DNA from: Macrostomum hystrix
Lineage: Eukaryota > Animalia > Platyhelminthes
Reading direction: 5' to 3'
Assembly (NCBI GenBank): GCA_950097015.1
Contig: CATNEN010000038.1
Coordinates: 6,324,001-6,388,000, forward strand
DNA: 64,000 bases
A model generated the notes under the pieces. The model made no database searches. It saw only the letters and a program-made list of their open reading frames with translations, and was not told the DNA's origin. The position numbers were made by a program, and so were the translations under genes. Within the stretch, counting starts at the first letter, position 1, and every line of letters begins with the position of its first letter. This document shows, piece after piece, positions 1 to 64,000 of the stretch.

Positions 1-1184
1 AGGGTGCTAGGTACTAGGGTGCTAGGTACTAGGGTGCTAGGTAGCTAGGGTACTAGGTAGCTAGGGTGCTAGGTACTAGGGTGCTAGGTACTAGGGTGCT
101 AGGTAGCTAGGGTACTAGGTAGCTAGGGTGCTAGGTACTAGGGTGCTAGGTACTAGGGTGCTAGGTACTAGGGTGCTAGGTACTAGGGTGCTAGGTACTA
201 GGGTGCTAGGTACTAGGGTGCTAGGTACTAGGGTGCTAGGTACTAGGGTGCTAGGTACTAGGGTACTAGGGTACTAGGGTGCTAGGTAGCTAGGGTACTA
301 GGTAGCTAGGCTGCTAGGTACTAGGGTGCTAGGTACAAGGGTGCTAGGTACTAGGGTACTAGGGTGCTAGGTACTAGGGTACTAGGGTACTAGGTACTAG
401 GGTGCTAGGTACTAGGGTACTAGGGTACTAGGGTGCTAGGTAGCTAGGGTACTAGGTAGCTAGGGTGCTAGGTACTAGGGTGCTAGGTACTAGGGTGCTA
501 GGTACTAGGGTACTAGGTAGCTAGGGTGCTAGGTACTAGGGTGCTAGGTACTAGGGTGCTAGGTACTAGGGTGCTAGGTACTAGGGTGCTAGGTACTAGG
601 GTGCTAGGTACTAGGGTGCTAGGTACTAGGGTGCTAGGTACTAGGGTGCTAGGTACTAGGGTACTAGGGTACTAGGGTGCTAGGTAGCTAGGGTACTAGG
701 TAGCTAGGCTGCTAGGTACTAGGGTGCTAGGTACAAGGGTGCTAGGTACTAGGGTACTAGGGTGCTAGGTACTAGGGTACTAGGGTACTAGGTACTAGGG
801 TGCTAGGTACTAGGGTACTAGGGTACTAGGGTGCTAGGTAGCTAGGGTACTAGGTAGCTAGGGTGCTAGGTACTAGGGTGCTAGGTACTAGGGTGCTAGG
901 TAGCTAGGGTACTAGGTAGCTAGGGTGCTAGGTACTAGGGTGCTAGGTACTAGGGTGCTAGGTAGCTAGGGTACTAGGTAGCTAGGGTGCTAGGTACTAG
1001 GGTGCTAGGTACTAGGGTGCTAGGTACTAGGGTGCTAGGTACTAGGGTGCTAGGTACTAGGGTGCTAGGTACTAGGGTGCTAGGTACTAGGGTGCTAGGT
1101 ACTAGGGTACTAGGTACTAGGGTGCTAGGTACTAGGGTACTAGGTACTAGGGTGCTAGGTACTAGGGTACTAGGTACTAGGGTG
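1..1184. repeat. 15-bp minisatellite (ggtgctaggtactag)n with variants; continues off the window edge
   Basis: Directly visible tandem unit; the 987-1190 LGTRV ORF is simply the repeat read in frame. Confidence 0.97.
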
Positions 1185-1198
1185 ATTTAAACTTAGGG

Positions 1199-1350
1199 TG
1201 GGTGTGATATTCCCAGTCTATGGACTGAACAGCTATAGAGCATTCAGATGCATTCAGATGTGCAATGTCATATAAAAGCCAAATACTTTTGGCTATGCTG
1301 TGGGATGCAAATCTGACCTAATTAGGGCAGGTGTAAACAGTTATGATTAA
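1199..1350 (+). mobile_element. Degenerate 3' tail of tRNA-derived SINE family A
   Basis: gggtgtg..ccagtctatggactgaacagc..gcaggtgtaaacagttat matches the tail of the SINE at 45161-45235. Confidence 0.55.
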
Positions 1351-2669
1351 TAAAGTTGTATTACAATCTTGATTCAAAATATAAGCAGACATGTACTAGT
1401 TATTAACCAGCTACAACCATATTGTAGTGTAAAGTCTTGTCTATGTGTCAAAGACTTATCAAAGACTATCTAAATTATGAGACTAGAGCAAGTGATTAAT
1501 AAAATAGCTCATTTTATGCTGACTTTTACTTATTATACAATTTAACTAGTCCATTTAAACACATACATAGATAACTAGTAAAATGGTAGGCCTAATTAGG
1601 TCAATACATTAATTTTAATTGACAGTTTTCATAAAAAATTGGTCTAGCTGCCCATTCTTACACAACTACCTAGCTATACTATAATAGATGCAAAGGCCTA
1701 TAGCTAGCTCTATGCCTATGGCAAATAGAACTAGCTAGGCCAAGCTGAAGTTAAACCTATCTTCTATGAGTGATGTTATGATGACTACTACTATCGAAAA
1801 TAAATATCATATAAATACCCCTATGTTATACTTATAGTTAACTATATCAAATAAGCAATAATATAGGTAGGCTAGTAACTAAACTTCATAAAAATACACT
1901 AAATCATTTTATCTTATTACTACTTTCATTACTAGGCCTATTAGTAATATTATAGCTACTATGATTAGTTACTAGTTTCGTTGTCTTTTTATTTGACATT
2001 TTATTTCATTTCTTTGTCAAGGCAAGCTAAAAAAGGTTATCATTGATTCATTTCAGGTTAAAATAAAAAAGATCAAGAAGTCACAAGCCACAAGCCAACT
2101 TAAAAAAAATATGGTTAGAAAACATTTGTTTCCGTATTTTCATTTCAAAAACACTTCGACAGCTTCTTATTCAAGCATGGAACAAAAATCTATTTAACTC
2201 AGCTTTAACTTAAATTACGGATTTACAAAGCAAAATTTTATAACTTTAGTATGTATTTCTTATAAAATGTTGCTTTTATACAATTATTCGATTGGAAACC
2301 AATTACAAATACACAGAATGAATGAAAGCCACCCTAATAGTGCAGCACTGCTAGTCAATTAAAAATCGAATACGCAAATTAAAATACAATATAAATGCCA
2401 AGAAGAATGTGTCCCCTGCATAAACAGTTCAAAAATATTTATTTGCTACAAAAAAAACATTTCTTCAAAGAAAAAATGCTTTCCTATGCTATCTAGATAT
2501 TAATTTTTTAAAAAGTTGTTTTACGTTGCATTGCCAAAATAGAAGTTTTAAATTGAAAATCTCTGCTGAATTTTTCGCTTCTCAATGCTTGTTGCGCGCG
2601 AGAGTAGCAAAAATATTAATAATCAAATTTAATAGCCCAATTTAGCGTAAAAACTAGAGCTGCATAAAA

Positions 2670-5600
2670 ATGCGCTCTTATTTCGTCTTCTACTTTATTC
2701 TAGCGAGCGCTCTTGCCACGATAGTGCTTTCGCACGATCTTCTCTACAAGCCATATCAAAGAGCTTCTTTTGAAAAATTGCCGGATACTATTCCGATCTA
2801 TAAAAAATTTTCGGCCTTTAAAAGTCCGAAAGCATTGCATTTACCAAGCATTAAGTCTACTAATTCGCATGGTAATCGGTGCCCGAAACAAGAGCAGGCG
2901 TGTCTCCTTAGTTCAGGTCAGCAAGGCTGTTGTCCATTTGAAAACGGAACTTGCTGCTTAGACAAGTTAACTTGCTGCCCATTTGGCTATGACTGTAATA
3001 TTAAAGAAGGTGCTTGCACTGTTCGTACAGACAATAATATGCATTCACGAGCTGTTGTGTGCCAGGATGGTCAGAGCCAGTGCCCTGATGGATCGACATG
3101 CTGCAAGCTGCAGTCAGGACAGTGGGGCTGTTGTCCACTTGAGAGGGCCACCTGCTGCAATGATGGCATCCACTGCTGTCCGAACGGCTACAAGTGCGAC
3201 GTTTCAGCCGGAACCTGCACGAAGGGCGACATCGTGCACTCTCTGACAAAGACTAAGGTCAAGTCAACCACCGTTGTGTGCCCGGATGGTCAGAGCCAGT
3301 GCCCTGATGGATCGACATGCTGCAAGCTGCAGTCAGGACAGTGGGGCTGTTGTCCACTTGAGAAGGCCACCTGCTGCAATGATGGCATCCACTGCTGTCC
3401 GAACGGCTACAAGTGCGACGTTTCAGCCGGAACCTGCACGAAGGGCGACATCGTGCACTCTCTGACAAAGACTATGGTCAAGTCAACCACCGTTGTGTGC
3501 CCGGATGGTCAGAGCCAGTGCCCTGATGGATCGACATGCTGCAAGCTGCAGTCAGGACAGTGGGGCTGTTGTCCACTTGAGAGGGCCACCTGCTGCAATG
3601 ATGGCATCCACTGCTGTCCGAACGGCTACAAGTGCGACGTTTCTGCCGGAACTTGCACGAAGGGCGACATCGTGCACTCTCTGACAAAGACTAAGGTCAA
3701 GTCAACCACCGTTGTGTGCCCGGATGGTCAGAGCCAGTGCCCTGATGGATCGACATGCTGCAAGCTGCAGTCAGGACAGTGGGGCTGTTGTCCACTTGAG
3801 AGGGCCACCTGCTGCAATGATGGCATCCACTGCTGTCCGAACGGCTACAAGTGCGACGTTTCAGCCGGAACCTGCACGAAGGGCGACATCGTGCACTCTC
3901 TGACAAAGACTATGGTCAAGTCAACCACCGTTGTGTGCCCGGATGGTCAGAGCCAGTGCCCTGATGGATCGACATGCTGCAAGCTGCAGTCAGGACAGTG
4001 GGGCTGTTGTCCACTTGAGAGGGCCACCTGCTGCAATGATGGCATCCACTGCTGTCCGAACGGCTACAAGTGCGACGTTTCAGCCGGAACCTGCACGAAG
4101 GGCGACATCGTGCACTCTCTGACAAAGACTATGGTCAAGTCAACTACCGTTGTGTGCCCGGATGGTCAGAGCCAGTGCCCTGATGGATCGACATGCTGCA
4201 AGCTGCAGTCAGGACAGTGGGGCTGTTGTCCACTTGAGAGGGCCACCTGCTGCAATGATGGCATCCACTGCTGTCCGAACGGCTACAAGTGCGACGTTTC
4301 TGCCGGAACCTGCACGAAGGGCGACATCGTGCACTCTCTGACAAAGACTAAGGTCAAGTCAACCACCGTTGTGTGCCCGGATGGTCAGAGCCAGTGCCCT
4401 GATGGATCGACATGCTGCAAGCTGCAGTCAGGACAGTGGGGCTGTTGTCCACTTGAGAAGGCCACCTGCTGCAATGATGGCATCCACTGCTGTCCGAACG
4501 GCTACAAGTGCGACGTTTCAGCCGGAACCTGCACGAAGGGCGACATCGTGCACTCTCTGACAAAGACTATGGTCAAGTCAACCACCGTTGTGTGCCCGGA
4601 TGGTCAGAGCCAGTGCCCTGATGGATCGACATGCTGCAAGCTGCAGTCAGGACAGTGGGGCTGTTGTCCACTTGAGAAGGCCACCTGCTGCAATGATGGC
4701 ATCCACTGCTGTCCGAACGGCTACAAGTGCGACGTTTCTGCCGGAACTTGCACGAAGGGCGACATCGTGCACTCTCTGACAAAGACTAAGGTCAAGTCAA
4801 CCACCGTTGTGTGCCCGGATGGTCATAGCCAGTGCCCTGATGGATCGACATGCTGCAAGCTGCAGTCAGGACAGTGGGGCTGTTGTCCACTTGAGAGGGC
4901 CACCTGCTGCAATGATGGCATCCACTGCTGTCCGAACGGCTACAAGTGCGACGTTTCTGCCGGAACTTGCACGAAGGGCGACATCGTGCACTCTCTGACA
5001 AAGACTAAGGTCAAGTCAACCACCGTTGTGTGCCCGGATGGTCAGAGCCAGTGCCCTGATGGATCGACATGCTGCAAGCTGCAGTCAGGACAGTGGGGCT
5101 GTTGTCCACTTGAGAGGGCCACCTGCTGCAATGATGGCATCCACTGCTGTCCGAACGGCTACAAGTGCGACGTTTCAGCCGGAACCTGCACGAAGGGCAC
5201 TTCCATGTCTCTCCGGGCTAGACTATCGAGCTGCTGCACATTTGTGTCTGGCTCAGTCCTTTGCTGTAAAAATGGACTAATTTGCAACCCGGAGACGTAT
5301 CAATGCAGTTCTCCAATCTCTGAAGTGGATCAAACTCCAACCACTGATCCAGTGCATACTGAGGACGCTTCAGTGCCGCCGAGCTCCAGTCACGTGTCCA
5401 TGTTCCTCGCTCAGAGGCGCCTTGTGGCCTGCGCTGCTGGTTTTAGTTGCGGTAGCAAGTCTACTTGTTGCATCACGGAATCCGGCACTTCTAAGTGCTG
5501 CAGTCATTCCAATGTAAGTTAAATTTATTTTTGTCTGCTGCATAGAATAAGCTAGTTTAGATATCAAACTGATTTTCTTATTAACGGATTTCGCTGCCTT

Positions 5601-5693
5601 CAGGGTGTTTGCTGCGCCGGCGGCGCCCACTGCTGCCCCGGTGGATACTCCTGCTCCGCGAACGGCAAGTGCGCGATCGTCCAGCTGCCATAG
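2670..5693 (+). CDS. GRN: Progranulin with about 12.5 granulin domains; exons 2670-5513 and 5604-5693
   Basis: Signal peptide; repeated 12-Cys granulin motif (C..C..TCC..WGCCP..A.CC.DG.HCCP.GY.C....C). A phase-0 GTAAGT donor at 5514 and CAG acceptor at 5603 complete the last granulin (GVCCAGGAHCCPGGYSCSANGKC). AATAAA at 5778. Confidence 0.95.
3053..5198 (+). repeat. Ten tandem 219-bp coding repeats (granulin plus linker)
   Basis: Alternate-frame ORFs recur exactly every 219 bp (3274, 3493 ... 5026); only a handful of variable sites. Confidence 0.97.
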
Positions 5694-6764
5694 CTCGAAT
5701 TCTCTGGACGTCGACATCCTCGGATGAATATCGGAGTTCAAAAATTCGATATAAAGTGTCCGACAACTGCTCCTTTAAATAAAAACCGAATTAGCCACCG
5801 AAAGAAATCCATAATGTTTATTCATCTTCAATATTTATTTTTAGAATAGTTGGTTAATTGGGATCGAACGATTTTTGCACTGATCTCTTCTTCTCTTATT
5901 GTCTAGATAGGCGTCAAATTTTCACAATGAGTACAGTTCTACACATTCAAAGTTATTCCAGATAATGCAAGGTGCCACAAACTTGAAGACTATTTTTTTA
6001 CTCGAGATTTAGTAATCTCTTTTTCTATTTTGTCAATTGTCATTTTACGGTTGTATTGATGCCGAAATCACATGTGTTCGTTTCTTGTTAATGCAACATG
6101 TCTAAATCACATAAGCTATTTTAGTGCGCAAAGGGCTATTTTGTAATTTTGTTTCCGGGTACCATGCGACAGATTTTTTACGTCCAAGAGTAACATTTGA
6201 GTTGGTTACGCTGTTTAAAAAGTTTATTTTTAAAGCTGACTTTAATCGGCAGTTAATGTCACCAAGCAGAATCCTAGTTAATGAATGTTGAGAAGTCCAA
6301 TTATAGCTTTCCCGAAGCCGAATGTTTAATTTGCGAAACGCATTAGTATAGTTTGCATGTAATTTGGTCACGCGCACCCATTATTCCTAATTTACAACGA
6401 TTTGCTTGTCTATTGTTTATTCCTCTACGTTTATAGTACAAATGCCTTGTTAGTGTCAAAAATGGCCATTCGCGTTTTCTTCTTTGTCACAATAAATTAA
6501 ACGTACTAATAGCAAGAAATCACAACGCAATGTGGCCATTTTTTGCGCAAGTAAAACTTTCTCCAGAATAAACTCCTCTAACAACAGATTTTAAGGCCTT
6601 GACGTGTAGAAGTAGCTATTTATACCCGGTTTCCCTTGCTGATTCTATTTGCCAAAATTATATATCCAGTTAATTGAGGAATGCTTCGATTCTAATTTGA
6701 AAAAATCAATTTATGATACTTTGCCAGTCTTATTTCATGTTCCGTCTTTCAGATCCTACCGGTA

Positions 6765-6937
6765 GAGCTCTGAATCTGAAAATTGGAGAGAACTCCGATT
6801 TGTGTTTTTCTCCAAGTGATGCGTTAGAATTTCCTATCTGCATAGTGTGTTTTGGGCCAGCCAGTCAGCCTACACTAGTCCGGAAAATAGGGGTTTGGCG
6901 GGGAGTTGTCTCCAGTTTCTAGATTCAGAACTCCATG
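6765..6937. mobile_element. Short MITE (family B)
   Basis: Imperfect TIRs gagctctgaatctgaaaattggaga / tctccagtttctagattcagaactc; homologous to the arms at 53088-53210 and 55080-55213. Confidence 0.7.
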
Positions 6938-7381
6938 TTCAGATGAAGATTAGTTAACTATAGAAAAGTTGACAAGTTTAGTCGCGAACTAAGCAAGTTA
7001 ACAGGTTCACTCTTGCAATGGCGCGGGACTAAAGTTTAGAGACTGCGTTTATCAAACAGGCCATGCACAGGTCGTATCTGCATGATAAGCACACAGCCGC
7101 AGCTAGGTCTGCAAGCGCGGTGCTTGCACCTCCCTTATCTTCTAAATCGGGGGAAATCAAACAAAATTGGATTTAGAGCACAGCTGCGCAGCCAGATTAT
7201 TTGTCCGACCTATAGATATATTGCTGCTGCTACGAATGAATGTTCCAGGCACTTATACTGTATTTTACATGTACAGTACGTTAGTAGTTACATAACTGCT
7301 CTCTGCAGTTCTCTGCATGCCATAGACAGATTCTGTATGCTGCACTGCAAACCAGAGCGCAAAAGCAAGTGAGGCCTTCAA

Positions 7382-7973
7382 CAGTAGGACTACCAAGCCC
7401 CATTTGCCGCCAGTTTTTATACCCCTTCCCCCCTGAAATGTTTTGGCAGCACCGGAATGCTAACAGCGTTGGGTGATGACTGATTGGTTGATAGACTATA
7501 GGCGATGGTGTCCTGTGGTTGAGCTGCGCCTGATATTAAGGCTTGATCAGTGAAATTCGAGAAATTCGCGTCAGGGTGTCCATAGTGGCCTAGTTCCACC
7601 TGTTGAAGCCCTTGAAGGTCCAGCAGTCCGTCTAGATAAAGGTCGGTGACCACCGAAGACGGAGATGATGCAGGCACATTCGGGTGACATGCTGATATAT
7701 TTTGAAGCCCTTGCAAGGCCGCATTGAGGCGCTGTGTAAATTTATGTATAGGGGCGTATGAAATAAATACACTAGCGCTTATGGGAAAAATCTGACCTTC
7801 GGCCAGAGCCATTGAATATCTCGACGGTCTGAAGAGCTGGCGACTTGACTCTTGTTTCAGAAGATGGGCAACAAAAATTTGGCCCGTGTTCTTGAGTTTC
7901 GTGTGCTTACATTGCTCCGTTCGGGTGCAGCGAAAAAAATGGTTAGGGCGGGGGGATTTCCCTTCTTGGTACT
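7382..7973. mobile_element. Non-autonomous DNA transposon (family C, CAGTAG ends)
   Basis: Begins cagtaggactaccaag, ends cttggtactg; 7680-7973 is homologous in inverted orientation to 57942-58230. Confidence 0.7.
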
Positions 7974-9234
7974 GTTAGACTGTTACGAAAGAAGATTGTA
8001 AAGAAAATGGCTGACAAGGATTAAAGGAATCACAAAAGAATCAGTGCCTAAAAATGCAGCGTGCACACTGCTTACACATTAGCAACGCATTTAACATATA
8101 AAGGCATGGACTTCTAAAGACTTGCAACAATAATGCCTATACATTTTTCATGATATCATCGAAGTTGGTCAGAAAATTTAGGTAGAAAATCAGGGGCCTC
8201 TTGTGCAAAGCGTTGCTGGAAGCTGTTAATCGCTAGACTAAAGCTGATATGCACTGTTGCGTTTCACATCCACGTGAGAACTGACATGCTCAATAACTAC
8301 ACACCTAAGCACTAAAACATCGTCTATGGCCAATCTTTGAAGATAACTATGAGTGTTACGCAATAAAAGCATGAAAGCTTTAAGCCCAGATTAAGGCCAG
8401 AGAATGCTGAATCTCTTTTCAATTTGTCACCGACAAAATTGTCGATTGTTGAAATATAGACGTACCGAGTGTGTTAGGAAGTGTTGTTGCAAACAACGCT
8501 TTAAAGTTTAATACTTATGCTTGATAATTAGTATTTAGTATTAATACTTAGTTTCGGCCAGTGACTGCATGAGTACTAAAATTTAGGACTGTGCAGTGGT
8601 CGTGTTTGATAGTTAAAGCTTACACTTCTGCGTACACTTCTGCATTGGCGTACCGGCCTCTGACTGGTTTCAGCCACTCCTAAAAAGTAGCTAAATGAAC
8701 CCCATTATGAGTTTAATGGTGTTGATCATTCATTTCTACTGACTATACTACTAAACATACGAGCCGTAAGTAGTGTTGACTGAATGAGTGTATAGTGCTA
8801 TCCGAATCTGTTATTAGCACTAAATTAGTAACTGAAAGTCCAGCCTATTAAATCTGACTTAAATCTGAAATCTGAAGGCTGGCACGCACGTTCAAATATC
8901 ACAGAGATAGGAACGTTTCATATGTTTTCACATTAAAATGTTGATAACTTTTTATTGCAATCAGATTCAATCTTGCAAAACACGCTGCTTCACCGAATTT
9001 CAGATAGCTCCATTTATGAACAATGAATATTTAAATTGCTTTTAAGTTTGCACCCTCAGACCTTTAAGGTTAGACAGATACATGGCACCATGAACACAGA
9101 GGCTCAGATACTGGAATGCTGGACAGTGACGCTTGATGCACTGTGGGTTGGTTGAGTACGACATACATTCGACTCTGTTTGTATGTGTTGTATGTATGTA
9201 CGATTTCGTATAGGAAACCACAAACGCCTGTGAG

Positions 9235-9370
9235 CACGAAAGACCGAAGACCGAAAATCGCCTATGAAAACAGAGCATGTCCAAAATGTGGAGTCGAGGT
9301 AGAGAACGAAATTAATATTCTCTTTAGATGCGATTGGTCCTTTTATGTTACAATTAGAAATAAATTTCAT
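9235..9370 (+). mobile_element. Possible relic of a LINE C-terminal Cys-rich/zinc-knuckle region
   Basis: RRPKIAYENRACPKCGVEVENEINILFRC...IRNKF resembles the R.C..C..VE.E.H.LF.C C-terminus of non-LTR ORF2 proteins. Confidence 0.35.
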
Positions 9371-9775
9371 GTTTCATGTTTCATGTATTTCATCTGTTGT
9401 CTTAATCAATTAAGGAGCACACAGTCCGATTTATTTATGACTACATCAGCAAATGCAGGTGCTGATATCAAATTTGATCTTTGAACAGAAAGGCTAAATC
9501 TAATTTCGTGCAAGAGCACAAAAGACTTTAAGTGCTGTGCATTTATTCGTTTCCGATTGTTCTAGAAACAAACAGCTATTGTCGCCCCGCTGTAGTTTTT
9601 AATTTGGCCCAGCATTCATGCTGTCACAATTAATCTGGCCATTCTATTTGATGACTTTAACAAAAAGTTTTCGCAAAACAGAATAAAAGCAGAATCGATT
9701 CTGCGTGGAACCTGAAATTTCTGATTTCAGGTTTGACGGAGCGCAAATCTTATTCCTACTTCGTGTCTGAAGAAC

Positions 9776-10699
9776 ATGGCCACAGCCAATCGAAGAAGCT
9801 CTGCGAAGTCTTTGTCGCTCTTTATCCTGCTGGCTGTGCAGTTTTTTTGCCTGCCGAAGAATGCGGTGCAATCAGCGGTTACTGGCGGCGACACGCCGTA
9901 TCAGTTCAAGGCCATTCAGGGCCGCCTGTGCATCAGCGCCGCCTACATCCAGCAGGACAGTCAGCCGACCGTCAGCAGGCTCGAGTGTGCGGCCCGCTGT
10001 GAAGCCAAGCCTCGCTGCCGAGCGTTTAGCCACGAAGCCGTCGGGCAGTGCCGCCACTTCGTGTTCGACGCCTGCAGCCGGGGCGTCCGGGACACCTGCG
10101 ACTGTCCGGCCGATGTGGGCCGGGTGTTTGTTCGCCGAGCGGCCGGCCTGACAGCAGGACGGCTGTGCCCGGACGACTATTACGATGGTGAGCTCCGTGG
10201 GGTCGGGAGAAAGCCCAACAGTTTAACCAGTTGCGGCAGCCCTGTCTCATTCCATTCCAAATCAGGCACTGTGCCGCGGGACCGCTGTGGTGTCCGCTAC
10301 CGCGTGCGGGCCAGCCAGGGCAACTGGTCTGTCGGCCGGGCCGCCTGCCAGGCGGAGGCCGGCGGAGTGGCCGTCATGTCCGACATTGGCAGCGCCGGCG
10401 AGCTCGACCTGGCCGTGTTGCTGGGCCAGGCCCTGGGCTCCAATTTCTACGTGGCCGGCCTGCAGACTTCGGGCAGCGCGGAGCCGGGCGCCGGCTGGCT
10501 GTGGGCCAACGGCTGTTCTGTTGGGACGGCCGTTGATCCCACTCTGTGGGCCGTCGGGCAGCCGACTGATGTCAGTGGCACTCGGAGCGCTACAGCAGTG
10601 TGGACAACCAGCACAGTGTTCCCCGGCCTGGTGGACACAGGCGTCAGCAACTCGGCGGTGACTGGAGCGCTCTGCCAGTGCCAGTCACCGTTTGAGTGA
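9776..10699 (+). CDS. Intronless secreted protein: PAN/apple-like domain plus divergent C-type lectin domain
   Basis: Signal peptide; SRLECAARCEAKPRCRAFS (PAN/apple-like); W..GRAAC....MSDI.S..E, FYVAG, W.WANG, WAVGQP and terminal ALCQC (CTLD-like); GC-rich codon usage. Confidence 0.8.
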   Translation: MATANRRSSAKSLSLFILLAVQFFCLPKNAVQSAVTGGDTPYQFKAIQGRLCISAAYIQQDSQPTVSRLECAARCEAKPRCRAFSHEAVGQCRHFVFDACSRGVRDTCDCPADVGRVFVRRAAGLTAGRLCPDDYYDGELRGVGRKPNSLTSCGSPVSFHSKSGTVPRDRCGVRYRVRASQGNWSVGRAACQAEAGGVAVMSDIGSAGELDLAVLLGQALGSNFYVAGLQTSGSAEPGAGWLWANGCSVGTAVDPTLWAVGQPTDVSGTRSATAVWTTSTVFPGLVDTGVSNSAVTGALCQCQSPFE

Positions 10700-10714
10700 C
10701 GCGAACGGCGAATC

Positions 10715-12262
10715 AACTCCAGGCTGAACAAATAGGCGATAATTAGTCGCTAGACAGTTGGAATATCGTAAGCTAGTTTCCTCCCACTGCGAAGGACCAC
10801 GTGTTAACTCCAGGCTGAACAAATAGGCGATAATTAGTCGCTAGACAGTTGGAATATCGTAAGCTATTTTCCTCCCACTGCGAAGGACCACGTGTTAACT
10901 CCAGGCTGAACAAATAGGCGATAATTAGTCGCTAGACAGTTGGAATATCGTAAGCTAGTTTTCTCCCACTGCGAAGGACCACGTGTTAACTCCAGGCTGA
11001 ACAAATAGGCGATAATTAGTCGCTAGACAGTTGGAATATCGTAAGCTAGTTTCCTCCCACTGCGAAGGACCACGTGTTAACTCCAGGCTGAACAAATAGG
11101 CGATAATTAGTCGCTAGACAGTTGGAATATCGTAAGCTAGTTTCCTCCCACTGCGAAGGACCACGTGTTAACTCCAGGCTGAACAAATAGGCGATAATTA
11201 GTCGCTAGACAGTTGGAATATCGTAAGCTAGTTTCCTCCCACTGCGAAGGACCACGTGTTAACTCCAGGCTGAACAAATAGGCGATAATTAGTCGCTAGA
11301 CAGTTGGAATATCGTAAGCTATTTTCCTCCCACTGCGAAGGACCACGTGTTAACTCCAGGCTGAACAAATAGGCGATAATTAGTCGCTAGACAGTTGGAA
11401 TATCGTAAGCTATTTTCCTCCCACTGCGAAGGACCACGTGTTAACTCCAGGCTGAACAAATAGGCGATAATTAGTCGCTAGACAGTTGGAATGTCGTAAG
11501 CTAGTTTTCTCCCACTGCGAAGGACCACGTGTTAACTCCAGGCTGAACAAATAGGCGATAATTAGTCGCTAGACAGTTGGAATATCGTAAGCTAGTTTCC
11601 TCCCACTGCGAAGGACCACGTGTTAACTCCAGGCTGAACAAATAGGCGATAATTAGTCGCTAGACAGTTGGAATATCGTAAGCTAGTTTCCTCCCACTGC
11701 GAAGGACCACGTGTTAACTCCAGGCTGAACAAATAGGCGATAATTAGTCGCTAGACAGTTGGAATATCGTAAGCTAGTTTCCTCCCACTGCGAAGGACCA
11801 CGTGTTAACTCCAGGCTGAACAAATAGGCGATAATTAGTCGCTAGACAGTTGGAATATCGTAAGCTAGTTTCCTCCCACTGCGAAGGACCACGTGTTAAC
11901 TCCAGGCTGAACAAATAGGCGATAATTAGTCGCTAGACAGTTGGAATATCGTAAGCTAGTTTCCTCCCACTGCGAAGGACCACGTGTTAACTCCAGGCTG
12001 AACAAATAGGCGATAATTAGTCGCTAGACAGTTGGAATATCGTAAGCTAGTTTCCTCCCACTGCGAAGGACCACGTGTTAACTCCAGGCTGAACAAATAG
12101 GCGATAATTAGTCGCTAGACAGTTGGAATATCGTAAGCTAGTTTCCTCCCACTGCGAAGGACCACGTGTTAACTCCAGGCTGAACAAATAGGCGATAATT
12201 AGTCGCTAGACAGTTGGAATATCGTAAGCTATTTTCCTCCCACTGCGAAGGACCACGAGTTA
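10715..12262. repeat. 91-bp tandem array, about 17 near-identical copies
   Basis: Unit aactccaggctgaacaaataggcgataattagtcgctag...gaccacgtgtt recurs at 10715, 10806, 10897 and onward. Confidence 0.97.
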
Positions 12263-13942
12263 ATTCAAAACCCACTGCCTACTCACGATAGCCTTCAAGG
12301 CGAATGACCGAAATTGGTAAAATTGTGAAATTTAACCATCGATCAAAATTTAGCTCGTACCTCCCTTCACGATGGGAGGTAATAAAACTTTCAAATCCGT
12401 CCGCATTGACGAGATATTCAAGGGCAACTAACATTTCTCTGAATGAACCTCTATATGGCGAATCTACAAATTAGAATCTTCGAATAGATTAATTTGCAGT
12501 TAATCGGTAAATACATATAAGATCGAATCATACAGTCGACATTGGTTATAGATGTGATGAAATTATGAGCTGAAAATTCATGCCTACATATTTGCCGGAC
12601 ACACCGATGAGAATCGTTGAATATCTCGATGATGTCTACATTTTGCGATTCTGGCCATGGAAGTTGTTTAATCGGATAGAGCAGAAAATGTTAGCCGCGG
12701 CCTGTTCAGGATTCTCATGGCGTGTGGTTGATAATTTTAAAGAAAAATGGGTATTTGAAACACCCCCTGCTCTTTCTAACAGTTGAACTGTCCCCAACAT
12801 TTGCAAAGAGCATGCCCTTGATGAAATACTTTCTTAAAGACTGACAGTACTCTCGGAAAATACATCTAAAGTGTAATAAAGGGTGAAATTGTGCCTGCTA
12901 CTTAAGAGTAGCCAGCGTCGCTTGCACGTCCTTTGCCTTGTGTATACATATAATAAAAGAACAAATGCAACTTAAGAGACAATCTGATATTCATTTTGTC
13001 CTTCATTTGCTCAAGGATACGGGCTAAGTACTCATTGGTGTTATCAGGTGCGGGTGAATTCTGTGACAAAAACTGCAATACAGATGTGTCATAAACAGAC
13101 AGGTGTCGCCAGTCGATCACATTCCTCAATTGTGGCTTGTTTCTATGCACAAGACCGCGACGCATAGGTTCTTGGTGAGCTCAGAGTTGCTCACACCACC
13201 TGTTATCCTTGTAGGCTCCCGAGAAGGGCCTTTGATTTAAGTTTGAGAAAAAAACGCAAGCGACTAACTACCCAGCCAAGACACAGCAGTGTTAAATATC
13301 AACCTGGTGGCACCTGTCCTTCAACTTGAAAACATGGACAACTCCCTATTTAATAAAATACAACTTTTCCACAGAGCGAAAAAAGTTTTTAGTTTTAAAT
13401 TCGTCTGAAAAATGTGTAGTCTTTTCAAAACTAGCTAAAACAGATGGCAGATGCAATCTTGAACTGAAATATAAAGAATTTATTTGCTTTCTAAAAATCT
13501 ATAAATTAATCGGTTCGGTTAAACAGAAGTTAACCGCGCTTTTCTCCAACTAAAGTATGGCAAAATTTCCGATCTGAACAATGCTAGTCAGCCAGTCAGC
13601 CTTTATTCTAGCCCCGAAAATGAGCTCTGTTGCCTCAGCAAGCTCCACAAGCAGATCGGCAATTGGTCGACTGGCTTCGATTCTGGTCGACGCTGGCGCC
13701 GGGGGAAAGGGGGCTTCGTTTCGAGCCCACGCTCTAAACGCTGCGTTGTTTATACTATTAACGATTTTGTTGCAGGACTGAACAAGCTGCATTGCACCTC
13801 GAGCAGCAGGTACAGGTAGCTAGCGTTGTGAACGATACCGATTCTCTTTATTGTTCTTAATAATTAAGTCCTGATTTGAATTCAATTTTTTAGCTTGTCA
13901 CGGTCACACAGCAGTCGGCTGTATACCGACTGCTGCTAGCGT

Positions 13943-14050
13943 GGGAGTCGTGGCTTTATGGTAAGAGCGTCCGACTCGCAACTTGATAGTCAGGGGTTCG
14001 AATCGTCTTTTAGCCAGACACTTAACTGTGCATTGTTTCAGTTCACCCAC
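13943..14050 (+). mobile_element. tRNA-derived SINE family A (truncated)
   Basis: A box tggctttatggt, B box ggttcgaatc, then cagacacttaactgtgcattgtttcagttcaccca core shared with the copies at 45006 and 58556. Confidence 0.75.
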
Positions 14051-14701
14051 TGAGCTCACCAATTGTTGGCTGATCATCTAATAGAATTGATGCATATGTA
14101 ATCAATTTCTTGGTAGCTATGCCACACGTTTTGATTCGGCTTGACACTAGTTTCGTCTCATTGCAAAGCGAATAACATTAGACTGATCTGAATTTATTCA
14201 AATTGACTTAAAGTAGACACAGCATTATCTTGTCTCGTATTTATAATAGTTGGCTAGTTTCTACTTCAACCTAAATTCTAGCTTAACAATCTTCGTAATC
14301 ATGAACTCCTTCCTTGCGCTTATTCATTTTTTCAGTACAGGTACAAATGCGAAACAGTTGAAATATTGGGAAAAATGCATTTAAGAATTTAACAGCCAGT
14401 TCCATAATTTTATAAACACTGGTAAAACAAATGCGAATTCAGATAGAAAAATTTATTGTTAAGCTTGGAATGAATAGATTTAAGCAAATTATAAAACTTG
14501 ATTATCCATTAAAAAGTTGAAATGTTTATCAATTTCATCAGTCGATCTCTACTGAGCACATGTAGTAGCATTTATCACCCAAGTGATTAGATTTCAGCTG
14601 AATCATCGAATCTGAAAATTGTCAGGTAAGTGGAACATGCAGCTAATGACTGGTAGGTACTTAATAAATGTGTACTATGTACCGTCATCTTAAGTGCACA
14701 A

Positions 14702-14769
14702 TCAGAGAGGGCAAGTTAGTCGACAGCTGGGTTGGTTACCATGGCGACGGGTAAACGAATAGTCATCAT
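14702..14769 (-). ncRNA. Box C/D snoRNA copy 1
   Basis: C box AUGAUGA, guide CGUUUACCCG, guide ACUUGCCCUC, D box CUGA. Confidence 0.85.
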
Positions 14770-14962
14770 AAAATATGAATCGCCTACAAAAGATAGCAGA
14801 AAGCAGATAGCAAATTAAAAATCGGTTACCTGAAAAGATGGACAGTGCCAATAGCAGCAGATTGACTATAGCGCAGCTGAAAACGGACATCAGAGCAAAT
14901 GCACTTATGCAGCAACAGTTTACTGAATACTTAAAATAATGATAACAGTATTAGATTAGATA

Positions 14963-15033
14963 TCAGGTTGGGTGAATTGGTCGTCATCTAGCTGGTTAGC
15001 AGCAATGGCGACGGGTAAACGGTAAGACATCAT
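14963..15033 (-). ncRNA. Box C/D snoRNA copy 2 (D guide replaced)
   Basis: AUGAUGU...CCGUUUACCCG...AUGACGA (C')...AAUUCACCCAAC-CUGA. Confidence 0.75.
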
Positions 15034-15334
15034 TTTGTCTCTGATAATTAGCACTTAGGGAGGAAGGAAAAGAAGAAAGGAAATTCCTGAGAATTAGGTG
15101 GCATTTACACTTACGCTTTAAGGAGTCACAAAAAAGCCAGCGAAATTCTAAAAAACAAGTTCAATAAAACAGTTAATTAAACTCTGTTTAAACGAAGGGA
15201 ATCAAATGGCTATCAAGGACTACTAGAAGAAGAAGGTTGGGACACTTTGTTATTGGAAAATAAAATAGTTAAAAGTTCCCATCTCCAAAGAAACAAAGCG
15301 ACCGGTCCTAATGTGTGCACTACTGGCTCACAGA

Positions 15335-15402
15335 TCAGAGATAAAAGATTAGTCGTCAACTGGATTGGTTACCATAACGACGGGTAAACGATTGGACATC
15401 AT
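15335..15402 (-). ncRNA. Box C/D snoRNA copy 3 (D guide degenerate)
   Basis: AUGAUGU...CGUUUACCCG...UUGACGA...AUCUUUUAUCU-CUGA. Confidence 0.75.
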
Positions 15403-15610
15403 ATGTTTACAGCTCATATATCTGTAGAAAAAACGGAAAAAATATATGACTGTTCTTTACCTGCTTTTAATGAGTAAGCCAGTCCAGTTGAAAGCAGGTA
15501 TTAAAATCAAATCTTGTTTCATTATCTACAAAGTTGAGAAAAATATATACTTTTAATATATAGAACTCAGAAATTGTCAGTTAAAGTTACATACGAGAAA
15601 TTACATAAAA

Positions 15611-15676
15611 TCAGAGAGGGCAAGTTAGTCGTCACGTGGTTGGTAACCATAGCGACGGGTAAACGATAGACATCAT
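15611..15676 (-). ncRNA. Box C/D snoRNA copy 4
   Basis: C box AUGAUGU, both guides, D box CUGA. Confidence 0.85.
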
Positions 15677-15859
15677 ACACGAACAATACTTGATTGTGAA
15701 GAATTGGAGAAAAAAGCATTGACAGCTTACAAATTTGCAGTTTTAAACCAGGCACAGATTGAGTTCCTCTGAACGAGACGTCTAAAATAAAGCGAGAATT
15801 GCTTTTCTATAAAACACATTTTTTAATTGCATGATTAACTATTAAGACTAATTTGATGA

Positions 15860-15925
15860 TCAGAGAGGGCAAGTTAGTCGTCAAGTGGTTGGTAACCATA
15901 GCGACGGGTAAACGATAGTCATCAT
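15860..15925 (-). ncRNA. Box C/D snoRNA copy 5
   Basis: C box AUGAUGA, both guides, D box CUGA. Confidence 0.85.
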
Positions 15926-16171
15926 ATGATTCTCGATTGTAATTTGAAGCAAAATAGGACATCCTATTTTTACAGCTGATAAATCTAAAAAAAACGGAAT
16001 AAATAAATGACTGCTCCTTACCTGCTTTTAATGAGTAAGCCAGTCCAGTTGAAAGCAGGTATTAAAATCAAATCTTGTTTCATTATCTACAAAGTTGAGA
16101 AAAATATATACTTTTAATATATAGAACTCAGAAATTTTCAGTTGAAGTTACATACGAGAAATTACATAAAA

Positions 16172-16237
16172 TCAGAGAGGGCAAGTTAGTCGTCACGTGG
16201 TTGGTAACCATAGCGACGGGTAAACGATAGACATCAT
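16172..16237 (-). ncRNA. Box C/D snoRNA copy 6
   Basis: Duplicate of copy 4, 561 bp away. Confidence 0.85.
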
Positions 16238-16420
16238 ACATGAACAATACTTGATTGTGAAGAATTGGAGAAAAAAGCATTGACAGCTTACAAATTTGCA
16301 GTTTTAAACCAGGCACAGATTGAGTTCCTCTGAACGAGACGTCTAAAATAAAGCGAGAATTGCTTTTCTATAAAACACATTTTTTAATTGCATGATTAAC
16401 TATTAAGACTAATTTGATGA

Positions 16421-16486
16421 TCAGAGAGGGCAAGTTAGTCGTCACGTGGTTGGAAACCATAGCGACGGGTAAACGATAGTCATCAT
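16421..16486 (-). ncRNA. Box C/D snoRNA copy 7
   Basis: Near-duplicate of copy 5, 561 bp away. Confidence 0.85.
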
Positions 16487-16624
16487 ATGATTCTCGATTT
16501 TATTTGAAGCGAAATAGGCATTTTTACAGCTGATAAATCTATAAAAAAAACGGAATAAATAAGTGACTGCTCTTTACCTGCTTTCAATAAGTAAGCTAAT
16601 CCAGTTGAAGCAGGTACTAAAATC

Positions 16625-19600
16625 ATTTCAAAGGTTAATTCAAGGTGCGAAATAAGCAATTTTTAATATTAATAAAAGAGTATCGGTGGTAATAAAACCA
16701 AAAGAGGAGAGAGGCCTACGACAACTTGGTGTCAGCGGTAAAGGATTGAAATCCAGCTAAAAGCACACAGTCAGTTAAAAGTTAAGATAACGGTATGGCC
16801 GCAGGAATCAATGATGCTATTGGCTTGTTAGCCGAAGAACTAAGAAATAGACTAGAATTAGGACCCATGAGACATGTAAGAATCCAAAAGTACACACCTA
16901 GCCAGGACATAAGAATTTGGCTTACAGCATTCGATCAGAGATGCGACAATGAAGGATTAGAACAGGACGAGCATAGGAAGAATGAGCTATTAGCTAACCT
17001 AGACCTTGCGACTGCATTTGCAGCCGTCCAACGTTTGAATTTGCCAGAAGAACTAACATACGAGGAGTTGAAGGAAAGACTTGTAGAAAGGTTTGGAAGA
17101 CTAGGAAGCTTAGCCGAGATTAGGGAGGAATTTAGAGGTAGGATACAAGGGAGGAATGAGCCAGTTGACTCATTCGCAGATGCCTTGATTGAGTTGTCCG
17201 CCCAGGCATTTCCCAATATGAATGCAGAACAAAGGGAGGAGGAGGTTGTAGAGCAGTTCATCAAAGGAGCGAGAATCCCCTCCGACACTAGGGAAAAGTT
17301 ACTATATGCACAGCCAGCCAGCCTGCAAGAGGCTAGGAGAATGCTGAGACGCATAGAAGCAGCGTGGCATATGTCGCACAAGAGTGGAATACGAGTCGTA
17401 AAAGACGAGCAATTCGACGAGGATCGGAATAAGAAGATGGAGGAGACCATCGAGAGGCAGAAATATGAAAGCAATAAGCAGAAGAAGCTAATTGAAGACC
17501 TGATTCAGGAAAGGAGGAAGGTTAGCCCCCAGATGCCGCTGGGGCTAACGCAATGGGTGCTGACGCAGATGGGTGCTGACGCAGATGGTGCTGACGCAAT
17601 GGGTGCTGACGCAATGGGTGCTGACGCAGATGGTGCTGACGCAATGGGTGCTGATACTCGATACTTCGGCTGCTTCTGTGTATTACACAATTTTGGAACA
17701 CCTATGACAGTTAGTATGATTGGCGAAGGCGTAAAAGCCAAAGAATTGACAGTCGAGATGGCTCCCACTCTAGTCACAATGCGAGAAGGTTCCGCTATAG
17801 TGGAAATAGTGAACAACAATTCAGTTGAGGTGAAGCTGTCTAAGTCAACATTGGTAGGCCTAGCCAAACCAGTGAAAGCAAGTGAGTTGAAGTATTTCGA
17901 AGCTGAAAAAGAAGTAGTCAGTCAACCTACCGGACGAGTCAACCAGACACAGACTGTGGAAGATGCGTGGATCCATGAGGTCAAGATTGGTCAAGATCTT
18001 ACCGATGATCAGAGAAAGTCAGTGATCGAATTGATGAAAGAGCATCGTGAGGCTTTTTCACAGAATGAGTTGGATATGGGTTTAACCCATCTGATCACAC
18101 ATGAGATCTCAATGAAGGATGAGACTCCCGTGAGGATCCCAACTAGGAGAATACCACCCCATCTTCAAAAGCAAGTCGACACACAGTTGGATGATATGTT
18201 GGCGAAAAATTTAATTAGGCCTTGTTATTCAACTTATTCTACTCCATTAGTCATTGTGCCGAAAAAGGACGGATCCATACGGATTGTGAGCGATTTTAGA
18301 GTGTTAAACTCGAAGGTGAACTATGTTCCGTATCCGCTTCCTAACATCCACCAGACTTTCACCTATTTATCAGGCAGTCAGTACTTTAGTAGTCTCGATT
18401 TGAATTCTGGTTATTGGCAGGTGCCGATAAAGGAAGAACACAAGTTCATGACCGCCTTCTCTACTCTAACCCGAGGACAGTTTGAGTAGGAGGTTATGGC
18501 ACAAGGTTTATCGAATGCCCCAGGAACATTCCAAAGGCTCATGAATCTTGTACTTTTAGGAATTCAGCATAAGTTTGCTATGTCGTATATAGACGACATA
18601 GTTACCTATTCGAAGAATTTTAATGACCACCTTTCCCATCTAAAGGAAGTATTCAAGAGACTAATAATCGCAGGATTGAAGCTAAGGCCAAAGAAATGTA
18701 ACCTTTTTCATAGAGAGTTAAAGTACTTAGGACATGTGATCAGTACGGAAGGTATTCGTACAGATGAGACGAAGATAGAAGCGATTAAGACCTGGCCGAA
18801 GCCAAAAGATGTGAAGGAGCTACGCAGTTTCCTTGGCCTATGTAATTACTATAGCCGCTTCATTAGAAATTATGCAGAAGCTGCCCATCCCCTTTTCCAG
18901 CTAACAAGGAAAGGAATTAAGAACTTTCAAGAGAGATGGAGCAAGGAGCATGACGAAGCGTTTGAGTCGCTAAAGAACCGGATGATGTCCACTGAAGTAT
19001 TAGCGTATCCCGAATTTGTGGATGACAAGAAGGTGAAGATGGTATTGGATACCGATGCAAGTGATAGCCGTATTGGCGCTGTACTTAGCCAGATCCAATC
19101 AGATGGCATAGAGAGACTCATAGCTTATTTCAGCCGAGCTATGAAAGAGTCGGAAAAACGCTACCCTATCACTAGAAAAGAACTCTTAGCCCTAGTGGAT
19201 GCCATGAGGCATTTCCGTTTCTACCTGTTAGGCAAGAAGTTTTTGGCCAGAACGGATCATAAGGCAATAATTTGGCTGTTAAGGCAAACAGAAGCTCAAG
19301 GAATTCTTGGTCGGTGGGTCGAGCGCCTAAACGAATTCTCGTTCGATATAGAACACAGAAGCGGTGCAAAGAACCAGAACGCTGACAGTCTGTCAAGAAG
19401 ACCAGCTGATGTCCCTGAAGCAGAGCAGAGCAGCCTTTGTACCAGCAGCCACAGCCGCAGCCGTCGCAGCAGCAGCAGCCCCAGCCATCGCAGCAACAGC
19501 CGCCACAGCAGCAGCCGCAGTCGTCGCAACAGCAGCAGCAGCCTTTGTACCAGCAGCCACAGCCGCAGCTATCGCAGCAGTCACAACAGCATCCGTCGCC

Positions 19601-20873
19601 ACAGCCGATGGAAGATGAGGACGATGTCAGCATGGAATCCGCGGAGAATCAAGAATTCGCCCGAACAATGGCGGAGATCCCACATGCTCAGCACGAGCAT
19701 TTCAAACGGCTGATTCGGCATATGAAAGGCTACATTCTGGACGCTGGGCTATTCAACAACGACCGGCGGTACCCACAGCGAGCTGCAATTTACTCCGTCA
19801 TGCGAGTGCTATGCGAGAAGTTCTTAAGGGCGCACTGTATAACTGCCTGGAAGAGAGCTGTGAGTATGCGCGGAAGGTTATTAATCGCAGCCCACTGTCC
19901 GTAAATCGCATCCCTCTCAACATTGAGTTGAGATGGATGGCCAGCACCGTAGGATGGCCCCGCAACGAGAGACTGACCGAGGAGTGCTACTTTTCTTAAA
20001 GGACAATTAAACCGTTTTACTATAACTTTTGTCACCCGTTTTATTTTGTGTGTATGCTATTTTTGCTACCCGTTTTATTTTGTGTATGCTATTGTTACTA
20101 TAAATTTTGTCACGCGTTGTATTTTTCTTATTCCAAAATTTATGTAGGGGAAGCCAGTTGAGGCAGGCCCAAATTTACCGTAGATTTATAATTTGAATTC
20201 CCGCCAAATGCTTTTCCTCAATTTTATATTTTGGTTTGTTTTAATGTGTTTCACCACCCGCCTCAAATTTTGCTATAAATATAGGCGCAGTTTAGCCCAA
20301 AAAGCCCCAACCGGTGCCCCGTGCCCAGTTCGGAGTGCAACAAAGGAGAATAAATCTCAAAGTGTTTGAATTCAATTATTTTAGAGAGAAGGAGAAAAGC
20401 AGGTCTGTGATAATACACAAGTCGGTGAACATTCGAAAGAATAAAGAAGGAGATAGTTATAAAAAGCAGTAGAGTGTAAAACTAAAGAGCAGAGGGTAAA
20501 ATCCCGATTGGTGGAATAGCACTATGTGCAAAGTTGGGCAACTTCAGTCCATTTGGAAGCCTTGAAGACTGGGAACAAACCAGAAAGCCAGATAGTTTAT
20601 AAGTAAGGAGAGGAAGAAGTGTCTTGCCGCTCGGACACTCGTGCGAACGCTACCAAATTTTGGAAGGAAAGCAGCCTATCTGGCCAAGTTAAGCAATATA
20701 TGCATATGAAATAAAAGGGTACATAGTTAACCTATGAGGTATAATTATGTCATAGACAAAGGAATCTAAGAGTTATTTCAAAGGTTAGTTCAAGGTGCGA
20801 ATAGAGCAATTTTTAATATTAATAAAAGAGTATCGGTGGTAATAAAACCAAAAGAGGAGAGAGGCCTACGACA
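16625..20873 (+). mobile_element. Decayed Ty3/Gypsy LTR retrotransposon (5' LTR truncated, integrase missing)
   Basis: Direct repeat 16625-16723 / 20775-20873 ending in CA; PBS-like tggtgtcagcgg at 16727; gag-like and RT-RNase H ORFs between the repeats. Confidence 0.92.
16795..19410 (+). pseudogene. Gypsy gag-pol (gag, RT, RNase H), interrupted
   Basis: PLVIVPKKDGSIR, LDLNSGYWQV, GLSNAPGTFQRLM, YIDD, LDTDAS, RTDHKAI, NADSLSR. In-frame TAG at 18487 where Trp is expected. No recognisable protease or integrase. Confidence 0.9.
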
Positions 20874-21059
20874 ATCATACATGAACAATACTTGATTGTG
20901 AAGAATTGGAGAAAAAAGCATTGACAGCTTACAAATTTGCAGTTTTAAACCAGGCACAGATTGAGTTCCTCTGAACGAGACGTCTAAAAAAACGAGAATT
21001 ATTTTTCTATAAAACACATTTTTTAATTGCATGATTAACTATTAAGACTAATTTGATGA

Positions 21060-21125
21060 TCAGAGAGGGCAAGTTAGTCGTCACGTGGTTGGTAACCATA
21101 GCGACGGGTAAACGATAGTCATCAT
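21060..21125 (-). ncRNA. Box C/D snoRNA copy 8
   Basis: C box AUGAUGA, both guides, D box CUGA. Confidence 0.85.
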
Positions 21126-21372
21126 ATGATTCTCGATTGTAATTTGAAGCAAAATAGGACATCCTATTTTTACAGCTGATAAATCTAAAAAAAAACGGAA
21201 TAAATAAATGACTGCTCCTTACCTGCTTTTAATGAGTAAGCCAGTCCAGTTGAAAGCAGGTATTAAAATCAAATCTTGTTTCATTATCTACAAAGTTGAG
21301 AAAAATATATACTTTTAATATATAGAACTCAGAAATTTTCAGTTGAAGTTACATACGAGAAATTACATAAAA

Positions 21373-21438
21373 TCAGAGAGGGCAAGTTAGTCGTCACGTG
21401 GTTGGTAACCATAGCGACGGGTAAACGATAGACATCAT
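21373..21438 (-). ncRNA. Box C/D snoRNA copy 9
   Basis: C box AUGAUGU, both guides, D box CUGA. Confidence 0.85.
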
Positions 21439-21635
21439 ATGATTCTCGATTGTATTTGAAGCGAAATATCAGGGCGTTAGAGCCAATATTAAATGCTTAC
21501 CGTTCTGCATTATAGTTCTAAACCGGGAAAATTTTCAGTTCCCAATGAACCGTCTAAAATACAAAGCAAAAGGCTTTTCTATACAGCACAATAATTTATT
21601 TTATTCACTTCTAAATAATCAAAGCAAACAAATTT

Positions 21636-21705
21636 TCAGAGAGGGCAAGTTAGTCGACAGCTGGCTATTTTGTAACCATAGCGCAGGGTAAACGATAGTC
21701 ATCAT
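21636..21705 (-). ncRNA. Box C/D snoRNA copy 10
   Basis: C box AUGAUGA, CGUUUACCC, ACUUGCCCUC, CUGA. Confidence 0.85.
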
Positions 21706-21912
21706 ATTTTTTAATTGTATCGATATAAGCTATGATAATAAAACAACTGACGCACCCGAAAGTCTGCAGTACGTGAACAATTCACAGGAAAATAACTTGG
21801 CAGATAAAAGTACAGATGATTTGCCACTAAAATGTTGTTGCGAGAGATAGTAAAATTTAAGTCTGTTGGACCTTTGCATGTTTACTATAAAAAACAAAAA
21901 ATCAAGGAAAGA

Positions 21913-21983
21913 TCAGAGAGGGCAAGTTAGTCGTCAGCTGGCTAGTTTGTATCCATAGCGACGGGTAAACGATAGTACATCAT
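21913..21983 (-). ncRNA. Box C/D snoRNA copy 11
   Basis: C box AUGAUGU, both guides, C' CUGACGA, D box CUGA. Confidence 0.85.
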
Positions 21984-22151
21984 AGTACAGCAATAGTTGA
22001 AATTGCGCAGGTAACACAAACTCACCTGACAAAATGTATGTTAGGTACACCTGTATTATTCGGAAATTTCAACTGGGTGTTTAATCTCCAGTACCGAATA
22101 TTTCTGGAAAGTAAAGAACATAACGCGTTTGCAATATTTTATTCGTCATCA

Positions 22152-22221
22152 TCAGAGAGAGTAAGTTAGTCGACATTTGGTTAGTTTGTAACCATAGCAA
22201 CGGGTAAACGATAGGCATCAT
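22152..22221 (-). ncRNA. Box C/D snoRNA copy 12 (two changes in D guide)
   Basis: AUGAUGC...CGUUUACCCG...ACUUACUCUCU-CUGA. Confidence 0.75.
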
Positions 22222-22394
22222 CAAATAGCTTGGTTATTGCCAAGAATACCGAACACTCACAGTCAGCGGTAACACTGTAGCACCTGGATTCCGTAGATAT
22301 TCACGAAGGCTGAAATTTAAAACACACGATATATCTTTCACCCATTCGCAATCACGGCACGGCAATCAGTAGTTATAAAACCTTAAAATGAGTA

Positions 22395-22464
22395 TCAGAG
22401 AGGGCAAGTAAGTCGTCAGTTGGTTGAAAAGCCATAACGACGGGTAAACGATAGTGGACATCAT
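22395..22464 (-). ncRNA. Box C/D snoRNA copy 13
   Basis: C box AUGAUGU, both guides, C' CUGACGA, D box CUGA. Confidence 0.85.
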
Positions 22465-23099
22465 TTTTATGATAGGCTGAGAAATAAACCTTAATGATCT
22501 CAAATACCTAGCTAGTCTGAATACATATTTATAGAATGTAACGAACGATAGAACGAACGCAGAGATGAAACTTCTTGTCACACAAGTGTGCCAACTGACC
22601 ATTTATTTCGCGTACAAACAGAAACAGCAATGAAACTCAAGTTATTATTAGCTACTACTATTAGTAATAGATAAGCACAATTGGAATTACAAACACGAAT
22701 TGTTGAGAAATAATTAGTGTGTTAGTTAGTAGGCAAAGTCGGGCATTTCATTGGCTTTGACAAAGAGATAAGCACGCGTGATTGGAAATATGTGAGCAAT
22801 ATATGAGACAATGAGTATACTCAAATCTTAGTTCATGATCCATAATAACTGGGGGCAATTACAGGGACACTTATAAATACAATAATAGATTCACAACAAA
22901 TGCAAGCAATACATTAACAGCAGGTAAACATGCCTATTACGGTTGGCAAGGAATTACCCACTTTCTAGTTTTGAGAAGGATTAATGAAACAATAAAGTTT
23001 TGCATAATCTTGCTTGTAAAAAACTAAATATTAAATATCTGACGTAGCTACTAATGCAAGTAGTACGGCGAGAGAATGAAATAAAGAAGCCATTTAAGG

Positions 23100-28839
<5,740 letters not shown>

Positions 28840-30794
28840 TTTTACTTTTTAGCTGTATATAATAGCTTAATACATTGTAGCTTGCTAATAGTTTGTAAGC
28901 AATCTACCTATAATATAACAAACTAATTTAGCTAGCTAAGGTTTATTTTTTGTGTTAGTCCAACAACTTTTTATTAATTGTTTTTAAAATGAAGATTTCT
29001 AAGTCAGTTTGAAATATAATCTTAGAATCACCTATACTTTGGTACTTGCATTTAAAGCAAAAAGTTCCAATGTTAGTAAAGCTAGCTACCACCTACTAGC
29101 ACTGTCTAATTATCATTTATGAAACCATAGCTAACAACTCAAGTCTGTAGAGATTATTTCATCAGGTCTAGGCATTACATTGTACAGAAACAGATGTAAG
29201 GTAAATGAGGTATATTGTTAACAATAAAGTAAATAGTAGCTACCTAGATTGTTAGGATGATAATATAATTATATGAATATGAATAACAATGCCTATAGCC
29301 TGTCTAGGCTGTAACTGAACTCCTCTAGGGCCCTGGCCCCAATATCCTATGCTATGAATATATTACTGAATTCTGACTTGACCTAGCAAGTGGTAAATCA
29401 GCTAGCTTTGCTACTGCTAAAGAGTTTATAGAAGCACAGATGATACAATATCTTCTAGGATTAATTGGAAGGCCTTGTAATAGGTAGAAATATTGTCGAC
29501 AGCTAGGCCTAGCTGTTGATCTAAAGATAAAGTGGATGCCAGACAGAAATCCTGCGAAAAGCAACAAGACCAGTTGAGCCGCTTGTATGAAAAGTTCGTC
29601 TAAACTCCTACATATCGCCTTATACACACCGCCTTATAGTGTGGTTTAGTCAAGTGAGGCATAGAATTTAGACAGATAAACTAGACACCACTAACACTAA
29701 ATGATCATCCTAACAGGTGCCTTAAAAAACGATGTGACTGGGCACTGCGGGCAGTGCGGACGAAAGGTGACGAATTAAATCAATTTAGTGCGTGAAACTA
29801 ATACGTAAAACAAAGTATATGTAAATTAAAGACTTTTTAGACATATTTTGTATGCAATTTTTTTAATTAGTACTTTTAAAAAAGTTTTATAATTTTAACT
29901 TTAAAGATACCGTTTTTTAATCTTTATAACGTGAATTGCAAATTACTTAAATTAAATTTTTTGCTTCCTTCTACTGGACTGGCTGTTTAGTGCATTTTAA
30001 ACAGCGTTTGCTGGTACGATTAAAACAAGAGCTATTTAGTTATAAAGCTACAAATCTTAAAGATCTTAAAAATCTTAAAGTTGCGATTTCTTTTAGCTCG
30101 CATCCCTAACGGCTTGTCCTTCGACATGAGAAAACGATACTGCATTTTAAGCATATTTCGTAATATCTACATACCAACTCCTGAAGTTTTCATTGTCAGA
30201 CGTAATGAATCAGCTGCTCACCTTCGTGATGCTTTGTTTTGCATTTGATAGTCTGAATGTTTAGCCTTCAGCAAGCCCTCCCACAGAACCAGGACAGCTC
30301 TGACTCCACAGATTGTCTGGAGGCTGCTTAGCAGACTACAGCACATCAAAAGCAATTCTATAAATTTTAATAAATCGAAATGTTGAAAAACTGCCCGGAT
30401 TTTTCTTAATTCATGCACAGCCCATATGCACTCCTAAAGTAAAATCAAAAGGGGTCAGTTTTAAATCGGCGTCCACAACTCCCAGCTATGACTTTGTGTG
30501 CAAAGCCATCAGCTTGCTGTCAGCACGCACACTCGCTCTGACTATTCATCGCAGGAATCCGAGTCACGTGCGAAAGTCAGTAATATGCGTATTCAATATA
30601 CCCACCCCGTGTCAGGCGCGTCTCGGAAGAGGCTCAAATGCAGCACAAATACGAGACGCCTGACAGGTAAGAACGTCAGCTCATATGAGCTGGCCATTCC
30701 CCTAAAATCAGAACGAGCACGAAGGTAATACTGCAACTACCAAATAAAGAAATTCTAGCAGCTGCAACTGCGCTATTGGTCTAGCTTCTGTTGA

Positions 30795-31012
30795 CAGAAC
30801 TGGATTCGAGCCCTGCATTAGAGCAGTGTCTGCCGCAGTTGATGAATAATGTTGCCCCACCTCAGCTTCGCTTGGACTACAAAGTTCAAGCGAATGGTGG
30901 ATACAGATTTTTTTTTTGATGCAACGTATTTGCAGCCTTTCATATCAATGCAAGCCAAGCGAATGAAGTATTGCACCGAGTGGAATACAAACTGACGCTC
31001 AGAAATGCGACG
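30795..31012 (+). pseudogene. Truncated, frameshifted paralogue of the 35144-35683 gene
   Basis: ttcgagccctgcatt, gtgtctgccgcagt, aagttcaagcgaa, gtatttgcagcc, agccaagcgaatg and accgagtggaatac are collinear with 35197-35410; indels present; similarity stops near the start of the LINE region. Confidence 0.8.
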
Positions 31013-31599
31013 GTGCCATCAGGACGGTGGATTAAGAAGAAGAAGAAGAAGCAGAAGCACTTTCAGCAACAGTATCATCATCAGCAAAAGCATGTGCAGC
31101 TGCCGGCCAAGGTCGCCGCATCAAATATCGGTGGCAAAATCGATGAGTTTCAGCTAGATTATTTGAATGCCTTCTGCGACCGTCTGGTTGTTGACTCTGA
31201 TGACGAGCTTGATGATCCATCCATCATTACCGCGTCAAAAAATCGGCCAATGCGGCCAAGGAATAGCTCGAGCGCCACTTACTCGCCAGCTGCTGCGGGC
31301 CCTCCAAATGTGCAGCAACAGCAGCAGCCAATGCCGCCGCCCCCACCGCCGCCTGGCCACCTTAATGGCCCATCATTTCCTTCACGGTCGCTTATTCCAC
31401 TGGCTCACCTACTACAGCAGCTGCTGCAGTCAGTAAGCGTTGGCGACCTCAACAGCAGCAGCAGCAGCAGCAGCAACCGACACCGCAGCATTTGGCAGCT
31501 TTGCGCGCACTGGCTGCTAAAAATGCTCAGCGCATAGTTACCATATGCAGCAGCAACTGCCACAGTTACCGCATCATCATCAACAGCAGCAGCAGCAAC

Positions 31600-34385
31600 A
31601 GTAGCAATGGGACCAGGGGGGACGACCCGGTGCGTGAGTACCATCATACCCACGCGGCAAGTGACTCCCTCTACGAGGGGCCCCTGGACGGCACGACAGC
31701 ATCGTTGCCGACGAAATGTCACACCCTACAGGGATACTGCGCAAAACTCAGCCAACAAAGAGCTCGACATGACGAACGCACCGACCAGGACGCGTCCCAG
31801 GAGTTGAATCTCGTGATGCGCCTCAGGGGCCGGGACGCCACCGCCTGTGAACCGAGGCCGACCAACCGTCCGAGAAGACAGCACAAAAGGGTTAAGAGAC
31901 CCGGCTCAGAGCTTCTGGTCCTGCAACTCAATTGCAATGGGTTGCAGGGCCGCCGCACGGAGCTGGCCGAGAGACTCAGGCAAACCCAACTATGCGCTGC
32001 CTTACTCCAGGAGACGAAACTGCGCCCAGGAGCGAATTTTATCCCGCCCCACGGTTACAGCGTCGCGGCCCGCAAGGACGGCTCACCAAAATCAGAACTG
32101 ACACCGGAGGCCACCGCCGCCACTCTCGAAGACGACAGCCACGACAGTGGAAGCCTGCGACCCAAGAACACCCAGCCGAGGCAAGCAGATCCGGACTGCC
32201 CTATCCGCCGGCGAGCCACCGCCAGACCGCGTTGCCGACTACGCTGGCCAAACGACAGGGCGACTTGGTGCCAGGGCTGTCGCAACGGCAGAAAGGCCTG
32301 CATCAACCGGGACCTCCCATGGCTGGAACGCGACGAGAACAACAACAACCAGGCACCGGCCAAGAGCGGCCGACGACCGGCAAAGCAGCAGCCAGCTGAA
32401 TCCACCAGGACAGCCAACGCACCGACACCGCCGCAGACTCAGCAACCGACCAGCAACAAGAGCTTCCGGGGGACTAAACATTAAAAAACCCAAAAGAAAA
32501 ACTACAGCGCCCCCGGCCGCGGAGGTGTGCTCATCCTGGTGCGCAACGACATCCCGTTCATGGAGCCACGAACGAGTAGTGACGGGCAGATGGACTGGGC
32601 TACAGTCACCATCACCCCCAAGGGCAAAGGCAAGATCACGCTCACCTCCGTGTACGCACCGCCAAACAGCGAGCAGCGGCAACAAGCCAACTGGAAGCCC
32701 GACTGCAGGATCTTATCACGGTCACCACGCGCGGAGTCATCGGCGGCGACTTCAACGGCCATGGTAGCTGTGACGAGCATCAACCGGACGACGACAGAGG
32801 AGACAGCATCGAACAGTGGGCGCTCCGACGCAGCCTACACCTCTGCAACCTCCCTTCCACCTACACGAGTGTTGTGGCCGCTAGCCAAATAAGCGAGGCG
32901 AGGCTGAGTCAAGTTAACCTAAGGAGAGGGTGCTCTCTCACGTAACGAGAGCCATGCTTATATATTATTGAACGTCACTTGTACATCGATTACATGGGTA
33001 CACTATGAGCAGATGTGCACATAGGCCATTCACAACAACGAGGACAAACCAGGCCACAGGAGGCAAGTCCAGCCCGGATCTAACCTGGTGCTCGACTAAC
33101 CTCATCGCGGCCTGCCGCCCCAGTTGGCGGACGCTCGAGTGTATCGGCAGCGACCATCTGCCCCTACTCTTCGAGCTGGCAAAGACATCAGCCAGCAGAC
33201 AACGGAATCGCCAAACGCGCTGGAGCTTCAAGAAAGCCGACTGGACAGAGTTCAAAAAATCACTATAGACGACCGAGAGGCCCAGCTCAGGCCAAGCAAC
33301 GTCGACTCAGAATCCAGCGTGGACTTCGACCACCAAAGGCTCAGCGAAAACATCCTGACTGCAGCCCTGGCCAGCATCCCCAGAGGGGCCCGCAGTTCAC
33401 CCGGCACGCCCTTCTGGTCAGAAGCCTGCGAACAGGCCTGCAAAGAGAACGCGGAAGCCCGCAAGAAAGCAGAAGTCAGCAAAGACAATAAAAGAGACCT
33501 AGAAGCTTACCAAGCGGCCCGAGAGAACGTCCGTGAGAGAAAAAGCCGCTTTCTGGAAAGAAAAGACTGCGACGCTGAACATGAATTCCGACCTTTTCGC
33601 AACCTTTTCTCTCCGAGGCGACCCGGCACCACCGCCCCCAAACGCGGCGCTCAAGATCCCGGCCGACCCGAACCGAGGCAGCCCCCCCAGAACCGCCATA
33701 AAGAAAAAGTGGAAGCGTTCTGCGGCCTCTACGCCAGCATCTCAAGGATCTCACGCGACCGTGACGACCGCATCATCAACCACCAGGCCTACAGAGCTAT
33801 GCAAGCCACCTGCTGTAACAGGAGCGACCGCAAGGGGCTCTGCTCAGCCTTCTCCGCAGCGGAGCTTAAAAACGTCCTGACCGGCCTCAAGTCCGGCAAG
33901 AGCCCCAGCAACGATCAGGTGACGAACGAGATGCTGAAGCACCTCGGGAGCCCCACGGGGAAAAGGCTGCTCGACCTGGTGAACAAATCGTGGCTGACCG
34001 GGAAATGCCCACATCAATTGGCGACGCGCCACTATCATCCCCATACCTAAGCGCGGCAAGCCGGCGGAGGAACTCGGCAGTTACAGACCGGTCGCCCTCA
34101 CCAGTTGTATCGCAAAAGTCGCAGAACAACTGGTCTACCACCGGCTCAGCCACTTTTTTGAGTCCACCGGCAAGATCAGCGGAGTGCAAGCTGGGTTCCG
34201 AAAGGGCAGATCATGCGAGGAGCAGATCACCCGCATCTGCCAGCAAATCTTCGACGGTTTCGAAAGATCCCCAGCACTGCGCTCCGTCCTCGGACTTCTG
34301 GATTTCTCCCGCGCCTACGACAGGGTATGGAAGAGAGCACTCCTGCTGAAACTCAAAGAATTCGGCACCCCACCCTGCATCCTTA
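31600..34385 (+). mobile_element. Decayed non-LTR retrotransposon (I/Jockey group): APE endonuclease plus 3'-truncated RT
   Basis: LQLNCNGL, LLQETKL, GGVLILVR, SVYAPP, GGDFNGH, SSPDLT, GSDHLP, YRPVALTSCIAKVAE, QAGFRKGRSCEEQ, LDFSRAYDRVW; several frameshifts and insertions; ends before YADD. Confidence 0.9.
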
Positions 34386-34523
34386 GTAGGAAATAATCTT
34401 TCCTACTTGCAATCAGCTTGCCATCAGCACACCATGAGCAGCACGATGCCAATCAGCTTCCTCACCTCATCCACACAACAAACTTTTCATCTACACACCA
34501 CCTTTGGCAGCTCACCTCCTAGG

Positions 34524-34640
34524 TCCCAGCAATAGAGAACTAATGCCCCCCCAGCAACAGAAAACTGATGCCTCCCCAGCAACAGAGAATTAATGCCCCA
34601 GCAGTAGTGAACTAATGCCCCCCCCAGCAACAGACAATTA
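34524..34640. repeat. Short tandem repeat (cccagcaacagagaactaatgccc-like, about 5 copies)
   Basis: Visible degenerate units. Confidence 0.75.
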
Positions 34641-35143
34641 TAGGTAATAAGCTATAGTAGTAAACTTAGCTTTAACTTTGCTCTGAGGTAAACGCGAAGC
34701 TCGTCAAACTCAAGTTGCAAAGAGAAAAAAAAACTTTTTCTTAACACGCTCGTAGTGTATTTTTCTGGCAGTAAAAGCTTTTTTGTCTATGGCCTTTTGG
34801 GTTGACTGCGCAGCTCGATACTCGAGTGCTATTTATAGTTGATGCATTAAATGCTATCAAAGTTTGTCTGTGGCATTTTTATTTTGTTCACAGCTCGACT
34901 GTAAGTAAAACAAGGACTATCTGCTGAAACAGTGGTATAAGCAACTTTCTTAGATGTGGCAGCTGTCTATGGCCGTTCTCGGCATGGCCGTCGGTACAGT
35001 AAAACTTCAATCACTACAAAGTTAACTACGAAGTTAAGAGGTAAATTAAATTTCATTAGAAAACAGCCTTCTAGTCTTCTTAACTGTCGAAATATAGAAA
35101 CGCAATTATTTGTAGAAACTTTTTTCGCAACGCCCTGAAAACT

Positions 35144-35683
35144 ATGAAAACGAGGTTGTGCCTGACTCCCAGCCTGCTGGTACTTCTCTACCTGCTGACT
35201 GGCTTCGAGCCCTGCATTGGAGCAGAGTGTCTGCCGCAGTCGAAAAGAATTGAGCCAATTGAGTTTGGCTCCGCCGACGAAGTTCAAGCGAACGGTCAAT
35301 ACAATTCTTTTTTTCGATGCAAAGTATTTGCAGCCTTTTTTACCAATCCCAGCCAAGCGAATGGAGTATTGTACCGAGTGGAATACGAACTGACGTTCAC
35401 AAATGGGACTTCAATCGACATTCATCCATGCCGCTGGCAGGATGTAAGCATCCCGGTTGGAGAGAGCAGGACCTTCGACTGCAGTTCCGAGCTCGTGCTC
35501 AACAGCCAAATCAAGGCGTACGGCGCTTGGCTCACGTGCCGAGCTCGAGCCAGATGCGACATCTCTGGGGCGCGGTACAACTCAAAGGAAGTCTCTGTAA
35601 CTCTAGTATTTCCGGATAAGGTAGCAGAAGGCGTTACTGAATCATCCAAACAACAAACAGAAGAGAAACCACTGAAGCCGTGA
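35144..35683 (+). CDS. Intronless secreted protein of unknown function (179 aa, Cys-containing, predicted beta-rich)
   Basis: Signal peptide MKTRLCLTPSLLVLLYLLTG; GC-rich codons; AATAAA at 35773; decayed paralogue nearby. Confidence 0.7.
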   Translation: MKTRLCLTPSLLVLLYLLTGFEPCIGAECLPQSKRIEPIEFGSADEVQANGQYNSFFRCKVFAAFFTNPSQANGVLYRVEYELTFTNGTSIDIHPCRWQDVSIPVGESRTFDCSSELVLNSQIKAYGAWLTCRARARCDISGARYNSKEVSVTLVFPDKVAEGVTESSKQQTEEKPLKP

Positions 35684-35993
35684 CTACTTTATTTTGCAAG
35701 AATCCGCTCCCGTCTCCAAACTAAACATTTAGGGAAAAATGTATTAAATTTAAATTTTTCATTTAAAATGAGAATAAAACGCTATGAAATAGCACCCTGT
35801 CTGTCACAACGAATGAATAAATAAACAGTCTACCTGGAGCACACAGCTCATCAGAAACCTTTTGATGCGATTAATTAAATAGGAAAAAATCTACTAAATT
35901 AGAAAAGTGTTTGTTTTGGCTCTTTTAAAAAGCATGATTATTTGTCAGCAAAGTAAAAATTTTTATACTCATTAACGATGGATTCGATATCTA

Positions 35994-37908
35994 GCTCATT
36001 CAGTGTGAAACCTTCTTAAGTACGAGTATGAACCGTCCTTTAGTGTGAAAGCTAGCTCATTCAGTGTGAAACCTCCTTCAGTGGGAAACCTCATTCAGTG
36101 TGAAACATCCTTCAGTGTGAAACCTCCTTCAGTGTGAAACCTCATTCAGTGTGAAACATCCTTCAGTGGGAAACCTCATTCAGTGTGAAACATCCTTCAG
36201 TGTGAAACCTCCTTCAGTGGGAAACCTCATTCAGTGTGAAACATCCTTCAGTGTGAAACCTCCATCAGTGGGAAACCTCATTCAGTGTGAAACATCCTTC
36301 AGTGGGAAACCTCATTCAGTGTGAAACATCCTTCAGTGTGAAACCTCCTTCAGTGGGAAACCTCATTCAGTGTGAAACATCCTTCAGTGTGAAACCTCCT
36401 TCAGTGTGAAACCTCATTCAGTGTGAAACCTCCTTCAGTGTGAAACCTCATTCAGTGTGAAACCTCATTCAGTGTGAAACCTCATTCAGTGTGAAACCTC
36501 TTACAGTGTGGAACGTCCTTCAGTGTGAAACCTCCTTCAGTGTGAAACCTCCTTCAGTGTGAAACCTCCTTCAGTGTGAAACCTCTTACAGTGTGGAACG
36601 TCCTTCAGTGTGAAACCTCCTTCAGTGTGAAACATCCTTCAGTGTGAAACCTCCTTCAGTGTGAAACCTCATTCAGTGTGAAACCTCATTCAGTGTGAAA
36701 CCTCCTTCAGTGTGAAACATCCTTCAGTGTGAAACCTCATTCAGTGTGAAACCTCCTTCAGTGTGAAACCTCCTTCAGTGTGAAACCTCATTCAGTGTGA
36801 AACCTCTTACAGTGTGGAACGTCCTTCAGTGTGAAACCTTCTTCAGTGTGAAACCTCATTCAGTGTGACACATCCTTCAGTGTGAAACCTCCTTCAGTGT
36901 GAAACCTCATTCAGTGTGAAACATCCTTCAGTGTGAAACATCCTTCAGTGTGAAACCTCCTTCAGTGGGAAACCTCATTCAGTGTGAAACCTCCTTCAGT
37001 GTGAAACCTCATTCAGTGTGAAACATCCTTCAGTGGGAAACCTCATTCAGTGTGAAACATCCTTCAGTGTGAAACCTCCTTCAGTGGGAAACCTCATTCA
37101 GTGTGAAACATCCTTCAGTGTGAAACCTCCTTCAGTGGGAAACCTCATTCAGTGTGAAACATCCTTCAGTGTGAAACCTCCTTCAGTGTGAAACCTCATT
37201 CAGTGTGAAACCTCCTTCAGTGTGAAACCTCATTCAGTGTGAAACCTCATTCAGTGTGAAACCTCATTCAGTGTGAAACCTCTTACAGTGTGGAACGTCC
37301 TTCAGTGTGAAACCTCCTTCAGTGTGAAACCTCCTTCAGTGTGAAACCTCCTTCAGTGTGAAACCTCTTACAGTGTGGAACGTCCTTCAGTGTGAAACCT
37401 CCTTCAGTGTGAAACATCCTTCAGTGTGAAACCTCCTTCAGTGTGAAACCTCATTCAGTGTGAAACCTCATTCAGTGTGAAACCTCCTTCAGTGTGAAAC
37501 ATCCTTCAGTGTGAAACCTCATTCAGTGTGAAACCTCCTTCAGTGTGAAACCTCCTTCAGTGTGAAACCTCATTCAGTGTGAAACCTCTTACAGTGTGGA
37601 ACGTCCTTCAGTGTGAAACCTTCTTCAGTGTGAAACCTCATTCAGTGTGACACCTCATTCAGTGTGACACCTCATTCAGTGTGACACCTCATTCAGTGTG
37701 ACACCTCATTCAGTGTGACACCTCATTCAGTGTGAAACTTCCTTCTGTGTGAAATCTCCTTCAGTGTGACACCTCATTCAGTGTGAAACCTCCTTCTGTG
37801 TGAAATCTCCTTCAGTGTGACACCTCATTCAGTGTGACACCTCCTTCAGTGTGAAATCTCCTTCAGTGTGACACCTCATTCAGTGTGACACCTCCTTCAG
37901 TGTGAAAC
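35994..37908. repeat. 17-bp minisatellite (acctcmttcagtgtgaa)n, over 100 copies
   Basis: Period 17 visible; a larger internal block duplication is also evident. Confidence 0.97.
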
Positions 37909-38019
37909 TATTTGTCTCTGCAGTTCTCAACTTTCCGGCTATTGTATCATAACAAAAAGCATTACTAAAAGATCCAAATATCAAACAGAACAGCATAAAA
38001 AGCCTATTTTTATGTAAGT

Positions 38020-39650
38020 TTATTTATAATACGAGTATGCAAATACTCGTATGCAATACACTTCGAATAAAATAGAACGATATATAAAAGTATTTTTAGG
38101 TGGTTAAAGATAGTGTTGCACAATGATCCTAAAACACTAGATGTGTAAACTCAAGAGAGATTAGACAGGATACAGGCGCTACGCGCTTCAGCCTATTAAT
38201 ATTGGTAACGTGTCTCACGATTTCGCGGGCAAGACGGACTATGAAATCGTCAGTGAGTTGCCCTCAGATTTTGTCTACGGCATGAACGTAAAAATTAACG
38301 CATGAAATTTAGCATTTTTTACACATTTAACTTGAAAAGTACATTGTAAAACATGAACATGACGACCGTACGCTTTGAGGAGGCCTCAGTCTGCGACGCA
38401 GTTCCGTGCAGAGCACTTGTAAGAGAATTTCAAATTAGCTGTTTCCTCATCTCAGAAATCATTTTCACATGGCGTTTAACTGCAGCATCAGTGCGATGCC
38501 CTAGGGTAAAATAGGAGGGGCAAAGTACTGAACTGTTATTTAATGGGCGCAGGTGGTACACAAGCACTTGGATGATTAGCATAATGGGAGATACCTGTAA
38601 TAGTCTTGATTTCCCTCACACTGTGCCCAGCTTCTGCCAAGTTGGTTACAACACTGGCACGAACGAGGTGGTTCGTGTGCTCGTTCTGAAGACCTGCACG
38701 CCGTGAGATGTTCTTCATCATGTCATGTAGCGTGTTCTTCCGCGGAACCTGCTTGGCCGAGTACAGGACGTAAGAATCAGCACAAACCTTTTTGGGCTTC
38801 GGAAACAGTACCTCCACACCGAGTGGGAATTTGGCGACATACAGCTGCACTGCCACAACTGAGCCACCCGTACTGAACATCCTCGTTTGCTTTCCGGTTG
38901 AACATTGCTTAATACTTGCCGCAATCAAAGTCTTCTCAGGACCCGTTTGAAGCATGTCGATGCACTCCACACCGTCATGTTCACAGAAACGCAGTGAGGA
39001 TACCCTCAGGTCCCTTATCCATTCACGACCTCGGAAGCCAAAGTGAAAAATGATGCTAAAAAACTTTGCCTTGAAGTCGCTCCGGGTCCCACATTCAGCA
39101 GGGACAAGTCGGAATCCGTGATGGCCTTGAACCCTCGTCTCCAACTGTTCGCTCCCTCAACTGGCAGCTCAAACGCAGGACGCACGAGTATGTTTCATTG
39201 CTCAGGCGAAATTGCTCATTCCCAATGACGTCAGTCGCACTTGATTGTCAATCATGTACCTGTGCACACTAGCTCGGAAGCCCCGGATCGTATTTGGTGA
39301 ATATGTCTTTGTCCCCACGGCAGGTTTTCCTTTTCAAATAGCTGTCGACATAACGCATCGGAATGCGTCCAATGTCCTCAGGCAGTTTCTTCTCGCGGAG
39401 GAACTTCTCAAGTCGTTCAATGCGGTTCTGAGTAGTAGGCAATGTCGAAGGCGATGCCTCGGTGTTCTTAATGTCTTCAAGTTCCCTCGCATCCAAGTCG
39501 CGTAGGCGAACACTCCGGATCAACACCGGAATTCAGGAATTACATTACCTAAGTTACACCATTCTTGAATTTGCTTGAATTGACTTTCAATCTATCTGAC
39601 AGTTGCATTATTTACTTCGAATACTGACAAAGTATTCATACTTCGTAATA
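38020..39650 (-). mobile_element. Crypton-like (tyrosine recombinase/DUF3504) DNA transposon relic with an intron at 38501-38594
   Basis: HFGFRGREWIRDL, KNTLHDMMKNISRRAGL, HTNHLVRASVVTNL; after splicing ITGHRTDAAVKRH; frameshifts and stops upstream. Confidence 0.8.
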
Positions 39651-39889
39651 ACAGACCGATCATTTGACTGTTGATTACTGCATATTCATAGTACGCGCTT
39701 GTTGTCTCAAAATAGTCAAAAATTAATTATAGAAAATGACAATAAAGCTACGGAACTAAACTCATCGGGTCGCAGAATAAGGATCTGTGATTTTGGTGTC
39801 ACAGTTTGGCTGTCAGACGATGATGCAGATTTGTGTAGCATGTCTTAGTATTGAAGTATCGGGTATATTGTGCCACGATTATTGTGTCA

Positions 39890-40330
39890 CCAGTGTGACA
39901 GAGTCAGTGTGTGTCAGGGACAGTGTGTGTCAGGGACAGTGTGTGTCAGGGACAGTGTGTGTCAGGGACAGTGTGTGTCAGGGACAGTGGGTGTCAGGGA
40001 CAGTTGGTGTCAGCGACAGTTAGTGTCAGCGACAGTTGTTGTCAATGACAGTGGGTGTCAGGGACAGTGTGTGTCAGGGACAGTGTGTGTCAGGGATAGT
40101 AGGTGACAGGGACAGTGGGTGTCAGGGACAGTTGGTGTCAGCGACAGTTAGTGTCAGCGACAGTTGTTGTCAATGACAGTGGGTGTCAGCGACAGTTGGT
40201 GTCAGCGACAGTTGTTGTCAATGACAGTGGGTGTCAGGGACAGTGGGTGTCAGGGACAGTGGGTGTCAGGGACAGTTGTTGTCAATGAAATTGGGATTCA
40301 AGAACAGTGGGTGTCAGGGACAGAGGGTGT
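39890..40330. repeat. 17-bp minisatellite (gtgtcagggacagtgtg)n
   Basis: Visible tandem units. Confidence 0.93.
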
Positions 40331-40841
40331 CGAGACTTTACAAACATTAGAATTGAGTTTCTTTCACCCTGTTTTACCTGTCAAAGTACTCGTACGTTAT
40401 TAGGCAAGAACAGCGGGAAATGTGCCAATGTCGAATACCTAAATAACAAAATTAATAATTTCATGTTTATTTTCAAACGTTTCGATCTTGCTTGTAGGCT
40501 TGTACCTGGCAACTCCTTTGCTAAGTATAGTTTATTGATGAAGGAATTCAATTAATTGCGATGCTCCATGCATGGCAAGGCAAACCATAGGACTGAGATA
40601 AAGAGAGCGTTAATAAGCAAGCAGAACAAAGGTCAGAGGTTTTACAATTGCAGAAGTCTTCCTGGATTCCATATCGTCATTACATACTTTGCACTTGAAG
40701 CATAATAAAGCTCTGCTGGCTGGAGTTTGTATTGATCGAATAGCATGTGTCAGCAGGAAGGAACATTTTCAGAAATATGCAAGAGCATCACCGGAGAGGT
40801 TGCATATTCAGCCACTTTTGAAGCCCTAGTTCCCGCTCAAA

Positions 40842-42602
40842 CTAGCTCATGGAGAGACCGGTCTTCGGCTTCTCGATTGTCTCAATGCCAACCTCCGTCG
40901 TCCTTTCCACATCAACGCCAGTGGTTGACGTGCGGCGACGCCGCAGGCAGACCAGCACGCAGTCGTGCAAAAGCTCGACTAGCTCGCAGACCGTCATGAT
41001 GGACATGCCAAGGTACATGCCCATGATGCCGCCCACGTCGCCGAAGAAGCTGTCCACCGAATAGGAATTAGCGAATGAGATCCGATTGGCTGTGCTCTTC
41101 TGGCTGGTGACGCGAAGACGCAGCCAGTTGTCGCGCACGTAGCTGTACGCGTCAGCGGCGCTGCTGGAGTTGGCATCAGCAGCTGTCAGCAGAGAGTCGG
41201 CGAACTCCAACGCTGGAAGCCGCTCACCAGGAGATGCTGTCAGAAGGCGCTGCTTCACTAGCGACTGCACTACGCTAATGTCGCGGCCCGGTGGCCATGG
41301 CACGCTGGAACCGGATGTCACGAGATAACGACGCTGCACACAAAGCGACTGGCTTTCGCACTGGCTGGTTTCGCTATTCGCATTCGAGACACCCTGCACT
41401 GTGCCGCTAATAGCGTTGGGTAGTGAAATTCTCAAGCTAAACAAGTTCTCGCTCTCTGTGAGATTCCAGATGGACTTCTTGGCGCTGGTTGACCACGGCT
41501 GCGGCATGTAGCCGGAGCTGCTGTTTGCTGCTAGCTCAAGTTCCCTTAGCAACGATGTGTAGTAGCAATACTCCTTGCCGTACTTAAAACGATAAGCCGA
41601 CATGTTGTACGGATTCAGGTAGAACACGTCTTCATGGCTGGGAAGACACTTTTTGCTGCCGAACTGTGAAATGTCGTAGGCCTCCTCCTGCATGCCTAGC
41701 TGCAGGGTGTGGAATTTGCCGCTCTCCAGCAGCTGGTTGGTCCCATACGGGTTCGGATAGCGGCCCGGCTGAACAATGTAGACACGCACTTCTGGTTGGC
41801 TCTTGGAAGTGAACCAAACCTCAGGTGAGAGCATCCAGCGTGGCACCCGCAGCCACTGTCCGAACAAGTCCGTCAGGCTTGGCAGGCTGGCGTTGGGCGC
41901 CGGCTGCGGCATTCGATCGTCCTGTGTGTCTAGCATCAGGGTGATGAATGCGCCGTTGAACGGACCGGCGGTGTTCAGCAGGCTTCTCTGCAGATCTGTT
42001 AGGCTCAGCCGAAAGCAGCGCAGATGGTACGGATGGAAAAACTCGGATAGCTGCAAGTCTATCACGGTGGTCTTCAGGCCCGAGCCAACCGCCATTTTAG
42101 CCTCCATCACAGTCTGAGCCATGGTGCGCCCCAGCTTGTCCGCGGAAAGTGCGAATGGCAATGCGTTGGTGTACAGAAACTGCGCCAAGATCGGCAATGA
42201 CGAGCAGACCGGGGGCTTCGCCGTGCCGTTAGAGTTGCACCAGCGCTCCAGAACTGACGCCACTTTGGCGAACCTTGTCGCCACCTCGGCTGCAACTTCG
42301 GGACCGGCTACCAGGTACCGACTACCAGAGAAAGGACTATCGAAGCAGAAGTACAAGTCAGGAAACTCGAACTCCAGACTGTCCGCTTCGAAGCTGCTGG
42401 TCACCTGGTTATGGCGCAGTTGGTTGATGAAAGTAACAGAGTTGCGCAGGAACAGAACAGTCATGACCAGGAACAGAATGAGCCAGAATAGTCTCACGGC
42501 AGGGCTTCGTTCGCTGACTGTCCTGGTGAGGCCGTGCGCCGTGGTGCTGGAGACGCAGCGCTGCACCACGATGCCGATCGAGGGCGCTGCTCCTGCAGTC
42601 AT
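40842..42602 (-). CDS. Intronless DEG/ENaC (amiloride-sensitive sodium channel family) subunit
   Basis: N-terminal STTAHG, TM1 RLFWLILF, FPDLYFC, TM2 GDVGGIMGMYLGMSIMTVCELVE; first ATG at 42602. Confidence 0.92.
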   Translation of the reverse strand: MTAGAAPSIGIVVQRCVSSTTAHGLTRTVSERSPAVRLFWLILFLVMTVLFLRNSVTFINQLRHNQVTSSFEADSLEFEFPDLYFCFDSPFSGSRYLVAGPEVAAEVATRFAKVASVLERWCNSNGTAKPPVCSSLPILAQFLYTNALPFALSADKLGRTMAQTVMEAKMAVGSGLKTTVIDLQLSEFFHPYHLRCFRLSLTDLQRSLLNTAGPFNGAFITLMLDTQDDRMPQPAPNASLPSLTDLFGQWLRVPRWMLSPEVWFTSKSQPEVRVYIVQPGRYPNPYGTNQLLESGKFHTLQLGMQEEAYDISQFGSKKCLPSHEDVFYLNPYNMSAYRFKYGKEYCYYTSLLRELELAANSSSGYMPQPWSTSAKKSIWNLTESENLFSLRISLPNAISGTVQGVSNANSETSQCESQSLCVQRRYLVTSGSSVPWPPGRDISVVQSLVKQRLLTASPGERLPALEFADSLLTAADANSSSAADAYSYVRDNWLRLRVTSQKSTANRISFANSYSVDSFFGDVGGIMGMYLGMSIMTVCELVELLHDCVLVCLRRRRTSTTGVDVERTTEVGIETIEKPKTGLSMS

Positions 42603-43199
42603 GGTCCGGCTTCGCCAGCAGACACGCAATTTAGTTCAGCTAAATCAGTTTTGCACTGCACAATTATGCGAACATTTATATTGTTATAGTCTGCACCAAG
42701 TGGATACAGTTTGACTCTCAAAATTCCTGGCCTGCCTGAGCAAGCAAGATGAGTCCATCCAATTGAGCCCGCTCAGCTCAACTCAACTCAACCATGCAGC
42801 GCCAGGTAACTAAGCAATATTCTAGAGTTTCAACACGCGGTTGCGGGCGCCGATGTTGACACAAAAATCTGGGAAAGCTTTAACCAAACACTGCACTGAG
42901 GAACATCGGGTTTGAACCAGTGGCATTCCTGAGCACCTTCCTGCCTTCCACTTCTCTGCCAACTGAAGTGACAGTGCAGTGAGGATTGGCATTTGGGTTT
43001 ATAACGCAACTATTTTAACACCAGTCGATATAATAGGTGTTAAGAGCTTGCTGGTAATGTAAAGTCTATCATTTAAAAAGCTGGCCGGAAATTCTAAAGT
43101 TATTCTACTATTTCTGCGAACTAAAAGCGCATATACGAGCGTAGACAAAATATGGTTGAGACTTGATTAACCAATACTTTACCATTATCGATCATCAAT

Positions 43200-43955
43200 A
43201 TTTTCCATATCTACGATCGGTATTTCCCTTTATCAAGGAACATCTAAGATCGGGATTTCCCTATATCAAGGATCGTGATTTCCCATATCTAAGATCGGGC
43301 CTTCCATTTACTAAGGATGGGGATTTCCCATATCTAAGATAGGCCTTCCATTTACCAAGGATGGGGATTTCCCATATCTATGATCGGGATTTCGCTTTAT
43401 CAAGGATGGGGATTTCCAATATTTAAGATCGGGATTTCCCTTCATCAAGGATGGGGATTTACCATATCTAAGATCAGGATTTCCCTTTATCAAGGATATC
43501 TGAGATCAGGATTTCCCTTTATCAAGGATATCTGAGATCAGAATTTCCCTTTATCAAGGATCGGGATTTCCCTTTATCAAGGATCGGGATTTCCCTTTAT
43601 CAAGGGATATATAAGATCGGGATTTCCCTTTATCAAGGATCGGGATTTCCCTTTATCAAGGGATATATAAGATCGGGATTTCCCTTTATCAAGGATCGAT
43701 ATTTCCCATATCTATCTAAGATCGAGATTTCCTTTTATAAAGGATAGGGATTTCCCTTTAAAGGTGATCTAGGATTAGTTTTTTCCAAATCCAGGATTGG
43801 GATTTCCCGATATTGAGGATTGGGATTTCCCTGTATCGATGAATTGGATTTCTTTATATCAAGTATCGGGATTTCCACACAAACCTAAGTGTTGGGATTT
43901 CATCCTTTGAAAGTTTGAACCACCCCAAATCTTTTCATTGCTGGGATTTCCCTAT
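43200..43955. repeat. Degenerate ~23-40-bp repeat rich in GGGATTTCCC
   Basis: aggatcgggatttccctttatca units. Confidence 0.9.
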
Positions 43956-44514
43956 TCTAACCCTTGAAAAAGCGGCATGTCAATGTCACTACTGTTAGAA
44001 TTATTCAACGTTGCACTGGTTGGTGAGTATATAATTTGATTTTGACGCACATTGTTAGCACAGCCAGTGAAAAATTCAATTGCCGAATACAATGTAATTT
44101 CAAGATCGCATTTTTTGATTAAACAACTCACAGAAGTTTAGAATCGGTTGAGTTGACAGTGCGAGCTATATTCATTTTTCATGTCTATCAGGTACATTAA
44201 CCTAAAGGCAAACAAAATCATAGCGACACGGTTGCTAGGATACAGAAAAGCTGAATTTAGAGGGCCGGGTTATATCTAAAAATTCTTGAGCACTTGCTGT
44301 GGGCTACGAAGATAGGTCGAGCTTGTTTCTATGAGGCACCTGTTATCAGTGGGCACATAGATTAGGCACCATTTTCGTTAGTCAGGTTAGGCTCGAAGTC
44401 TAAGCTACAAGTATAAAAAATCTATCCTTGTATGAGAGCAGCAACCTCACAGAGATTTACAATTCGTCAGTCACCTGAAAAGCAAGGGTGAGTATTTTCA
44501 CTGTCTTATAATAA

Positions 44515-44952
44515 ATTACAGGCACACAGATACTGAACTTAGGCACACAGATACTGTACACAGGCACACAGATACTGTACACAGGCACACAGATGCTGTA
44601 CTTAGGCACACAGATACTGTACACAGGCACACAGATACTGTACACAGCACACAGATACTGTACTTAAGCACGCAGATACTGTACACAGGCACACAGGTAC
44701 TGTACACAGGCACACAGATACTGTACACAGCACACAGATACTGTACTTAAGCACGCAGATACTGTACACAGGCACACAGGTACTGTACACAGGCACACAG
44801 ATACTGTACACAGGCACACAGGTACTGTACACAGGCACACAGATACTGTACACAGGCACACAGATGCTGTACACAGGCACATGGATACTGTACACAGGCA
44901 CATGGATAACTGTACTTAGGCACACAGATACTGTACACAGGCACACAGATAC
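44515..44952. repeat. ~21-bp minisatellite (acacaggcacacagatactgt)n
   Basis: Visible tandem units. Confidence 0.93.
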
Positions 44953-45005
44953 GGACTAAAGGATTCGGACTAAATGAATGTGGCCTCGCCGCGAAATCGA
45001 GCTCG

Positions 45006-45235
45006 GAATGTAGCCTAGTGTTGGTTAGAGTGTCGGACTGTCGACTTGAAGGTCAGGGGCTCGATTCCGAACTCCACTGCAACAAATTGTTTCATTTAGC
45101 AAGATACTTAACTCTGCATTTCTTCATTTCACCCAGCTGTTAAATGGACTAATTGAGAGTGGGTGTGTGGTCCTCCAGTCCATGGACTGAACAGCCGTAC
45201 GCGGCCTGCAGATGCGCAGGTGTAAACAATTATAA
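45006..45235 (+). mobile_element. tRNA-derived SINE family A, near full length
   Basis: tRNA-like head (tagcctagtgttgg ... gctcgattcc), CORE-like gcaagatacttaactctgcatt...cacccagctgttaaatgg, and a tail shared with 1199-1350. Confidence 0.8.
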
Positions 45236-45373
45236 AATTTTATTCAAGAATATCACACTCTACAACGATTACTGGGGCATTTACATCTCTGTCGACTCTG
45301 GTCTCTAAAAAAACAAGGATTGTTCGAATTTCTACCCTGAACAGCCGCCAGGCAGCAGAAATCACAGCCAATC

Positions 45374-47604
45374 ATGGGCCTGGGAGTGAAGCTAGCCAGG
45401 CTGATTCTACTGCTGTTCACGCTGGTGTTCTTGCTCATCGGCTTGGCCCTGCTAGGAGCTGGCATCTGGATGTTGGTCAGCCAGGACAAGCTCTTCAACG
45501 TGCTGAACCTTATCAACGAGCGGGCGGGCAGCAACGAGGAAATCGGCAGCGAGCTCGAGCGAATCAGCCAGCAGAAGGGCGTCGTGGCCACCGCCGGAGC
45601 CATCCTGGTGGCAGTCGGCTCAGTCAGCGCCGTCATCAGCTTCTTCGGCTGCATGGGCGCCATCAAGCAGTCCAAGTGCCTGCTGTCCATTGTGAGCGAC
45701 CGGGAGGGGAGTGGGAATGGGGTTGGGAAGTAATAAATCAGGGAAATGGAATGGGATTAGGGTGGGATCTGGGAGCGGATTAAATAAGGGAAAAGGAAGG
45801 CTTTTCAGGGAAAATTCAATGGGATTAAGGAAGGGATTTGGGATTTGGGAAGGGATTTGGGAGAGAAATCGGAAGGGATTATGAATGGAATGGGAAGAGG
45901 TCAATGAGCAGAAAGGAAGGCTTTGAAAGGGATGGGATTGACAATAACGATAGGAAATTAGGGAGTGAAATAGAATGGAATTAGGGTGCGGAATGGGAGG
46001 TGACTGTGGTAGAATAATTTCTCTTACTGTGTAACAATGTTTTGAAAATAGTGGAATTAGTATGTGACGTTTTCAAGTTCCTCAGCTAACCCAGACCGCC
46101 CACCGCACCCTCCAGTACGCCGGCATTATCGGATTACTGCTGGCAAGCCAGATCACCGCCGCCGTGCTGGTGATGCTGTACAAGGACCGCGCTGTCAGCC
46201 TGGCCAGCAGCCAGCTGCTGATGCTGCAGGACAAGTACCTGGTATCGCTGAATGTGTTCCCCAGCGGGATCCAACAGCCACAATCTGCTGTTAGCCTGGC
46301 GTTCAACTACATGTTTGTGTCGGTGAGCTCGACTCCGAAACCCTCCTGTGACCTGTTAGACCTGTGGTAACCGGTTATATTTGTGGCAAGGTGACCTATT
46401 CGACTTGCTATAGCCGGTTAGAATTGTGGTTATCTCTTACACTTATGGCAACTGTTAAATTTGAGTTGTCTGTAAGACATTGAACCGAACTGTTGTAGTT
46501 TACCTACATGTATGCTCGTAACTTGATGCTGTTAGCATTGTATTAGCCTCGCTGCTATTCTCACGAATGAAAAGTGATTTTACGTTCGTCATCTCTTAAA
46601 AAACAGCTCAACTGCTGCGGCGTCAGCAACACATCGGACGCGGCCGCCAGCACCTCGTGGCAGGCTTCAAACCGCACCTGGTTCGACCGCGGAGTCATGT
46701 CGGTGCCGGCCACCTGCTGTCCGCTGCGCGATCACGTGGACACAACCGACGTGCTGACCAGATCGCGGTGGGATCTCCTGCCGGAGCTGCTGCGTAGCTT
46801 CAGCTGCCCCGTCAGCGGGGAGGGCATGAAGACTCTGGTGAGATCACTGCGTCACTGACTGTCTCGACGTCTAGAGTGTACATTCTTCTTATTCCTTGAG
46901 CGGCATTAATATTTATTAATATTAAGCGCAACCTCCAAGGCATGGCATGAGAGTGTAAGTGTGTGCGTGTGTACGGTATCTGAGTGCCTGTGTACAGTGT
47001 TTGAGTGCCTGTGTACGGATCTGGGTGCCTGTGTACGGTATCTGGGTACCTGTGTACGGTATCTGGGTGCCTGGTTACAGTACCTGTGTGCCTGTGTACG
47101 ATGTCTGAGTGCCTGTGTTCGGTATCTGAGTGCCCGCGTACGGTATCTGAGTGCCCGCGTACGGTATCTGGGTGCCTGTGTACGGTATCAGGGTGCCTGT
47201 GTACGACGTCTGAGCGCATGTGTTCAGGAGTCAGTGACATTGTCATCTCTTCATGCTGGCTGCTGCTTGACTGTCACCAGAAGATGTGTGTCACAGCCAT
47301 CCAGGAAATAACTTTCCTATTTAATAAGGTACTAATATTTAGTCTAATCGGGAAAGCGACGTCTTCAGATGACGGGTACAATAGGCCCCTGAAGTTAATG
47401 TGGCTCCGAAACTTTGACTGCACTCAGCAATTCGCACTTCACGAAAAAATTAAATTTTTAGGCCTGCGTCCCAGCACTGATGGCCTTCGTAAATCTCTAC
47501 TCACTGTGGATTCTTGTCGGCTGCGCCCTGTTTGCGCTCGCTCAGGTAAAACCATGCCGCTAATTGCATGCCAGACAGACAGACAGACAGACAGACAGAC
47601 AGGC

Positions 47605-47681
<77 letters not shown>

Positions 47682-47802
47682 TAAGCACAGGTTCGCTTCA
47701 GATATGCTGGAAAAGTCCCGGTCATAAAATATGTTGCACTATTTCCAGCTCCTTGTCGTCGGGTTCACGGTATGCCTTATCTGCGCCATATCCGACAGTT
47801 AG
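45374..47802 (+). CDS. Tetraspanin; exons 45374-45691, 46116-46322, 46607-46837, 47749-47802
   Basis: TM1-TM3, FFGCMGAIKQSKCLL, LNCCG, VPATCC; last exon LLVVGFTVCLICAISDS*; phase-0 GT/AG junctions; AATAAA near 47843. Confidence 0.9.
46960..47220. repeat. 21-bp minisatellite in a tetraspanin intron
   Basis: gtgcctgtgtacggtatctga units. Confidence 0.9.
47573..47680. repeat. (CAGA)n microsatellite
   Basis: Directly visible. Confidence 0.98.
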
Positions 47803-48119
47803 AGGACATTCTGATGATGATCTTCAACGTATTTGTTCTTCAAATAAACAAAATAATAATAAAAACAGAAGAACTGAATATCAACTTTTATAAGGCAATA
47901 AACACGTACTTTTTGTTTTAATAATATGAAGCGCATAAATTATCATTGAGTATTTTTTGCTTTACAAATATCAGTAGTATTGTATGCACATTATATTTCG
48001 ATTCAATATCGTTTGAGAAAGAAGTAAGAATATAACTTACATAAAAGGTCACTCCTAAACTGGCGTGTCAATTGATAATGAATAAAATCGTCTTTGATGC
48101 GCTGGATGGCTGGATCTCA

Positions 48120-50490
48120 AGTCACAGAAATCCCAAATCCATCACTCACAGAAATACCAAATCCATCACTCACAGAAATACCAAATCCATCAGTCACAGT
48201 CATCCCAAATCCATCACTCACGAAAATCCCAAATCCATCACTCACAAAAATCCCAAATCCATCACTCAGAAAAATCCCAAATCAATCAGTCACAGTCATC
48301 CCAAATCAATCACTCACAGAAATCCCAAATCAATCACTCACAGAAATCCCAAATCCATCAGTTACAGAAATCCCAAATCAATCACTCACAGAAATCCCAA
48401 ATCCATCAGTCACAGAAATCCCAAATCAATCACTCACAGAAATCCCAAATCCATCAGTCACAGGAATCTCAAATCCATCAGTCACAGAAATCTCAAATCC
48501 ATCAGTCACAGGAATCTCAAATCCATCAGTCACAGAAATCCCAAATCCATCAGTCACAGGAATCTCAAATCCATCAGTCACAGAAATCCCAAATCAATCA
48601 GTCACAGAAATCCCAAATCCATCAGTCACAGAAATCCCAAATCCATCAGTCACAGAAATCCCAAATCCATCAGTCACAGAAATCCCAAATCCATCAGTCA
48701 CAGAAATCCCAAATCAATCACTCACAGAAATCCCAAATCCATCAGTCACAGAAATCTCAAATCCATCAGTCACAGAAATCTCAAATCTATCAGTCACAGA
48801 AATCCCAAATCCATCAGTCACTGAAATCTCAAATCTATCAGTCATAGAAATCCCAAATCCATCAGTCACAGAAATCCCAAATCAATCACTCACAGAAATC
48901 CCAAATCCATCACTCACAGAAATCCCAAATCCATCAGTCACAGAAATCTCAAATCCATCAGTCACAGGAATCTCAAATCCATCAGTCACAGAAATCCCAA
49001 ATCCATCAGTCACAGAAATCCCAAATCCATCAGTCACAGAAATCCCAAATCCATCAGTCACAGAAATCCCAAATCCATCAGTCACATTAATCCCAAATCC
49101 ATCAGTCACAGTAATCCCAAATCCATCAGTCACGAAAATCCAAAATCCATCAGTCACAAAAATCCCAAATTCACCAGTCACGAAAATCCCAAATCCATCA
49201 CTCACGAAAATCCCAAATCCATCACTCACAAAAATCCCAAATCCATCACTCAGAAAAATCCCAAATCAATCAGTCACAGTCATCCCAAATCAATCACTCA
49301 CAGAAATCCCAAATCAATCAGTCACAGAAATCCCAAATCCATCAGTCACAGAAATCCCAAATCCATCAGTCACAGAAATCCCAAATCCATCAGTCACAGA
49401 AATCCCAAATCCATCAGTCACAGAAATCCCAAATCAATCAGTCACAGAAATCTCAAATCAATCACTCACAGAAATCCCAAATCCATCAGTCACAGAAATC
49501 TCAAATCCATCAGTCACAGAAATCTCAAATCTATCAGTCACAGAAATCCCAAATCCATCAGTCACTGAAATCTCAAATCTATCAGTCATAGAAATCCCAA
49601 ATCCATCAGTCACAGAAATCCCAAATCAATCACTCACAGAAATCCCAAATCCATCACTCACAGAAATCCCAAATCCATCAGTCACAGAAATCTCAAATCC
49701 ATCAGTCACAGGAATCTCAAATCCATCAGTCACAGAAATCCCAAATCCATCAGTCACAGAAATCCCAAATCCATCAGTCACAGAAATCCCAAATCCATCA
49801 GTCACAGAAATCCCAAATCCATCAGTCACAGGAATCTCAAATCCATCAGTCACAGAAATCCCAAATCCATCAGTCACAGAAATCCCAAATCCATCAGTCA
49901 CAGAAATCCCAAATCCATCAGTCACAGAAATCCCAAATCCATCAGTCACAGAAATCCCAAATCAATCAGTCACAGAAATCTCAAATCAATCACTCACAGA
50001 AATCCCAAATCCATCAGTCACAGAAATCTCAAATCCATCAGTCACAGAAATCTCAAATCTATCAGTCACAGAAATCCCAAATCCATCAGTCACTGAAATC
50101 TCAAATCTATCAGTCATAGAAATCCCAAATCTCATCAGTCACAGAAATCCCAAATCAATCACTCACAGAAATCCCAAATCCATCACTCACAGAAATCCCA
50201 AATCCATCAGTCACAGAAATCTCAAATCCATCAGTCACAGGAATCTCAAATCCATCAGTCACAGAAATCCCAAATCCATCAGTCACAGAAATCCCAAATC
50301 CATCAGTCACAGAAATCCCAAATCCATCAGTCACAGAAATCCCAAATCCATCAGTCACAGTAATCCCAAATCCATCAGTCACAGTAATCCCAAATCCATC
50401 AGTCACGAAAATCCAAAATCCATCAGTCACAAAAATCCCAAATTCACCAGTCACGAAAATCCCAAATCCATCTGATCCAGTAATTCTAAA
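48120..50490. repeat. 24-bp minisatellite (cagtcacagaaatcccaaatccat)n, about 98 copies
   Basis: Directly visible; same family as 53245-54920. Confidence 0.97.
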
Positions 50491-50511
50491 GTCCAAGAAA
50501 TTTCAAGTCTA

Positions 50512-53500
50512 TTAGTCTTTCATCCAGTGGATCTTCAGCTTCACAGGCGCTGGCACCGCTGCGGCTTCAGGCGCAGCGGATACTCGCCGCTGAGGCCCTC
50601 TGGACCGAGCCGCTGAACCTCCGCGACTCCTGCTGATGGCCGACTCCTTCTGCTTCCGCTCCTGCAGCAGCTGCTCCATCTTGTCTAGCTGACGTAGGTG
50701 ACGCCGAAGATCCACCTGGCAGAGTTTTTTATGTATAGTGTCTAACAGGTGAATGGGTGTGTCTAACAGGTGAATGGGTGTGTCTAACAGGTAAATGGGT
50801 GTGTCTAACAGTTGAATGGGTGTGTCTAACAGGTGAATGGGTGTGTATAACAGGTGAATGGATGTGTCTAACAGGTGAATGGATGTGTCTAACAGGTGAT
50901 TGTGTGTGTCTAACAGTTGAATGGGTGTGTCTAACAGTTGAATAGATGTGTCTAACAGGTGAATGGGTGTGTCTAACAGGTGAATGGATGTGTCTAACAG
51001 GTGAATGGGTGTGTCTAACAGGTGATTGTGTGTGTCTAACAGTTGAATGGGTGTGTCTAACAGTTGAATAGATGTGTTTAACAGGTGAATGGGTGTGTCT
51101 AACAGGTGAATGGATGTGTCTAACAGCTGAATGTGTGTGTCTAAAAGTTGAATAGATGTGTTTAACAGGTGAATAGATGTGTCTAACAGGTGAATGTGTG
51201 TGTCTAACAGTTGAATGTGTGTGTCTAACAGTTGAATGGATGTGTCTAAGAGGTGATGGGTGTGTCTAACACTTAAATGGGTGTGTCTAACAGGTGAATG
51301 TGTGTGTCTTACAGGTGAATGGGTGTGTCTTACAGGTGAATGGGTGCGTCTAACAGGTGAATGGGTGTGTCTAACAGGTGAATGGGTGTGTTTAACAGGT
51401 GAATGGATGTGTCTAACAGGTGATTGTGTGTGTCTAACAGTTGAATGGGTGTGTCTAACAGTTGAATAGATGTGTTTAACAGGTGAACGGGTGTGTCTAA
51501 CAGGTGAATGGATGTGTCTAACAGGTGAATGGGTGTGTCTAACAGGTGAATTAGGTGGAACAGGTGATCCTAACTTCTATTCCCAGCTAAATTCGCACCT
51601 GTTTCTCAAACGGCAGTCTGTCCAACTTAGACGCGGCCACCAGGCGGATGCACTGTGTCAGCGGCGTAGGCGGCAACTCCTCTGGCGTGACATATTTGGC
51701 CGCGTCCTCGCCATTCACAATGGGATGCATCCAGGTGGAACGCCGGTCATTTTGAATTCCGGTTCCAGCCGGTTTGAAGATGTGAAAGAATATTTCAACG
51801 GCGTCAGATTTTGTCAGCGTCTTGGTGGCTGCGGCGGTGGCGGTGGCGACTTTGACGCCTCGCCGGCTATGGAAGGCCTCCAGCGTGTCGGAGACCTCCC
51901 GATGCGCCGGGAAGAAGCCGCACATGTTGAACAGTTTCATGAGGTCGCGCTCACTCAAGTCGCCTTCGAAGGAGGTGGCGTCGAAGCCGATTTCCAGGCC
52001 TGCAGGCGGCGGTGGCATAGCTGGTTCTATTTAAGTTATAAGATCTTTGAAACTGTCAATAACAATCATATTTGCAAGATGGCTGTCCGGACTGGCACAT
52101 CATTTGGTGACACTTGACACGCAGCCAGCGAGTAGGCAATTATTCAAGTTCCGCTGACAGATACCGTACGCAGGCACACAGGTGTCTACATCTGCCCTGA
52201 CTTTCTCATCGTCAGGCAGTGCATGAGACTGAGCCTTAAAGTTTGGTCCTAAAGGGTGTAAATTGCACGACAAGCCCCCCAAGCCTTCTCTCCGCGGCTG
52301 CATCCCAAATGAATGTGGCCTTTGCATGGAATCAAGCTCAGAGACCGCTCTGCCACTCGCCCACATTTCAAAACTGTCATTTTCCTAGAAAAACTAAGTT
52401 TTTTCTACGTTTTCTAGGAAGCGGGTTAGCTACGCTCTGGCTGTAGCAAGCCGCTGGTTCCAGTCCGGAAGCCGAAAACTTCAAGCAGCGAACCGCCGGA
52501 CCTCCCACTGAAAAACTCACGCCTCTTATCCTCCATGAACTGATCCAGCTGATCCATGTCGAATCGAACCTCGGCCCTCTTGGAGGCACCCGTGGCCGAG
52601 CGGACGATACGACGAATCAAGGCGTAGTAATAGCCGAGGAACTCCTTGAGGTTGGGGAAGCCGTGCAGTCGCGCCTTGGCCGTCAGCCGCTTGAGAAACC
52701 GCCGGACAAGATAGCCGCGCAAAGTTTTCTGAATGATGACGGCGGCGATGTGTCGCTGGCGCGGGGTGGGACCGAACCGAGGCGGGTGGAAACTCCTGCC
52801 CGATTTTTACACATCGATTCACATTGAATTATAACCGATATTCAATGCTGGAGGGCGCGTTTTTGCCTTACTAACAGGAAGGGGCTAAATGGTGGACCTT
52901 AATTGGGCCGTTTTTAAGTCCCAATGTCGCCACTCACTGGTAAACTTCGACATGCGGTCCGATAACTTCCAGTTTGGATTCCATGCTCGCCGCGTGCTCA
53001 GCGGTTCTGTGAGGGTGGTAATAAATCTTTTATCGAACCGCACTTCTTTGGGCCGACCATTTCGGCCCATTCTACTCGGTCGGGTAACCATGGTGCTCTG
53101 AATCTAGAAACTGGAGAGACAACTACCCGCCAAGACCCCCATTTCCCGGACCAGTAAGGTCTGACTGGCTGTCCCAAAACACACTAAGCAGATAGGAAAT
53201 TCAGATGCACAAATTTTAAAGAGTTGTAAAGAACTAACTCAACTAAAATCCCAAATAAATCAGTCACGAAAATCCCAAATCAATCAGTCAAAGAAATCCC
53301 AAATCCGTCGGTCAAAGAAATCCCAATTCCATCAGTCTCAGAAATCCCAAATCCGTCGGTCAAAGAAATCCCAAGTCAATCAGTTACTGAAATCCCAAAT
53401 CCCGTCGGTCAAAGAGATCTCAAATCCACGAGTCTCAGGAATCTCAAATCCATCAGTCACAGGAATCTCAAATCCATCAGTCACAGGAATCTCAAATCAA

Positions 53501-56500
53501 TCAGTCACAGGAATCCCAAATCAATCAGTCACAGGAATCCCAAATCAATCAGTCACAGGAATCCCAAATCAATCAGTCACAGAAATCCTATATCCATCAG
53601 TCACAGGAATCCCAAATCAATCAGTCACAGGAATCCCAAATCAATCAGTCACAGGAATCCCAAATCAATCAGTCACAGGAATCCCAAATCAATCAGTCAC
53701 AGGAATCTCAAATCCATCAGTCACAGGAATCTCAAATCCATCAGTCACAGGAATCTCAAATCAATCAGTCACAGGAATCCCAAATCAATCAGTCACAGGA
53801 ATCCCAAATCAATCAGTCACAGGAATCCCAAATCAATCAGTCACAGAAATCCTATATCCATCAGTCACAGGAATCCCAAATCAATCAGTCACAGGAATCC
53901 CAAATCAATCAGTCACAGGAATCCCAAATCAATCAGTCACAGGAATCCCAAATCAATCAGTCACAGGAATCTCAAATCCATCAGTCACACGAATCTCAAA
54001 TCAATCAGTCACAGGAATCTCAAATCAATCAGTCACAGGAATCCCAAATCAATCAGTCACAGGAATCCCAAATCAATCAGTCACAGAAATCCTATATCCA
54101 TCAGTCACAGGAATCCCAAATCAATCAGTCACAGGAATCCCAAATCAATCAGTCACAGGAATCCCAAATCAATCAGTCACAGGAATCCCAAATCAATCAG
54201 TCACAGGAATCCCAAATCAATCAGTCACAGGAATCTCAAATCCATCAGTCACACGAATCTCAAATCAATCAGTCACAGGAATCTCAAATCAATCAGTCAC
54301 AGGAATCCCAAATCAATCAGTCACAGGAATCCCAAATCAATCAGTCACAGAAATCCTATATCCATCAGTCACAGGAATCCCAAATCAATCAGTCACAGGA
54401 ATCCCAAATCAATCAGTCACAGGAATCCCAAATCAATCAGTCACAGAAATCCTATATCCATCAGTCACAGGAATCCCAAATCAATCAGTCACAGAAATCC
54501 CAAATCAATCAGTCACAGGAATCCCAAATCAATCAGTCACAGGAATCCCAAATCCATCAGTCACAGGAATCTCAAATCAATCAGTCACAGGAATCCCAAA
54601 TCAATCAGTCACAGGAATCTCAAATCCATCAGTCACAGGAATCTCAAATCCATCAGTCACAGGAATCTCAAATCAACCAGTCACAGGAATCTCAAATCCA
54701 TCAGTCACAGGAATCTCAAATCAACCAGTCACAGGAATCTCAAATCCATCAGTCACAGGAATCTCAAATCCATCAGTCACAGGAATCTCAAATCCATCAG
54801 TCACAGGAATCTCAAATCCATCAGTCACAGGAATCTCAAATCCATCAGTCACAGGAATCTCAAATCCATCAGTCACAGGAATCTCAAATCAATCAGTCAC
54901 AGGAATCTCAAATCCATCTGATCCAGTAATCCCAAAGTCACAGACTTTAGAATGACCTGTGATCTAGTGGATCATCCAGTAATCAACTAAATTGTAAATA
55001 ATTTTTTCAGCTTTTTAATGAGACAAACATTTTGAAAATCTGTCGCGCGATACGGAAGTTGGCAGTGTTAATCTCCAAGTGGTGCATCAGAGTTTCCTAT
55101 CAGTTTTTTCCTATCCAGTGGATTTCTGGACAGCCAGTAAGCCCATACAGGTCCGGGAAATGGGGGTTTGGCGGGTAGTTGTCTCTCCAGTTTCTAGATT
55201 CGGAGCTCCATGGGTAAATCGCGCTGCAAAAAAACGCATCAATGCTAGCCACACGGGACTCACTCGGATCGCTTCTCAGCCAGCTTGCACAGCCTGGAAG
55301 TAGCCGAGACCTTCAGCTGCCTATCGTAGTTCTCCGTCCAGTCTGTTTTAGCCGATACGGGCCTCGACTCGATGAGGCGCTTGCGCTGCAGGTGCCTGCG
55401 GAACGCGCTGATTGCGGCAGTTTTTTACATTAGGTAAAAACTCATAGGATGTGGTTCTGGCGAAATGTCTCATATTCTTCTTGTTCGTGCCTTAGATTAA
55501 ATCATCGAGACTTTCATGGACTTCCTTCAATTACCGCTCAATCCAAAACCCTCATTCCCCTCCCTACCCGTGAATAGCGAGTGTACATTACCGCTCAATC
55601 CGAAACCCTCCTTTCCCTCCCTACCCGTGAATAGCGAGTGTACATTACTGCTCATTCCGAAACCCTCCTTTCCCTCCCTACCCGTGAATAGCGAGTGTAC
55701 ATTACTGCTCATTCCGAAACCCTCCTTTCCCTCCCTACCCGTGAATAGCGAGTGTACATTACTGCTCATTCCGAAACCCTCCTTTCCCTCCCTACCCGTG
55801 AATAGCGAGTGTACATTACCGCTCATTCCGAAACCCTCCTTTCCCTCCCTACCCGTGTATAGCGAGTGTACATTACCGCTCATTCCGAAACCCTCCTTTT
55901 CCTCCCTACCCGTGAATAGCGAGTGTACATTGCAGCTTATCAATGCTTTTCACTCTCTACCCCCTGCACAACGAATGTACATTGCCGCTCAAGCCTTCCT
56001 GACCTCATCCATGCACACAGCTAGCCACCGTGTACTACGTACAAGCTCCAGCTACCAGTGTCCACTCACCGCTGGATTTTCATCGCAGCGATTCTTTCGC
56101 GCAATGCCAGCTCCGCAATGTCGCTGTCGAACTTTTTGGCGTGATCAGGCGCCAAATACGGGTGACCAAATATCCTAGAAGTAGAAGCGAATTTACATTT
56201 TACCTCAACATTTCTATCGCAGCTGTTAAAGTATTAGCGGAATGTTCACAAACTTTTGAATGTCAACATTTTCAACCGCCTTCTGCCAGCGGTCAAGCTT
56301 CGCCGCCTCCTCGTCCGGGTTGGCGATCTTGAAGTCCTCCGGTATTGGACGACCAGCAGCTGCTGCTGGGATATGTGAATATCGGGACAGCATTTTTCAG
56401 CATTCCTAACTGTTGAACAATTACCAGCCATTTATAAAAGGGACCTGGCATGGCGAGCAATGTTCTTCAAACCATTCTAGAAGAAACATACGAATTTCAT

Positions 56501-59500
56501 GCTTAACCTCGCCTAAAAACACTGTTCGCTCGTCATCTCTCAATCAGCTCGCAGTTTTAATTGGTGCAATGCAAATCCAAGTACAGTCACTGTACTTTCG
56601 CAGCATTTTCCAGCCCAGTGTGTGCGCCTTTCTAGTTTGTCTCCTACTGGGTGGCTGTGGGGTCTTTGACATCGTTCATGCTGACGATCGCTGTGATGTC
56701 TGGCCTATTAATTAAGCTTTCCACTGCTCTGGCCTTCAATCGGTCAATGGGGGTGAGTGGCAGAGCGGTTAACGCGTTTGCCTCTCGCGCCAAGGTCCCT
56801 GAGCTCGATTGCGCAGCGAAGTCACATTCATTTGGGGCGCAGCCTCGGAGAGAAGGCTTTGGGGCTTGTGGTGCAATTTACGCCCTTGAGGGCCAATCTC
56901 GAAGGCACAGTGAAAGTGTACACTGCCTGACGATGAGAAAGTCTGAGCAGATGTACACACCTGTGTGAGCGTGTGCTCAGGAGTTCCTTAGCCATGCAAC
57001 TAAAATGGATATTTTAGAAGAGTCTATTCTGAGTCTACTCACGTGCAGTCTTAGACGCCGGTGCTTTAATCACCATCCGAGCCGTGGACTTCGCACTATG
57101 CGCTGAGGCGCATCTGGTGGGGCACTCTGAAAATGAGTTGACTATTTTTTTCGTTTTTTTATCGAATCTTAACTACGCTACTGATAAGTAGAGTATTGAG
57201 TAAGTAGAATCGAAAGTGTGCATTGTGATTGGTTTGCAGGAAAAATTGACGAGAAATTTAGAAACGATAGTTACATAGGTACATTTTGTGCGCTTAGAAA
57301 TTAATGACTAAAGTCTGTCTGTGAATCGACCATTTATACCAGGGGTCGGCAAACTCCGATTGGCGGGCATGATGCGGCCCTCCTAGATCTAAAATCCGGC
57401 CCTTCCGACACCTACAGTATCCTATTTCATACTTCCCCTGTCTCGCCTCTCCCCGGTCTCATCTCCCGTGTTTCATCTCTCCTGTGTCTCATCTCTCCCG
57501 TGTGTCATCTCTCCCGTGTCTCATCTCTCCCGTGTCTCATCTCTCCCGTGTCTCATCTCTCCCGTGTCTCATCAATGCGGCCCGCTGTAGTTAGGTTCTC
57601 TATTTGGCCAGCCAGCTAATAAGTGTGCCGACCCTTGGTTTATACAGCAGAATCAAATAAAGGCCGAAGTACTAATTTAGCAAAATTCAACTCGAATAAA
57701 GCCAATACTATGAGGCAGGCTTACAATACCGGCAGTATTATGTAGACTTTGAGATTCGTTAAAACTGGAAAGCAGGGCGGTTCGATCCGTTTGTAAACAG
57801 AGTTTTAATGCTATTTAGAAAGTATTTAGAAATGGGAAAACACCCCCGTTGTGTGGGCTCTGGAGGTCTGACTATGAGGTCGGGTGTTCGAATCGCTGTC
57901 CAAGAAAAAAAACAATTTGTTTTGCTACGCAGCAATTTTAACAGTAGAACTACCAAGGGGGAGGGAAATTCCCACTGAATTTTTGCTGCACTCGAACGGA
58001 GCAATGCAGGCACACGAAACTCAAGAACACGGGTCAACTCTTTGTTGCGCATCTTCTGAAACAACAATCAAGCTGCCCGCTCTTCAGACCTTCGAGATAT
58101 TCAATGGTTCTGACCGAAGTTCGGATTTTTCCCATAAGTGCTAGTGTATTTCATACACCCCAATACACGAATTAGCACTGCGCCTCAGTGCGGCCTTGCG
58201 AGGCCTTCAAAATTTATCAGCATGTCACCAAAATGGGACTGCATCGTTTTAATCTTCGGTGGTCACCATTGGCTTGGTAGTCCTACTGGTACATTCCCCG
58301 TCGCTTCAGTTGCTGTAGAAATTTTGGTTGTCGTGCATCACCAAAAACAGTTTTTGCTAAGATTTGCTAAAATTGATAAATGGGTTCTCACCAGACGCTA
58401 TTCTGCTTCCAATGAGCCTGAAGTTGGGCTCACTGCTCCGGTCGCACTGGGCACCCGACTGCTGCTCATTGTCACGCGCTGTCGCCTGCGGCTGCTGAAC
58501 CTCGCCGCGCCTCAAACCGTGGACTGAAAACGAATACTTGGACTTATTAATTACTGCCATTTAACAGCTGGGTGAACTGAAGCAACGCAGAGTAAAGTTT
58601 CTTGCTTAAATTGTTCCAATGAAGTCGGGAATCGAACCCCAGACCTTCAAGTTGCATAACCACTAAGTTAAAAGTCCTCCTGCGAGTATTAATATGATTT
58701 TTTATTAGTGTGAAGCCTGGCGCCGCCTACCATGGCTGATGAAATCCTTGCAATTGGTAAGCAGCCTGGCGTGGTACTCAAACTCTGCTCTGAACGCTGG
58801 GCCGCCGCCGCCGCCGCCGCCGCTGCCACGGTTGAATGGAATCGAAGGCGTCGTCCGTTGTCGGAGAGCGGACTGAGCTCTGGCAGCCAGGGAGGCCGCG
58901 CCGCCAGTTATTGCTGCCGTGGCCGGCCTCCTGGGCAACGCTGCCATCGTCGACAGAGACGGCTGCTGCAGAAGACGCTGCGCATTCTGCTGCTGCTGAT
59001 GCCGTCGCTGGGCCGTTGTTGGGCGAGACAGGCTAGCAGCGGATCGAGGCCTTCAAATGCGAGAATTCGTATTTGTTCTATTGCTTCGCAGAGGTCGGGT
59101 CGAAACTAGCGGTGAATAAAGTACCCACCTTGCTGTGTACAATCGTTCTGACCCCCCGTTGCTGGCTGGTGGAGCTGGAAATGTAGTTTTCTTGACCTTC
59201 GTTATCATGAAAAGTTAATCTGAGTTACAGAAGACTTGTAAAGCTACTTAGGCTGTTCTGCCCTCACCTGGCCAATGAAATCTAGGGCCAAGCAGATCCA
59301 CGTAGGCCAGCGGCTGCTCACTGATTGTTGCTGAGTGCTCAGGTTTTACATCCTTCTTTTAGAGGAGAGAAGTGAGTGAGGGAGTGAGTGAGTGAGTTAG
59401 TAAGTGAGTGAGTAACTGAGTGGTTGAGTAATTGAGTGACCGAGTGAGTGAGTGACCGAGTGAGTGAGTGAATGAGTGAGTGAGTGACCGAGTGAGTGAG

Positions 59501-59830
59501 TGAGTGAGTGAGTGAGTGACCGAGTGAGTGAGTGACCGAGTGAGTGAGTGACCGAGTGAGTGAGTGAGTGAGTGAGTGAGTGAGTGACCGAGTGAGTGAG
59601 TGACCGAGTGAGTGAGTGAGTGACCGAGTGAGTGAGTGACCGAGTGAGTGAGTGGCTCTATTCTCACCCATTTCTCTGTCTCCTTGGCTTCGAACGTGAC
59701 CGCTGCCAAGGTGCCCACCTCAGTAATTGGCTGCGTTTGCGGCTGTGAACCGCTGAGTAATTTCCGTCTTCTGAATCGCCTGGCGGACTCCGTAACCAGG
59801 CTGTGGTTGCTGAATGACTTACTGGCCAGA
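50512..59830 (-). CDS. IQCM: IQ-motif protein, IQCM-like. Supported exons approx 56174-56068, 55409-55264, 53071-52898, 52796-52520, 51999-51599, 50715-50512; further 5' exons (about 56200-56720, 58300-58530, 58730-59210, 59670-59830) are less certain
   Basis: IQ motifs AAMKIQR|AFRRHLQRK and AAVIIQKTLRGYLVRR; C-terminal CGFFP..REVSDT, AVEIFFHIFKPAG and STWMHPIVNGED resemble vertebrate IQCM as recalled; splice phases are consistent. Confidence 0.72.
50738..51570. repeat. 21-bp minisatellite (gtgtctaacaggtgaatgggt)n in an intron
   Basis: Directly visible. Confidence 0.96.
52165..52366 (-). mobile_element. tRNA-derived SINE family D (internally deleted copy)
   Basis: Reverse complement of 56747-56975. 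Confidence 0.75.
53088..55213. mobile_element. TIR element (family B arms) enclosing a 24-bp satellite array
   Basis: Inverted arms of about 120 bp (ccatggtgctctgaatctagaaactggagagacaactacccgcc / ggcgggtagttgtctctccagtttctagattcggagctccatgg); gtaa on both outer flanks. Confidence 0.78.
53245..54920. repeat. 24-bp minisatellite (cagtcacaggaatcccaaatcaat)n
   Basis: Directly visible. Confidence 0.97.
55530..55931. repeat. 57-bp tandem repeat, 7 copies, intronic
   Basis: attaccgctcattccgaaaccctcctttccctccctacccgtgaatagcgagtgtac units. Confidence 0.95.
56747..56975 (+). mobile_element. tRNA-derived SINE family D
   Basis: A box tggcagagcgg, degenerate B box gagctcgattgc; second copy at 52165-52366. 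Confidence 0.72.
57340..57637. mobile_element. hAT-Charlie-like MITE
   Basis: TIRs caggggtcggcaaact / agtgtgccgacccttg; 8-bp TSD atttatac / gtttatac; internal gcggccc motifs and a small 17-bp repeat. Confidence 0.85.
57942..58288. mobile_element. MITE family C
   Basis: TIRs cagtagaactaccaag / cttggtagtcctactg; homologous to 7382-7973. Confidence 0.8.
58556..58657 (-). mobile_element. tRNA-derived SINE family A fragment
   Basis: Reverse complement gives gcaacttgaaggtctggggttcgattccc...gcaagaaactttactctgcgttgcttcagttcacccagctgttaaatgg. Confidence 0.78.
59370..59654. repeat. (GAGT)n microsatellite with GACC interruptions
   Basis: Directly visible. Confidence 0.97.
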
Positions 59831-61982
59831 CTAAAATTAGTTACGAGAATTTTTGTAAGTCATTAAATTTTTTTGAGTAAAAATAATCTCATTTCCATAT
59901 AATTTTAATTTTTAAACCAGAGAGACAGGGACCAATAGAGGCCTACTTACAGAAACTGATGATGCTCCAGATCAATTTGGGATGTCACTTTGCCTCGCCA
60001 GTCAATCATTGACTCAAAGCCTTGCTTGCGAATGCCATCACACTTTATAGAGCTGTATAATATAAAAGTTTAAACCGTTGAATTTGGCGCATATTCTCAT
60101 TGACAAATTATACAATGAAATATTATAGGATTCAAATTTAAAACAATACTTACTTATCATTTTCATGCTGTACTAATGTCATGACAGCTGTAAACAATAT
60201 GTTTGATCTGAATGGTAAAAGTTATTTGATGTTTTAAATTTAATTTAAAATGTGGCTAATCTAAATTTATTTATAATCTTAATATTATTTTTTGCAATCT
60301 TGCGTTGCTAGATATACCACATGTTACAAAAAGTTGTAAATATTATATATAGCTACTGTGTGATACGGATATTAATAATGTATGTGAGAATGTGACCATA
60401 TAATTACCTAAAAATATAATAAACTAATTAACTGTAACAACACGATAAAAAAAGGGTCACAAAGCTGTTTCTGTGCCCCCGCCTATATGTATGATGCAAT
60501 TCTTTTAGATGTTTTTACAATATATAGCTATTTAAACACAAAATGTTTCTGTACAATACATGGGTAACTGCTTTAGTAGAAAGTTACATATTTATAAAAT
60601 CACAGGACTCATTGGTAAATTTGTTGAATAAAGATTCAAGATTTTTTCAAACGAAAATAGTGAACAAATTATTCAGCTACACATTATATAGTACTTACAA
60701 CAAATGGTCTTATTAATGTTTTAAACCAATGTAAATTAACATCTTATTGGATGCAAATGCAGCTTTTTAATTAAAATGCTAGAAGTTTAACAACTTATAT
60801 TATCAATAAAAATTCTCTTCTTTCAATCAAGGACTTAATGTAAAGAGTATTGACACATTCAAACTACTGCAAGCACGGCACTTAAGAACACACATCATTA
60901 ACTAGAACAGCTATTGACACTTGAAGGAGCTACTGTTGTTTTATACAGTGAAAAATAAAAGATTCCAATTTTTTGTATATTTACAATACAGTAATAATAC
61001 AATTACCACAATGAAATTTAATTTACATATATTTTATGCGATAGAGTGATTGACAACTCGCTAGCAAAAAACTACGCTGATTTTGAAAGTCAAACTTGCG
61101 CGTGACTCAAAAGATTTTTTCTTAGCAACGATCTAGCTTCAGTTTCTTATAAAAAGTGTCGTGATATGACAGAAAAGAAAAGACATTCTTGCCACTTGCC
61201 ATATTGCCGATATCAATAATAACTTATTGTAGAATACAAATTACTCCATAAATACTTAGTTTTCTTTTTCCTTATTTTTAATTATAATGCCTTGTCCGCT
61301 AATCGATGACAACATTAACAGCTACTATAGTGATTACTCATTAAAATTGCGCTGAATTAAGAATTTTTTATGACATGGATAGCTGCTAAATATATATATA
61401 TTATTAGCAATCGTAGCTTCGCTTTGATTTTAATTTGCTTTTTTTCTTTTATTTTTATTTTAAATTGGGAAGCTATCAACGAAAACACATCGTACGTACA
61501 AATGTACATTGTGCATTGGTCTGCAACCAATTAAAGGACCTTAGTTTGTAGTCCTTGCGTCCTTGGTACAATGTTCTAGTTTCTCAGCATAGAATTTCGG
61601 GTACGTTAACAGGCAAATGCATAATATAGTGCGACGACGCAATATCCTCTAAATACCCAATGCGTATACATCCTATACTATATTTTTCAATTAGTAAAGT
61701 GCGTACTGTACTGGCATGTACACACAGCTGCTAAAAAGCTGTCTACATATGGTATATTAGCGCTAAAATTGTTGTAGGTTACCACGACATACAACAAAAT
61801 TAAGGTTTTCTCACAATTCGATTAATAATTAACTAGCTATTTCGCGAATCAAGAAGAATCGAAATCGAACTGAAATTAAAAGCCGCAATTTTTTGGATGA
61901 ATTTATTTATGCAACAACTTTGAGACTATTTCAAAAGAAACTTGACAGGTCATATAAGGAAACGCCCGAATTATGAAATGAA

Positions 61983-62581
61983 TTAATTCTTGTCTGCTGG
62001 GAGCTGCTTCTGTTTACTTTTCTCCATCCGAAGCTGACGGTTCATCTGACGCCATTTGGCTTGCACCTGCTCGTCTGACAGACCAACTATTAAATCGTCG
62101 CTCATGTATGACGGTTCCGTCTGCAGCAAATGCGATTGGGGCAATCATCGGTAAAAAATATAATTCTTGAATTGACAAATACATGAAAAGTTACGAGTAC
62201 ATTACATGCATATCCTGTTTAACAACCACTTTTTTCAACGACTCTACCCTGTCCCAGATAATTTACCATTTTCCGGCTCTGCAAACTGGCGGCCGAAAAA
62301 GTTTTATTGTCATCGTCCGCAGCATCGTCAGTGGCGTTGGCTGACGCTGACTGCACTTTCTCTACTGCATCAACGTCTAAAGCCTGTGTCGCCTCGCTGT
62401 CCAGCTCATCCGCGTGTTTAAAAATGGCGTCAATCGCTCTGTCGACGTCGGCTTCGGCGGCGCGTTCTCGCACAATGGCATAGCGTATGATGTAGCGATC
62501 GCGCACGCTAGCGGGCATTAGGTGCAGGTCACGTGAGTTGTTGATGCGGCACACCAGCAGCTTCGTCAAGGCGTCACTATT
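61983..62581 (-). CDS. Tdc: 3' exons (62581-62267, 62120-61983) of a group II PLP-dependent aromatic amino acid decarboxylase, most like tyrosine decarboxylase
   Basis: LTKLLVCRINNSRDLHLMPASVRDRYIIRYAIV...ADVDRA resembles the Tdc/HDC/DDC C-terminal domain (KLHMVPASV..RYIIRF); phase-0 splice sites; the rest of the gene lies beyond the window. Confidence 0.78.
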
Positions 62582-62755
62582 CTAAAAACAGTTATTTTTT
62601 CTTTGAAAGATATCCGTGGCAACGCAAAACTAAGATTTAAATGATAAGACTGAGGAAGTTGAGTCGTTTATAATCATATGACACAGTAGAGAGTGGCTAT
62701 AAATTCACTAATATTTCTACACCAATACATCAAGATCTCTAACATTAGATAATAA

Positions 62756-64000
62756 CGGGTGTCCCAAAAAAGGATAACACTTTGTGCGCTCACTGTGAGT
62801 GAGCAGTTAGGCCTATAGCCCAGTAATTTAACAGGTCTACAGTAAACATTTGTAAGTTTTCCCACAAAAACTTGGTTACGAAAAATTGCTCTAGAGGCGA
62901 GTTATTGAGCACAGAAGTGTACGCTAGCTTTTCTGCCAAGCTTTGCCTACACAGCTGCCATAGACAATCTTTTGCTTTAAAAAATATTATGGAGCATAGA
63001 CTCTGAGACGGTGTGTGGTCAAATGCCAGTTTATTTGAAAAATCGCTGTTGATTTTTTGAGCTTGTAAGTGCAGTACGCTAGCTTCTCTGCTAAGCTTTG
63101 CCATAGACGGAGGCCATAGACAATCTTTTGCGTACGAAAATGACAGAGCATGCATAGACTCTGAGACTGATCTAACGTTAAATTTTCCCATGGACCATAG
63201 CAGCTGGATAGTAGAAACCGTCAATGGCCTGTAAGCTTGAAGAAGAAACTCGTATTCGGATCATCCAGTGCTATTACCAAAATGGAGAGAGCGTCACAGC
63301 TGCTTCGAGACAGTTCAACACTTGGCGAAATGCTCAACCAAACGCTGCGGCCATTCCTCTTTGCACAAATAAGAATTGTTCATCAACTGGTGAAAGGTTT
63401 CTGACAAAAAAGAACTTCACAAGCTGTCACATTAATGACACAGCGGCAGACCTCGCAGTGTCAGGACATAAGAGCGCGTTTTTGACGTGATGAGAGAGTT
63501 GGAGCGTGAGAGAAAATCTCTGAGACAAGTTTCACGAGACCTCGAAATGTCAACTTCGACTGTGCAGCGAATCGCGAGACAGGATCTTCACCTGCATGCA
63601 TATCGTGCAGAGAAGAAGCACGGACTGCTACCAAGCAACTTTGTGCAGCGAGCAGAACTGTGTCATCTAGTGCTGAACACTCTTGAGAACACCAATCAGT
63701 CAATTGTGTTTGTTGACGAAGCCACATTTCGAACAGACGGCACGGTCAATCTCACGAATGACCGGTTCTGGTTCACACGTGGCACAGCCCCGAACATCCC
63801 GCCAGTCGATGCACGTCAAAATGCGCAAAGAGCAACAGTATTGGCTGCAGTGTCACGAGACTGGCTTGGGGGGCCTATTTTTTCCCTGGAACTGTCAACT
63901 CTAAGGCTTATCAGGATGCATTGGAGCTTTTTCTGATTCCGGATCTTCATTCGGCTGGCATCCGAAACGTTTGGTTTGTGCAAGATGGTGCTACTGCGCA
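62756..64000 (+). mobile_element. Tc1/mariner-superfamily (rosa/DD41D-like) transposon, frameshifted, in an intron of the decarboxylase gene
   Basis: TIR-like cgggtgtcccaaaaaa; N-terminal IIQCYYQNGESVTAASRQF HTH, SLRQVSRDLEMSTSTVQRI, FVDEATF, WFVQDGATA. Confidence 0.88.

Follow-up and report, generated by a model that had tools for sequence, protein, structure and literature searches.

A tandem array of thirteen paralogous, predicted rRNA-guiding box C/D snoRNAs, probably intronic in a non-coding host gene, in Macrostomum hystrix

Introduction

Box C/D snoRNAs, which are bound by fibrillarin, Nop56, Nop58 and Snu13, have a C box (RUGAUGA) close to their 5' end and a D box (CUGA) at the opposite end. 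An antisense element of at least 10 nt runs up to the D box and has its target at the fifth paired position; internal C' and D' boxes can serve a second guide, and a short stem may join the two ends. In Drosophila, paralogous "isoform" snoRNAs are found in adjacent introns. The mammalian tandem arrays of SNORD115 and SNORD116 consist of about 30-50 copies of imprinted, brain-specific orphan snoRNAs without rRNA targets (PMC3349704, reviewers' comments). Human SNORD87 guides 28S G3723, and lower vertebrates have several copies of its gene (4 in Xenopus and zebrafish; PMC3349704). The human site Gm3723 corresponds to Gm3744 in newer numbering.

To our knowledge, the snoRNAs and rRNA modification of flatworms are almost undescribed, and a literature search on Macrostomum snoRNAs returned nothing specific. 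Here we report on a window of 64,000 nucleotides from Macrostomum hystrix (all positions are those of this window). It very probably holds 13 paralogous box C/D snoRNAs and one destroyed copy, which would guide rRNA modification, lie in the introns of a non-coding host gene and have multiplied by tandem duplication.

Results

A 66-71-nt unit recurs thirteen times at a single locus

A unit that measures 66-71 nt from C box to D box occurs 13 times between 14702 and 22464, always on the minus strand (Table 1). Copy c13 is the first and c1 the last in the order of transcription. With up to 3 mismatches allowed, the 15-mer GCGACGGGTAAACGA had 13 matches where shuffles gave an expectation of 0.68, and a 21-mer covering the D box and the 18S guide had 11 where 0 were expected. 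The 13 recurrences claimed by the first-pass annotation are thus borne out, with less than 1 expected. Start-to-start distances between successive copies are 264, 369, 275, 249, 312, 249, 4639, 313, 267, 277, 239 and 240 bp; they agree with the spacing of mostly 240-370 bp previously given outside the insertion, the measured range being 239-369 bp with a single gap of 4639 bp. BLAST, covariance model and exact pattern searches of the 220-Mb genome confined the unit to this one locus. Dispersal as a transposon fragment, which had been named as evidence against snoRNAs, is absent.

Table 1. Positions of the snoRNA copies and neighbouring features in the window
Feature	Position	Strand	Remarks
DZF-domain protein gene	22602-26246	-	upstream, same strand; DZF_N 25764-26246, DZF_C 23100-23555
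snoRNA copy c13	22395-22464	-	70 nt, both guides intact; R1 model 69.8 bits
snoRNA copy c12	22152-22221	-	18S guide weakened (ACUUACUCUCU); 28S guide 3' end GUUG
snoRNA copy c11	21913-21983	-	71 nt, both guides intact
snoRNA copy c10	21636-21705	-	18S guide intact; 28S guide GU to UG just past CCC
snoRNA copy c9	21373-21438	-	66 nt, in higher-order repeat
snoRNA copy c8	21060-21125	-	66 nt, in higher-order repeat
14th copy remnant, ATGAT of C box	20874-20878	-	abuts retroelement terminal repeat
Defective LTR retroelement	16625-20874	+	inside predicted intron, antisense to array
snoRNA copy c7	16421-16486	-	in higher-order repeat
snoRNA copy c6	16172-16237	-	in higher-order repeat
snoRNA copy c5	15860-15925	-	in higher-order repeat
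snoRNA copy c4	15611-15676	-	in higher-order repeat
snoRNA copy c3	15335-15402	-	28S guide intact; D guide diverged (CUAAUCUUUUAUCU), without convincing rRNA target
snoRNA copy c2	14963-15033	-	28S guide intact; D guide diverged (CCAAUUCACCCAAC), without convincing rRNA target
snoRNA copy c1	14702-14769	-	68 nt, both guides intact
Predicted micro-exons, one per spacer	14830-22309 (span)	-	from sequence signals only
Predicted micro-exons, first four	22261-22309, 22026-22103, 21756-21884, 21501-21553	-	alternative acceptor for the third gives 21756-21826
Predicted micro-exons, next four	21223-21287, 20933-20983, 16292-16342, 16022-16086	-	
Predicted micro-exons, last four	15731-15781, 15461-15525, 15115-15219, 14830-14876	-	acceptor of 15115-15219 ambiguous
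Candidate terminal exon	14452-14611	-	putative; acceptor TTTTCAG/ 90 nt past c1 D box; AATAAA 14457-14452

Conservation is limited to the boxes and guides

The unit is ordered as C box, 28S guide, degenerate D', C' (UGACGA or UGUCGA), 18S guide and D (CUGA). The minus-strand reading proposed earlier was correct, AUGAUG(A/U/C)..CGUUUACCC(GU)CG..NUG(A/U)CGA..ACUUGCCCUCU-CUGA; its anatomy left out the D' position, at which the units have no canonical box. All 13 copies contain the C box AUGAUG (seventh base A in 5, U in 7 and C in 1), a C' box of the form NUGACGA or NUGUCGA and the D box CUGA. No D' candidate with a GA dinucleotide was found in any unit, the candidates being CGYY and YYAU. The C'-to-D interval is 14 nt in all copies and the distance from the 28S guide to the D' position is constant; the C box and the guide are 4-7 nt apart. 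At the C/D boxes, 0-3 consecutive adjacent pairs were found and no conserved terminal stem; such a stem is not universal among intronic snoRNAs.

Mean pairwise identity among the nine non-redundant copies is 82% in the unit, 56.5% and 53.5% in the two 40-nt flanks and 52% in shuffles, and the invariant alignment columns fall on C, C', D and both guides, as the first description of the array had it. This step in identity, the invariance of boxes and guides and the retention of the 28S core despite D guide decay point to an RNA under selection, rather than a DNA repeat. Each copy would give a mature RNA of about 66-71 nt, a size that fits the range of stable box C/D snoRNAs (about 60-100 nt).

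Both guides are complementary to the rRNA of the species

The species' own rDNA unit was fetched and annotated as the target sequence. Both of the expected complementary segments are present. The guide that precedes box D (ACUUGCCCUCU) forms an 11-bp duplex with positions 556-566 of the 18S rRNA, which read GGAGGGCAAGU. In 10 of the 13 copies the fifth position ahead of box D is opposite G560 (D+5 rule); the guide is lost in c2 and c3 and weakened in c12. According to a published table of human inter-site offsets (PMC11550049), G560 alone fits Gm601, and G2563 alone fits the SNORD87 site. The assignment of this guide to the Gm601 equivalent therefore holds on the worm's own 18S, and the guide is predicted to position the methyltransferase at G560.

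Over 12 bp, the upstream guide (CGUUUACCCGU) is complementary to 28S positions 2559-2570, and G2563 lies inside the duplex. The core of this guide is invariant at 9/9 positions in 13/13 copies, those with a decayed D guide included. Since there is no canonical D', the modified base may be G2563 or G2561. With CGYY as degenerate D' the target would be G2563, the SNORD87-site equivalent, and we consider this assignment the somewhat better one; otherwise, with YYAU as D', it would be G2561. The proposed link to the region guided by SNORD87 is thus retained as far as the duplex covers the homologous G2563, with the exact base ambiguous.

A second match (11 bp including 2 G-U pairs) lies at 28S G1933, and 5-6% of shuffled guides equal the duplex score somewhere in the rRNAs. 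Taken alone, rRNA complementarity is only moderately significant. The proposal that one dual-guide snoRNA was amplified to at least 13 copies is supported by the match of both guides to the species' own rRNA and by the confinement of the unit to this locus. An Rfam covariance search gave no family at threshold: the best model was SNORD103 (RF00188), which scored 13.8 bits where the gathering threshold is 45, with an alignment covering the guide and box segment only. The SNORD87 model did not match a 96-nt stretch even at E<=10.

Splice signals suggest a non-coding host gene

Each spacer contains, on the sense strand, a polypyrimidine-AG acceptor and a GTRAG-like donor around a predicted micro-exon of 47-129 nt. 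In all 12 spacers, of which about 9 are independent, the best acceptor and donor pair scored higher in sense than in antisense. In most spacers, including sequence-unrelated ones, the predicted 3' splice site lies 76-89 nt from the D box, a distance that agrees with the preferred position of intronic box C/D snoRNAs reportedly described by Hirose and Steitz in 2001. When the exons were checked one by one, 21501-21553 and 15115-15219 had stops in all three frames; the remaining micro-exons are 47-129 nt long. The copies therefore most likely, as far as such signals can tell, occupy one intron each of a non-coding host gene, which would be a large but ordinary representative of a known gene type. 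The snoRNAs would be released from the introns of one spliced non-coding transcript, usually from about 76-89 nt before the 3' splice site.

Probable growth by duplication, and a truncated fourteenth copy

Contrary to what had been stated, the spacers are not largely unrelated: copies c4-c9 with their spacers make up a two-unit higher-order repeat of 561 bp (identity 83-100%), and the c10-c9 spacer is related to the spacers in this repeat but diverged. The array probably grew by tandem duplication of whole exon-intron-snoRNA units, with the 561-bp repeat as the latest step. The edge copies c2, c3 and c12 have kept the 28S guide but appear to be losing, or to have changed, the 18S guide.

The 4.2-kb gap in the array contains gag-like, RT and RNase H ORFs on the plus strand, between terminal direct repeats of 100 nt (16625-16724 and 20775-20874). 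This element has an RNase H and an RT split by a stop; no ORF for an integrase was found in it. TGAT borders it on both sides (minus-strand reading). The remnant of a 14th copy has a normal c4/c6-type upstream flank and is then cut by the terminal repeat. The retroelement probably inserted later into one intron, with the loss of one copy there.

Discussion

Several other readings were weighed against a spliced host gene with one snoRNA per intron. The snoRNAs could be real and the array without its own promoter, transcribed together with the DZF-domain gene as its downstream extension, either within a spliced-leader operon or as a long 3' UTR rich in introns. In that case c13 would not sit in a cis-spliced intron but in an outron or an intercistronic stretch. 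We hold this to be unlikely. The array and the DZF gene share a strand, the DZF poly(A) signal and c13 are only 138 nt apart, and no convincing 5' splice site precedes c13, the best donor past the AATAAA being GTATTT at 22507 (score 3.6). A TATAAA at 22533 is too near this sole nearby donor, and the first good acceptor past c13 is 85 nt after the D box, like that of the cis introns. However, the DZF reading frame stops at 23100-23102 and the AATAAA at 22607-22602 implies that its mRNA ends before the array, and thirteen introns past the stop codon would make this mRNA a decay target. A bolder reading, to which we give slightly less credence still, would make the locus the sole genomic source of guides for both methylations, a birth-and-death array in active expansion and homogenised by unequal crossing-over of the two-unit repeat, with edge copies shedding or re-targeting their 18S guides and c13 derived from outron or intercistronic RNA of a DZF spliced-leader operon. 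If this release of c13 were true, snoRNA production would be coupled to trans-splicing.

Release without splicing, either from independent units or from a nuclease-cut unspliced polycistronic precursor of the kind found in plants, yeast clusters and trypanosomatids, seems distinctly improbable. Several predicted donors are indeed weak (TTT/GTAAGC scores 3.9, and GTGCGT is also used), and the scoring matrix was generic, not trained on this genome. Against this, the flanks just upstream of the non-redundant copies are at random identity and therefore hold no shared promoter-like element, the sense strand has the better splice signals in every spacer and the acceptors keep their regular distance from box D where spacers are unrelated in sequence. 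The doubt that goes furthest, that these are a non-functional tandem repeat or snoRNA pseudogenes with motifs no longer forming working RNPs, could draw on the missing terminal stem, the degenerate D', the C-box variants, the lack of an Rfam match and the moderate significance of the complementarity. It is hard to reconcile with old copies in which identity drops sharply from 82% in the unit to random in the flanks, with invariant columns that are exactly the boxes and guides, with a D guide aimed at the homologue of a known conserved methylation nucleotide and with a 28S guide that stays invariant while the D guide decays; we give it very little weight.

Under the preferred reading of intronic snoRNAs in a spliced host gene, the locus offers two precise predicted conserved 2'-O-methylations, at 18S G560 and at 28S G2563 or G2561. 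A guide without a recognisable D' would lend itself to testing how the methylation ruler is set under a degenerate C'/D'. The array, in which older and younger copies stand next to each other, may exemplify a growth of snoRNA dosage through tandem duplication of exon-intron units. Genes of this kind are well known already, and the value of the locus is descriptive rather than conceptual.

Comparison with known systems

The human 18S Gm601 guides SNORD103A/B and SNORD85 carry an antisense element, ACUUGCCCUC, identical to that of the array unit, and the Rfam SNORD103 consensus, ACUUGCCCUC-N-CUGA, has the same register. The same target nucleotide is predicted because the element is identical and one spacer nucleotide precedes CUGA. 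In SNORD103, however, the element lies between C and D', whereas in the array unit it lies between C' and D; the remaining RNA is unrelated and the partner guide is different. By sequence, the unit is best described as a functional analogue of SNORD103, not a demonstrable family member. SNORD87 shares the antisense core CGUUUACCC, which pairs with the same 28S segment. It has a canonical CUGA two nucleotides past CCC, where the array units have CGCU, CGCC, CGUU or UGCU, and it is a single-guide RNA, whereas the array unit carries two guides.

The likeness to SNORD115 and SNORD116 drawn by the first-pass annotation stands in so far as these are also tandem box C/D copies in introns of repeated non-coding units, as predicted for the array. 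It is a loose one: both guides of the array match conserved rRNA methylation sites, and nothing points to imprinting. Multi-intron non-coding snoRNA host genes are the closer known kind, which lowers the novelty that can be claimed. Judging by its sequence signals, the array has in common with vertebrate GAS5, UHG and SNHG genes and with Drosophila Uhg short frame-less exons and rRNA guides, with one box C/D snoRNA per intron at a fixed distance before the 3' splice site, as predicted here. Classical host genes mostly carry different snoRNAs, whereas the array is predicted to hold one snoRNA species in all 13 introns and, unlike them, appears to be still expanding as a 561-bp two-unit repeat.

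Thirteen snoRNA units confined to one locus

The unit families were recovered by a direct-repeat search of positions 14000-23500, and read on the minus strand they resolve into 13 units of 66-71 nt from C box to D box (c1-c13; c13 comes first in transcription order and c1 last). Allowing 3 mismatches at most, the 15-mer GCGACGGGTAAACGA, written for the + strand, was detected 13 times in the window, always on a single strand, versus 0.68 occurrences expected from shuffles. A 21-mer spanning box D and the 18S guide, which lies between the C' and D boxes, occurs 11 times versus 0 expected. These counts bear out the 13 same-strand units reported in the first-pass annotation. Copies follow one another at 239-369 bp, with the sole exception of one 4639-bp gap.

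Coordinates of the array copies, the inserted element and the neighbouring gene
Feature	Position	Strand	Description
c1	14702-14769	-	C box to D box
c2	14963-15033	-	C box to D box
c3	15335-15402	-	C box to D box
c4	15611-15676	-	C box to D box
c5	15860-15925	-	C box to D box
c6	16172-16237	-	C box to D box
c7	16421-16486	-	C box to D box
LTR element	16625-20874	+	defective Ty3/Gypsy-like; antisense to array
c8	21060-21125	-	C box to D box
c9	21373-21438	-	C box to D box
c10	21636-21705	-	C box to D box
c11	21913-21983	-	C box to D box
c12	22152-22221	-	C box to D box
c13	22395-22464	-	C box to D box
DZF-domain protein gene	23100-26246	-	ILF2/ILF3/ZFR-type; upstream of c13, same strand
DZF_C	23100-23555	-	domain match; stop at 23100
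DZF_N	25764-26246	-	domain match

BLAST of the whole 220-Mb assembly with one unit gave 12 matches, all at the array locus. A sequence-only covariance model built on the 13 copies found every one of them there (56-82 bits); its other match, at C8:2494916 (E=0.34), was rejected as coding-like noise. Used as an exact pattern on the whole assembly, ACTTGCCCTCNCTGA was found without mismatch at this locus only, and all 13 matches to TGATG-N3-9-CGTTTACCC lie there as well. The possibility that the unit is a transposon fragment dispersed through the genome is removed by these searches.

The 15-mer AATTGCCCTCTCTGA was considered as a relative of the array and discarded: its likeness to the 18S guide plus D box is due to chance, and this dispersed repeat accounts for most of the 333 genome matches to that pattern with one mismatch, on both strands of many contigs. 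Genome matches to CGTTTACCCNNCTGA were likewise set aside, being no commoner than those of a reversed control, with no C box at three of the four exact ones; the fourth lies on contig C25. Scanned for the dual-guide pattern, metagenomes gave 0 matches.

Anatomy and conservation of the unit

A single parse applies to all 13 copies. The unit begins with AUGAUGN (C box) and continues with 4-7 nt, CGUUUACCC, and two nucleotides that are GU in 12 copies and UG in c10. CGCU, CGCC, CGUU or UGCU comes next, then a variable segment of 15-19 nt that folds into a weak hairpin of -1.3 to -4.6 kcal/mol, and then the C' box, NUGACGA or NUGUCGA; exactly 14 nt on stands the D box, CUGA. The proposed minus-strand order of C box, guide, C' box, guide and D box is thus common to every copy. 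No terminal stem joins the unit ends (0-3 adjacent pairs), and the GA dinucleotide is absent from every candidate D' box.

The invariant alignment columns correspond to the boxes and both antisense elements. Among nine copies, none of them recent duplicates of one another, mean pairwise identity is 82% within the unit and 56.5% and 53.5% in the 40-nt flanks, versus 52% for shuffled 40-mers. Since identity drops to near the shuffle level in the flanks, conservation ends at the boundaries of the predicted RNA, in agreement with the earlier observation that it is confined to boxes and guides. A pattern of this kind marks selection for an RNA product, not a DNA satellite.

Predicted targets in the rRNAs of M. 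hystrix

The species' own rDNA was located, and one unit was taken and annotated with Rfam (18S of 1813 nt, 28S of 3757 nt, 5.8S present). The rDNA unit has a period of ~11.6 kb, with copies on contigs C15, C17 and C42. Over 11 bp (10 Watson-Crick, 1 G-U), the 18S guide, ACUUGCCCUCU, pairs with 18S positions 556-566, GGAGGGCAAGU; counting upstream from box D, G560 is opposite the fifth nucleotide. The 28S guide, CGUUUACCCGU, located between the C box and D', pairs with 28S positions 2559-2570 over 12 bp, 10 being Watson-Crick and 2 being terminal G-U pairs, a duplex that contains G2563. Of shuffled guides, 5-6% find a site in the rRNAs at which they pair with as high a score.

Offsets between human methylation sites were taken for 18S (Am590, Gm601, Um627, Gm644) and 28S (Gm3744, guided by SNORD87, Am3760, Am3785, Gm3792, Cm3808) (PMC11550049). 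These rRNA stretches are invariant, and the bases found at the human-site offsets match a single candidate in each rRNA, G560 in the 18S and G2563 in the 28S. In older numbering, SNORD87 guides 28S G3723 (PMC3349704). A paper mapping Nm sites in Drosophila mentions neither site by its human name. With G560 at the D+5 position and the offsets in accord, the predicted target of the D guide is exactly the Gm601 equivalent; both antisense elements recognised at first reading, the second in the SNORD87 region, are therefore upheld in the host's own rRNAs.

The modified 28S base is rather probably G2563, with the CGYY that follows GU acting as D'; only if CGYY has this role does G2563 occupy duplex position 5. 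Alternatively, YYAU could serve as D', and the target would then be G2561. We favour G2563 because this reading reproduces a conserved site and because the weak hairpin would then separate D' and C' symmetrically. Moreover, under the G2561 reading the GU to UG change of c10 would put position 5 right at the duplex edge. The 18S guide also has a second match, in 28S (GGGGGGCAAGU, 11 bp with 2 G-U), which adjoins the conserved GCGGUAACGC and places position 5 at G1933; it may be a second target or a chance match.

Variation among copies

All 13 copies have an identical 28S guide core, and 10 of them an intact 18S guide. One of these, c10, has an altered 28S guide 3' end. In c12, two transitions turn the 18S guide pairing into one with a mismatch and a wobble, and c2 and c3 carry quite different D guides, for which the best other rRNA matches (9-10 bp, with either a mismatch or numerous G-U pairs) were not convincing. 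Copy c9 with its flanks (21373-21448) combines an upstream flank like that of the "A-type" copies (c5, c7, c8) with a C-box variant and a downstream flank like those of the "U-type" (c4, c6), a mosaic that suggests unequal crossing-over or gene conversion inside the array.

Spacers and a predicted host gene

The spacers had been described as largely unrelated, which does not hold for c4-c9: these copies and their spacers form a 561-bp two-unit repeat of 83-100% identity (direct-repeat families D1, D3 and D5-D7), and the c10-c9 spacer is related to them in diverged form. In all spacers, read on the minus strand, a predicted polypyrimidine-AG acceptor is followed 47-129 nt on by a GTRAG-like donor. 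A strict pattern (GT[AG]AG with a 10/14 pyrimidine tract) missed five spacers and a generic splice matrix was used instead, with which the best acceptor and donor pair scored higher in sense than in antisense in 12/12 spacers, about 9 of them independent. In most spacers, sequence-unrelated ones included, the acceptor lies 76-89 nt past box D. Hirose and Steitz reportedly found in 2001 that a distance of this size favours the processing of intronic box C/D snoRNAs.

Taken singly, the predicted exons 21501-21553 and 15115-15219 have all three frames closed by stops, and no conserved promoter-like sequence was found upstream of the units. The best reading is a predicted non-coding host gene in which each intron contains a single snoRNA, and the array would have been enlarged by duplication of whole exon-intron-snoRNA units. 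Overall, the locus is a genuine array of snoRNA genes, amplified locally, in a probable host gene of this kind. Its interest lies in two exact rRNA methylation predictions drawn from sequence, in a 28S guide that, if functional, acts with no recognisable D' box, and in a clear view of how the array has grown and decayed.

Downstream of c1, an acceptor is located 90 nt past box D and an AATAAA at 14457-14452 (minus strand). Further downstream, a 307-aa ORF at 9776-10699 (+) has a marginal PAN-domain match (E=2e-4). At the other end, the AATAAA of the DZF gene (22607-22602) is 138 nt from c13. No good donor was found between this signal and c13, the best being GTATTT at 22507, which follows a TATAAA by just 26 nt. 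The host transcript may have its own promoter, or the array may belong to an operon-like unit behind the DZF gene, to which it may be transcriptionally linked; c13 would in that case lie in an outron.

An LTR element inserted in the array

The insertion is bounded by 100-nt terminal direct repeats of 96% identity (family D10), and its + strand has a weak gag match, RNase H and reverse transcriptase. The latter is interrupted by a stop that separates ORFs 16795-18489 and 18496-19713, and no integrase-sized ORF is present in the insertion. By these sequence features it is a defective Ty3/Gypsy-like LTR element, as the Gypsy insertion noted earlier had indicated. It also contains a 15-nt tandem repeat at 17523-17654.

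On the minus strand, the upstream edge adjoins a c4/c6-type flank and then an ATGAT C-box start (20878-20874), sequence resumes at the downstream edge in the middle of a "long-spacer" exon, and TGAT stands on both sides. Judged from this C-box stub at one edge and the mid-exon position of the other, a 14th copy and half an exon are lost at the site. Copy c7 is now in a predicted ~4.6-kb intron, with its 78-nt distance to the acceptor retained.

Comparison with known snoRNAs

Rfam gave no match in the whole window at gathering thresholds. At E<=10, no snoRNA family was matched in 14000-23500, where low-complexity matches fell in the CAG-rich retroelement region; a CAG/CAGCCG-rich coding repeat there (19429-19600) produced spurious miRNA and isrG matches. 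The SNORD103 match reached 13.8 bits versus a threshold of 45. The unit is thus not demonstrably a member of SNORD103 or SNORD87, the families suggested for checking. Nothing specific on Macrostomum or flatworm snoRNAs was retrieved in a literature search.

On contig C25 (1279520-1279870, minus strand), ~2.2 tandem copies of an 89-nt unit contain two long 28S antisense matches, one of 18 nt, perfect, to positions 2606-2623, and one of 23 nt with one G-U to positions 2561-2583. The latter ends two bases before CTGA, in the SNORD87 register, and would target G2563. No clear C box was found in this unit, which may represent a snoRNA of the SNORD87 type or else an inverted fragment derived from rDNA.

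The array unit shares ACUUGCCCUC-N-CUGA, register included, with the Rfam consensus of SNORD103/85, but the element stands before D' in SNORD103 and before D in the array. The unit is thus predicted to work like a dual-guide box C/D snoRNA that combines the SNORD103/85 target with the SNORD87 target region. The resemblance to SNORD115/116 put forward at first holds for the many repeats of one snoRNA species but goes no further; in organisation the array, with its predicted splicing, is closer to non-coding multi-intron host genes such as GAS5/UHG and Drosophila Uhg.
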